A program made the translations under genes and the position numbers. A stretch of 64,000 nt of DNA from Tricharina praecox (taxonomy: Eukaryota), in the NCBI RefSeq assembly GCF_024521635.1, contig NW_026250404.1:1736001-1800000 (forward strand), in the 5' to 3' direction. The notes under the pieces were generated by a model. It did not search any database. It had not been told where the DNA came from and saw nothing but the letters and a program-made list of their open reading frames with translations. Positions 1 to 64,000 of the stretch are shown one piece after another. Each line of letters begins with the position of its first letter. Positions within the stretch are counted from its first letter, which is position 1.

Positions 1-1
1 G

Positions 2-883
2 CGGAAGAACATCACCAGCTATCTCGGGGGCGGTGCCTCGGTGCATCCCGCCGTCAGGATCATGAACGTCAGTCGCCCGTCCTCCAAGCCATCCTCTCTT
101 GCAACACAATGCTAACCCCAGACACAGGGCGAGGAGTACTACCTATATGACGCCGCACGGCCATTGATTCCTGTAATTCACTCCGTCGCTCCAAATCCCC
201 TCCTAATGCTTACGAATTCCCAGAGCCAAGTCCGAGACATCGAAGTCGACTCGGCCGAGCACCTAGAGCGCTCATCAGCCTCTGCGCGCTCTCACCACCG
301 CCGCGTTGGCTCGGGGGGCTCACGCGGTCGTCGATGGCGCCGCCGCCGGAGAGACTCGCCACCTCCTATCATCGTGAGTACTTACCACCCCCTCCCCCGC
401 TCACAGCGAGGCTGGCCTGGTTGCTAACTTCCAGGTCAGCAGCTGGACGTCAATATATTCATGAATGGGCACAGCATACCGACGGCCACCATCAACCGCA
501 GCATGTCGTCGACGCCCGTGGAGCATCACCGCGGCTGCCAAAGCGCAGCAGCAGCGGCGGCGGCGGTGTGTCCGCCGAACCAGCAGCGGCAGCAACACCA
601 GCCACCCCGAGCAATAACATCAACACCACAGCAGCCACCATCCCCACCGACACCCGCACCCGCCCCACAGCATTATGAACACACCGACCGCCAGCGCCAG
701 CAGCTAGCGGCAATGTTCACGCCGGCGATCACCCCGCCCCCCGTCGAGTTCTACCAGCCGAAGCCGTCGCTGCGGTTCCGGACTCCGTCCGTCAGCTCGT
801 TGAGCGCCGTCAGTGCGTGCTCTTCGCCGAAAACATTTACTTCTTCTAGTGGCGCCGCGGGCGATGCGCCGATAGCTCTTTAG
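2..883 (+). CDS. 5'-truncated gene of unknown function; Pro/Gln/Ser-rich C-terminus. Probable exons <2-67, 128-172, 224-373, 440-883
   Basis: Donors GTCAGT (68), GTAATT (173), GTGAGT (374); GCTAAC/CTAAT branch points; CAG acceptors at 127, 223 and 439 join into one frame (RKNITSYLGGGASVHPAVRIMN-GEEYYLYDAARPLIP-SQVRDIEVD...-QLDVNIFMNGHS...APIAL*). The closer CAG at 434 would end the frame early. Confidence 0.6.
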
Positions 884-2169
884 CTACTACTTACTTGTGT
901 ATTCTGAACTCTGGTGTATTCTTTATTAGCGGGAGGGGGCTGTTGTTATTATTATTATTACTATTTTGGTTTGGTTTGGTTTGGTCTTGGTTTTTGGTTT
1001 TTGTTGTCCCGTACTTAGCGGGAGTTATGCTGGTTGTTTTGTTTGTGCTGTATATACTTTTATTGGGCGACTTTGTTTTTCATTCATTTTCATTTTTTTT
1101 TTCGCGGAACTTCCGAAGGGGAGCATGGAGGAGGAATCGGTCCAGCGGAGAAAACCGACATGGAAGGGATGGATGGATGGAAGGAAGGATGAGGAGGCGG
1201 ACTACCGGTATTAAAGTCTGTTCATAGATGGCATGGAAAGAATACCATATCCCCCCCGGGCCCCAGGGGCCAGCTTTGGAAACCAAACTTCCGCCTCACT
1301 CACTCGAAACGTGTGCAAGCCACCAACTGAACCGTGTTCCACGTGCTTTTGGTTGGGAGGGGGGGCTTTCCAACGGGCCTTCTCGTGGTGTTTCGTTCGA
1401 GACTCTGAGTCCTGACCACTCGGAAACGATGCCTTGAAGTCTGAACCGTCACGACCGTTGCCATCGCCCAAATCTCGATCCGGAGGCATTATGAGGTCAT
1501 GGACTCATGATAGGGAATGGGGGGAGAAGCGCGGTCGAGCTGCGAGCACGGACGATGCACGTTGCATTGCAGTGCACACTTCCACAGTCCACGGTCCACC
1601 TACCATCCATGATCCGGATTCCAAATTCCAGATTCTAGGGTCCCCCTTACTCCCCTTACCGGCACTCCCCTCCCCCCCCCCCCTCCTCCCTCCCCCCCCC
1701 ATCCCCGCCCTCCTCCTCTCCCTTGCATGTCTACTCCACTCAACAGCCCCATCCATCGGCCCCATCGGCCCCAGAACTTCCCGACACCGACACCGTCACT
1801 CACTCCAACATCCCTCATCCCACCCATCACCCGACCATATATAGACCACAGACCAGTAACCACAGTGGTAGTGGATCATGGATGATGGATCATGAAATCT
1901 CACCACTCGACTTGCCTTGACTTGTGCTTGGGCGGGGCGCTAGTAGCCCCGAGTGCACTTTAGACGAGGCGGGCGGGCGGCTGGTGATCTACGGACCACC
2001 GCCACCCAACCGAGTCGTGTAGGGACGTGAGGGCCCCTTATGATATGGTGAGGCTTCTGGTCGTGGCCCTGGGCCCTGGGCACTGGGCACTGGGCACTGG
2101 GGCTTCGAGGGATCGGATCGGTGATGCTGGTGCTGCTGCTCCTGCTTTTGCTACTACTGATGCGAGTAG

Positions 2170-2585
2170 TGAGCAGTGAGCAGAGCACCCTGGGCCCTGG
2201 GCAATGATCTTCCGAGACTGCGAGACAGCAAGGCAGCGGTACTACACATCGCCGCGTGCCGGGTGCGAGACAATAGACTTAGAAGTTAGGGCTGGTTAGT
2301 GGTCACGACAGCGGCAGTGCGGCCAGATCTAAGTGCGGCGTGAGTAACGGTGAGAAGGTGTTGCCAGTCAGCAGTGAGCAGAGCAGTAAGAAACCTGGGG
2401 AAGTGGGCCCTAGCAGATGATCTTCTGAGACGGTGAGACTGCGAGACTACGGTGCTACACATCGCCGCGTGCCGCGTGCGAGACTTGGAAGTTGGACGTT
2501 GAAAGTTGGGGCTGGTTAATCTCCGGCCCAATGGCACGAGTGCACGACTGCTCGCTGCGGCAGCGCGGCGTGAGTAACGGTGAGT
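2170..2585. repeat. Diverged tandem duplication, two copies of about 190-215 bp
   Basis: Both copies (about 2170-2355 and 2371-2585) carry, in order: GCAGTGAGCAGAGCA, TGGGCCCT, ATGATCTTC.GAGAC, CTACACATCGCCGCGTGCCG.GTGCGAGAC, AAGTT.GGGCTGGTTA, GCGGCGTGAGTAACGGTGAG. Confidence 0.8.
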
Positions 2586-5500
2586 GAGTGGAGGTGGACC
2601 GCCCCATGATAGTCCAGGTAGATTGCCAACGGCCTTTTATTATTATCTTAGTCCTGTATACTAATAGGTACGGTAAGTACCGAAGGTACTAACTACGATC
2701 GTCGACCGTGCGCGTTTCCTACACAGTACAAACTATTTCCGATTTCGCTATGTACTGATAACTACTGCTATAGTTTGTTTTATGTGCGAGATTCACGATT
2801 CACGGCCTCCCTCTCTCCCGCCCCAACTTCAGCCGTCAAGATCAGGTACGTCATCACTCGTTCACTCGTATTTGGGGCCGCCAGTCCAGTATGTATACGC
2901 CGCCTCCCCCGCCTCCCAGTGCATAAGCCTCCCAGTGCACAACTTCCAGCTGGCAATAACAACAACCCGCAGGGCTGCACCACATTAGATTCCTCCGCAT
3001 CGGCTGGAACTCGGCCTGTCATGAGTTCATGGTGTTCTGCCTGCGTTCTGCGCACTCTCCTTCACCTTCGCCGCCCTAGAAGTCCAAGCCCTGCGCGGAC
3101 GAATTAGCATCTCTAGACTCCGGTCGCTGGTTGGTTGTTTCGCCAGAGCGAATGGGGGATGGAGTAATGAAGGCGTCTGTCGAATAGGTATGCAATCCGA
3201 TCAGCTCGGACTCTCGGAGGGTGTGGCAATGTCATTCCTGTGAGCGTGTAAAAGAAAGAAGAAAAAAACGAAACAACAGAAGAGACGGATGAGTTATTCC
3301 AAGTTCCAGCGGGTTGGGGTTTTCTACATGCGAGCCTGAAATTACCATATAATAGGGCTCTCGAGTCTCGAGGCGCGGGGAATCGGGGATTTTCAATGGC
3401 GCGTGGTGGGTAGAACTTGGAAGAGGAATAAGGTGCACATGGTGTTTAATATTTGATCATTTGTGCTGGCGAGCACTGAGCACTGAGCACTGGGCACTGG
3501 GCACTGATCAGGGACGGGTGCCGAATGACAGCCTGTGCTTGCTCTTCTAGACTCGGAAGCCCGTAGTTTTCCCCTGTCCGGAAGCCCGTGGTTGTCCCCG
3601 GTCGGGAGGAGGAGAGATTGTAGTTATCAACTTATCATCACAGTTATCACCATACTTACCACCACAATTACCACCACAGCCAAGCAGTCAACCCGACGAC
3701 CGTGCGTGCGTGCGTGCATATATCTGCGCGGAAGCCTGCCCTCCCTTCCGGACATGCAATATCACCTTGTGTATGCATTTCCCATTCCGTACCCACCGGA
3801 CCGAGTCCGAGTCCGGACTCCAAAGCGCATTACCGCATTACCGCTGCCGCACACATTGGAGCCTCGAGGGAATAGGTAGTCGTGATGCATTATCTATCGC
3901 AGCAAGCCGAGGACTCAGTCACTCAGGAAAGATAGGATATACATGTATAAGTACTATGACTATCATGAGCACTGAGTAGATAGGCTCGGATAGCGCATAA
4001 CTTATAAGGCACAAAAAAACCTCTCGGGGAGTCGGGGAGTCGGGGTTCAAGGCGATCGCTATATCACCGTAAATATAGACAATAGAGGACCATAGGTGCG
4101 TAGGTATTCTATGGTTTTAACTATGGCGATTATTCTGCTCAAGGGATAACCATAACTACTATCATCACCCAGCCCCCAAAACTAGGTATGCTACCACTGC
4201 CACAGCCACAGCCACAACCACTGCTCCGCCCAGCCGAGTTCCATCCTCCAACTTCCAACTTCCAACTTCCTTCCATCGCAGCGTCCAGTCCATGGTCCAG
4301 TCCACGGTCCAGTTCCACATTCCCAGTAAGCAGAGCAGCGGAGCACTAACTATTTACTTAGCTCACAAACAGAAGCAGAAGCAGAAGCAGAAGCAGAAGC
4401 ACTACCTACCTAGATACCTACCTACATCATACATATAGAAGTTCATGCGCTCTGCTCGTACATAAGTACCGCAAAAACAATCCAGGAACCCTTCGTATAC
4501 GGTATCAGTCGGCCTGCAGGCTGCAGCATCCGGGCTCCGACACTCACACTCACACTCACACGGTAGAGTAGGTAGGTGATCGCTGTCCGGCAACTATGCA
4601 GTGTAAAAAGTTCTAAATGAGTGACCAAGATGTAGGTATGTATGTGTGACCGACATTGGAATCCCCATCCACGCCGCTTCCCAACAGGACAGGACAGGAC
4701 AGGGCGGACAAGTTACAGCCGGTTAGGGCGGACACCAGTATGTAGGTATTGTTGCCGCATTTCTCCCACAAAATGTCCACGACATGCCCGGTCGGATAGT
4801 TAGATACCAGGGTGAACCCGGAACCTCGGGTAAGATGGGGAGGACTGGGGACGGGGACTGGGGACTGGGGACGGTGAATGGACGGGGGATGGGGGCACGG
4901 GGAAGGGGACTGTGCGGCGGGCATGAAATAAACAAGACAAGAGTTCAAGCGAGTTTGAAAACTCGTCCACGCAGCGCCCTAGAATATTCCACGGCTTCTC
5001 GGCGACCTTCCGCAGCGGAGACGCCTCGGTCCCATTTCATCTCACGGGTGCGAAAGGAAAGATGAAAACCAAAAAAATCGATGGAAGGGAAGGGGTCCGC
5101 GTAGATAGAGGTCTGCGTAGATAGAGTACGTGGTTCGCATTGCGTTGGCGCACCAGCTGGCCGTGCAGCGCAAAGTTACCACTCAAAATGCACCGTATCC
5201 GCCCCGCTCCCCGCGCTGGACGAAATCCATCTGCCCCAACTTCGAAGCTCCAGCCGTAAATGGCTCATGGCGATAGTGAGTGCGCGGAGTGGAAAATCCG
5301 GCCAAGGAAAATGAAGCAATGAGATAGAAGCCACCGGCAGCTGGGCGACATCTCGTGCTGGTCGGATGAGGTTGAATCCCAACAAATAAAGGAGGTCTCA
5401 AACCAAACATACGTAAACATCCTGCGAGAGGGAGCAGGAACTGTGCAGGCGGACCCACCCGAACGGAGGGGGAAGTGACGAGGGAGATGGGACGACGGTG

Positions 5501-8500
5501 CATATGTGTGGTGGTGAGAATGTAGAGTGCTCCGCACTTATGCAGTCACACCAGGTAAAACGGCGCTCGTCGCTCGTACACGATAATAGCCCTGTCCGTA
5601 TCTATCGGCATCAATCGGTCGGTGTAGAGGGTATCTCGGCGGCTGCACGGGTAGATAGCCTCAGATCGAGCAAGACCTTGAAGAATCGAAAACTTTTCCC
5701 TGCGTCTGAATGTCTGAGGAACGATATCGGATATTCTGGAAGGAGAAGAGAAGGATAGAGGTATGCATGCATGCATGGCAGAGTGCTGCAGGGCACCACT
5801 CCGACACAATAGTGACCTGGCTTATGGAAAGTCAGCCTCGATGCTAAGCGTTGTGGGTGGAGCGCGTACATTATACATACCCAAGGGGTGCGTTTAATCA
5901 AACCCAAACACACCGATATCCTGGATGATAACTTGAAGACCCCACAAAGTTTCCCGACAGCGATAAGTATGGTGGCCTTCCCCCGGTCCATAGGGAGAAA
6001 CTTGGCCCCATAGTGGTCAAGTTCCCGGCTAAAAGCTTCTTCCATCGTCAACGTAATGTTGATACCCAGTGTTTCTGGAAGGTTAGTGCGTCTTGGCCAG
6101 CCAGCGCGCATCGTATGTACATAAATTGAATGACAGTTATCCACATGCACTCGGCAACTCGGAAACGTTCTCAATGCCGACAGATTGCCGCGTATACGAT
6201 GATTCGGTGCCCGGCAGTAAGCTCTGACGATGGTGGAGCTTCCTGGAACGAAATGGTTTTACCATGTGAGCTCCTAGCACTCGTTGCCGGTGATTAACCT
6301 CGGGAAGTTTCTCAAAGCGTAATGAATGGTATTGGAAGGCTGCCCCCATCATCCAGTGACTTGAGATGCATGTGCTTGGGGTTAAGCGTGGTTTCGACGA
6401 AAATTTCGTCAAACATGCATGTATGGAAGTCTCAGTGCTGCAGAGCAATCTCCGTGAGACTATACTCTCGGGGGTCTTGGTATTCTGGAAGGAGACGTCG
6501 GGTCAGGAGCGGCAAACCAGAACTGATGAGGGTAACGACTTACATTGAGTGCATGGCATGTAAGGCTGTTGAGCAGGACATGCTGTGTTTATATTGAGAC
6601 TTCCGGGGGGTTCACCGTGTGAGAACTCTGATTGAACGTGAAAGCCAGCACAACCGTGCAGCTTTGGGTTTCCGGTCCGAGTGCTATCGCGGAAAACTAA
6701 ACATCAGATAGTATGTCGCGTTGAAGAAGGGTGGCTAAGTCCATACCTCATACATATGGTAAATGAAATGATTGAGCCAATAACTGTATGCCACTGACCA
6801 ATTTTCAGTTACAGATAGTGCCCCTTGATCATGGACAATCACGAAGGAGTGGCAGTTTACTTGTGGGACCGAAGTGACCGCCTCCTCTCTTAAGTGGCGG
6901 GTAAAAGCGCCTGCCGTCGCCAGTGATTGATCCGCGGAATTCGGGGGGGTCGTCAGCTCAGCGTCTCACCATCAATCCTGTTCCGCTTTGAGCGAGAACT
7001 TTGTGGAGGATTTCATCTAGCCGATATCCGGAAGATAGCGTCCCTCCCAGTCGGGGGCATTGGAAAAAGAACCCCCCATGCCGTTACTTGACAAACTGCG
7101 AATCAGTGAGAGTTCGAGATGTGAAACCTATTGGAAAAAAAGAAAGAGAAGAGGTACATACCGCTTGTATTTCCCGAATAACGTCTAGCCTTGCACTTAA
7201 TTTGTGCAATTGAGTGCTTACTTCACTTCCAGATGGCAGAACCGCAGAAACATAGCGCTGTCTGACCAGGCTTTCGCCGGTTAGAAAGAAATTGGCACAC
7301 ACAGATGAGTCCTCCTCTAGGTATGGGGCCTTACACAATCAGAAACCAGCTCTGCTCATGCTTGCATTAATATAACGCATACATTTAACCTCCTCCTTAT
7401 GGTCTAGGTCTCGGATTTCTCACTCCTTTGAAATACCAAGCATCAAACGCCCCCGAATCCGCTCCTGGAAGTGGGGTGCGGGTAGTGGTGATCGTTGGGG
7501 ATGGATCGGAACTGTTCTAGAGTTGACGCAAAACGGTTTTCCCCACGCGGGGGTCACCATCACCGCATAACCAGGTAACTGGGGGGTTGATGTTCTTGCT
7601 GCGCGTTCCACGCATATGGAACCGGCGCCAGAAACATACCATTGTGCTTCAAAATCGACAGATGCGGGTAATTGGGATAAACTATCCTTCAAAGGTATCT
7701 CTCCATGCTCGTGATTTCCTATGACCGTTGCTGAGAAAAGCGGAACCGCGGCCATCCGATAACGCTTATCGTGGTTGATACCGACACGACGGGCCGTTCC
7801 GCATTAGTACAATTGGTCGGATGTGGTGCCTAAGCATCTGAGCACGGTCGCTGAACCAGGTTTGCATAGGTATTTGCATACCTAGGTCCCGGCTGATAGT
7901 TATCCCCGTCTCAAGTTATCGCGTGGGTACAAGGCGGGACCATGGGTGTAAGGGGAACTGGTGAGAGTGATTGAAGATGGAACGATCACAGCCATCCCAA
8001 GATGGCCTGGTGTCTGGTGTTTGGTGTCTGGTGTACACACAGGGTAGGCACGCGAACAGTACCACTCGAGCACCACTGTAGCTTTAAGGGAGCTGAGGGC
8101 TGAAAGCACAACTGGAGAGGACGATACTTGACGAGACTGCATTAGTTTGTGCTGACGGTCGATCAATCCGACGGCTGCCTCCCAGTCCCCCCCCCCCCAC
8201 TGAAGCTGTATGCTCATTAGCACTTGGCGTGTGATATCTGCACTGTGGGGGGGATGGGGCTCGCTAGGACTTTGGTTCTATTGGACGTCTCACATTAGTT
8301 TCTGATAGGCATCCTAGAATTCAGAGCACTGACCCCATGCGATCCCCCGTGTATTTTTTATTTGCTGTTGCCTGGAATTCCTGGTTTTCGCATCTCATGT
8401 GCGCTGCAGATATAGATGGTTTCGTTTTTGGTTGGCGGATCAGTGGGCAGGTGGAGTGGTTAGTCCGTGATAACAAACACCTAACTACCATTTAATGTCA

Positions 8501-11500
8501 CATGCAGCGATTGGAAGTACTCAGCGCTCATGCTCTGCTCGGTCTGCACGAGCGTGCATGCGCGTACTCATGATACTGTGCATCTCTTCAGATCCTATCA
8601 TTCTCTCGCGAGCGATTCCGAAGGAAAAACACATGAAGCGGAGCCCGTAGACGGTGGGGCTCAAGGTAGCCAATCGCCATTCCCTACCGATGAGGGCAGC
8701 AAGAATCGTGTCAAGAAAACCGCTCAACAGGGCACCGAGGCTCGGGAGAACGACGGCCGGTCGTCCAACGATCCCAGGATTTTTAGTTCTTCCCCTACAG
8801 ATCCTGCTAGGCGGATATCCCCGTACATGGTGTTCCCGCAACCCGTGTGGTCAAGTAGCTAGCTCCGAGTTTGGACAGTTCAGACTGGATGATTCAGACG
8901 CGATGCTGCCGGGGGGATACGTACGATGATTTGCTGGCTCGGAAACACAGAGCGGCCACCACCACCACCAACACGAGACCCCAAAGGAGAGAACAGTCAC
9001 AGGGCCAGTTCCTTGAGGGTGTCGAAGAAGATCACCATCAAGGAGGTGGCCTAACGAACGATGTCTAGAGCTCGGCATTGCCTGATGCTACCTCCGAGTG
9101 GTACCAGATAGGGATCAGCGAAAGTTTAGATACTCTAGATTCGCGATATATCAATGTCGACTAGGTAGCTGCAGTGTCGAAACTTGAAATACAGACTTCC
9201 TAGAAGGCGGCGGGAGGGATATCGACAGCGTCAGGATCAATTTGAAAGAGCTGGATAGTGGCATGTGGGATCGATCGATGATGCGGCAACTGGCAGCCCG
9301 ATATCAGTCGACCCGCGGTATTTACACGCACGGCGGAGCAAGGAGTAAACCAACCTCGAGGCGAAGCATCCGAGTAGTAGTAGTGATCTTGTGGGTAGCC
9401 GTGTATGTAGTATGTAGGTTCCGCGGATGATTGTCCGGTCCAAAATGAGGCAGGACCTATACCGGTATGTAGAGTACAAAGTATGCAATAAAAAATACAG
9501 ATCTGGCGGCTGTGGACATATCCGCCGTCGGATAGATGCAACCGCCAGATCCTTGGGTGGGGAGACGTTGTACTGAGATGGAAATCCGGTCCATTCCAGG
9601 GACGGTAACCACTTGCCCACCGAACGAGGTGGAAGCGAAGCGGGAACAAGCAGCTCGTAAGGGGAGAGCAGAGTGGTCCGTGGATTTCCTGTTGCGGTTT
9701 TTATTTATCTTTCTCGTATCAGGGGAATTGGACTGCGGTGCATGCGTCGGCGGCATAGAGCAGCACCTGCATTGGCGAGCGTGAGTGAAGCCAACGAGGC
9801 ACACGGCGGGCCGTGATGTCGTGGTGATGTCGCCGTGATGTAAGTTCCATGTCAACCGTGAACGGCGAAGTATCAAGCGATCAAGCGGCGACCTTTGATG
9901 CACGACCGAAGAGCTGCACCATCAAGCAATCTCCGAGACTGACTATCGTGCAGAAAACGACGGACGGCGGAGGAATGTCCGGCGTACGGATAGGTGCAGA
10001 GTTGTATGTATGTCTGTGGAGAAGGAGGGGGGCAGTAGCCATGGGCAGAAGAATGCACGACACTTGCCATTACTGGAGAGAGTCGGTATCAAGTATCCAT
10101 CCAGCTGAGGGCTGTGAGGGCCGCAAGCACCACGACTTGGCTAGCTCTTTTGAGAGGGTATGGGGGGTAGGGATGGCAGTTCCGGGGATGAGTAGCGCAT
10201 GTGAGTCGTGAGCGGGTGTGGGGGGTGGCATCACAGCGGCCGGATCCTTGAGGGCATCCCTTCCAGTGCCACGGCTGCTTTCTGGCCGTTGCCGTACCCT
10301 GCCAAACACCAAAAACAAAAGAAGCCACCCCCAGATATCACACGCATAGATGTCCAAAACGGTTTACTGGCGTCTTGGCGGTTGCCGGAACATTAAGCAG
10401 CAGGCCGTGCGGGGCCTTGTTGTTGTTGCCGGAGACCCAGCTGGCCAGGGCGACGCAGTCCGGGGCAAGTGCACTGGCCCCAGTCAGCCCAGCCAGCCCA
10501 GCCCAGCCCAGCCAGCCCAGTGCCGTGTATAGTACGGGTACAGCACTCCTGCTGCCCTTCTGCTCCGCGTGCTGCAGCTGCGGTACGGTATTCTGGTTGC
10601 AAATGCTGATGGATACATACATCAAGCCATCTGCGTGCCCGCCGCAACCTCCCCCGCCCGGAGCGCGAACAGGCAGCTAGCGTCCTCGTCCCCACTGCCC
10701 CAGCGTGTCTGGCTACCACAGGACGCGGCGCAAAGATGGGGTGGCCGCCGCTGAGGTGGCGGCTAAGCACTGACCTCCTTGTTCGCTAAGCACTGACCAG
10801 GGTGGACGAAGGGAAGGGATCTGGTCTCGTGCGATCTGAGATAGAGTGCTCTACCTATCCAGCGTAACGTTTCTTCGCACTGCTGGCCAAAACCCGTGCC
10901 GGCTCGGCCCCTGCCACCCATCTCAAATGTCCTCCTCTACTTGGCTGGCCTTCGCTACCGAGCAGCCGGCATTCAACGCCTTCCCTTCCACATTCGTCCA
11001 CTGCAGCCTGTGGACCGGACGGACTTTGCTTCATCGGGCTCGGCCCAACGTTTCTTCACTTGTCCCACTGCGGAACCCACTGTATGGGAGCCTACTCGCA
11101 GCCTAGGTCCCAATGCGCCAGCGGATTGATGGCAGATCACAGTGACCCCCCCCCCCCCTTCCCTCCCCCCCAGGCCCCCATCCCCACCCTCCACCCCCGC
11201 CAACGGCCATGCTTCGTCAATCACCTCCAACCCGTGACCGGCGTGCTTTCCATCCCAGGCCGGTACCCGCCCAGAGACGACCGACTGAGTTGTCATTGTC
11301 ATCTCCACCACCCCCCCCCCCCCCCCCACAGACACCCTCGCAGCATCCGCAAGGTCTAACTATCACAGTACCCAGGGCACCAGCTGACGGTGTGGCTGCC
11401 CACCGAAACGGCTGTCCGGCCGCCGGGTCACAGCCAGAGCAGTAGGCAGTAGGCTGCCAAGTGGAGTATGTACCTAACTCACTTACTTACTCACTTTCTT

Positions 11501-12236
11501 CCTTACCTAGCTGATGCCGTTCACCTAGAATACATCTGAATACAGCGGCCCACTGGCCTTCGCTCGACCGCCCCGGTGATCAGCAGGGCCATGCGCAGTT
11601 CGTCTCTTGCTGTCCTCTGCAGCTGGTCCGGCCTGACGAATTCCATCAACATGCTCGAGCACTTCTTCACTTCCTTGTCACGCTGGGAATGCCATACCTT
11701 CTTACTGACTTACTCCCCACCTTGTCCACCACTCCTGCACTGTGCCGGGTCCTTCCTGCGCGCTTGAGGCTGCATCTGTTCGTCCCCTGCCCTGGTGATT
11801 GATCGGTGCAATGGACCTGATTGAAAGGGAAAAAAAAGGATCCACAACATATCCACGACCACCTTTCGAATCCCACAACAGCTATAAAGGCCGCCGGAAG
11901 TCGCCACCTCCCCGCTGTTCTATTCTATATCTCCACCATTCACCGCCTCATTCAATTGAGCCTTCCACCTTGAGCCTTCTCCCAGACCATTCCATTCCCT
12001 TAGAAGTGCCCAACATAGTATCGATAAATCCATCCTGCAATCCCGCAATCCTCTTAACCTCCTCCTCTTGACCTCTTACTTCTCCTCATCATCTACACAA
12101 GCCACACATTCTCCACCGTCAGACTTCTGTTGTTCTCTTCTGTTGCTTCCCTTTTTCCGCACGTATTTTGGAAATCAGTCAATTCCATATTTGGCAGTCA
12201 AGCCTGCCCCCACCCAGCATACCGGTTTCCCTCGCA

Positions 12237-13223
12237 ATGGATTACCTGCACGGATCAAACTTCACCGCGCCTCCTGCGCCCTCGTACTCGTCCTCGCCTA
12301 CAGCACCGGGACTCCTCATACTGGCCATGCTTGCAGCATACGTCACGTATAAGGACTACTCCGGCTTCCTATCGCTGGGCCCTGGAGGCACGCCGTCGAC
12401 CTTTACTGGTTACATGAAGATCACCTTTCTGCGGCTATTTGCACTGCGACACCCGCGCTGCCCCGCGCCGATCCCGGAGGAGCTGCAGAACACGGGGTTC
12501 CTGCGTCCCGGCAGCATCCCTGTGCGGCGGTCCGCGCGGCCCGACGTCGCCGGGATCGCTCCGCACCGTCAAACGAACCAGTGGCCGTCCCCCGAGGTGT
12601 TCAACGACCTCTCGGCCTCCATCATGAAACTCGCAAAGGACTATCCGTCAAAGTTCCGCATCGCAACCAGCGCTTTCGAGAAGCATTGTCCCGGTCTCTT
12701 CTCCAACAAGAAGGCCAACCCCGAGGGCAACGGCGAGGTCTGCCATGCCCATCCAAGTGATGGTAGCATGCACATGACCCTTCACCCGGAGGATATCAAG
12801 ATTGTGATAGAAGCAGGTTGGGGCGGTAAGTTCAACCATCACATCCATGGTATCTCGCATATATTTTATATAGGTTTCATATACATACATATCAAACCCA
12901 TATACCTGTATATGCCCATGGGGGCTAGAATCCGAATGCTGATCTCTTTTTCTTCTCCTCCAGAACGTCATCCCCTCGCCAAAGGAGGCTGGTGCAGTCG
13001 ATTCGTGCCTCAGGGTTTCGTCATGGTCTACGCCCCGCGGTCCAAAGAGGAAGTGGAGGTGGTGATGGAGATTATCAAGGCCGGCGTCGGCTGGATCAGC
13101 GGCGAGAAATTCGTCCCAAACCCACTGGAGGAGTCGAGAGATATGTCGCCTGTCGTCACGGCCCAACTACCCGCGCTGGATAAGAATTGCATGGACCACC
13201 GGTGCGGCGCTGTCGCCTCCTAG
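12237..13223 (+). CDS. Fungal luciferase-family (Luz/DUF5519-like) protein; exons 12237-12825, 12964-13223
   Basis: N-terminal hydrophobic segment followed by DYSGFLSLGPGGTP...GY; also PHRQTNQ, SAFEKH, EVCHAHPSDGSMHMTLHPED. Splicing intron 12826-12963 (GTAAGT...GCTGAT...CAG) restores GWGERHPLA...YAPRSKEEVEVV. Motif order matches the fungal luciferase family as recalled. Confidence 0.85.
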   Translation: MDYLHGSNFTAPPAPSYSSSPTAPGLLILAMLAAYVTYKDYSGFLSLGPGGTPSTFTGYMKITFLRLFALRHPRCPAPIPEELQNTGFLRPGSIPVRRSARPDVAGIAPHRQTNQWPSPEVFNDLSASIMKLAKDYPSKFRIATSAFEKHCPGLFSNKKANPEGNGEVCHAHPSDGSMHMTLHPEDIKIVIEAGWGGKFNHHIHGISHIFYIGFIYIHIKPIYLYMPMGARIRMLISFSSPPERHPLAKGGWCSRFVPQGFVMVYAPRSKEEVEVVMEIIKAGVGWISGEKFVPNPLEESRDMSPVVTAQLPALDKNCMDHRCGAVAS

Positions 13224-13464
13224 GGATACATATGTGCCACCTACATGTTGTCTCCGAACGACGGTTATCACATCACAGCCAGGGGTAGGACGTTAGATCC
13301 GTATCATATCTCTTTTTTTTTCCTTCTTTTTTGATTTTGATTTTCTCTTTTCCTCTTTTCCTGGGCGGGTCTTTTTTTTCGTTCTTCTGTTTTTTTGGCA
13401 TCTCTGCCCACCCACCTACTCACTTACTTACTTGCATCAAGCCCAACCCGGGTTGCTTGAAATT

Positions 13465-13468
<4 letters not shown>

Positions 13469-13502
<34 letters not shown>

Positions 13503-13808
13503 ACGGCATGGGATGGGCTAGGATTTGGGCTTTCGGCTTTGGGGGCTTCAGGGGATTTGGGCTTCGGGACTTTGGGATTGACATGATGGTGGGTGGACGG
13601 TGCAAACGGCGTTTATTCTACTTCAAGTTCTATTTATTTGTTTCTCTTTGATTTCCCTTAAACCGGGGGCGAACAGGCACGGAGGGCTGCCGCAGCAGCT
13701 GGGTGGATGGATGGATGAGCGGAGGTTTTTGGGGGGGAGGGCTTTTTTGCGGGGGAGGCTTTTTTTTGCGGGGAGGTCTTTTGCGGGGGAGATTTTTGAG
13801 GGGAGTTT
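13469..13808 (+). repeat. Poly-G tract (32 G, 13469-13500) and degenerate (T4-8)GCGGGGGAGG array (about 13719-13808)
   Basis: Directly visible. Confidence 0.85.
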
Positions 13809-16800
13809 GTCCGTTGACTACATCTGGTTTTTTTTTTTGCAAACAAAAAAGTTGTTTTGTCAATTGGCATAATCCTACGGAGATGGTCCTCGGAAGTTGA
13901 AAGTTGAAAGTTGAAACTACTCGTGTGCGTATGTGGGAAGTGATGTCCGACTGACTGACTGACTGGTGCCTTGCCTTGCTTTGCTTTGCTCTATCTCTCT
14001 CTCTTCCCCGAATCTTTTATCAGGATTCATCGACCGTGGGGTTGAGTTGTAGGCATTGGCCACGTCTCGGAGAGTCGGAGGATTCGCTTCCCACAGGCCA
14101 CAGCTTGATAGCACACTGCGGCGAAGGAGGCGGAGGATGGGAAGAACCAAAAACCAAGGTAGAGCTGGCTGCCAGGCAGGTATATGGCTAGATCATCCAT
14201 CGATCATCACGACGTCAATACGGTACGTACTCTACTCTACGTACTCTACATGTACCCTCCCCTCCCCCGGGCCTCAATCGACAGCCACATCCAAATCGCA
14301 TCACATCACGATCGCCTTCGCCTCTTCAGGTTCCAATACAGCTGCCCCAACAATTCCAGCCCTGCACAGCACCCTGACGGACCTTCACCAGAACCAGCGA
14401 GCTAGCTGTAGCCAATAGGAAGCCCTATCGGCAGTATCACAAGCTATCACTCGCCAGTCGGATCCGGTCGCGAATCACAAGCCAGAGAGCCCCCGGGGGT
14501 AGGGAGCTGTTTTGTGTTGGGGTGGGTTGGGTTATGGGGAGGGTAACAAGGGCAGCGAGGGAGCATAGTGCACACAACACAGTGCACAACACACCGGGCC
14601 GGGCACCAGGCACCAGCGGGTACAGACCAGACAAGACAAGACCAGACAAAACAGTGTGGAGCGTGGAAGAGGCAATCTCATAAACAGCCACGATCTACCA
14701 AGGTGTCCAAGGACCAAGAATCAAGGACCAAGGTGATCAAACAGAAACAGAAACAAAAAGCCCGGGGATTTGGGGGGGGGGGGGGGGGGGGGGTTTGGAA
14801 TCCGACCAACGACCGGGGAGGATTAAAATGAGGAATACAGTATGTAGGTATCTACTTTAGCGGTGGGTGGGTTTCATTCCTTTCCTCCCTGTAGTTACAT
14901 ACCTCTCGCTCACGGGATTGATCAATGATTTGATGGTGGTTCAACAGTTGTATGTATGGCTGTATGTATGGATGGACGTACTCATGGATGTATGGATATA
15001 TGGATGTCACACCCTGCAGGAAAGGAAACGAAAAAGCAAAGAAAAGCACTCAGATAAGTTTTCCCCGAGCCGGAGGCAGAAAGAGAGAAAGCAAATAAAC
15101 AGCTCAACGGTCGCCAGAAATAGAGTGAGTGGAGAAGAAAGCTGGTGTCAGCTCTAGAGCAAAAGTTGACGATAGCCGTTATCACTATCGCATGGCCCGT
15201 CGTACACGTGTATAGAGTGGAGGGAATTGCGGTTGGATTAGCGTTGGGTGTCTGTGTGTAGGTATGTGGTAGGTGTGTGCATCCCGTCCCCGCACTGGAC
15301 TTCCCGTCCGTGAGCTTTCATCGTTGCCGCTGGAAGGAACGGAGGCCACGGCGGATTCCGGTTAGGTGGTGATTGGGCTGGCGAGGTCGGATGGACAGCA
15401 CATCAGCACGGAGAAAGACATCACCGGATCGATGTCTCAACTGTCGCCAATCTAATACTAACCGGACGTTTATCGGTCCGGGGACGGACGCGGATGCGGA
15501 CGGTACGGGGGGGATGGAGGGTGGAGGGGGGATTTTCGCATGTATTCCTACGTCTTAACTCTGGGGGGGGATGAGAAGAGCTCTGATTGAGCTTGTGTTG
15601 GAGATGGCATTGCATCGTCCTTCCAATAGCAGTTTCGGTGTTATGGTCATATGGCATTTCTTGGTCGGGTTTGCAATGGATGGTATGGATGGTATGCGGC
15701 GCCATTAAAGTTTCCGCGAGTGGGAGTGCTGTCCATACATTTACGCAGCACGGGAATATCGATCGGCAGCAGAAGGTTTGAACGGCTCGCGAGGAAAACC
15801 GATATCCATGACGACGGGTCTGCTGTTGGCATGATGCATGCCTCGAGAGTGGAGGAAACACGCCGGATGCCAGTGCAATAAGATGGTTAGAGTACCTAGG
15901 GACACGACCGGCTGCGACTGTTGAGCTTCGTTCGCTTCCTGCAACAAGAAGCGAGACCCGGGTCATATCGCCATCGGTGGGGACCATGGAGACATAGTCG
16001 GGTGATATGTGTCTAGTTGCCGGCTCGATGATCGAAGATGTTGATCTGGCGTCAGGAGAGAAGATTGACCGACTGTGGTGGGTTAAACGTGTCGATAGTT
16101 ACTGCTGGGTAGGGTTGTGGTGGCTTGGGCTGAGCGAGCGTGGGCGCATGATGGAGGAGGAGACGAATGGCATGTTGACGAACGAACCAGCTAGATTGGT
16201 AGGTAGTCATTGTGGTCCGGGATCGTCGTCATGTTACGAGAGGAGTCATTGCTGAGCTTGTTTAGGATTTGTTTGGTGGTGAACGCGGTTGTCGGCTGGG
16301 GTCTGAAGAGTTATTGGTTGTGTGGAGTGGGGAGAGGACAGAAGTGGCTTTGGGCGGAGCGAGGAGGTATGTCTTGGCACCGGTTTGATGATGGCATGAG
16401 TCAAGGACCTTTTCTGGCAGCACAGCGAATGAAGTGTCCTTTTCAGCTGAAACTGCATAAGAGCAGCGAGTTGCGAGCAAGACACTTTGCTCCAACCCAC
16501 GCGCTTCATCTGCTACCTACTCGAGACCTCGCCGTCACTTGACTTCCACCCATCGTCATCGCAATTGTCGTCGCAATCATCATCAATTACTCCCCGATCA
16601 AGCTCCTGCAATGTACGTAAAATGCCTCCTTCTGGCCAATAACAACAAGCATCCCACTTCGAGTCCTGTTGCGGCTAAGCTTTACTGATTTGGACTAGCG
16701 CCAGTCCACGTGAGTCAGCAAAAACAAAGCCCCACTGCTTCAGTCGCGGTAGTGAGCTGTCCTTTTTCTGCCACATCGCCTCTACCCCCCAAGCCAACCA

Positions 16801-16959
16801 GCCAGCCAAGCTCTGAGCCTCCTACCCTCCTCCATCCATCACCCCATCGCCAGCTTCAATCCACACACACCCAAACTTCTCACCCGCTTCCTCCACCTCC
16901 ACCACACCAAACTACCCAACCCACCGACAACCGCCCTTCCCCCAGCGCATCTTCACAAC

Positions 16960-17323
16960 GTGAGTTCTTCCTTCTCGAGTCCTTCGGATACCCCTCATTT
17001 GTACTGTTGCACTTTCTTGTCCTCGATCCCCTTCTACACCCCCCGCTTCAGGGTCGCACCCTTTACCTTGTCGTCCCCCTCTCCCCCTTTTGGGTGCGAT
17101 CACGAGAGGAGCTTAACGAACCCGCTGCCGACAACACGTGATCGTGGTCTTCCTCTATCCCCCCATCCTTCCCGTCGCAAGTTTTCTTCCCCCCGTTGCC
17201 TTGCATCTGCTTGATTTCCATTGGCCACCGGTTCCGCCACGTGCGATAGCCGACCGTCTGTCGTCTCACGACTCTACTATCATCGACTCAACATGTTGCT
17301 AACCCAACCTTCTCGATCTATAG
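16960..17323 (+). other. Probable 5'-UTR intron of ARF1
   Basis: GTGAGT at 16960, GCTAAC branch near 17298, TAG acceptor at 17323, 40 nt upstream of the ATG. Confidence 0.65.
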
Positions 17324-17363
17324 CACACTTCCCAACTACACGCCTACCGAGTAATCCTTCATC

Positions 17364-18350
<987 letters not shown>

Positions 18351-21300
18351 TGGGGCATGCGGGAAAATGCTTTACGAGTGTGCTTATGCCCGAGAATTGC
18401 CGTCATGTTAACGAATCCGATCCGCCACCACCGACCTCTTCATTTTTCTTCTCGTACACTCATTGTTCCGGTTCCTCTTTTCTTTTCTTTTTGTCTTCCT
18501 TCTCCGCTAGTGCATGCCCTCTTCGTTACATAGTTTTTTTCAAATGAGCAACAAATGTTTTCTCGTCGAAGATAATTCCAGCAGTCTTTTCCAGCGAAAG
18601 AGATGTTTGGGATTCGGAGATGGGGGAGTATGTGCATGTGCTGTGGAGTGGGAGGAGTGCTCTACATGGAAGTAAAAGCCGGGGTTGGGGTTAATTCGTA
18701 GTTTATGGGAAGGTGGAAATTCGTCCTAGTTATTTCTTTGCTTTTATTTTTCCGCTTCTGCTTCCGTCCGTTCTCACCCTTATTTTCTGCTTCGGTGCTG
18801 TGCTGCTTGCAGAGTCTACTCTCTGTTGATTTTGAAGTTTCTGTTGACGCAAAAGAGATAGATTGATTGAACTGAGTTTTTTTTTTCTTTCTCTTTGAAT
18901 TTTTGCTTTCTTTCTCTTTGAATTTGTGCTTTCTTTCTTTTCTTTCTTTCCTTTTTCTTTTTCTTTTATTTAAAGTTTTTTTGTGAGAACTTTGAACTTT
19001 GAAGTGATGAAAACGGTGATGAAAACGGCATGCTCTAACTACAACATGGCTCGGACAATGCTGCCCATCCCGGACGGACCAACCAACCAACCAACCAACT
19101 GTGTGTGCTCCGCGACCGCCCTGGTTTTGGTTTCCTTTCCGCACGCACGCACGGGTTGGTACGTTCAGAAAAGCCTATGCTAGGTAGGTAAGTACTCCGC
19201 CTTGGTAGAGTACTCCGTGTTGGTCTATGGCCCATGAGTCGAGTGTGGCATGCTGTTCTAATTTTGTGTGGCTTCGTACTTCGTGATGTCTAGTTCTAGT
19301 TCTGGTTCTGGTTCTGGTTCTGGACCGTAGTTACTTGGTAGTTACACCCCAGAGTTATACCCCAGCAAGGGCTGCTGGGACCGGAACGAGGCTGCGTCCC
19401 GGAGTACATACATAGACCATCACACATTATCTGGAGTCTGCACTTTTACGCAGTTACGCAGCGTGGAGTACGGGTACGGGTACGAGGACAAGGACTTTCA
19501 CTGGCAGCACTGAGTACTGAGTACTGGCCATCCATTTCCGTTTTTTGTTCGCGCTGGAGACGGCGGGAGACGGCGGGAAGTGCATAATTGTTTGAACTTT
19601 GCACATACACAGGTCGGTATGTGGGGTGAAGTCGGGTCTCAGGAGGTATGTATGTATGGAGTACATACATAAATAAGTACATATGTACGTGTCGTGACTG
19701 TAGCAAGTTAGCAACAGATCAGATGGCTTGCATGCGAGGATTGATGAGAAACAATGAGTGAATGTAAATGCCGGCAAGTCGACATGCGCCGTCACTCCGT
19801 GGGGGGAGGGAAGGGAAGGGGTTTATGGAGAATTCCCGGCTCACGATGCACGCACGCAGCCTGGCTGGCCGGAGGACACGCCGGTACCTACCTACCTCCC
19901 CACATACATACATACCGGTACAGACGAGCATCAGTACCAACCATGCCAAATGGATCGAGGTAAGATACCGGTACCTTGTGGAGCGAAGCGGTGGCACGCA
20001 CCCGGGGGGTCGATGCAGTAGTAGTGAATACGGAAGACCGGCGACGGAATCGGCTGGGGCTGTATGCGCTGTTCTGCAGCCGGCAGATAGTCAACACCGG
20101 CGTGCGGCGGCTGCCCCCATTGGCCTCTGCCGCTCCCGTAGCGCCCGGCGTGTGGTGCGGCCCGCAGACGCACATACGCTGGCGGTGCATGTGTCTGTCA
20201 CACCCCTCTTGTACAGACATCGTGATGAAAGACGGGCACCCCTAATGCAGGTCGTGGGTGGGGAGGGGAAGTGGGACGTGGGCGTGGCCGAATACTGACT
20301 ATGTATTGTACATATGTATCTCGAGGGGATCGGAGCGCATGATCGGAGCTGCATAACCACTATCGACACGCCCGCGCCGGTAGTTGGCTGTGCTTCCAGG
20401 AAGGAGTGTTATCACACCAGGTGTCCGCTCCCCTTGAGGCCGGCCGCCCTTCTCCCTCGTCCGTCCGTCCGTCTGTTCGCCTCACGGTGGTGGTGGTGGC
20501 GCTCCAGACAGGTAGGTAGGTAGATGAGCAACCATCCAGACATCCGATTGCTTGCGGATGCGATGGATGCGATGTTCAATTCACGATAGCGCATGCGAGG
20601 GAGGGCGAATGCAACCGTCTCATCTCGGCTTGCCGAATCCATATGTATACTCTAACTGCTATTCATCGATGGTGAGAGTGACGATGCCACGATGGGGGGG
20701 TGGGAGTTGTACAAAGTATGCACGCCCAGCACTGTGAATCTGTGACCCTGCAGCCGTGACTGGACTCAACCTATTAGCTTCCGTTGTGACCGAGACCCGG
20801 GGGGGGGGGGGGGGCAGGCTTCTTGATGGGACGAGACAATTCACTCACTTAAGACCTTCAACCGCTGGTCAGTTTGAGTCCATCTCAACGATGGTCAACA
20901 TGCAACAGCTCCCATCCGCCCTCGTTCGTCCCATGTGTGCGCGTGTGTGGTGTATGGGTGTATGTGTGTGTGGTGTGTGGTGTCTGGGAGTGCGGTGTGT
21001 GTGTGGGTGGGATTGCGAGTCCGCGTAATCTGGGAACTCGAGATCGGGCGGGTTCTCCCAATCGCTGCAAGCTGAGACGCAGTGTCACTTGTCTCCCAAC
21101 CACTGGTCCAGTCTTTCGGGAGGAGGATAGTATTCCTCGATCTGGTTCCGTGGATGCAGTGCTGGACTGAAACGTCTGCTGGTATTACTTTATAGTACCC
21201 CGTGGCCGCCGCGGGTGTCGTCGATCGTCACCGCGAAGACTTTCGCTGGGGAGGTATGGAGTAGGTTAGGTGTGTAGGTTAGGCGGGTTAGATAGGTTAG

Positions 21301-21496
21301 GTGGCTGGTGGGTAGGTAGGTGCCTGGTGGGTATATGGGTGGGTGGTTAACTTAGAACTAGTGGCTGGCATGCTGCAAGGAGGAGTCTCCGTCCGTGATA
21401 GCACGATGCATCATTGAGTGGTCTGTGGAGAAAAATGGTGGCGCTGTGAAGTTGACAGCATTGACAGCATGTAAAGTGGTTAGTACCCACATGCTA

Positions 21497-22082
21497 TCCC
21501 CTACATGTCCGGGGCAGGAGTATACCTGTTACAACTCCCTAGCGTGGCCTAATGTGGACTGGCGCAGAAAGGCGACAACGAGTGATATCAAAAGCATTCC
21601 GCGAGTGGGCTCTTCCGCAAAGCAACATGTGTAAATTAGTACAAACAGGCTCTCCAACATTATGAATCTAGCAGCGTATATTTCCACTCCCCTTCTCCTG
21701 AAGCTTTTCTAAACATTTGACAGTGTACCTAGTACCTGGTAGAGTCCGCCGCCGCCCTCGGTGTAGTAGTATTCGCCAGCGGCCTGTCTGCAACCTGACT
21801 GCCTGTTTGTGACTCGAGCTTCCCGGCCCAATAACCTCTGTATCAGCGCTGTTGCTCATTTCTCTGGTATTGAAACAATGCAAAGTATGCCCGACTAGGC
21901 CCGTTTAGGAGGTGGCAGTGCGTCTACACAACCACACGGCTCACTGTCTCGATTAGTTTGGCTGCAGCTGTGCTGGTAGCAGTCCCGGTTGCTACTATGA
22001 CAGTCGCCATCGCCACCTCTGACCCACGGTACTTCAAACATCCGCGGTAACAGGTATACTCCCGCCCCGGACATGTAGGGGA
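21497..22082. mobile_element. Non-autonomous DNA transposon/MITE with terminal inverted repeats and TA target-site duplication (Tc1/mariner-like)
   Basis: 21494-21532 (CTATCCCCTACATGTCCGGGGCAGGAGTATACCTGTTAC) is the reverse complement of 22047-22085 with one mismatch; TA flanks both ends (21495-96, 22083-84); no intact transposase inside. Confidence 0.8.
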
Positions 22083-24401
22083 TAGTTATCCGTCAGAGTT
22101 GGTGGTGGTTTTATGCAAGCCACCACTGAGGGATGCCGAATCCCGTGATTCACTCACCCATAAGAACACGACATATTGAATCAATGTCTCACTCACTGCT
22201 GCGACACCTCACCGTGGTAACTATGATCGACCAGTTTCATATCCCCCCAATCCAGCCGCCCCACACAGAGGAAAAAATTGTGAAGAAGCTGTCGGGGTGT
22301 GGGGGCTGCGGTCGTGATCGCAACATTCCCGAATTCTCTCCCTTCTTCTGGCGGAGTTAATGTTGGTGTTGGTGATAGTGGCGCCATGGAGTACCCAAGT
22401 ACGGTGCCCTTCTATCTCTGCCTCCGAGTCGGAGTTTCATCCAGCATCCAACATCCATCGTCCAAGGGCAAATAGTTAGATCCTGTTGCCCGCCTTGGTG
22501 GGCGTCGCACAGACCCGACCCGTCCTCACCTTCCAATCCCCAATCCCCATATGCTTTGCTTTTTCACCCGCAGCTAGGGGAATCCCCGAATCCCGACATC
22601 CAGCAAGAGCCACCACCACAGCTTAGCCCAGTGCACCACACCTGCACCCAGCAGTCTCCTCACTGCGCAGCGGCTCGCTTCCACGGCACTGAAAAAGTGT
22701 CCGAGTCTCCGAACTTCGATATCGATATCGATAAGCGTAGTTAGCAGTTAGTTACCACTGGAACCTCAACCCCCCCTCCCTCCCATCCACCCCCCTCCCA
22801 CAATCCCATCCCCCAATCCCCGGACCCCGACCCCATCGCAGTGGGCAATCGAATCGAATCGAATCGATGAAAAAGAAACCTAGGTGGAACACACACACAT
22901 ACCTGGCTGGATGGAGTTGGGGGAGGTTGGGTGTACGAGGGACGGGGGAGGGGGGATGATGGGGGCGGATGATGGCGAGGGAGGGTTTACTTTTGATGTT
23001 GTCACGATAGATTGGTTATGCATCCAGTATGATGTATCCAGTGCGCGGCCGGGCAAGGTCTTAGGTGATGAGTTTTTCACCTCAACGAGTTGAGTTGGAT
23101 GGACCCGGATCGATATCCGCAGATACATATGATACCCACCGTACGTACGACTACATGTTTATGTATGTAACTACGGATAACTAACCACCGTAGTCAGCCC
23201 ACCTGTCAGCTGGATGAAGGAGGACTCCAAGAGTCTAAGAGTCCAAGCCTCGTCGTCAGGTCAGCTGTGGCCGAGTCCAATGGCTTTGTACACACATACA
23301 GAGTTATGTACCAACGGGCCTTTGAGTCCTTGAGTCCATGACTTGTATATGGAGTAGACTACTATGGAATTTAATATCTATAGTATGCACCCACTCTACA
23401 TACTCTAGGGTACATGAAGGACCTGGAGTTCTCGCGGAAAACGCCGTCGGAGCTACGCGAGACCCGCTTCGATACCACAGAAGCAGGCTGGATTGCAATC
23501 CTGTGGTGTGGCATCATAATTCCTCGGAAGGACTTCTCTGTCCTGACTGCTGGTTGGCCAATTGGTTTTAGTGGTATAACCAGCCACATATGACCTGACG
23601 TGCTCACGAACGATCACTCGCAGCGCTTACCTTGAAGACGGCGACCTCAGCTCACGCATAGACGGGAGTGCCGTGAGCCGAAGTCGGGCCACGATAGAGT
23701 TCCGTGCCACATGCCGAAGACCGGCTCAACTACGTGCATGGCATTTCCACTCTGGCCATTGAGCTCGCATCCAGGCCATGTGCGAGTGCAATGGTGGTGG
23801 GACGAGGTTCGATTGCACGGCACGATACGGTACTACGGCATGGTATGGTATGTACGTGCGTACATACCTCCAAGTACGCAGGCAAAGGCGGAGGACAACA
23901 GTTGGCGGTTAGCGTTTAGGCCAGGCTGTACTCTAGAGATTGCCGCTGCCGCCCAGCGCCGACGGCGTAGGACCGATCGATCTCCCCGAGGATCACCCAC
24001 CGTCTCCGGGCCTATCCGGGTCGTTCCACGGCCGTCCATCCAGAGGTCCGATCGTGCCACGAACGCCCAGCGATCCGAATCATCCGATCATGCCACGAGT
24101 CACGGCTGTGCTGAGATCTGAGCTGGCTCGCACAGCTGGATACCAAGACTCGATTCAGCCAAAGCGCATCCCCCCCCCAGACCCGCCCCGACACGCAACC
24201 CTTGCTCAAGTCACGTTCGTTAAGGTTCCCAGCCCGCGAAAGTGATGTATCATTCTTAACTTGCAGCATAGCCGACATGCTCGCTGCCCTAGGTAAAGCA
24301 CCCAACCCAACCCCCCGGTAACGTATGTAAGTGCCTACTGGCCTCCGGACCCCGCGATCCATATCCACCTTTCCTCGCGTGGCCCTTTCCTTCCTTCTTC
24401 A

Positions 24402-24977
24402 CTACTGAACGTAGTCCACCCACAGCCACCTGATCCGGACACTGCAGGCCTTGTCCTTCTTTGCACCGCTCACGATCTGCCCCCCACATGAACATCAGCA
24501 CCATACTCTGCCATGCTAGTTGTATGCTAAGTCCGCAGAATATCATACCTTCCACCTTCCAGGGGAGCCCGACAGCCTACAAGCGGACCAATCATCCTTT
24601 CCCTTGACACTCAAAAAGTGTCTTCCATAGTAATCGCACCCGATCTCGAACGGGCCCGTGACTGCGTTCGCCGGGGGGTGCGCCGCAAACTCGAGGCCGC
24701 CTGCCGGGGTCAGGTAGCCTTGGTACATGAACACCTTCTTCTGGTCGACGACGCGGCGGTAGAGCCCGCCGGCGTGGAAGTGCGCGAGCAGCGGTGAGGG
24801 AAGGTGGATTCCCACTGGGCCCACGGTGCGAGTGGACACGGTGAGCAAGGTGTTGTTGAGACTGGGGGACGTGGCGTTGAACGTCGTCAAAGTGAAGTCG
24901 GTGTCTTCCCGGATGGTGCATCGGGCCGCCACAGTTACGGCCAGGAGCAGGAGCGTGAGGAGCTGCGGGAAGATCAT
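24402..24977 (-). CDS. Small secreted protein (about 167 aa, 4 Cys), cell-wall-protein-like; exons 24977-24549, 24476-24402
   Basis: Signal peptide MIFPQLLTLLLLAVTVAA; N-glycosylation sequons NAT/NNT; intron 24548-24477 (GTATGA...GCTGAT...CAG) gives the C-terminus WSACRLSGSPGRWK-IVSGAKKDKACSVRIRWLWVDYVQ*. Confidence 0.8.
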
Positions 24978-25987
24978 TTTCACTGATTTTCACTGTTGGT
25001 CGTCGATGTGCGGGAGGGACAGGGGCACTGGGGCCTCCCGGGATTTTTATACACACCTCGAATCGTCAATTTCCACTCGTTTATCCCCGCATGCGTCCCC
25101 CATCCCCCCTCGTATCGAAAATCTAACGGCCTATGCAGGCCCTGTTCAGTGTTACACCTACATACTTGCAAGTTACGATTCCACGATGGATACGAGCCTA
25201 TCCAGCTGAGATGGGCTATATTTACACCAGAATGTACGAGCACGATCATGCTGCATCCGTCTCGTGCCGCCAGGCCGCCTCAACGAGTTACGGGTCAATC
25301 CCGCTCGCAGCTCGCTTCGAGAACTCGGCAATCCAGATCTTCCACTCCATCCACAGCCGCGGTCACGTTGCATGATTAGAATTTAGTACTCTTTCGCCTG
25401 GGATTAACGATACAGGTTGTACCGTTGTGGTGGAATATGTTGCTGCCAAAAATAGGTGGGCAATAGGGGCAGCCGGCCCGTTGCGGCTGGTGTGAGACAA
25501 AGCACGTGGCTTGAATCGTGGGTTGATTGATTGATTTGTCGATGTCCATGTCATTGAGGGGGGCTGGCCGCTTTTGATTATCAATGGTGATGGTGATGGT
25601 TACAATGGTTCATTTCGGTGTGGACCTTCTCCCGGATCTATGCGGGACGAGAATGGAGGAAATTCGCAATCATAGGCCTGGGGCCTCCCTCTTTGCACAA
25701 TTGGAAATTACTTGCTTTCCATGGCTCCCGTAGGCCGTGGGCACTGGGGGCTTGCCATTCCTCATTCTCAGAGCCCTGAAGTTCACTTCTAGGTAATCTT
25801 CCGACTTTCGAGGTGAGGTTGCGGGACGGATATGTAGGGAGGTGGAGGCGGAGGCAAGGGGAGGTTTCTTTTGGGTGGCTCAAAGCTGTGGGAACGAGTG
25901 TGTTCCTATGAGTAGTCCACTAGCCGTTCGGAGGACCGGTGGTGGGTGCTTGGAATATTCTGTGCGGTATTAGCGGGTCCAAGTTTG

Positions 25988-25989
<2 letters not shown>

Positions 25990-26022
<33 letters not shown>
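25990..26022. repeat. (TC)n microsatellite
   Basis: Directly visible. Confidence 0.9.
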
Positions 26023-26027
<5 letters not shown>

Positions 26028-26539
26028 GTACCTGTAGCTCCTAAAATCGAACATACCACTTCACTTCTCTTCATCTCTATCGTTCCAGTAAATCACCTCC
26101 ACGGGTCCTTCCAACAAAAGTCCGTCGCTCGCTCACCATTTCTTGTTTCCCAGTTCATCATCCTACTCTAACTACTCTATACATTCTAGTTATGCTACTC
26201 TACACTATCTACTGAAGAAAAGAAATATGTATGTAGCAAAAACATCGTCCCAGTCAAAAACCTGCCATTAAGCATAACGCCTTCCCCACCATATGTACAA
26301 TCTAAGCAAGAAATATCTACATGATCTTGAAGAACGCAACGACTCCTCAGGTACCCAACCCCCGGTGCTAATTGCGTGCGTGTGTGTGCTAAGCATCGGA
26401 CCGAGAGCTTGTATTACCGCCAATTATGGCGCCCCGTTGATTCTTTTCGATATTCCCATCGCAATCGAAAAGCCGTTCTACCGAACCATTCCGCATGCAC
26501 ATCCCGCATGCCATCTCACTCGACCTTTCCTTCCTGGTA

Positions 26540-27647
26540 CCTATCCCGGCGCACAAACCGCCAGCAAATCCTCCAGCGCAGCTGCCCTCTCGCCGCGGTG
26601 CGGATTCAATTCAAGCGCCGGCCTTTGCAATTGTTCGAACGCAGGACTAGTCGGCGACTTCGGTGACTGCGGTTCCAACTTCCGGCGGCCGCATGGTACC
26701 TAAGGTACCGGGACGAGGCCCGTCCTCATCCCGTCGAAACTCTTAGAGCTCTACAGTTAGCTGGGACTTGGTCCACCCACACCGCTAGAATGCAGCGCAC
26801 GACTACTGCGCAGTCGGCGAGTGGGATCGGCTTGGTCGCGGCGCGGTCGCGGCGAGGCGGTGGAGTACAACCCCGAGGCGATGGGTAATGGAGGAGGAGC
26901 TTTGGTGCGGATCTGGTTGGGAGGTGGGGGTTGGGGTGCTTCCGCTTGTCGTGCTTCGGCTTGAAGTGCCAGCCAAAAGAGCCATGCCATCGTCACTACC
27001 ATTCCCGCCGCCACTTCCTCGCAGCATCGTTTTCTCACTCGCCAGGGCATCCCGATAGGTGATTCGTCGATACCAGTTTACCAGTTTACCAGCCGCCTCA
27101 CAAACCCTCGCCACCCGCATCTCCTCGCTGGGGACAGGACATCCGCTCTAGCAACGACTCATTCCAGGAGGTTCATGTACTACTATAGCGGGCAAACTTC
27201 GTGGCAGAGTCCCTGGGCGTGGTGTAGTTGATGTTATTGATACTTACTTATATGTGTATTTACTCGCACGGCAACGCATAGCAACGTATGGCAACGTATG
27301 GCAACGTATGGCAACGTATGGCAACGTATGGCAACGTATGGCAACGTATGGCAACGTATGGCAACGTATGGCAACGTATGGCAACGTATTTAGAGTATGG
27401 ACCGAAGAGCTGCATACATATCGTGTTGGCATCCATCCCGCGCCATCCCGTGCAGCTTATCGACCAGCTCTTGGAGTCTTCGACAGCGGTGATCACGGCG
27501 CTGCCGGGCTCATCGGGCTTGCGTCTTCCGGCCGGCGGCGACGGTGAAGCGCACGTGCGGCTTCCGCGACCTCGGGGGCCGCCTGCGGGACGAGCCCGCC
27601 GACGACGGCTCGGCACCAGGTAGATTTCTCGCTGACGGGCTGGCCAT
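26540..27647 (-). pseudogene. Possible decayed or lineage-specific gene interrupted by stops and a tandem array
   Basis: Protein-like GC-rich segments on the minus strand: MASPSARNLPGAEPSSAGSSRRRPPRSRKPHVRFTVAAGRKTQAR*ARQRRDHRCRRLQELVDKLHGMAR..., ORF 26803-27120, and ...SPKSPTSPAFEQLQRPALELNPHRGERAAALEDLLAV; no recognised family. Confidence 0.25.
27271..27390. repeat. Minisatellite (GCAACGTATG) x12
   Basis: Ten perfect 10-mers plus degenerate first (GCAACGCATA) and last (GCAACGTATT) units. Confidence 0.97.
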
Positions 27648-27693
27648 CGCTGCGGAGGATCGCGCCGAAGGGGGGTTCGGGATGAAGACAGCG

Positions 27694-27724
<31 letters not shown>

Positions 27725-28400
27725 TCGCCCATGGTTGGCTCCGCCCATGGCGGGAGGACAGGCGGACAGGCAGGCAGGCAATCTACATAGCTGATATGTA
27801 GGATATGGAGTTATGTACTTCTTGCATATGATATGCACTCTAATATCGATCCCGTATGCCCGGCGCACGCAATATGATATCAATACATCTAGGTACATAT
27901 GATATGTAACCAGCAATGCTTTCAACTTTCACTTCATTTCAATCCCGCACACACCCTTCACGGTCTATCCACACACTCCCTCTATCCTATCCTTACAGAC
28001 CAGACCAGACCATCTCGCGGAAGCAAGCAAGCAAACAATAGGAAAAAAACGAAAATCTAACCAAAGAGAAAAAAAGCAAAGCAAAGAAAAGCAAAGAAAA
28101 GCAAAACACCTAGACTTCAACCCATCCCCCACCCAGCCCGACCGACCAACCCCCCAAATGATATAAGAACACGGACATGAATGAGCAAGCAAGCACGTAG
28201 GAAAGTTATACAAGCAAGAAAAGAATAGAAAAGAAAAGGAACCCGAACAGAACAGAACAGTAATAGGTACAGAAGCAAAGGGGGAAATCGGGAAGTACAT
28301 AAGATAAAATATAAGGAGAAGAAGAAGTCATTCATTTTCGAGTTTGATTCGTTGCAGTTCATTCCCCGCGTGGGGGCGCCCAAAGAAGAAGATTGATTGA

Positions 28401-29557
28401 TTACTCCTTCCGACTCGCCCCCGCAGCGGCAACCATCTCCTTCACCGCCTTCTGTCGCTCCTTCTCCTTGCCCTTCCTGCTGAGCGGAGGCATGCTGCTG
28501 CTGCGCTTCTCCTTCCCCTCCTCGACCTCGCGGTAGAGTCCGTGCTCGCGGATATACTCTATGACGCAGGCAGGGAGGAGATAGTGTACGCTCATTCCCT
28601 GCCGGAGAAACTGCCGAATTCCGGTGCTGGAGATGTCATTGGCGATCAGCTGCCGGATTACGTGGATGTTCTCTAGCCAGTCTTTGCCGAGGTCGTTGCT
28701 CCACTCCTTTAGTGGGGCCAGGGCGTCGTGAACGGCTGAGCCGGATCGTTCGACGACAAAGATTCCATAGCCGCTGAGAATGTGGTCCAGATCGGGGATG
28801 CTCCAGACGCCAGGTTGCTAAGATTGTTGTTAGTATCTGAAGGTGTGGGAGTAGCGGGGGATAGTATGAACTTACAGACATCGTCTGGAGTAGGTCGCTG
28901 CCGGAGAGGAGGCTGACGTGTGCGCGTCGGTACTCGCTGCGAGGAGCACCCTCATAGGGCGCAATTCCACCGATCACGTCGTTGACCTCGTGGGCGACGT
29001 GGTCTAGGACCAGAGCTGTAGGCTGGTATTCGGGCTGGATGGCCTCCCATGGGTCTACCATGATCCAGTCGGACGTCTGGTCGCAGGCGAGCTCACACAT
29101 GCGGAGTCTAGTTTCTCATCGTGTCAGCATTGATTGCATTGGAGTACGGCAAAGTGATGCAGCAAGGTTGCATTGCCGAGGTGTCTGAGAGAGAAAGTGA
29201 GGGAAGGAGGGGTATAGGAGGTAAGGTAAGGAATGAAGAGGAAAGAAGGAATGGGGGGGGGGCTATCTACCGGTGCGTAGCAGAAGCCAAACCGGCCTTA
29301 TTGTAGCGGTCCGACACGGGCGACATGTAGCCCGCAACAACCTCATATTCGTCACTCATGTTCTGCCTAACATGGTCGACCGCCATTTCGAACATGCGCA
29401 AGTGCATGTGGGTAATAGGCGAGAAGGAACCACAGGCGACGAGCACCAGAGGTGTCTTGGAGGGATCGGTCAGGGCGCGCGACAATCGGTGCGAAGGGAA
29501 GGCGTATTCGTCCATTGTGCTCGCGGAGGGGGTGGAAGGGCTCGTTGCGAAGGTCAT
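28401..29557 (-). CDS. NMA1: Nicotinamide/nicotinate mononucleotide adenylyltransferase; exons 29557-29271, 29107-28876, 28817-28401
   Basis: LVLVACGSFSPITHMHLRMFEMA, SPVSDRYNKAGL, HRLRMCELA, GSDLLQTMS-QPGVWSIPDLDHIL, NDISSTGIRQFLRQGMSVHYLLP; introns GTAGAT..TAG and GTAAGT..TAG. Confidence 0.95.
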
Positions 29558-30957
29558 TTTAAGGTTCTTCTTGACTTCTGCTTCTTTTCGGGGAGGAGGA
29601 GGAGTCCGCGATGGTGTGGTCAATAGGCCGAGCTCTGAAGAGGTAGAGGTGACTAGAGGTAACTAGAGATAGAGGTGGAGGTGGAGGTATTTGTCTGCGA
29701 TGGATTGTCGGAGTCAAGTTGAATACGGTATTTGATGGCTGGGGTTGTTGTAGCCGGATGTGCAGGAGTCAGAAGCGGGGGGGTTTCGTGGAGGCTGATG
29801 TGCGGTGACTCTTCGGCACGAGGAGGGAAGGGATTGGGGTGTTTTGTGTTTGAAGCTGGGGGGGTGTCTTGGTGGGGGTAATTGGTCTTAGAAAGCGGTG
29901 GTCGGCGCGGGTACTTTGAAATGTGCGTGGTGGGGTTGCGTCTACTTCCTCGAGGTACCTAGCGAGTGTGGAGCCCGAATATGTAGACGACGCGGACTTA
30001 ACAGAGTTTTATTTAAACACCGCCGTTTTGGGTGGCGAGCGGCGAGCGGACAGACCCTGACCAACATCGCTCTCATCGTCGTCGTCCGCCCACGCTGCAG
30101 CCAACCACCGGCGCACTTGCTACATCCTCTACACATGATACTACCACAAACCCGCTTCTCCTCGTCCCTATCTAGGGCGATGCGGGATGATGCAGAGGGA
30201 TTTTCGGATGTGTTCGCTTGGGGGACAAGACCGAACCCGCGACGACCGCCGTCATGCAGTTCCATGTTTTGTGGGAGATGTATTGCCCTAATTGGTGGGA
30301 ATCCGCTTGCATGGGATCGGGGTAGCCAGCCGTCATGGTGAGGATCGAGTTCTGGAATTTAGCCATCCCAACCATGAATCTCACGGGGTTATACCGGGTG
30401 GACGGTGTTGCCAAGGCGCCTGATTATGTAAGCGCGCGATGCACCGGTGGTGATGCACGGGAATCGGCGCGCATGTCGCGGCGTGGAGGCAGCGGCTTCC
30501 TCACTGCTCACCGACTTGCCGGCCCGTTGATTGACCGTATCTTTCCCTCACTATTGGACACAGGTATTTGCATTGCATCTCAGCTTTATTCGTGCTTCCT
30601 TCGCATTGTCAACCCTGGGTAATACACCCCCTCTCCGTGCCGATTATACTTCGAACCTATGGTTGTACTTATCCATTCTCGGCCACTTTCAACATATCGG
30701 GGTCCCGTCAAGATCCACCCCAGGACTTAAGTTCCTCCTTGCTTCTGATATCCGGCAGGCTATCTCTCTGCTTCTACCGTCTCTGTCGAGCGAAGCTCCA
30801 GGTCTTAGCTTCTCATCCCTCCCTCCCTTGGAGCCATCTTCCGGTGAGCAGACCGGCGTGCAGATCAAGGGGAAGTTGACCAAGTCGGTAAAGAACACCT
30901 TCCTTCGGTCCTTCGGTCCTTCTCCTCATCCTTGAAGTCCGGTATGTACGGAAGAGA

Positions 30958-32260
30958 TCACTGTCGTCTAGTAACTAGCACCCCGTAGAATGCGTCGATC
31001 TGCTTGGCCGCGGGAAGGAAGGCGGCAGAGATACTCGAGCGAACTGCCGCCATACACTCGCGCATGTTGTATGTGCTTTCCGAGCTTGATCGCGCGAAGC
31101 GGCGAAGGACCGATGCCGTGCCTACAGTACACCGACGACGCAACACACAGCAGCGCGTCCGCGAATGGGATGCTGCCGCCGCAGGCGAAATGGTTCGCCA
31201 TCAGCGTCGTGTACGGTGTACCCGCTCCCCTGGCTCTTGGGGTGCTTCGGAATAGAATCCGGATGCCGTGGATCAGGTGGAGCTTCCAGTACCCGCCCGA
31301 CTGCGCTGCGTATCTAGGAGGAGGTTCCGAATGCACCGATTCCGCTGATGGTGCTCGAGAATACATTCACTTTCAACTGCATTCCTGGAACAAGCGCGAG
31401 TGCTGCTAGATCCTCGCGCGAGGTCTCGGTGCACGGCTTTCGATCCAGTGTCCGCGCGGTACGTACCTGGTTGAGGCCGACGTCGGCCCTTCCGAGGGGG
31501 TCGTCTTCGTCGTCGCTCTGGTGGTTTCATGTCGAGAGGGTGCTCGAAGATTCGCCCTCCCGGGATAGTCCCAGCACGGCCATTCTGAACCTCTTGTTTC
31601 TGCTGTTGGATGAACTGTGGTCATCGAAGGTGGAGGCCTGTGGGGCTTTTTGCCAGTCGATCGATTCCAAGCCGTTGTTTTTCGTTACCGGCCGTAGTCG
31701 TCGGGTCGAGGGGCCTCACAAAGTCTATCAGGTGCGGTACAGTACAAGTAGGCCGACCTACCATCTCAGTCCCAATTATTTCTGGACCGTTCTCTTGGAC
31801 TCCTGCGGTTTGCCACCACCGAATACCTAGCGAGGAGATACCAGAAAAATGCCACCACTGCTCCCTCCGAGAAGGAGCCTTACTGCTGGACCGATACAGC
31901 ATCGAGCGCATGCCCTTATCCACCTCTAGGCGGTGCTTTATTGCCCACAACTGCTGGTAATCCAGATGGCGTCTGTCCCTTGCCAGCTTCTTCTCCGCCT
32001 CCAGCCCCACCTCATTCTCTTCCCACTCCGTGAGTACGCACTCTCTCGCTCTGGTCATACATCCGCACCTTCTGAAACCTCGCATAATCCTCCAGCGGCA
32101 CCTCGTCCGCCACCTGCCCGAAGACATTCCTATACAGGGCAACCCAGCACACCGCACCATGGAACGAGTCCAGTCCAGCTGATCGAGGGCGGCGGCGGAA
32201 GTCCACAACCCGCATCGCCAGCCTCGATCAGCCTCCGTGATAGTCGGCAGCCGTGGCACC
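30958..32260 (-). pseudogene. Possible frameshifted gene remnant of unknown family
   Basis: Overlapping protein-like minus-strand frames (HGAVCWVALYRNVFGQVADEVPLEDYARFQKVRMYDQSE switching at an (AG)n run to RECVLTEWEENEVGLEAEKKLARDRRHLDYQQLWAIKHRLEVDKG; also ORF 30968-31366); no clean gene model. Confidence 0.3.
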
Positions 32261-33083
32261 GCCGTTTCCCGCCCGAACAGCGCGGCGAAGTACGAGGCCG
32301 GCGTGACGTAGAAGTACCTAGCTCATGGTGTGTTTTACTGCACCGTCTCGCTGGCGCACGCGCCGAATACGCTCGATGAGGATGGTGAATACCTAGGGTG
32401 AATGACTAGGGTGATGAGCAGCGCGAGCAGCGCCTTCTAGCTCTCTATCTATGGTCAACTTCTTTTCGTCCAGCCGTTTGTCGGGGCTGTACAATACGCC
32501 ATGCCTATGTCGAGCTCTCTGGTTGGTGGTGCTGTGTGTCTCTCGGATGTCAGACTCAGGCTGACTGACCGGTGAGATGGATATTGATCGGGGAACGGGA
32601 ACTGCTGTGTATATACACCTTATTCCTGCGAGAGGCGAGAGTCCAATCTAAGTCTTTTATCTATGCGTAAGTAACTATTGATCACTCATTCGTGCGGTGA
32701 GCACATCTAGTGCGCGGGCGCGTGTGGCTGGGGTTTGCGGTACCTATATATGTAGGGTGGCGCCTGCGTGAACACAACTTCCGGCGCAGCAGATGGCAGA
32801 ATGATCTAGGTACGTAGCCGTGTCAAATCCTGAGGTTTATGGCAGAATACAAGCTGTTGGGCCTCAAAGCAGCAGAGTCGGTGGCCCGTTGAACGCGCAT
32901 TACGCAGCCATCATGGGGCTGACGATGCAGGGGCTGGACAGCATCTCGAGGCGGTAGGGACTATGACAGACTGCTAGTTACTACTGGTCACTTCACCGGC
33001 TTTGATATGCAAATATGGTGGGAATTGGCGAGGGATATAGATTTCGTGGTCATCGCCATACGTCATGATAGGTAGCATGTCAG

Positions 33084-33167
33084 GAGCCCTCACGGCAGCA
33101 CAGCGGCGTTGAAATCTCAACCCATGGTACGCCAGAGCCCTCACCGCAGCACAGCAGCGTTGAAATC
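33084..33167. repeat. 33-bp direct repeat pair with an 18-bp spacer
   Basis: GAGCCCTCACGGCAGCACAGCGGCGTTGAAATC (33084-33116) and GAGCCCTCACCGCAGCACAGCAGCGTTGAAATC (33135-33167), 2 mismatches. Confidence 0.85.
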
Positions 33168-34019
33168 AAAACGCAGGCCCCGAAGTTAGTTACCAGGCAG
33201 CATCTGGAGATATAGTACAGTCACTTATGCCTACCATAGTAGGTAGTAGGCCAAGCTAAATCCATACTGGCGGGTGGGTGGAGTTCAACGAGTATGTAAG
33301 CGCAAGGCTGCTCAACATCTAGATCGGTGGGCGACTCCAACTTTGCACGGCTCCCTTTGCTCCGTACACCAACATCCGCATAGGTAGGTTGCCCATAGTT
33401 ACAGGCAAAGCAACAACGGGACAGACTAGCAAGCGTGGCTGACCGCGAGTGGGTGAGTGAGTGAGTGAGTGAGTGATTATGGCCTGAATCCGAATTGCTG
33501 CGATCAACAAAAGGTTCGCAGATGGTGGTGCTTGGAGGGTCGCGAAATGCTGAGATGCAATTGACACCTGCATGTCCCGAGATTGTAAGCTGCTTCCATT
33601 CAATAAGTAGGAGCTCCCGTATGTAGTAGCTATCCACAACACCACCGATCACCAGTATGCCCCGCACGCGACCCATTTGGTAAAACATAGCAGAAAAAAA
33701 GAAAAAAAGCAAACAAGACGCGGTAAAGCACCTTACATGATGAAGGCATAGCCACCGACCAACCTGCACCGGAATTTGCGGATACAGAAAAATCACGCAA
33801 TCAAACACCATGGAAAAGAAATACACAAAAGCACAACAAACACACCAATAGTTCCTGGTTCAGAGGGACAAACTAGAGGTAAAAGAGTAGATGATGAGTG
33901 GGTTTGATCGGGTCACGGTCATGCCAACCATTGAGCACGGCGCCTACCAAGAACGGAAGGAGAACAAAGTGATGACGGAGACAATTAAGCCAAATACCAT
34001 CAGGGATGACTGTGACAGC

Positions 34020-36312
34020 CTACAAGTCATCCTCAAGGTATTTGTACACGAACTTGAAGTCGGACTTTCTCCGGTTCATCCTACATAAGCTACCGTTAGT
34101 CACCAACACAACACGTTTGCTTAACCAAGATACTAACCATGTACTCTCGTAGTCAAAGAACCGGTATGTTCCTTGCTCATACTCCTCGGTGATCGTTTTG
34201 GGCTCCTCGTGCCTCTGGAACCAAGTCTGGTACTGCTTGTGAAACCGCCAGCTCTGGCGCTTCAGTTCCTTAGCTGCCAAGTACTGCTGATAGGTGCCTT
34301 GTCGGTAGTAGAACACGTAGAAGAGCGTATCAGTATCCACTCGCCGGTAGAGAGCGGGATCGTCGAATATCGGCAACGGCTCCTGGGGATAGTGGTTGGG
34401 AGTATTGTACTTCTGTGTGGGCTTGTAGTGCTTCGGCTTCTCCGCGTCGATGGAATCGGGTGCATTCACGTACGACAACTCCAAGGACCGGGTTAGCCCT
34501 GGCGGATTTGGTAGGAGTCTCTTCTTGGTCGCTTCGAACGACTCCATGAGATCCTGTAGGCCTGGTGGCAGATGGAATACGCAATCGTCCTGGGCTTGCT
34601 CGACTGATGGTTCCGTAGACTCATAAGTGCCATTGGTACCATTCGTGCCGTTGACTTGTGTTTCTGAGGGGCCCGGGGAGGGGGCAGCATCCGAGTTGGA
34701 TGGTTCGTTGGGAATTTCCGGCAAAGGTCCAACTGGCGGCGCACCAGGCGAAGGTAGGCGCACGTTGGGTTTGGGTGATGTCGACTGTTCGGACACTGGC
34801 GGTGAATTCTTTTCTGGCACATGACTAGGTGTACTAGGCACGTTGTTTTGGCGTTGTGCGAGCTGTGCGTGCTGAATGATCGGTGTGGACTGCTTCGGTG
34901 GGTTTGCTGGCGGCGGAAAAGCGGCCTGAACGGGTGCCTGACCTGGTGGAGGCGGTAACGGCGCAATCCCAACGTTTCTCTCCGCAGCTGCAGCCGCCGT
35001 CGCAACAGATGCGTACTTCAGCTCTCCAGGTCTCGTGGATAATGGTGCCGGCTTCACGGAACCGTTGCTCGGACTCACGCCGAATGAAGGCGCCGGACTG
35101 GGTGTGTGCATGGTCAGTGGTATAGGCATGGGCGATTTGATCTGTGTACTGGGTCTTCGAGCGGTCGCAACTTCTTTCGCTTTGATCGGGGCTTGGTTTT
35201 CCGACATGTCGTCCTGCTGACTCGTTGTATCTTGACTCGACATCCGGTCCGCGTCCATACCCATCCCGAATATGTCCTCGGCGATCTCCTCGTCAAGATT
35301 TAATTCGTCGTAGATGTTCTCGTCCTCGTCGACCATGAAATCGACGTCCTGATTCGACTCGACATACCATTTGATGTCTTCCTTGATCCGTTCCACGTTA
35401 TCGATTTCCAGTTGGCCGTTCTCCAGCAGTCTCATGATCAGCTCCAGCTTTCCCTGATGCCATTTATGCCGTTCGACGATCCTCTCCACCTCCGCCACCC
35501 GATCGGCTTTCGACGAATCCCCCTTCTTCCCCTTCTTCAGCGTGACAGCTAACCCCTCCGCCTCCGCTTCGCAAGCTTCAATCTGGCGATCCAGCTCAGT
35601 AGTGCAGTCGGACAGAAAATTAACCATGTCTTGTTTCTGCTGAGATTTTGGATCGAGCCGTGCCGAAGCTAGTAGACCTTCTTTCGAATACGCTTTCGTT
35701 TTCATTTCCTTTTCCACGGCTTTGAATTTCTCCATTTGCTGTATATAACACAGGCCCCCAAAGGGTGGGCAAGAAAATCAGCATGCTAATACAAACGCGA
35801 CAACGAAGAGAAAACGGAATGAAAGCGGCAAGGAAATCCAAATGAGGAGATAGTGGCCACGAAAACGAGATGCCACAGCAATCCCAACGGTAGTAAGCAG
35901 CAGCAACGTCACCGACAGGTCTGCCGTGTCGAAATGACAGGACCAACTCAAAGAGTGATGAGAAAGTGGTATGTGCAGCAACAGTGCTTGCGGGAGGACA
36001 CGAACAAATACAAAGGGTAGTATAAACGTCAGCAGCAGAAGGGCAACAAGTCCTCACCGTCTCAATCAGCTTCCGCTGATCTAGTAATGGCTTCTTGTCC
36101 TTGATTTCCGAGTTGGCGGCCCATGTCTTGATCTGATCGCGATGTCGTTGAAGCTTCTTGATCTCCCGTTTGAGCGAGTCTTCGAGCTTCTCCTTTTGTG
36201 ACGAGTTTGTGCATTGCTGAAGCTTCTCGTAGATGGATTCAAACTGTGCGATGCCTTCGGCTACTCGTTTGAAGGTCCGCTCGACCTCTTGTTGAAGCTT
36301 TCGGGCGGCCAT
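34020..36312 (-). CDS. NOT3: CCR4-NOT complex subunit Not3/Not5; exons 36312-36058, 35738-34138, 34080-34020
   Basis: [20 protein letters not shown]...[41 protein letters not shown]-box [43 protein letters not shown]...[20 protein letters not shown]. Confidence 0.97.
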
Positions 36313-36801
36313 ATTTGAATGTCGTGGAGGGTGACAGGCGATGAGTACTGGTGCCAATGCCGGGAAGGCTCGAGAAGTGGAGTGGCGAGGAGGCGGAGGA
36401 GACGGCAGGAAGGTGTACTGTGTTGCGGCTTAAAGTTTCGCGTGCGCAGGGAGGGGAAGGAAGTGGTTGCGTGGGCGACAAACCAGCGGTCGTGGGATTC
36501 GGTACCTGTTTCGGGGTCTTATTGGTATGTGGTGAGTAGGTCGGGAGGGAGTTGATGTCCGTCAGTCAACCGTCAGATGCGCTTGACCGCTTGGGGGGTT
36601 GAGGCTGCGATGTTTGTTCTGGGGACGTTTCAACCGTTTTGGGTGATCCCCGTGATGGAAACTACGGCGGCGCTAAGTAATCATGGATACTAGTACACTC
36701 TGTTCATCCATATACCAATCCCCCCACAATAACCATTGTCATCACCCAGTCTTCCCCGCTCCATTCAACTGTAGCCATCTCCCCTCTTATCATCATCGAA
36801 C
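36313..36801. promoter_or_regulatory. Compact divergent promoter region shared by NOT3 and DTD1
   Basis: Head-to-head ATGs 490 bp apart. Confidence 0.55.
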
Positions 36802-37602
36802 ATGAAAGGTGAGTATTCCTCGTTTTGATTGTTTTGAGATTGTTGTGATTTATTACCATGCTGACCACGTGAGTAGCAATCATTCAGCGTGTTATCTCGG
36901 CTTCCGTGACGGTGGACGGCCAGGTTGTCTCCTCCATCTCGAACGGCATCCTAGTTTTTGCAGCTAGCTAGTATTCCCGCCTGGACCCTCCGTGATCCCA
37001 CGAACTAACGCCTCGTCGCCACAGTCGCCCCTAACGACACTCTGAAGGACATCGATACTCTTGCCAACCGCATTCTCAAGCTCAAAGTATGGGACGACAA
37101 CGACGGTGGTAGCAACGGCCGGTGGAAAAACTCGGTCATCGACATGAAATACCAGATTCTCCTTGTGCCCCAGTTCACGCTGCTCGCCAACACAAAGAAG
37201 GGTAACAAGCCAGACTTCCATGGGGCATGTCCGTCGCAGATGGCGAAGGATATGTACACGTCGCTGCTGGAGAAGACAAGGGAGCTGTATATCAAGGATA
37301 GACAGCTACCCAGCGAGGAAGGGATCAAGTGGGTTCAGGATGGTGTGTTTGGGGCCATGATGCAAGTAGCATTGATCAACGACGGACCGGTAACTCTCGA
37401 GATCAACACCCCTTCGCCACAGCAGCAATCAACGAACAGCACGGAGAAGGGCAGTGGGGAAGGGTCACAGAAGGGCAGTGCGAAGGGAACACCGAAAGAG
37501 AAGGGGGCACCGAAGGGAAGAGAAACGCCAACAACTGAGGCACTTGGAGCGGGGACATCACCTTTGGCTGAAGCAGTTACCGCCAAAATTGAAGGATGTT
37601 GA
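36802..37602 (+). CDS. DTD1: D-aminoacyl-tRNA deacylase; exons 36802-36808, 36877-36966, 37025-37602 (second intron GC-AG)
   Basis: MK-AIIQRVISASVTVDGQVVSSISNGILVFAA-IAPNDT..., LLVPQFTLLANTKKGNKPDFH, GVFGAMMQVALINDGPVT; low-complexity C-terminal tail. Confidence 0.92.
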
Positions 37603-38486
37603 TACAAGTCTATCGCAACACCCCATCTAGATGTAGCCTTACATGATATCCCCGCTATTTTAGCAGCTTCAGCCTTCAGCCTTCACTATCAACTCTCGAC
37701 TCTCGAGAGTTAAACACCACAAGAATGCAGCCCCGACAAATGCATGAACCTCAAGAGTTCCCCACATCTCACAGACCAGTGACCACATTTTGTTTCATGT
37801 ATTTGTGGCAGTCGGTATGAGTAAGATACATTGTGTTTGGATGCTGAGGACTGATCAGTGGTCCACTGATCACTGGTAAAATGATGGGGTGAGCGACAGG
37901 GGCTAATCACTAGAAAGTCACTTAGCCCAACCAAGCACGAATCCCCGGTGAGATTCGATTCGCGCGAGATCATCGAGTGATATTTATGACAGTCAGCTAG
38001 GTTTAACAGAGGAGTTCCCGAAAGGCCCTGGACGGAGGGCCGACTTCTCCCATCCCTCTGGACCACCCGGCCAAATCATCAAGCCATTTTGATATGCATG
38101 TACCAGAAACGGCGTGCTGGTGTCCAATGTAGTCAGCCGGGATATCTCGTGTGCCCGATATTGTTGAGGGGTTCATGTCAGCTGGTGAGCGCAAGACACC
38201 AAGTTTTGCCAAAGCAGCAGATATGCGGAACGTCGTCATACCAGAGAACTACGCTCGTGCCCCACCGGTTCCAACCCCGCTATCGGCCATTCCATGTGAT
38301 TTAAGCGAGCGTCTGAGGGCTTGGACAATCAGGCCCATCATCTCAGATATATATCCCTTTCCCGACCGCCACCTTCCTGCTCTACAGACGGACCATTCCA
38401 GCACTTCGATAATACGTACATACCGGAACCCGACTACATCTCCCCCACACTTAACTTGCAGGTCTCGGAAATAAGCTTCGAGAGCG

Positions 38487-39779
38487 ATGTCCACAGCAGC
38501 ATCAGTAGCGACGGAAACTCCGATGAGCGGAACGCCAGATGCAGCAGTGCCAGAGCCGGTCTCTCCCGGCAAGAGCAAGCGGTCGTTTTTTGGCCTCGGA
38601 AAGAAAAGGAAAGACCAAGATGCGCCGTCATCGCCACCTCGCGATAGCTCACCGAAGATAGTCGACGAGAAGGCGCCGCAGTTGCCGCAGTTGGCCAGCA
38701 TTCCACCAATGAATACTTCTCTCACGTCACCATCGGCGTCACCATCGGCGTCAACAACCCCTCGCATACAAACGCTCACGCCATCACCACCATCGACATC
38801 ATCCGCCTTGTTGAATATGCAACAACCACCACCAAAAACACCCACCCGCTCCCTCCATTCGGCGAGCTCGCCAGTCCTAACCCCGCACTCCCCCTCCACC
38901 CCACATGCCCCATCGCAGTCTCCGTCGCGCGGCCTTTCCACATCGAGCTCCATGATCTTCGAGCGCAATGTGCAGGAGCACCCGAACAACCCTAACATTC
39001 CCGTGCCAATGTCGTCGGCGATTCCAGCGCACATCCAGACCGAGAACTTTATCCCGCCCGTGCTGGAAGCCTCATCGCTGGCCATTACCGACCGGAATTG
39101 CGGCGTCGATGAGGTCGAGATCGTGATGCACTCTGCGCACCAGCCCGCGCTCTCGGTCGGCGGGCTGGCCACGTCCCTCGAGAACTACTCCAGCCTCGAC
39201 CACACCGAGGACCCCAGTAGCTACTCGGGCGACGACCTGTCATCGCACGGTGGCGGCATTGGCGCGTCGGCCGCGGCAGATAAGCGGCGGCTCTCGTTCA
39301 TATCGTTTGCGGATGTGGTCCAGGCCGAGCAGGCGGAGCAGTACGGCGATATCATGACCCACAGCACGTCTTCTCCGTCGCGCGGGAGTCCAGTGCAGAG
39401 CGCGGCTGATCCCGCGGCCATGGGCACAATAAACGAGACCATGAGGAGGAGCCCCAGTCCGATCCGGCTCGGCAGTACGCCGTCGCGCGGGAGTCTCGTG
39501 CAGGACCCTAACTCGCTGAGCTCCATCAACGAGACGTTAAGGAGGAGCCCCAGTTCCATTCGACTGGGCAATAGCCCGCCACGGTCAACGTATATGGCGG
39601 GCGAGAGGAGCCCGGGAAGCCCCGGAAGCCCCGGAAGGACTGCGGCGGACCATATCGGCGTCGAGAGGGGAGAGTTGACGATCGAGACTATGCGACAGGC
39701 GCTGAAGAAGACTGGAAGCGGTGATTTGGGGCAAAGGAGCCCGATCGCTAGCAGCAGCGCTTTCAGCAGAACAACGTGA
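38487..39779 (+). CDS. Ser/Pro-rich hypothetical protein, 430 aa, intronless
   Basis: Long ATG-started ORF with conserved-looking blocks IFERNVQE, HIQTENFIPPVLEASSLAITD, KRRLSFISFADVVQAE, GELTIETMRQALKKT. Confidence 0.85.
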   Translation: MSTAASVATETPMSGTPDAAVPEPVSPGKSKRSFFGLGKKRKDQDAPSSPPRDSSPKIVDEKAPQLPQLASIPPMNTSLTSPSASPSASTTPRIQTLTPSPPSTSSALLNMQQPPPKTPTRSLHSASSPVLTPHSPSTPHAPSQSPSRGLSTSSSMIFERNVQEHPNNPNIPVPMSSAIPAHIQTENFIPPVLEASSLAITDRNCGVDEVEIVMHSAHQPALSVGGLATSLENYSSLDHTEDPSSYSGDDLSSHGGGIGASAAADKRRLSFISFADVVQAEQAEQYGDIMTHSTSSPSRGSPVQSAADPAAMGTINETMRRSPSPIRLGSTPSRGSLVQDPNSLSSINETLRRSPSSIRLGNSPPRSTYMAGERSPGSPGSPGRTAADHIGVERGELTIETMRQALKKTGSGDLGQRSPIASSSAFSRTT

Positions 39780-42390
39780 TCGCCGTTAGCGTCGGAGGTC
39801 GAAACGAAGGAGCTGGACAAGCCGTTTTCCGTAGTGTATCTATCTTAATCGTCTTTTTTCTTCTTTTTTTTCTTCTAGGTCTTCTCCTTCTTGGTCTTTG
39901 TCTTTGTCTTCTTTCGATTTCCTTCCTTTTTTCCCCCTGTTTGCTGCTCTCGGCTGGCACGAAGCGCACGAAGAAGTCGGCCAGATCGCAGCCCGGAAGA
40001 TCTAGACCGAACGGCCATCTCGGTGGAGCGGGCTGGCTATCCCCTCTGTCTCTGCACGCGGTTGGGAGCTGCCTTACGAGTTCCATTACTCTCTATTGCT
40101 ATTTACATGTACTTGTGGAATGGTGTTTCTTGGTTGCGATCAATGATAGGTCTCCAGTAGCGGTATGTATCTTATGTTATGGCTGGATAATTGAAGCGTG
40201 TTTAGTATTAGGAAGACTATGCTCGGTGATGACTTTGTCCATGGCAAAGGCCTAGAGTTCTAAACGGTTTCAAAGACCGTCTGGCTAGCTATCACCGGTT
40301 GGCTTTGTTTTGGGAGGCGTCCGGAATCACTCGGTCGCCAGCAGTCGATGTTTCGCATGGACTTACCCGTACAGGACCGCCTATGAGTACTTCTCCAGAG
40401 TCTATATACAAAGGCGAGGTACCGTCAAGTTTCAACCTAGACTCCAGAGCTGTCGATATTCTAGAATTACTCCATATACACAACCTTACGGTAATTCTGT
40501 TCCTGGATTATTCTCGAAACAATTTCCGCGCACGCCCGCCTCTGCCGCATCGCATCCGATAGCCGCATTGTTTTTTTTTGCGGGGGGCATGACACGGCAT
40601 ATGCAACTTCCATCACAGTCAGAGTCCTGACTGTGCAGTAACAGCTCCACTCTATCTCCATGTCTCTGCGTTCGTTCTTCGCGGAATCGAAGCACCTACC
40701 AGGTAGGTATAAGAGACATACCGTACCTCCCGAAGTACGAGTGCTTACTGCTCCGTCGGCACATGTTCATAACGAAAGTCGAACCTTCTGCTGAGGGATT
40801 TCCGGCGGGCACTGGGCAGAGTGGAGATGACGCCCTAGGTAATAATCGCGGCCTTGCGCCCAAGAACGAGCTTTATCTGCAACGGAGACGGCAGCTGGAC
40901 TCACATACAAACATACTTCATACATACGAAATGAGTCTCCTTCTCGCCAGCATCATGTAACGGTCTTTGAATCTTCGTTGCCTGCCTATTGTCGACTCTT
41001 GAGTCGGAGATGGTTGCATTCAGAAAGTGCTCGGTATCTATCTGAGTGCTGTAGGTACTCAGGACTACCTAGAGTCTGCTAGTAGTACCCAAGTACTCTC
41101 CACCAAGCGCTAGCTGGAGAGCCCCAACCAGCCAGCAGCCAGCAGCCAGCAGCCAGCCAGCAGCAGCAGCAGCTTCTCGAGTTCTGTGAATCTCACACAC
41201 GCCTGACGATAAACCCCGTCTGGCATATAGTGGGCACTGGGCTGGAGTAATAGAGCATCATTTATTTTAACTACTCCACATGTATAGTATTGGTATCTAG
41301 ACGAAGTCCCCGTCCACCCCCTCCCCTCCTCTGTCCCCCGTCCTCCAAAAGAACACCTTGGACCTTGCCGATCGCCCACGACCGCGAAGATCCCCCGATA
41401 TTACATACGATACGATACGATACCCAAGCACTTCTTACCTACTCAACTCACTAGATACTCAACTTGCCGACTACTACTAGTCAGTAGACTCCAGACCCCT
41501 TCCGACTTCCGTCCGGAGTCAGTCCCGACCGATCGTGCGCCCCAAACGCAACTGCAACTGGCACCGTGAAGCGGAAAAAAGGAAGGGATCCAGAAGCCAC
41601 ACTTGCAGCGGTGCAGCGGTCCACTTCGATTCTCTTCACCCCTCCTCCTCCTTCTCCCCCCGTCGTCGTATCGGTCCCCCGTCCCATACATCCATACATC
41701 CAATCCATCCATCGCGGCCTCAAGCCCCGAAAGGCGCCAGCAAGAAGTCGGTCGATACCAACCACATGCAAGGAAGAACACCACAATCGAAGACACCGGC
41801 GAGTTCTTTTCTGCCGTGGATGGAGAAGTGAGATAGTGCACAAGTGAGAGAGGAAAGTGAGAAGAGAAGAGAAGACAGAGAAGAGCAGAGAAGAGAAGAC
41901 GAGACCAGACCAGACCAGAGACGAGTCGGGACGGACGAGAGAAAGCGAGCCCAGTGCAACCCACATCAACTACCGAACATTACATAAGATAGGCCCCATA
42001 CACCAGTATAACAAACCCACGATACCCATTACATACAAATCGCTTGCTGAGGCGCCGCGCTCGCCCATCGCCGACGCCGACGTCCCCTCCCGCTCCTGTT
42101 CCACCTTCTTTGTGCCATTGTCGGGGCGCAGGTACGTGACCCCATTCAAAACACAACCACTACAATCACTGCCACTGCAGCCTCCATCTCCGCCGCCAAC
42201 GACGACGACCGACCACGACGACCACGCTGGGACCAGGCTCCAGCCGGTTCCCCGAACACAAAGGATTGCCACTCTCTGGCTCGCTCGTTCTGTCCATTCC
42301 CATTCTCGCTCTTTTGCCTTTCTACCAATACTTGCGCCTCACCCTATTGTCCCGTACGCCCGGGTAGTCTCGAGCCTGTAAACATCTTAT

Positions 42391-45300
42391 ATGGCTGGAC
42401 ACACAAATGCAGACGATTACCCTCGATCGGCAGGGGCAGTTCTGAATCCCCACAGCTTCGCCGCCCGTGCCGCCGTCGTCGGTTCGCATCCCACGTTCTC
42501 GCGAAGCAACACGGACCCGTCCGAGTCGCTCTCTCCACGCGACCGATATCGGGATGGAGGCATGACCATTCGCGCCGTTACGCCGGAGCCAGAAGCCGAA
42601 TTCGAGCCGGATCTGGACGACCCTACAGCGCTCGCCGCGCACACTACCACTCCTCCCAGGACTCCGTCGCGCTCTACTATCCGTTCGTCGTCGAGATGGG
42701 ACTTGCTGGGCCGTTCGTCGCCAGAACCAACCGCCGCGCCCGCGCCGGCCTCCCCAGAAAAATCAAGGAGCATAATGAATAGGGCGTCGATGACCGCGGC
42801 TGCGCAACTGGCGGATCTCAACATCAGCAGGGCAAAGAGCAGATCACCTACGGAAAGGATGTGGTATAGTCGGGCGGGCGCATCATCGCCGGAGGATACA
42901 AGATTCGATGTGGGTTCACCGAGCTATGTAGCACGACATCGATACGGTCCATCCCAGGGCGTACTGGAAACCGGAACACTACCGACTTCAGTAGGATACC
43001 CGTCCACGCAGGCTGTGCAATTACAGAATTCGACGACGACGAGGCCCTCGACCGGAAAGAGTGGTCGCCATCGATTGCTAAGGCCGTCGGCGTCCATAAC
43101 CACGCTGCAGCAGCAAAATGCATATCGCGGCAGCGTTTTCGGTGACCAACCACTCCCAACCTCCCCTGTCAATGCCGACTTCGACACCCTCGTAAAATTA
43201 ATGAAGAGAGTGCGCGGAAGAATGGATGGCTACGTGGAATTCCGTCTGGGTGAGCATAGGGTCTGGACCAAAGGATACTGTCAGATCGACATTGACACTG
43301 GCGCTCTGCTGTACCAGCAGGATGAGAATAATACTACTTCACCGCCACACGTAATCGTGCCGGATCTCAGGAGCTGCCATGTAAAATCCTCGGCGGAGGA
43401 CGAGGGCATGATCGACCTCAGCACGCATTCGTTGAAGATTGAAATGAAGCTCCGTCCGTTGAGCGTCCAGCAGTACGATCAGTGGCTGGCAGCGCTCCTC
43501 TGTTGGTCGCCAATACGTCCGGCCGGAGCACAGAACAAGCGGGTAAAGTCGCAGATGCCCGTGTTGACCAAGGAGAAACGCCGGAGAAATTCCGATGCCA
43601 CCGTTCAGAACAGAGGGGATGCAACCATCATTAAGGTGGGAAAGATGCTCCTATGGAGGCCGGTAGTAGGACCTACCGCGCCGCCAACAGGAAGCCACAA
43701 GTCGTCAAGCAAGATCAAGCCGCCGCATGGCGTAGCATGGCAGAGCATCTCGTGCACGCTCCAGGAAAATGGCGAATTCCGGCTGCATAGAGATCTGGAT
43801 TCTCAGATCCTGGCCGTCGTCCAGCTGAGCCAATTGAGCCGGTGTGCCGTCCAACAGCTCGATCCTAGCATCTTGGATCAGGACTTCTGCATTGCCATCT
43901 ACCCCCAGTACACTCCCAACGCTAGCAATCCGACGCAATTGCGCCCCGTCTATCTCGGTATTGACACGCGGATACTCTTCGAAGTGTGGTTCGTGCTCCT
44001 GCGAGCGTTCACCATGCCCGAGCTGTACGGCCCACCGGCTCCATCTGCGGGCTTGGGAACGATCACGGCGGGGGCAGCGTCCGAATCGAGGAGCGCGGGT
44101 GCCCTGGCCGATTCTTATCGAATACAGCGCGGCCTCTATCTGCGCATCGTCGAGGCGAAGATCAATATGAACCCGCATAACGAACGGGAATCGGGCGTGG
44201 ATTGCTACGCCGAGGTGGTGCTGGACGGAGAGGCCAGGGCCAAGACCATGGTTCGCACAAAGACGCATAATCCCTTCTGGCGCGAGGACTACGAGTTCCC
44301 CGACCTGCCCACCGTGTTGACGGATGTTGCTGTCGTGCTCAAGCAACGAGACCCGCGGTGGAGGACCAAAGCGAATGGCAGCACGGTGGCTGGCTCGGGT
44401 GGGTTCGGAGGTGGGCTCGGCGGGGTTAGTTTACCGGGAAGTAACGACACCATCATAGGACGGGTGGATGTTAGACTCGATAGGCTCACTAAGAATGAGT
44501 TTGAGCGGTGGCTTCCGCTGGTGAATGCTAGGAGGGATGGGACCGATGAACACATTGGAGAGATGTATCTGCGCGCCGAGACGGAGGAGCTGATCGTGTT
44601 AATGGGCTCGGAGTATAAAGTGCTCTCAGATGTATGTCCCCCACCCGGTCGTTTTGGCGTCGTCCAAAACAGTGTCTGATAACTTCCGTTTTGCAGTTAC
44701 TCCACCAGTTCAGTTCCGGAATCACGTTACATATCGCACGAGTGATCACCGACTTGAGAAGATTGGCCGATACTCTCCTCCAGATCTTCCAGGTCAGCAG
44801 CAAAGCGAGCGAATGGCTGATGGCCCTTGCCGAGGGCGAGATCGACGGCCTTCACAAGGAGACACCCATAATAGAGGACAAGCCAACGTCGCAGCATGAA
44901 TCAGAACCACTCGCGCGGCACAAGAGCGGTCTCGTGGATGCGAACATCTTGTTCCGCGGCAATTCGTTGCTTACCAGAGCGCTAGACACACACATGAAGC
45001 GGCTTGGGCGCGAGTATCTCGAGGAGACATTGGGAGATCATCTCCAGAAGATTGCGGCGGAAGATACCTACTGCGAGGTGGACCCGATGCGGATCGATAG
45101 TCCAGAGCACATCCAGAGGAATTGGAAGCAGCTGCTCTCAATCACTCGTACTATCTGGCAGGCTATCTTCACGAGCGCGTCACGGTGTCCCCTCGAACTT
45201 AGAAAGATCCTGCGCCATATTCGGCTCTGCGTCGAAGACCGCTATGGAGATCTGTTAAGGACAGTCAGCTACAGCAGCGTTTGCGGGTTCTTGTTCCTGC

Positions 45301-46192
45301 GGTTTTTCGTGCCGGCTATCTTGAACCCGAAGCTCTTTGGCCTCCTCAAAGGTAGATGATCCCCCTTCCCGAAAGAAAAAGAAATAATGAACAAAAATCT
45401 TTACGAATTACTAACGGTTGAGGCGTCACAGACCACCCCGGAGTCCGAGCTCAGCGTACCTTAACATTAATTGCGAAGGCCCTCCAAGGCCTTGCGAACA
45501 TGACCACCTTCGGTATCAAAGAGCCATGGATGTCGCCGATGAACGAGTTCCTTGCCGAGCACAAAGACGAGCTGAAAGACTTCGTCGACTCCGTAACGAC
45601 GATCTCACCAGCGCTCGACCGCGCCGTCAAGACCGTGCCCCCATCCTACGTCACTCCCATCACGATCCTCAACCGGCTCTCCGGCGCCTCAAAAGAAGGC
45701 TTCCCCAGCCTGCCGTACCTAATCGACCAGCCACGGGCCTTCGCCGCGCTCGTCGCGATGTGGCTGAAGCACTGCACACCCTCATCCGCACTCGACAAGA
45801 ACACGCGGGAATTCGACTCAGTATGCCGCAGCATCCAGCACCGCATCCACGAATGCATTGCGGGGGCGGAGGACGCCGAGCGCCCCGGCAGCTCCGCCAG
45901 CGCCGAGGCACACTGGGAGGAGGTCGCGGAAAAGGCCACTGGCGTCCCCGCCCGCGACGGCGTCTACACGCGTGGCGGCCGCGGCGGAGGCCTCCAGCGC
46001 GTTGCACCCTGCACCGTTGACGACGCTGTCGTCGGCTCCCTCGGATACAGCGTCAATGTCAGCGCGGGATCGCCCGCCGCCTCCGCCTCCTCCGGCAGCG
46101 TGGGTAGGAGCTCGAGGAGTCTCGGCGGCATACTAGGGTTTGGCGGGAGCAGGAGGAAGGAAAGAGGGAAGGTCGAGGTAGGCGAGGGGTAA
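42391..46192 (+). CDS. BUD2: Ras GTPase-activating protein, Bud2/Cla2 type (PH-like, C2 and RasGAP domains); exons 42391-44631, 44697-45351, 45432-46192
   Basis: C2 region YAEVVLDGEARAKT...NPFWREDYEF; arginine finger LFRGNSLLTRALD; signature GFLFLRFFVPAILNPKLFGL; RTLTLIAKALQGLANMTTFGIKEPWM. Confidence 0.92.
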
Positions 46193-47370
46193 TACTTCTT
46201 CTTTACTTGCCGGCCGGAAGGGCGGGGGCGTTAACGTTTTGGGTTGTTTGTTGCTTGTTTGTTGCTTGTATCTATCTATCTACAGTAGGCGTTCGTTTGC
46301 TATTGCTATTGCTATTTGCTATTGCTATTGCTATCGCGTTTGCTTTGTGTTTGTTTTGCTATGTTCGTTGGCTCGTGAATTGAACATGCATAGCCTAGTT
46401 ACTGGCTCCCTTTTGGTTTTTTTTTATGTACCTTACCTTCTTTGTGGTTGTTTTTTCCTTTTTTTCTTCTTCTTTCTTTGCTTTTGCTTGCTTTTGTTTT
46501 GGCTATGGCTATGTATCTTTTTTTTCGATGCGCAGCGAGTTGACGATGTGATGAATGGGCGGTGTCTAGGACGAGGAGGGGTGGGTGCGGTGGGGTGGGG
46601 TGGGTGGGTGCGGGGAATGGATGGGATGGGGATGGGAGGGGTACATACATAACTTGAATGCCCATATCGAATCTCGATGGAGATGGAGATGGAGGTGGGG
46701 GACCTTCGACCTTCCACAAACATTTGATTTGATCTCGATATTTGATCCCGATATGCACACATATTATTCCTCCGTTTATCTCCGAGCTGACCGAAGCAAA
46801 AGCAACTGGGAGATGGTATAGCTATCACGCGACCATCCATCACCACCATTCCCATCGTCCCGCACCAGGCATCCTGAGCCCAACAAAAAACCCGGCCCCC
46901 ATCTCCCGACACTGACATATCACCTCTCACCACCTACTCACAGACAGTCATACACACCCCAAACCACAGCACACCCCACAGTACACCAATGTAGGTATGT
47001 AGTTCAATTCCATTCCATTCGAGTTATCCCGTCCGTATTGTTGAAAAGAGGACTCCGACTCCCCCAAGCGCCAGAAAAGTAGAGTAAAGTAAAGTGCAGT
47101 ATAAAAAAAGACGCACCCAGCAGAAGCAGAAAACAGAAATTACGGCGAAAAGAAAAAAATCCCATCATCAAATCAACCAATCGTCATCTAAACCAAACCA
47201 AATCAAGGGCGGGGGGGTATGTGTATGTGTGTGTGTCAGTAGTAAGGAAAGCGAAAACAGAACAGAAAGCTCGTGCAAAGATTTAGTTGTTGAAATGCCT
47301 CATCTGAGTCTAAGTCTAAGTCTGAGCCAAGGGAAGGGGAGGGAAGGGAAGAGAAGGAGGAGGACGACGA

Positions 47371-48718
47371 CTAGGTGGAGGCCCACCGCTCCTCGCGGAA
47401 CGTAGGGGTGCTGTTTTTCCAGGCGTGGTATTCGCCCAATCGTACCAGTGCATACTGCGCGTAGTCGAAGTCGATCTGTGAGATCTGTGCTTGGATGAGC
47501 GCCCAGATTCCCCTGTAGATGCCCGCCAGGTTAGCAAACTCGATCATCATCCGGAAGAGAAAAGGAAGGGAAGCCAACCAGTAGAACCCGGGAATTCCCC
47601 GGAAGAAATCAACCTCCTCCATCAGCTTCTGCACATCGTCATCGCCCACCTCCTCCACACCGTCCTTCCTGTGCTGGTGGAAACTCTGCAAGTAGACGCG
47701 GATGAATTCACGCCTGGTACTCTTCGTCGGGAGCTTCTCGTATTCGCACGCGAATCCACCCCACTCGGCAAAGTGATTCGCAATGTCGAATGCGCGCTCA
47801 CACGGAGTAGCGTACTCATAATCGATGAGGTGAACCTTCCGTGGCCCATCACCAGGCAGGATAATGACATTCCCGTTCAACAAATCGCAGTGTCCCGTGA
47901 CCAGTCCAACACCCCCATCATGACCCTTAAATCCGTATCCGCCCGCCGCACGTGGCTTCTCCATAGCGGCCAACTCCCGCCGCAGCTCCTCCTTCTGCGT
48001 CTTCTGTGCATCGGTCGCCGACGGCAGCGCCGAAATCCACTTGTGTAGCACGCCCCAGAGATTGTTGGCTTCCGGGTCGTCGGGGGTGGAAGCGTCAGTG
48101 GTCGTGGAGGTGGTGGGCAGGACGCCGTGCCATTCTCCCAGACGCTCGGCGACTGCCTTCCAGGTTTCGGGAACGGCGAGATCGTCGACGGAGCATACAC
48201 GCCCGGCCACGAATCGGTAGAGAAGGCCGTTGGCGAACCGCGCGAGGAGGGGGGGCGCGAGGCCGTAGTTAGAGAGGAGGAGGTGGGAACTGCATTCGCC
48301 TGTGGAGACTGTCAGCACGGAATCGCGCAGTGAGGACGGGGGCACAAACGCTCGCGGTCAATCAGGATGCTGGTGTCATTCCCGTAGGCGCGCAGGAGCA
48401 CGGAGTTTTCGTCCTCGTAGTCGCGAGCTTGCTTTGCGGAGAGCTCTGGCGGCGGGTTGTGGACACATTTCAGCAGCTGTTGTTTGTTAGCCAGTTGTCC
48501 TCGACCATTCGTCCGACCACTCCGAAGGGCGCACATACAGTGTTCGTAATGCCGTCGGTGAACCGAATGAACTTTACCCCACGTCCACCCTTAGCAGGAG
48601 TCCATTCGGGAAAGAGCGAGTAGACGAGATGCGAGGCCGAGGTTTGCGAGTTGGCCGGATTGTAGTACAGGGGGATCGTTAGGAGCTCTGCCGAGGTGGC
48701 GGCGGCCGCAGACATCAT
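47371..48718 (-). CDS. EKI1: Ethanolamine/choline kinase; exons 48718-48539, 48476-48350, 48299-47579, 47512-47371
   Basis: FTDGITNT-LLK, VLLRAYGNDTSILIDRE-RE, LLARFANGLLYRF, Brenner motif HCDLLNGNVI, IDYEYA, AFDIANHFAEWGG, FYW-GIWALIQ. Confidence 0.93.
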
Positions 48719-49651
48719 GGACGAAGAAGAGAGTGAGAATGCGAAACTACTGATTGCAGGTGGGCTCTGTGATGTTTACGAGGTTAGGTATTCTGGATTG
48801 GATTTCGTAGTCCGGTATTGGGGGGTGTTGGGGAAGAAATAAGCTTGTAGAAAAGGAGGAACGAGGCACGGGCAGAGGAGGAGGGGGAGGCAGGAGTGAA
48901 TTGGGGAATAAATTCTTGGACCAGTCTCTCGGTCTGTCTGTCTGTCTGTCTGCAGCAGGACAGGACAAGAACAAGAAGAAGAAGAGGGCAGGCGCATGCA
49001 CATGCACGCAGGGGGGGCGTCTACCTTCCAGTGTTCCTGTGTTCTCATGGGCCGGGTTTTCGCAGTCTTCGCTCCCTCGCTCCCTCGCATCCCTCTCTCT
49101 CTCTCTCGTGTGCGCTCCTACCTCCGCGAGCTACTGCTCGCTAGCCTGGTCGTGTGCACCTTGCCTTTCGCTCGATGTACCGGGCTTGGCGCGCCTCAAC
49201 AAATGCGATGATGTGTGGGTGGCTCTTTGGCATGTGATCGATCAATCCTGTGGGGGAGGGAGCCAGAATTGATTGCGTGCGATCGATTGATTACGAGTGT
49301 GTTCTGCCGCTTTGCCACGGTTTAGAGTACAGAGTACATACGGCAAATCAGCCTGCCATCTCATAACGCGCGTCATCGAGCTGAGCAGAGGTCTTGTGCA
49401 TGGAAGGAGTTGGAGAAACGTTGCGATTGGGCAGCGCACAGATGGGTGTGTCTATCCGAGCCTCACGATCAGCGATTCGAGTGAGCTCCAATGATTCGCG
49501 TGTGATCATTCGTGATGCGGATGTTGATCCACAGATCCGATGCACGCGGCCGGACATGATCATGGCGCACAGAGTAAACACGTTGCTTTGTCTATTTTAC
49601 TCCGATACACAGTGACTGCATGAGTGTAGGTACTCGTACACATCCGCTCCC

Positions 49652-50528
49652 TTACAACTTCGCGAGCACCGCCTCAGCCGACGAAACCTGCGAGCACCCG
49701 GATTAGCCATCTGTCGCACGCAGTGCCCACCCGGTAGGCCGGTAGGCCGGTCCCCGTTGAAACGTCGGTCACTTACATCCAGCTGTCCCGGCTGCTCCTT
49801 CGCGGCATACGTGACCTTCCCATGGTCGACCACGATGGCGTACCTAGCGGTGCGGGCTCCCTGGTTCCAGCCGATGCTCTTCGAGAACGCCGCGTCCTCG
49901 TCGGAAATGAACAGGATCTCGTCGTTCTTGACGCCTTGCGCCTTGCTCCATGCGTTCATCACGAAGGCGTCGTTGTAGCCCGCGACCGCTGCGTCTATTA
50001 GCAGGAGCGGGGGATGCGGGGATGCGGGGATGCGGGGATGCGGGGATGCGGGGATGCGGGGATGCACAACGAACCGATCAAATCCACGCCCTTCGCCTTC
50101 AGGTCCTTCGCATGCTTGATGTACCCGGGCAGATGCGACTCGGAGCAGGTGGGTGTGAAGGCGCCTATTCTTTCGTATCAGCCAGATCCACCTCCCATCA
50201 TGTACCACTTCGGGCGGGGAAGGGGGAGGTGATATGATAGTTACCGGGAACGGCAAACAGCACGACTTTCTTGTCGGCCCACTCCTTCGAGGCGTTGATT
50301 GGCTTCGGACGCCCGACACACGCATTGATGTCCGCCCCGCTGTAGGGAATGTACCTGACGATGGGAAGGCGACATTAGCGCCATGCACCCTTCCATCAAT
50401 CAATCCCTCAATCCATCCACCCGTCTTCCCCGCCCTCCCCGCCCACCATCCCTCCATCCAACCGTCACGAGGACTCACTGGAAGGTAACATTATCGGGGA
50501 ACTTGTCGCCAGCCTTGAGTCCGCTCAT
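49652..50528 (-). CDS. PMP20: Type-II peroxiredoxin (Ahp1/Pmp20/Asp f3 family) with PTS1 AKL; exons 50528-50479, 50354-50245, 50164-50075, 49988-49777, 49687-49652
   Basis: [21 protein letters not shown]...[25 protein letters not shown]...NDAFVMNAW...[16 protein letters not shown]...[11 protein letters not shown]; four GT-AG introns. Confidence 0.95.
50010..50065. repeat. (GGGGATGC) x7 inside peroxiredoxin intron 3
   Basis: Directly visible. Confidence 0.95.
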
Positions 50529-51963
50529 GATTGCTATCGTTGCTATCTTCCCGTTATATCTTTCCTTTATATCTTTCCGTTATTTCCTGCCTTAGTTACC
50601 TGGTAAGTCCGTAGGATGTCGAGATTCGAGTTAGTTAAGTTGGTGTTGCGTATGTAGAGTATTATGGCTGTATGTATGTAGATACGATGAGAGGCAGATG
50701 CGGATGCGGGGTTCCCGAGGTTTTATATGTGCAGCAATCCACCACTGCACGTGTAGATACCTACGTAGCTTGCTCGGTTCTACATACTCGCAATCGCAAT
50801 TGTAATTGTAATTCAAAAGCGGCGGCGGGTATGTAACAATACATAGCACTGGCGTCACCGACAGTAGGTAGAGTACATAAGGCATGTAAGGCGGGATCAG
50901 GGCGGGATCAGGGCGGTACCGAGCGGAAGTGGGAACGGAGCACCAGAGCCGGCGGGGTACTGGTGGAGTCGACAGGCGAGGCGAGGAGCCTAGAACGCCA
51001 TGTAACTACGCTTCGCCTCGCCTTGCAGAACCAACCAGAAATCGTTTGGTAAGTCGTTTTGCGTTATCGATATCGATATCGATTCCACAAGGACTGGCTA
51101 GGAACGATGACAAAAACACCCGTCTCTCTTCTCGTGTAAGTACCAGAGGTGGTCGCCTGCAGTGCCCAATTAATACCATTTGGAATCGAAGCATTTTCGT
51201 GCACGTGCTCAATCTCCACCCGAAGAGACGGGGTTTTTGGCACTACACAAAAATGAATCGGCAAGACGACGACAATGGCTGAGTGTGAATGGATGATTCC
51301 TTGAGTCTTCATTACCCAGCACTCGCTTCACCCGCCCTCTTCCACATATCACATTCATCACCTCTCCACCTCCGCCTTCTCCCTCTCCATCCCATCAGTC
51401 CCATTCATCTTCTCCCCCCTCCCACGCTCCTCCACCGCAGCCCCACAACTCCGACTTCCCAAGTCCAAGTCCAAGCCCAACCCAATTCCAAGCCCGAGCC
51501 AAAGTCCAAGCCCGCGCCCGAGCCCAAGTCCCCTCCCCCTCGCACCCATTAACAACCAGCGCAGTCCGGCACCGTTCTTCGCGGCGAAGCCTTCTCTGCT
51601 GCCGCGTACATTGCACGCTTCGTCATCAGCGGGATGGAGGATTCTCCCAAGGGCTGCGTATGCGATGGGCAGCACATTGTGATGTACCGTATGGGGCGAG
51701 TGTGGAGAGGGGGAAATGGGTGGAGGAAAATGGACTGTGGGAGGCTGGGTATAAGTATGATTTGGACGGGATGTGGTGGGGTTGGTGATGGTGATGGCCT
51801 TTGTTATGGCATTGTACGGGTGTGCAGTGTGAGCTTGAAGCTTGAAGCTTGGACTTGCGGTACCAAGTATTCATTGAGTCTCGCACTGTCTCAATGGGAC
51901 GAACAACATATCTTCAAGAAAGAAAGAAAGAAAGATCCATGCGCATTCCCCACCTTCACCGCT

Positions 51964-52993
51964 CTACTCCACATCATTCAGCCTCGAAAACCCCTCCGCA
52001 GTCGGCTGCAGCCAGTTCTTCTCGTCGTACTTGTTTTCTCCCTCGATGACCTGTGTCGGTCAGCTCTCTTCCAAGCAGCAGTGGTTTGTGGAGGGGAGGG
52101 GTGGGGGTACTCACGTGAAAAGTATAGATAAACCTACTCCCCATGCCCGTATTCCTCTCGCTCTTATGCAGAACATTCCCATGAATAAGCACGAGACTCC
52201 CCCTCTCCACCGGTCCGAGTACAAACGTCTCATCCTCCTCGCTCCACTCCCCCGCGCTCTGCACATCCTCAAACCCGGTCCCCCCGCCCTCCATCCTCAC
52301 AAACCTCTTCTTCACCTCACACCTCCTATGACTCCCCGGCGCAAAACTCAGACACCCATTGCTCTCCGTACAATCCTCGAGTGCATACCAAAACCCCACC
52401 GCACTCGGCGGGTTTGTGTATAGGAACGTGGAGTCCTGATGACTCGGCACGGCGCCGCCAATCTCTGGCTGTTTACAGATGACCATACTCTGCAGGACTC
52501 TCGGGTCGCTGAAGCCTAGGTCCCGCGCGATCGCAAGGTTGCCGCGCGTTAGTGTTGCAGACCGGAATGCGGGAGATAAGAGGTGCAGCCCGTGCCCGAT
52601 CTTGTTGATCGCCCGCGTCTTGGGCTTGAGGAGAACGCCTGAGGAGGAGAACGCGGCGGTCTCGAAGAAAAAACGGATCTGGTCGTGGGACGTGAGGAAG
52701 TAGTTGTCGCCGACGTGCGCGCTGGAGGAGGCGTCGTCGCCAGTGGTGAATTTGGTCATCGGGTGGCCGTCGAGCGAGAAGTCTAGGGGGTGTGGGTTTA
52801 GCTGCCGGTGCAGTCGGGGGAGGGGGGAGGGGGGAGGGAGGGGAGGGGGAGGGAAAGCACCTTCGAGCAGCTGGTGGGACTCGCGCAGCAGCTCGTCCAC
52901 CGTCTCTGGCGAGAGCGCATTGGGAATGATGAGGTATCCGTTCTCGGCCCAGAAGTCGCGTTGCTCGGTTGTGAGGCCTTCTGTTGATGCCAT
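51964..52993 (-). CDS. Phytanoyl-CoA dioxygenase family (PHYHD1-like Fe/2OG oxygenase); exons 52993-52861, 52782-52115, 52050-51964
   Basis: NGYLIIPNAL, AINKIGHGLH, LQSMVICKQPEIGGAVPSHQDSTFLYTNP (HxD), NGCLSFAPGSH, HGNVLHKSERN, R.IYTFH-VIEG...YDEKNWLQP. Confidence 0.93.
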
Positions 52994-53719
52994 GGTTGAG
53001 CGAGCTTGTTTGTTTGTGGAGGAGATGTGACGGAGGAGATGTGGCGGTGTGAAGCTTGTTGGCTTTGCGGAATGAGGTCTCGACGTAGATGTAGATATAG
53101 GTAGATCCGGACCCGCACCTGCGCGACGATAAGCGGCGGGGTACCTGGTAGGGAGCTGGGAGCTCGCTTATCGTGGTACAGACTAGGTACTCTACATACA
53201 TACGACGTGATGAACCGTGACGACGTGTTGCAGGGACGAAATGAGCAATATCAACATCATGTGTATCTCATCGGATGTCACTCAGGATAAGATTGACTTG
53301 CTCATGTACATTACACTCAAAAATCACTGCATCCATCCCACGTCAAGAAGTAGCGGCAATAGGAGTAATAGGTACTATTGGTAAAGGTACAATACAAACA
53401 TCAATTGCAAGTCAAGAGGTATCGTTCAATCTTCCGGACCTGACTCCAAAATGGAAGAAAGCCCGAAAAGTAGGTACATACGCCATTCCAACATCTCAGC
53501 CCTAAACGGGAAGTCCAAACAAAGGAAAAGGAAAAGCAAAACAAAAAACAACATCCAAACACCACCAATGGGAAAACAAGACGCGTATACAACGCGCCCG
53601 GAACGCCACCCAAACCAACCCGACAAAGGAAAATGAATCTGCAAGGTGTTCACGCGCGGGAACTGAAAAAATCGTGCCAACAAGCGGGGGTACTCGGCGT
53701 GTAACGAGTATTTGTGGGC

Positions 53720-54784
53720 TCAGAATCTCTTCAAGCCCACTTTTGGAGCCGACTTCTTCGCCGCTGGTTTTGCGCTGGTCGTGATGGCTTTTTTGGTCAT
53801 GCCGAGCGCGGCGGGGGCGGAGGTGGAGGTGACTGGCCGAGATCTGGTCTTGACCGAAGAGGCCTTGCGTGTGAGGCCAGGGTTCGCGCCTTTCTGGACC
53901 TTGGGCGATTTTCTTCCGGACTCTATTGGTGCGTCATTGCTCGCGGCGCCCTTCTCGTTCTCGTCCGCGGGGACGGTGGTGGTAGGCTCCTCCTCTCGCG
54001 AACGTTTGGTACCAGGCGGCGAGATCGGGCGTGGCCGCGCCGTAACGACGTTTTCCTTTCCCGAGTCGCCGCCGTCTGAATCCGACTCGTGGCCGTCCGA
54101 TCGCTTGGGCGACACCGCGCGTCGGATCTTCCTGCGGACGGTAGTGGTTGTGGTGACTGTGGACTTCGAGGGCTTGCGCTTGTGCTTCGTCTGTTTGAGC
54201 GCGGTGTTGGAGCCACTCGAGCTGGCGACAAGCTTCTTCGGGGAAGACGGCAACGGCAGCGCGTCCCCATCGCTTCCGGCCCCGTCACGCAGCCGCGTCT
54301 CTTCGACATCTTTCTTGAGCTTTTCCGGAATCGCCGCGTGCACCTCCGTCATCAATCGCGCATGACGCGCGAATGCCTCATAGTCGTCCAGGAGCAGCTT
54401 GCCGGCGGCCTCATTGAGCGAACTGGTCGGGTTGGGAAACACCAACAGACACCGGATGGTGACAAGGACGTCGTGGAGAGTCAGCTTCGGGTTCCAGTCT
54501 CGCTTTAGGGTGTCGACGCAGACATCGCCGGTGCGGCCATCCACGTTGGGATGGAAGATCTTGGTTGTGAAGTTCGCCTTCGGTGGGTCCTGTGGATAGG
54601 TTGGAGGAATCCGCAGAGAGATGTGGAAGACACCAGACTCGAATGGGGTCCCGGTAGGTCCAACTAGATAGATGGACAATCCGGTGAGGTCGTCAGAGGA
54701 GTCGCCAGCGAAGAAGTAGTCCGAGGGCGGCGTGTTGCTGATCATGGCGTGATCCTGAGCCAGACGACGACGTTGTGAAGCCAT
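53720..54784 (-). CDS. UBE2S: Ubiquitin-conjugating enzyme E2, UBE2S-like, with long basic C-terminal tail
   Basis: GPTGTPFESGVF, YPQDPPK, KIFHPNVD...GDVCVDTLKRDWNP, IRCLLVFPNPTSSLNEAAGKLLLDDYEAFARHARLMTEVHA; tail ends GLKRF. Confidence 0.9.
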   Translation of the reverse strand: MASQRRRLAQDHAMISNTPPSDYFFAGDSSDDLTGLSIYLVGPTGTPFESGVFHISLRIPPTYPQDPPKANFTTKIFHPNVDGRTGDVCVDTLKRDWNPKLTLHDVLVTIRCLLVFPNPTSSLNEAAGKLLLDDYEAFARHARLMTEVHAAIPEKLKKDVEETRLRDGAGSDGDALPLPSSPKKLVASSSGSNTALKQTKHKRKPSKSTVTTTTTVRRKIRRAVSPKRSDGHESDSDGGDSGKENVVTARPRPISPPGTKRSREEEPTTTVPADENEKGAASNDAPIESGRKSPKVQKGANPGLTRKASSVKTRSRPVTSTSAPAALGMTKKAITTSAKPAAKKSAPKVGLKRF

Positions 54785-57222
54785 AGTGAGCGCGTAGTGG
54801 GTCGAAGAACCTCAGTAGAAGTGTAGAGGAGGCGGTGTGATGATTGGGAGGTATACGAGGGGCACTGATTGGGATAAAGGTCGTGGGGGTATTTGAAGGT
54901 AGGCTTTGTGGAGCACTACTAGTCGTGGTTATCGGAAAGCGTTCAATGTTTGTTTACTTTGGGCCGAGAAACGATCTAGCCGCATTCAGAATAGAAAGGC
55001 GCGTTCAGAGCCCTGCACGTGTTTCTTCTCTCGCCGCGTTGGGAGCGCGTCAAGCCATGCCCTAGTCTGGGTTGGGAAGAGGACTGCTGAGAATCTCGGG
55101 GATGAGGAAAACTGAGCATTTCAAAACTGATTTGATGTACCTATTGATTTTGAGGATGCGAATGGTAGCGAGAGCAAACCGTATGCAGTCTGTCTGTCTG
55201 CCTATCAGACCGTTCAGGATACTATTGAATATCGAAAATCCAGGGATGACTAATGCAGCATCGAAATTCGAGGGCGGAGAGCGGGCGGTGAACTGGGCGG
55301 AATGTACTTGTAGGGTGGGGTGGTGCCCAGCAGAACGGCATCAACGTGCATCACTGGCAGCTGCAGTCCCTGGCACTTAGTAATCACGAAACAGACAAAA
55401 TATTCCCCGGAATTCAACTCCAGGACCCCCGGGATCACTCGGACAGGTAGATGCCTGGTCCGATAGCAGCTTTGAAACAACATGAAGCACCGGTAGCCGC
55501 CGGGCAGTGACAACCTTCGACCACGGGAATGTCAAGTCGCCGCGGCTAATACACTCACCGCGGCTACCGTCTTCCGCCAGATCACAGACATATCTCCGCC
55601 AAACCTGGGGGCCAGCACGCTGAGTCTGAAAGGGACTCAAAGTAAGTTGAATCGTTCACGCCTATCGACGTATCTGATACCTGCGCCGCTCCATTCCGAT
55701 TCTCACTCACCCAAGGCAGTGCTCTGGGTATCCAAACATCATGGCCCTCTCGACTGGCTTCCACTCGCCAGACCTCCACTTTCTCCGTTCGCCAGGGCTC
55801 CGCCCGTTCGGCTAGATTCCAAGTCCAAGTCATGCCGTCTGCGGTATGGTTCCGGAGGTGAACCGTGCTTGTGAATGAGAAGAATGAAACTCGGCAGGTT
55901 CGTGGTTGTATTAAGCAATGGAAGACCTGATCTGCGGCTATGATGTGATGTCGTGGGGGGCACGTGCAAACGGAACTGCTCCCAAAGTGATCCGGGGTTA
56001 TCTACGCTCCGTGTCTGGACCCCGGAAGCCCCGAACACGAGCCATTCATTCGCCGAGTTGCAGCCCGATGCATCCGCCGAGCAGCCGCCGTCCCCGCTGT
56101 GCACTTATGCAGTCGACTCCCTGTCCGGACGCGGAATAGTGTGGTTACATGTTCGCTACCTCGATTCCAACACCGAGCCGCCTAACATGCAGATGCCAGG
56201 CATCGAGAGGAGGTGGCCGACCAATTGGGCAATGGCCAGTGCAGGAGGGGATCAGCCAAGATATGGATCGATGTGTTGTCAACAGCAAATTGCTCGCAGA
56301 GCCGTTTCTGTGAGACCTGTGTCAAAATTTGCAGACGGTGGGGGAACAGAAGGTGAAAGACGTGTCGAGCAAGGCGACAAGAGGAAGGCGTCTTGTATTT
56401 ATGGCTTTGGTCCAGCGTCTCAAAGGGCAGCTATTCGGATGGCGATGCTTCGCTCTGCTTTGGCGAGTGGACTTGTCTAGGACCGCTCTAGCCTCGATGG
56501 TGATCAAAGATGAGGAAGAGGCAGCCAACGACAGTCGAGATCGCATGCCACACCTCCTCCGCCTCCCACGCACGCATGTCCGCAGGCCTCCGTCCATCGT
56601 CACGTGCATGCATGTCATCTCTCTCTGCCATGTTGCGACGTGTTCCTCTGTTCTGGTGGTGGTGGTGGTGGGGAGGCAGTTGCAGCTGCAGCGGTGGTGG
56701 TGTGCGGAGTTCGGTTTCTGTGCTCGGATGAGGAATCATCCTTACCCAAAGCGGATGTGGCCCGAAGCAGAAGTGGTGCAGCCCGAACGAGTTAGGGACT
56801 AGCCGGACCGGCCAATTGGGCGGCCAGGGATGGCGCCCAAGTGTCGGGAGTCCTAGCAGGCAAGAACACAGCACAGGTAGGAGAGGCAGGGGGGGCAGGC
56901 TGGCAGACAGGGGGGGAAACCGGGGGAGGGCAGAATATCTGAAGAAGACCACCAGCACTCACATTAATTATCATCCTCGCAAACCCATCGCTCTGCCGCT
57001 TGCTTGTCGCTGTTGCTGTCGCTGTTGCTGTTGCTATTGCTGCCGTTGCCGCTGCCGCTGCTCTCCACACACACCGGCCAGGACGGAAAGAAGACCTTCG
57101 ACTTCGAACCCTCGAGCCTTCCCTTCTCTCTTTCCCTTCTTCCTCTTCTTCGTGGAATTCCTCACGATACGCCTACTTGCTCTCCCTTCCTTCGGAGTTC
57201 CCTTCTTCTTGTGTTCGCTTTG

Positions 57223-57571
57223 ATGCTTGATATAGCAAGCCCAGCCTGACACGGACGCAAACCAGACGAGCCTGTCGTACTGAACTGATCCTCGTTGCTG
57301 CTGAGCCCTGTACTCCTCCTGTGCTCCTTGCCCTCTCCGCCCTGCCTTCTCTTCTGTGTGAGAAGCCAAGCTCCTCGACGTCTTCTCCTCTGCCAATAGG
57401 TTGCCACCTTTGTGTTCGCGCTCTCTTCTCACTGGTGCAGAGCTGATTTTCGCTGTCAATCCCTTGTAGAGTGTAATAGGCCGTATATACTTGTTCTGCC
57501 TCCACACCCTCACCCCTCGAGCAAATATAAAGGGGGCTACCACATGGGAAATTGAGGAACCAATTTCCTGA
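57223..57571 (+). CDS. Candidate 37-aa leader ORF MLDI-SVIGRIYLFCLHTLTPRANIKGATTWEIEEPIS*, in frame with the downstream giant gene; exons 57223-57234, 57470-57571
   Basis: First ATG after a pyrimidine-rich leader; GCAAGC donor (57235), GCTGAT branch (57442), TAG acceptor (57469); ends TGA CTA. Confidence 0.5.
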
Positions 57572-60500
57572 CTACCACCGCAACCATCTCGACCGCTAAG
57601 CACGTTGCCTTCATCACTGAATAACTCGGTCGTGGTGTTGTCGCCGTCGTCGTCCTCGCCGTCGTCGTCCTCGCCCTCCTCCGAGTACCTCCCATCGAAC
57701 CCCTCCCCGCCGCCGCAGCTACCGTCTTCGCCACCCGCCCCGGAGCACGAATATCAGTGGCCGTCAGAGGAGCAGCTCCCTCATTCACCCCACCCCGAGC
57801 TCGCCCCAGCCATTGTAGGTGGGCTTTCACAGTCCTGGTCGTCACCGTCGTCGTCCTCGTCATCCACCACCGCTACTGTCTCGAAGGTAGCGCAGAGCAG
57901 TGAACAGCAGTCGGAGGAAGGCTCGCGGTATTTTACTCCCGCTGTAAGCCTCGAGAATTCGAGCAGTCCGCGAAATCAAGTGCGACCAAGAAGTGAGAGT
58001 CCTGCATCGCTACCGCGTGTCGTCGCTGCCGCCCTACTAGGTGTTGTTGAAACGAGTGCAAGTCGAACCAGGGATCTTCAGAGAGAGACCAGGGGCCAGG
58101 TGTTGGTTCAGCGTCGTTACACGGAAGATTGGGTTCTTCGTCGTGGTTACCAGCAACACCGCCGTGCTTCTTCTAGCTGGTACTCGGAGTCCTCGCAAGA
58201 TCCGGAAGAGGATACAGACAGAACCGAAGGCCACCGCCGGAACACCTCGAACGCGAAAACAATCACTCCAGCCGACTATCAGCTGCCGAGGGGTACGTTT
58301 CTGAACGTTCCGGGAACAGAGCTATCTTCGGATCGCGAATCTGCTGTCAGTGGCGCGACGGGCGTGACTGGGAGATACAGGACAGCTCCCCAATCTCTTG
58401 CCGAGTTTCCGATGGATCACATAATAGACCCCCCGGAGGTGCCCGCTCTGCCGAGTCGGTGGGCCGATCTGACACCATCCCCAATTGAAGACAAGGGGGT
58501 GAACGGGTTGAAGGGACTGCCTCCGCCGCTGCAGATGGAGTCAACACCCCAGGCTTCTCCGACAATCGGCAGCGTGAGTGCGGTCGCCAATTATCTGCTA
58601 TCGGCACCAAAATCAGGGCCAACTTCTCGAACGAGTACACCGAGCTCCCGAAAATCAATGAAATGGCGGGGCCGAAATGTCGTCATTCAGATACCGGCCG
58701 ATTCGATGTTCGGCTTACCCGGTGGGCGACCGGTCCCATTAAGCAGGGAGGAAGTTGAAAAGAAGATGAAGGGGTGGGTAGACAAAGGCTATGATATCAG
58801 CATAGGGGGCCAAGGTGCTTGCAAAGACGTTTTTCCAGAAGAGCGGAGAAGCAAGGTTGAAGCGAGCGAGGTGTTTATCAGCATTCCCGACCCAAGAGGT
58901 ATGTTTATCTTGACCAAACGTGGCACACGTGGATCACCGCTACCGTCCGAAAGCGCGCCTTGCTAATGGATGCGCAGAATGGGACGCATATGTGGACACG
59001 TTGCGAGAAGAAAAGCTGAGGGCGCTCGGAGTGATACCTGACGATGGTCCATTAACACACTCAGGGTCCGGAGGAGAAACGCCTTTGGTAATTGACGCTT
59101 TCATCCACCATATGAGTTGCTAGTCATGGTGCTAACATGCTCTTCAGTCTCTTATGCAGAGTCCCGCACAACATGCCATGAATATGTTCTCCCCGCCATC
59201 ACTGACCGCATCAGCAATGAGCAATCCTCATTCGATGCATCCGCATGGGCCTTTCAATCCATTTTCTCCCATATCGATCCCGGCGAACGGCACCCCCGTG
59301 CCATCACTGATGTCGCCTGGTGGTCAACCAGCTCATCTTGCGTTCCACCTGCCCCGCCAGTCAATATCGGCAACCCCGTCGAACCAAAACGATTGGGACC
59401 CGTACTCGGGGATGTATACCCCTCCAATCCAGCAGCATACTCCCCCGAATATGAACGGATCTGGCGGCTGGGCTCCTTTTACTATGCGCAACGGCTCTCC
59501 CGGAATGATGAATATGCCAATGCACGGCCATTCGGGCAGCCAGTTTAACCTCGGAGGATACCCTATGCCAATGGAGAGCCCAATGGGGGATCCTTATGTT
59601 CCCCACCACGGGCTCGTTGGCCAGGAGCGCTTCCATCACCAACAGATGCGTCGTGGTTCGCCATTGGCGCATGTTAGACACCCGGTCCAGCCAGAGCCAG
59701 CACCAGAAGCGCCATTGTACCCAGGACTCGCAATCATCGATGCTCCTGTACCTAAGCATCGCCATCAGCTCAGCGTCACACTTCAAAAAGAGTTCGAGAA
59801 CACCGAGGCTTACCAGCTAGAAGAGGCAAGGCGGGCAAAAGAAGGCATCAAAGAGCCCGAAGCCGATGGGTTTGCGACAAATCCCGTTTCACCAGTGCCA
59901 GTTCAATTTCCCCCACAACCGGACATGCCGAACGTCGAGATGGATGTGCACAATGGACCCGAGCTGGCTTCGAATCCTGATGACGATGTGATGTCTGACG
60001 TTGAGGCGGAGAAGCAGAATAACATCCACGAAGCTCATGTCCGCGGCGGCAGTGTCGAGTACCCGCAGGGCCCCTACAATGTCGATTTGGCTCCCCTGCA
60101 TCCGTCATATGTACCCCAGACACAGTTCCCCGTTCCACACAGCCGCGAGCAGTCGCTTTCTCAGATGCAGCACGAGCATGAGACTATAGATCCCATTCAG
60201 AACTCCGCAATGTCGATGATGATGATAGGCGAGGGCATGGGTGGTGGAAATCGCAACCCGGTGGCAGCCATTCACGACGAACTCCTCAGCGAGGATGGCC
60301 GGACCAACATCTCGGATATCGTCACCAACCCTAGCGAGCCCTCAAGTCCTGAGCGTAGGTTCTCGAACACAGCCAGCCACGCACACCATATGTCAAACAC
60401 CAGTGCTACGTGGACTGCAGACCATACCAAGAATGCCTTGTCGAATTCGTCGGCCACGAAGCCAAAATTCAACGTCAACGCAGCCGAGTTCAAATTTGAG

Positions 60501-63500
60501 CCTTCCTTCAATTTTGTTCCCAAGGGCAATGCATTCACCCCTACAAGTCAGATGGCCCCGGTCACCTCTCCAGAGAGTCATACCAGGGATCACAGCTCTG
60601 GCTCAACCGGTGGTTTCGGTGGTTTCGGCGCCGGATCAAACGCCAGTACCTTCCGTCCGAGCTTGGGTAACACTAGTGCCTACGCCTCGATCTTCGAGAA
60701 AGGCGCCGCTGCATTCAGCCCCAATGCTCCGGAGTTCACACCGTCTTTCGCACAGGCCACGCCGCCGGCACTGCCGCCGGCGTCGCCGCCTCACCAAGCT
60801 GCTGAACCTATATTCACCGAAGTCGTTCGACAGCCTCCTATGAAGAAGGCCATTCCCATTGTCCGACCACCCAGTCGCGAGTCGGAGGCTGGAGATGATA
60901 GGAGGGATAGTATATCAACAGAGAGCCGCAAGAGGGTCAAGCATGAGCCTACCAAGAGTATTGTTAATGAAACCGAGGACTCTTTCGCCGAGTCTTTGTC
61001 GCCGCTATCACAGAATGATATGGACAACATGGTCGAACTTGCAGAGCTGGAAGACCTAGAGGAACCTTCCGACCATGACAGCGAGAGCGAAAATGAAGAT
61101 GACCTGGACGACGAGGATGATGAAGGTGAACAGCTAATGAAGGCACCCCTGGAGGAAGTTTTGGGATCCTTCACGCCCTTCGAGTTCCGGAGCACGAATG
61201 ATGCCGAATCGTTTGCCAACGCTACGCCTATGAATGATTATGAGCGCCCCGTCCCGAGGTCAAATGGCCCCGAGCGTGAGATTCTTTCGCCTGATGAGGC
61301 GTACATCGCTATCACCGCTCAGACTCCATCGCCATCGCCTTCACCGCAGCCTTTCAAGTTCTCCGCTAGCCCATCACTCAAACCGACTGGCCAAGATTTC
61401 AACTTCGAGTTCCCTTCGGCAGCCACACCCCCCAAGAAGTCGTATGGTATCGTCGAGTCCCGATATGCGCATACGCCGTCGCCTCCTCCTTCCGAGCCAG
61501 CGCCCTCTCCACCTATGCCCAACAGTCCGTTCTTGCCGCCCAGACCCGCAACACCATATACTGGAGATGTTGATCCGGAGAAAACGGAAGTCGACAGACC
61601 AATGCCAACTGACGCAGAGTTGAACGAGGTCATCCAATACATGGACGAGACTAATGTCGTCTACCTCGAGCAACCCTCCGAACAATCGGAAGACGATGAG
61701 GATGCAGAGGGTGAGGAAGTTAGCGACGAGGATGCTAGTCACCAAGGCACCATCTCCTGGCAACGAAATGCCAACACCAGCAGGCCTTTCATGCCAATGT
61801 CCGATGAGCAGACCCCGATAAAGCAGAGTAAACGCCTTCACAGTGCTGGACCTAGTCCGAGTCCGCGTCGTGCCGACATTACGTACCGTCACCGTGCCTC
61901 CTCATTCTCCCCCGACGAGCCAATTCCGGCTCACGCACTCGGTGGCAATCCCTCTGCCCCTCCCCAAGAAATCAGAGCCGCAGACAGTGATTGGGATGAT
62001 ATGCTCTCGGATGAACACGGTGGAAAGCTGCGCCCGCAAAGCCGTTTGTTCTTTGACGCACACGTCGAGGAACTCGTGGGTGGACTGTTCCAGCGCAGAC
62101 TCGACCCAGTCATCAGTGCTCTTGCGACTATCAATGATACACTGACCGCAATGTCCGCCTTCAGCTCGACTAGGAGTCTCGGCGAGTACGCTACTAGTGA
62201 CGCCGACGACGAGGAAGAAGACGATACCGAGGATCTCGTGCCGCATAAAACTCCGCGGGATAGAAAACTTCAGAAGATCAAGGCGGCGTTGTCCGAGGTG
62301 TTGTTGGCTCAGCGGAGTGGAGGTGCAATCTCCGAGCAGAATCTTGAGGCGATCAAGGATGCGGTTGTTAATAGCAGCATTCAAAGCCATGACTTTGCTG
62401 AGGTCAAGTCTGCCATTGCCGACATGCTTGAAAAGGCTGCCGGCCACGAGGACTTGTCCGAGGTGAAGACTACCCTGGGGGATATTGCCGCAAGGGTTGC
62501 ACAAAGCGCCGAATTGGTCGACCTTAAAGCCACCGTTTCCGCGGCTGCTCGGGAAACCGCTCAGGCTTGCGCCACGGCCCTGCAGGGTACCGCTAAATCC
62601 CAGGATATGGCTGCTGTCAGGGAGAGTGTGGTGACGCTGAGAGATACTGTTCGCGATGCCGTTGATGAAATCGTGACCAATGTTAGCGACAGGGTTGACG
62701 ATACGAAGTTCGCGCTTCAGGACGTCCTGATGCGAGCCGCTCAACGCAGCGATATTGCAGAAGTCAAGGCCGCCATCGCCAACTCGATGAACAACGCTGC
62801 TCGGAAGGAAGACCTTATTCCTCTACACAACGTTCTTGCCGAAACATTCTCGAAATCTGCAAAGACGGATGAACTCGTCGAGTTGAACCGTATCTTGGTC
62901 GAGATCATGAACACTGTGACAAGCAATGACATTGGGCCGACACATCTCGAGATTCTTCGCCTCAAGCAGGAGAACGATCAGTTTGGCCCTCTGCTGCATG
63001 AGGTGCTTCGGCTCACTCAGGACTTCTCGGCAAACATGGAGTTCCACCAGGAGGCCCAGCAGGAAACCGCCAAGGAGGGTCAAGCCACGCTCTCTACCCG
63101 TATCAGCGAGGTCTACTCTGCCGTACGGGAGATGACAACGTTCGTTCAATCCAGTGCTTCCAAGGGTGACATGCGCCGCAACCTTGCGGAGCAAGGACAG
63201 AAGGAGGATGCCGCAATAATTAAGATGTCAATCGCAGAGACCAAACTGCACATCCAGGAGCTCGCAAGGGTGCAGCCCACTCTCGAGGATTTCCACTCGG
63301 TTGTTGATAAGGTCACCACCAATCAACCAAAGATTGACGAATTCAAGTCAGCAATGGCGGAAGCCGTTGCTGCTACAGTCCCGGGCTTGGACGATATCAA
63401 GAAAAGTCTTCGAGACATCATCAAAGAAGACCCTACTGGAGTTGCAGAATTTAAGAGGGCGGCCGAGGAGGACCGGCAGCGCAATGTGGAGGAGTTCCGG

Positions 63501-64000
63501 ACGGTGGTCAACCAGGCTTCTTTGAACAACCCTTGGTCTCAACCATCTCTGGATGATTTCCGGGCCCTCATGGAAGATGTCATTTCCAAGCAGCAGATGT
63601 TTATTCCCCTCAACTTTGACAGCCCCGAGGACAGCGATTCCAAGGAGAATTTGAAGTTGAAGATTGAGGCCTTGGAGAGGGATGTTGCGCTCTTCCAGAA
63701 GCGTGGTGACGAGGAGGTGGAGAGGAAGCGACAGTGGCAGGAGAAGACGATTGAGCTGGAGACGAAACTCAAGCTTGCCGAGGAAGAGGCAGCCAAGCAC
63801 CGTGAGGTGGCCGAAGAGAAGGACCGTCGTCTGAAAGCCTCCGACGAGAAACGACACCAGACGCTCACATCGGCCCAGATGCGGAGTGCACTGCTCGAGG
63901 GTGCACACTCATCCCTTCAAAAGTCCAACGGTGAGCTCGCGGCAAAGAATGCTGAGCTCGAGGGAGCTATGCGGGAAGCACAGACGAGTGAGGAGAAGCA
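57572..64000 (+). CDS. Very large, 3'-truncated protein: disordered N-half with PAM2-like motifs and a C-terminal coiled coil (resembles fungal proteins annotated 'myosin heavy chain-like'); first in-frame ATG at 58412; introns 58899-58977 and 59088-59147
   Basis: Open frame 57572-58898; spliced exon EWDAYVDTLREEKLRALGV; final exon in one frame from 59148 to the window end (omitted by the ORF track because it has no stop); heptad-rich end LKLKIEALERDVAL...KNAELEGAMREAQ. Confidence 0.9.

Follow-up and report, generated by a model that had tools for sequence, protein, structure and literature searches.

The window, a 64,000-nt stretch of Tricharina praecox DNA, ends within a gene that is, judged by its protein matches, the orthologue of PxdA (AN1156). 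Comparison of its N-terminal region with those of relatives suggests that a long PxdA would be produced from a non-AUG start and a shorter form from the first AUG downstream, a layout kept across Pezizomycotina (probability about 0.7). Initiation at a near-cognate codon is very probable. That AUG 58412 also serves as a start, reached through leaky scanning or re-initiation, is probable as well, with good comparative evidence for a second, shorter form. A distinct function for the two forms is possible but doubtful.

Transcript structure

Spliced contigs from two studies (X1 and X2) were treated as RNA on the strength of their spliced joints; a third run (X5) was uninformative. They started at 57029 and 57010, respectively, extended past 64000 and contained three GT..AG introns. 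Being assembled contigs, they drop rare isoforms and rare variants and do not resolve start sites. DNA-level comparisons were made with one related locus obtained from a metagenome scan (L004, 1 of 327 candidates), 87% identical in the ATG-free stretch. The parts of the transcript, all on the plus strand, are as follows.

57010..57399, plus strand: exon 1, non-coding leader, from the X1/X2 contigs; 5' end at or before 57010
57223..57249, plus strand: upstream ORF (uORF), 8 codons long and with T at -3; not conserved, its ATG being missing in L004
57400..57469, plus strand: 5' UTR intron, 70 nt, GT..AG; joint in one contig each of X1 and X2
57544..57555, plus strand: uORF encoding MGN and a stop, in a frame other than that of the main ORF; context C at -3 and G at +4
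57569..57571, plus strand: last in-frame stop (TGA) before the extension
57602..57640, plus strand: candidate near-cognate start cluster, of which the codon used can be proposed only by comparison
57602..58411, plus strand: predicted Met-free N-terminal extension, about 270 codons, from dN/dS, the Wilcoxina mikolae match and 80 protein clusters
57722 (PSSPP), 57929 (YFTP), 58118 (YTEDW), 58172 (SSWYS) and 58232 (HRRN), plus strand: conserved motifs of the extension
58412..58898, plus strand: rest of exon 2, opening with the first in-frame AUG (C at -3 and G at +4); predicted start of the 2,421-aa form
58899..58977, plus strand: intron 2, 79 nt, from RNA contigs
58978..59087, plus strand: exon 3, from RNA contigs
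59088..59147, plus strand: intron 3, 60 nt, from RNA contigs
59148..64000, plus strand: exon 4, with a disordered region, two PAM2-like motifs (60468 and 60714) and then a coiled-coil region

The main ORF continues beyond the window and would end at 65816. Once spliced, it encodes 2,421 aa when read from AUG 58412, or 2,691 aa when read from ACG 57602. The mRNA leader, of about 520 nt, is interrupted by one intron, and both of its uORFs are short and have a weak context. The ATG-free stretch lies entirely within exon 2 and is preceded in the same exon by the in-frame TGA at 57569-57571, so that no AUG of this mRNA can open it. The T at -3 of ATG 57223, on which an earlier note on this DNA had based its weak context, is correct, but this ATG heads the 8-codon uORF. 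A supply of an upstream AUG by splicing was considered and rejected: no such joint was present in the RNA contigs, and the ORF of ATG 57223 terminates before the intron donor at 57400.

Two transcripts could also account for two forms, either through a hidden spliced exon bearing an AUG or through a second promoter, be it the TATAAA at 57526-57531 or one within the extension. The TATAAA lies within a 31-nt block identical in the related locus, rare isoforms and start sites would escape the RNA contigs, and a Met opens the long form in the eukaryotic gene models of Thermomyces, Phyllosticta and Penicillium. However, the contigs of both studies carried the same three introns and no other joint, the ORF of the sole AUG in exon 1 closes ahead of the donor and that AUG has no counterpart in the related locus, and transcripts starting behind the TATA box would again require a non-AUG start for the long form. 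We assign this explanation a low probability.

Extent of the ATG-free stretch and chance expectation

No plus-strand ATG was found between that of the MGN uORF at 57544, which ends at 57555, and 58412, leaving 865 nt free of ATG, exactly the gap (57547..58411) that had been claimed beforehand. The spacing from 57544 to 58412, 868 nt, was the largest in the window on either strand, the runners-up being 671 nt on the plus strand and 557 nt on the minus strand. The main frame is open from 57572, behind the TGA, and runs for 280 codons to 58412; both its freedom from stops and the protein-like peptides quoted from it earlier were found as described. A frame open for at least 280 codons was obtained in 1 of 20,000 base shuffles of the stretch.

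The number of ATGs expected varied with the null model. Base composition gave 9.8, close to the rough figure of ten proposed previously, and the other models gave between 1.9 and 5.5. Thus, 5,000 dinucleotide shuffles of the stretch yielded 5.5 ATGs on average, with zero in 0.06% of them; codon-order shuffles yielded 4.0 out-of-frame ATGs (zero in 0.9%), and synonymous recoding with the gene's own codon usage yielded 1.9 (zero in 7.7%). For its part, in-frame Met would be expected 7.5 times in 270 codons at the gene's own Met frequency, with a probability of 5e-4 of finding none. Since the expectation depends on the null model, and since the stretch was selected as the longest gap, the absence of in-frame Met is the stronger signal and a solid one, and the absence of out-of-frame ATG is only modestly unusual.

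Coding constraint

Comparison with the related locus and with the nearest named protein relatives, which belong to Pyronemataceae (Wilcoxina, Trichophaea and Sphaerosporella), indicates that the ATG-free stretch is protein-coding, as the earlier note had proposed. The dN/dS ratio over 57602-58411 was 0.32 (p 1e-7), versus 1.41 and 0.93 in the other two frames. In the last two thirds (57881-58411) it fell to 0.19 (p 1.5e-9), next to 0.23 and 0.22 in the AUG-started exons, and in the Pro/Ser-rich first 93 codons (57602-57880) it was 0.75 and constraint was not significant (p 0.44). All four indels in the extension were multiples of 3, compared with 2 of 11 in the UTR segment 57201-57511 (p 0.011), a count from which two large gaps farther upstream were left out. 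The related locus itself showed 0 ATG over the 832 nt that match the stretch.

The protein of Wilcoxina mikolae (KAF8252595.1) was 60% identical to the extension over 230 aa (E 1e-60) and contained no Met between residues 2 and 374. Its in-frame alignment begins at the codons for S-T-L (57599-57607).

In the gene model of the genome itself, which begins at Met 58766, the stretch is omitted, as it is in most Pezizales models; those of Trichophaea hybrida and Sphaerosporella brunnea begin at a Met matching 58412. These omissions would fit an untranslated leader or a coding relic in which the missing ATGs merely keep the region scannable. Such an explanation is extremely improbable in view of the low dN/dS of the last two thirds, the frame-keeping indels and the motifs shared with 80 protein clusters.

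Identity of the gene

The genome's model (P0132) was 36% identical to Tuber melanosporum XP_002839790.1 over 2,355 columns (E 0, 998 bits), and the latter is entered in Table S1 of PMC10295486 as a PxdA homologue with reciprocal hit AN1156; this match and that entry together argue for PxdA orthology. AN1156 itself was not among the matches returned by the homologue searches. In its N-terminus, as printed in Table S1 of PMC10295486, we could recognize by eye the shared motifs YYTTAWGSPY, FTQDW and NWLSD, with Met only at residue 1 and at about 318.

The model also carries the PxdA family marker PF26916 (DUF8275), and the 2,421 aa counted from AUG 58412 fit the PxdA size range of about 2,000-2,500 aa. 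Homologue models given in Table S1 of PMC10295486 are N. crassa NCU09104 (2,032 aa), Fusarium graminearum (2,081) and A. fumigatus (2,081). The arrangement of a disordered N-terminal part followed by a putative C-terminal coiled-coil region is that of PxdA. Of 8 proteins examined, 6 shared a conserved block 224-239 residues before the C-terminal end, onto which the CC3 residue R2044 could not be mapped. The ATG-free stretch, rather than being a leader, corresponds to the conserved N-terminal end of PxdA.

No family was returned by a Pfam search with the extension plus exon 2, and the Pfam PAM2 scores of two relatives were below the cut-off; an N-terminal query of the ESM Atlas gave no match at 0.9 or above. 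PAM2L motifs in the N-terminal region of PxdA are mentioned in 10.64898/2026.04.14.718127. AN1156 phosphosites were sought, and AN1156 was not found in the supplement of PMC8399174 that was searched.

Candidate start codons and the uORF at 57544

Six in-frame near-cognate codons form the cluster: ACG 57602, TTG 57605, CTG 57617, GTG 57632, GTG 57635 and TTG 57638, with no further one before 57812. The related locus contains an additional in-frame TAA at the position matching 57581-57583, and the PSSPP motif was close to the N-terminus in 18 of the 80 profile matches. The stop upstream and PSSPP at 57722 downstream would bound the start of the long form to these six codons. Four of them (57602, 57605, 57632 and 57635) are kept in the related locus, the one DNA relative against which start-codon conservation was judged.

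Both ACG 57602 and TTG 57605 have A at -3, also kept in the related locus, and in neither is +4 a G, ACG being followed by T. A at -3 and G at +4 are described as the key context positions for near-cognate starts (PMC5487733). We would favour ACG 57602 as the preferred start (about 45%), followed by TTG 57605 (about 25%) and the GTG codons 57632/57635 (about 25%); more than one of these codons may serve. The suggestion that ACG 57602 or TTG 57605 might offer another way to obtain the long form thus stood as far as the non-AUG route is concerned, but not in the word "another": given the in-frame stop in the same exon, and an ATG at 57223 that is out of frame and not conserved, a non-AUG start would be the only simple way to the long form.

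Stems behind ACG and TTG were weak (-9.5 to -11.7 kcal/mol per 50 nt). A conserved RNA structure was discarded, 0 of 38 pairs in a two-sequence fold having changes on both sides, and an Rfam search of 56900-58500 gave no match.

The AUG at 57544 lies at the end of the 31-nt block identical in the related locus, where its counterpart opens an ORF of 26 codons with a stop matching 57622-57624. Between 57544 and 57624, up to this shared stop, substitutions fitted the uORF frame (8 synonymous changes against 5 others; dN/dS 0.15, p 0.002 uncorrected for three frames) better than the main frame. This signal could be due to a recently truncated peptide uORF, to a +1 frameshift route or to chance under RNA constraint.

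The second of these would give the long form from AUG 57544 through an antizyme-like +1 frameshift at the uORF stop (GAA TAA C at 57619-57625; GAG TAG C in the related locus). The uORF frame does look coding up to that stop, the main frame is +1 to it, and for cpc-1 a frameshift from a uORF AUG was left open in PMC5487733. In the window, however, uORF codon 4 is TGA, unchanged in the RNA contigs, so that two recoding events would be needed, and back-reading of the W. mikolae protein suggests that there the AUG is absent and that two 1-nt indels occurred in that stretch. The frameshift explanation is therefore very improbable. A-to-I editing of the uORF TGA was rejected, no variant base having been observed in the RNA contigs, which drop rare variants.

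Exclusion of methionine among relatives

A profile built from 10 extensions recovered 80 protein clusters at 50% identity, with Sarea, Thermomyces, Penicillium, Phyllosticta, Golovinomyces and Onygenales among its named members. The TEDW motif was present in 57 of these matches, both delimiting motifs in 40, and a control region as well in 27. In the 40 proteins with both motifs, Met occurred 5 times in 6,814 residues of extension, and 35 had none. The paired comparison in the 27 proteins gave 5 Met in the extension versus 140 in the control over 4,647 residues (Wilcoxon p 5e-6).

Met was also the residue most affected. Its frequency in a 19-protein set, for which the motif pattern also matched YTAAW, was 0.02 of the control, and all other residues were at 0.48 or more. 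Behind the extension, the first Met after TEDW fell at 85-130 residues in 47 of 52 proteins (p 3e-9 versus a geometric null). Counts in the extension are biased low, since models that start inside it drop out; when every first residue was counted as an internal Met, the frequency was 0.50% in the extension versus 1.8% in the tails.

Met inside the extension was nevertheless observed in some relatives, namely, 5 of the 40 and also Coccidioides models. The first "M" of metagenomic models may represent GTG or TTG, as P0068 and P0104 suggest. The long forms modelled in Thermomyces, Phyllosticta and Penicillium start with Met and have their next Met at 299, 272 and 285, respectively; going by these protein models, the upstream start may be AUG in some lineages.

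The earlier note had named Met frequency in orthologous regions as a test of its reading, and the outcome was in its favour: a low frequency together with a Met at a fixed position behind the stretch. Its broader claim, that selection keeps the region both coding and scannable, held insofar as the region is coding, belongs to the mature mRNA and is kept free of Met in many relatives.

Published results on A. nidulans bear on the relative weight of the two forms. PxdA gave one band of about 250 kDa there, which fits the larger of two predicted ORFs (10.1101/034231), and S201stop, inside the extension, is described as a loss-of-function allele (10.1101/034231, PMC8101442). Deletions of residues 1-1465 or 1-816 left peroxisome movement intact according to the same two reports (10.1101/034231, PMC8101442). 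Since these deletions are functional and S201stop is nonetheless defective, a short form from Met ~318 would not be usefully made in that mutant, unless its mRNA decays. These results point to translation of the extension and dominance of the long form in A. nidulans, and the band and S201stop count against the two-form part of our reading, at least in that species.

They would agree with an alternative in which only the long non-AUG form matters and AUG 58412 acts for the most part as an internal Met. The scarcity of Met would then arise because an AUG behind a weak start would capture ribosomes and yield a harmful truncated PxdA. The C at -3 of AUG 58412, in both the window and the related locus, would fit as well. 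This alternative does not explain the Met kept 85-130 residues behind TEDW. Moreover, near-cognate starts are inefficient, as is established for N. crassa, so that most ribosomes should reach 58412. We consider it unlikely.

Proposed two-start reading

In the two-start reading, scanning ribosomes would pass, or re-initiate after, the two uORFs in weak context. Some would start in the cluster at 57602-57638 and produce a long PxdA of about 2,690 aa, and the remaining ones would scan 770-810 nt of AUG-free coding sequence and start at 58412, giving the 2,421-aa form, which would lack four conserved N-terminal motifs. Selection against Met in the extension and for Met just behind it would preserve this layout across Pezizomycotina; models of some lineages have an AUG at the upstream start, and here there is none.

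More speculatively, and with rather low likelihood, the ratio of the two forms across Pezizomycotina might be set by start-codon stringency. The four aromatic motifs of the long form would then bind a partner that the short form cannot, and the choice of start would decide the endosome cargo (mRNPs, peroxisomes, the DipA phosphatase or other).

PxdA is a linker for the hitchhiking of peroxisomes, Woronin bodies and SsdA-mRNPs on early endosomes, and SsdA-mRNP movement requires it, as described in a group of four reports (10.1101/034231, PMC8101442, PMC10295486, 10.64898/2026.04.14.718127). In filamentous ascomycetes it is the central linker by which organelles and mRNPs hitchhike. The N-terminal region of PxdA has been described as uncharacterised and dispensable for peroxisome movement. 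The conserved motifs of the first 270-320 residues, their freedom from Met and the positionally conserved Met behind them predict two forms, which would allow a direct test of what the front end does. The two-start layout would also account for PxdA-family gene models that start at scattered positions or are fused to neighbours, and would correct the genome's own model by about 390 residues.

Comparison with known systems

A search of the largely open-access literature found no paper on two PxdA forms, and neither two translational forms nor a non-AUG start come up in the passages covered of the A. nidulans PxdA papers. The gene id NCU09104 was absent from the full texts searched. In 2013, Wei et al. 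reportedly included NCU09104 among the genes with a predicted conserved near-cognate-started extension. If so, a non-AUG start for this family has already been published as a prediction, though not under the name PxdA. Conserved extensions of this kind are established in these fungi through cpc-1 (PMC5487733), and the surprise is limited by this established mechanism.

The gene cpc-1 of N. crassa and other Pezizomycotina resembles the present case in its long open frame before the first AUG, its several near-cognates, including an ACG with A at -3, the two uORFs in its leader and the disagreement of automatic annotations on its start, as described in PMC5487733. Its near-cognates precede uORF2 and carry G at +4; their conservation extends to as many as 98 of 100 species, and experiments have shown that they initiate (PMC5487733), whereas those of T. 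praecox lie behind the uORF (under it in the related locus), ACG 57602 has T at +4, and two DNA sequences were compared. Antizyme-type frameshifting uses an AUG-started ORF1 that is open to the shift site; in the window this frame is closed by TGA at codon 4, and it is open only in the related locus.

Upa2 of Ustilago maydis, another large protein, is found on endosomes and has PAM2 motifs as well as a coiled coil at its C-terminus (10.1101/455378, 10.1101/467787). It is a protein described for Basidiomycota and needs a C-terminal GWW, which is absent from the window's protein; of 93 long proteins examined, 2 had a GWW among their final 200 residues. Compared by description, an Upa2 orthology was dropped for lack of GWW, the link to PxdA having been found instead. 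PxdA of A. nidulans shares with the predicted protein the long disordered N-terminal part, the tandem coiled coils and the short tail. The two differ in that the annotation of AN1156 places a Met at the upstream start, whereas the T. praecox gene has no AUG for its first 270 codons.

Upstream open reading frame

57544-57624, short upstream open reading frame (uORF) region, matching positions 2288-2368 of L004, the related locus from a close relative
57522-57552, 31-nt block, 100% identical in L004, containing TATAAA (57526-57531) and the uORF AUG
57546-57570, hairpin of 9 pairs (-10.1 kcal/mol), immediately 3' of the uORF AUG

In this two-sequence comparison, the uORF comprises 26 codons in L004, whereas that of the window stops at codon 4, where TGA replaces the CGA of L004. 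Despite this stop, the substitutions between both sequences in 57544-57624 remain consistent with the uORF frame (dN/dS of 0.15), and the fit extends to a stop common to both, after which the next base is C. The base change that creates the TGA also pairs up a position mismatched in the L004 hairpin; the consensus fold of both sequences favours pairs other than those of the 57546-57570 hairpin. The identical block may serve as a second promoter or scanning element.

Upstream neighbour and RNA runs

53720-54811, minus strand, divergent ORF

By eye, this ORF resembles a ubiquitin-conjugating enzyme. Positions 55000-56353 were covered unbroken by one contig of X1, a run taken as RNA, which may reflect a long leader. 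X2, the run of a second study, showed two mismatches with the genome (59587 G>T and 62756 T>C), and probably derives from a different strain.

Protein models

60468-60503, PAM2-like motif 1
60714-60743, PAM2-like motif 2

A pattern search found at least one PAM2-like match in 83 of 93 long proteins examined. The database model of the window gene (P0132; 2,303 aa) begins at 58766, 118 codons downstream of AUG 58412 and approximately 390 downstream of the predicted long start. Among models of the PxdA family, where the proteins noted were P0009, P0165 and P0191, several include a fused upstream glucanase gene, and those of Coccidioides begin at a number of different positions. Such fusions and scattered starts are typical of gene finders searching for an absent AUG.
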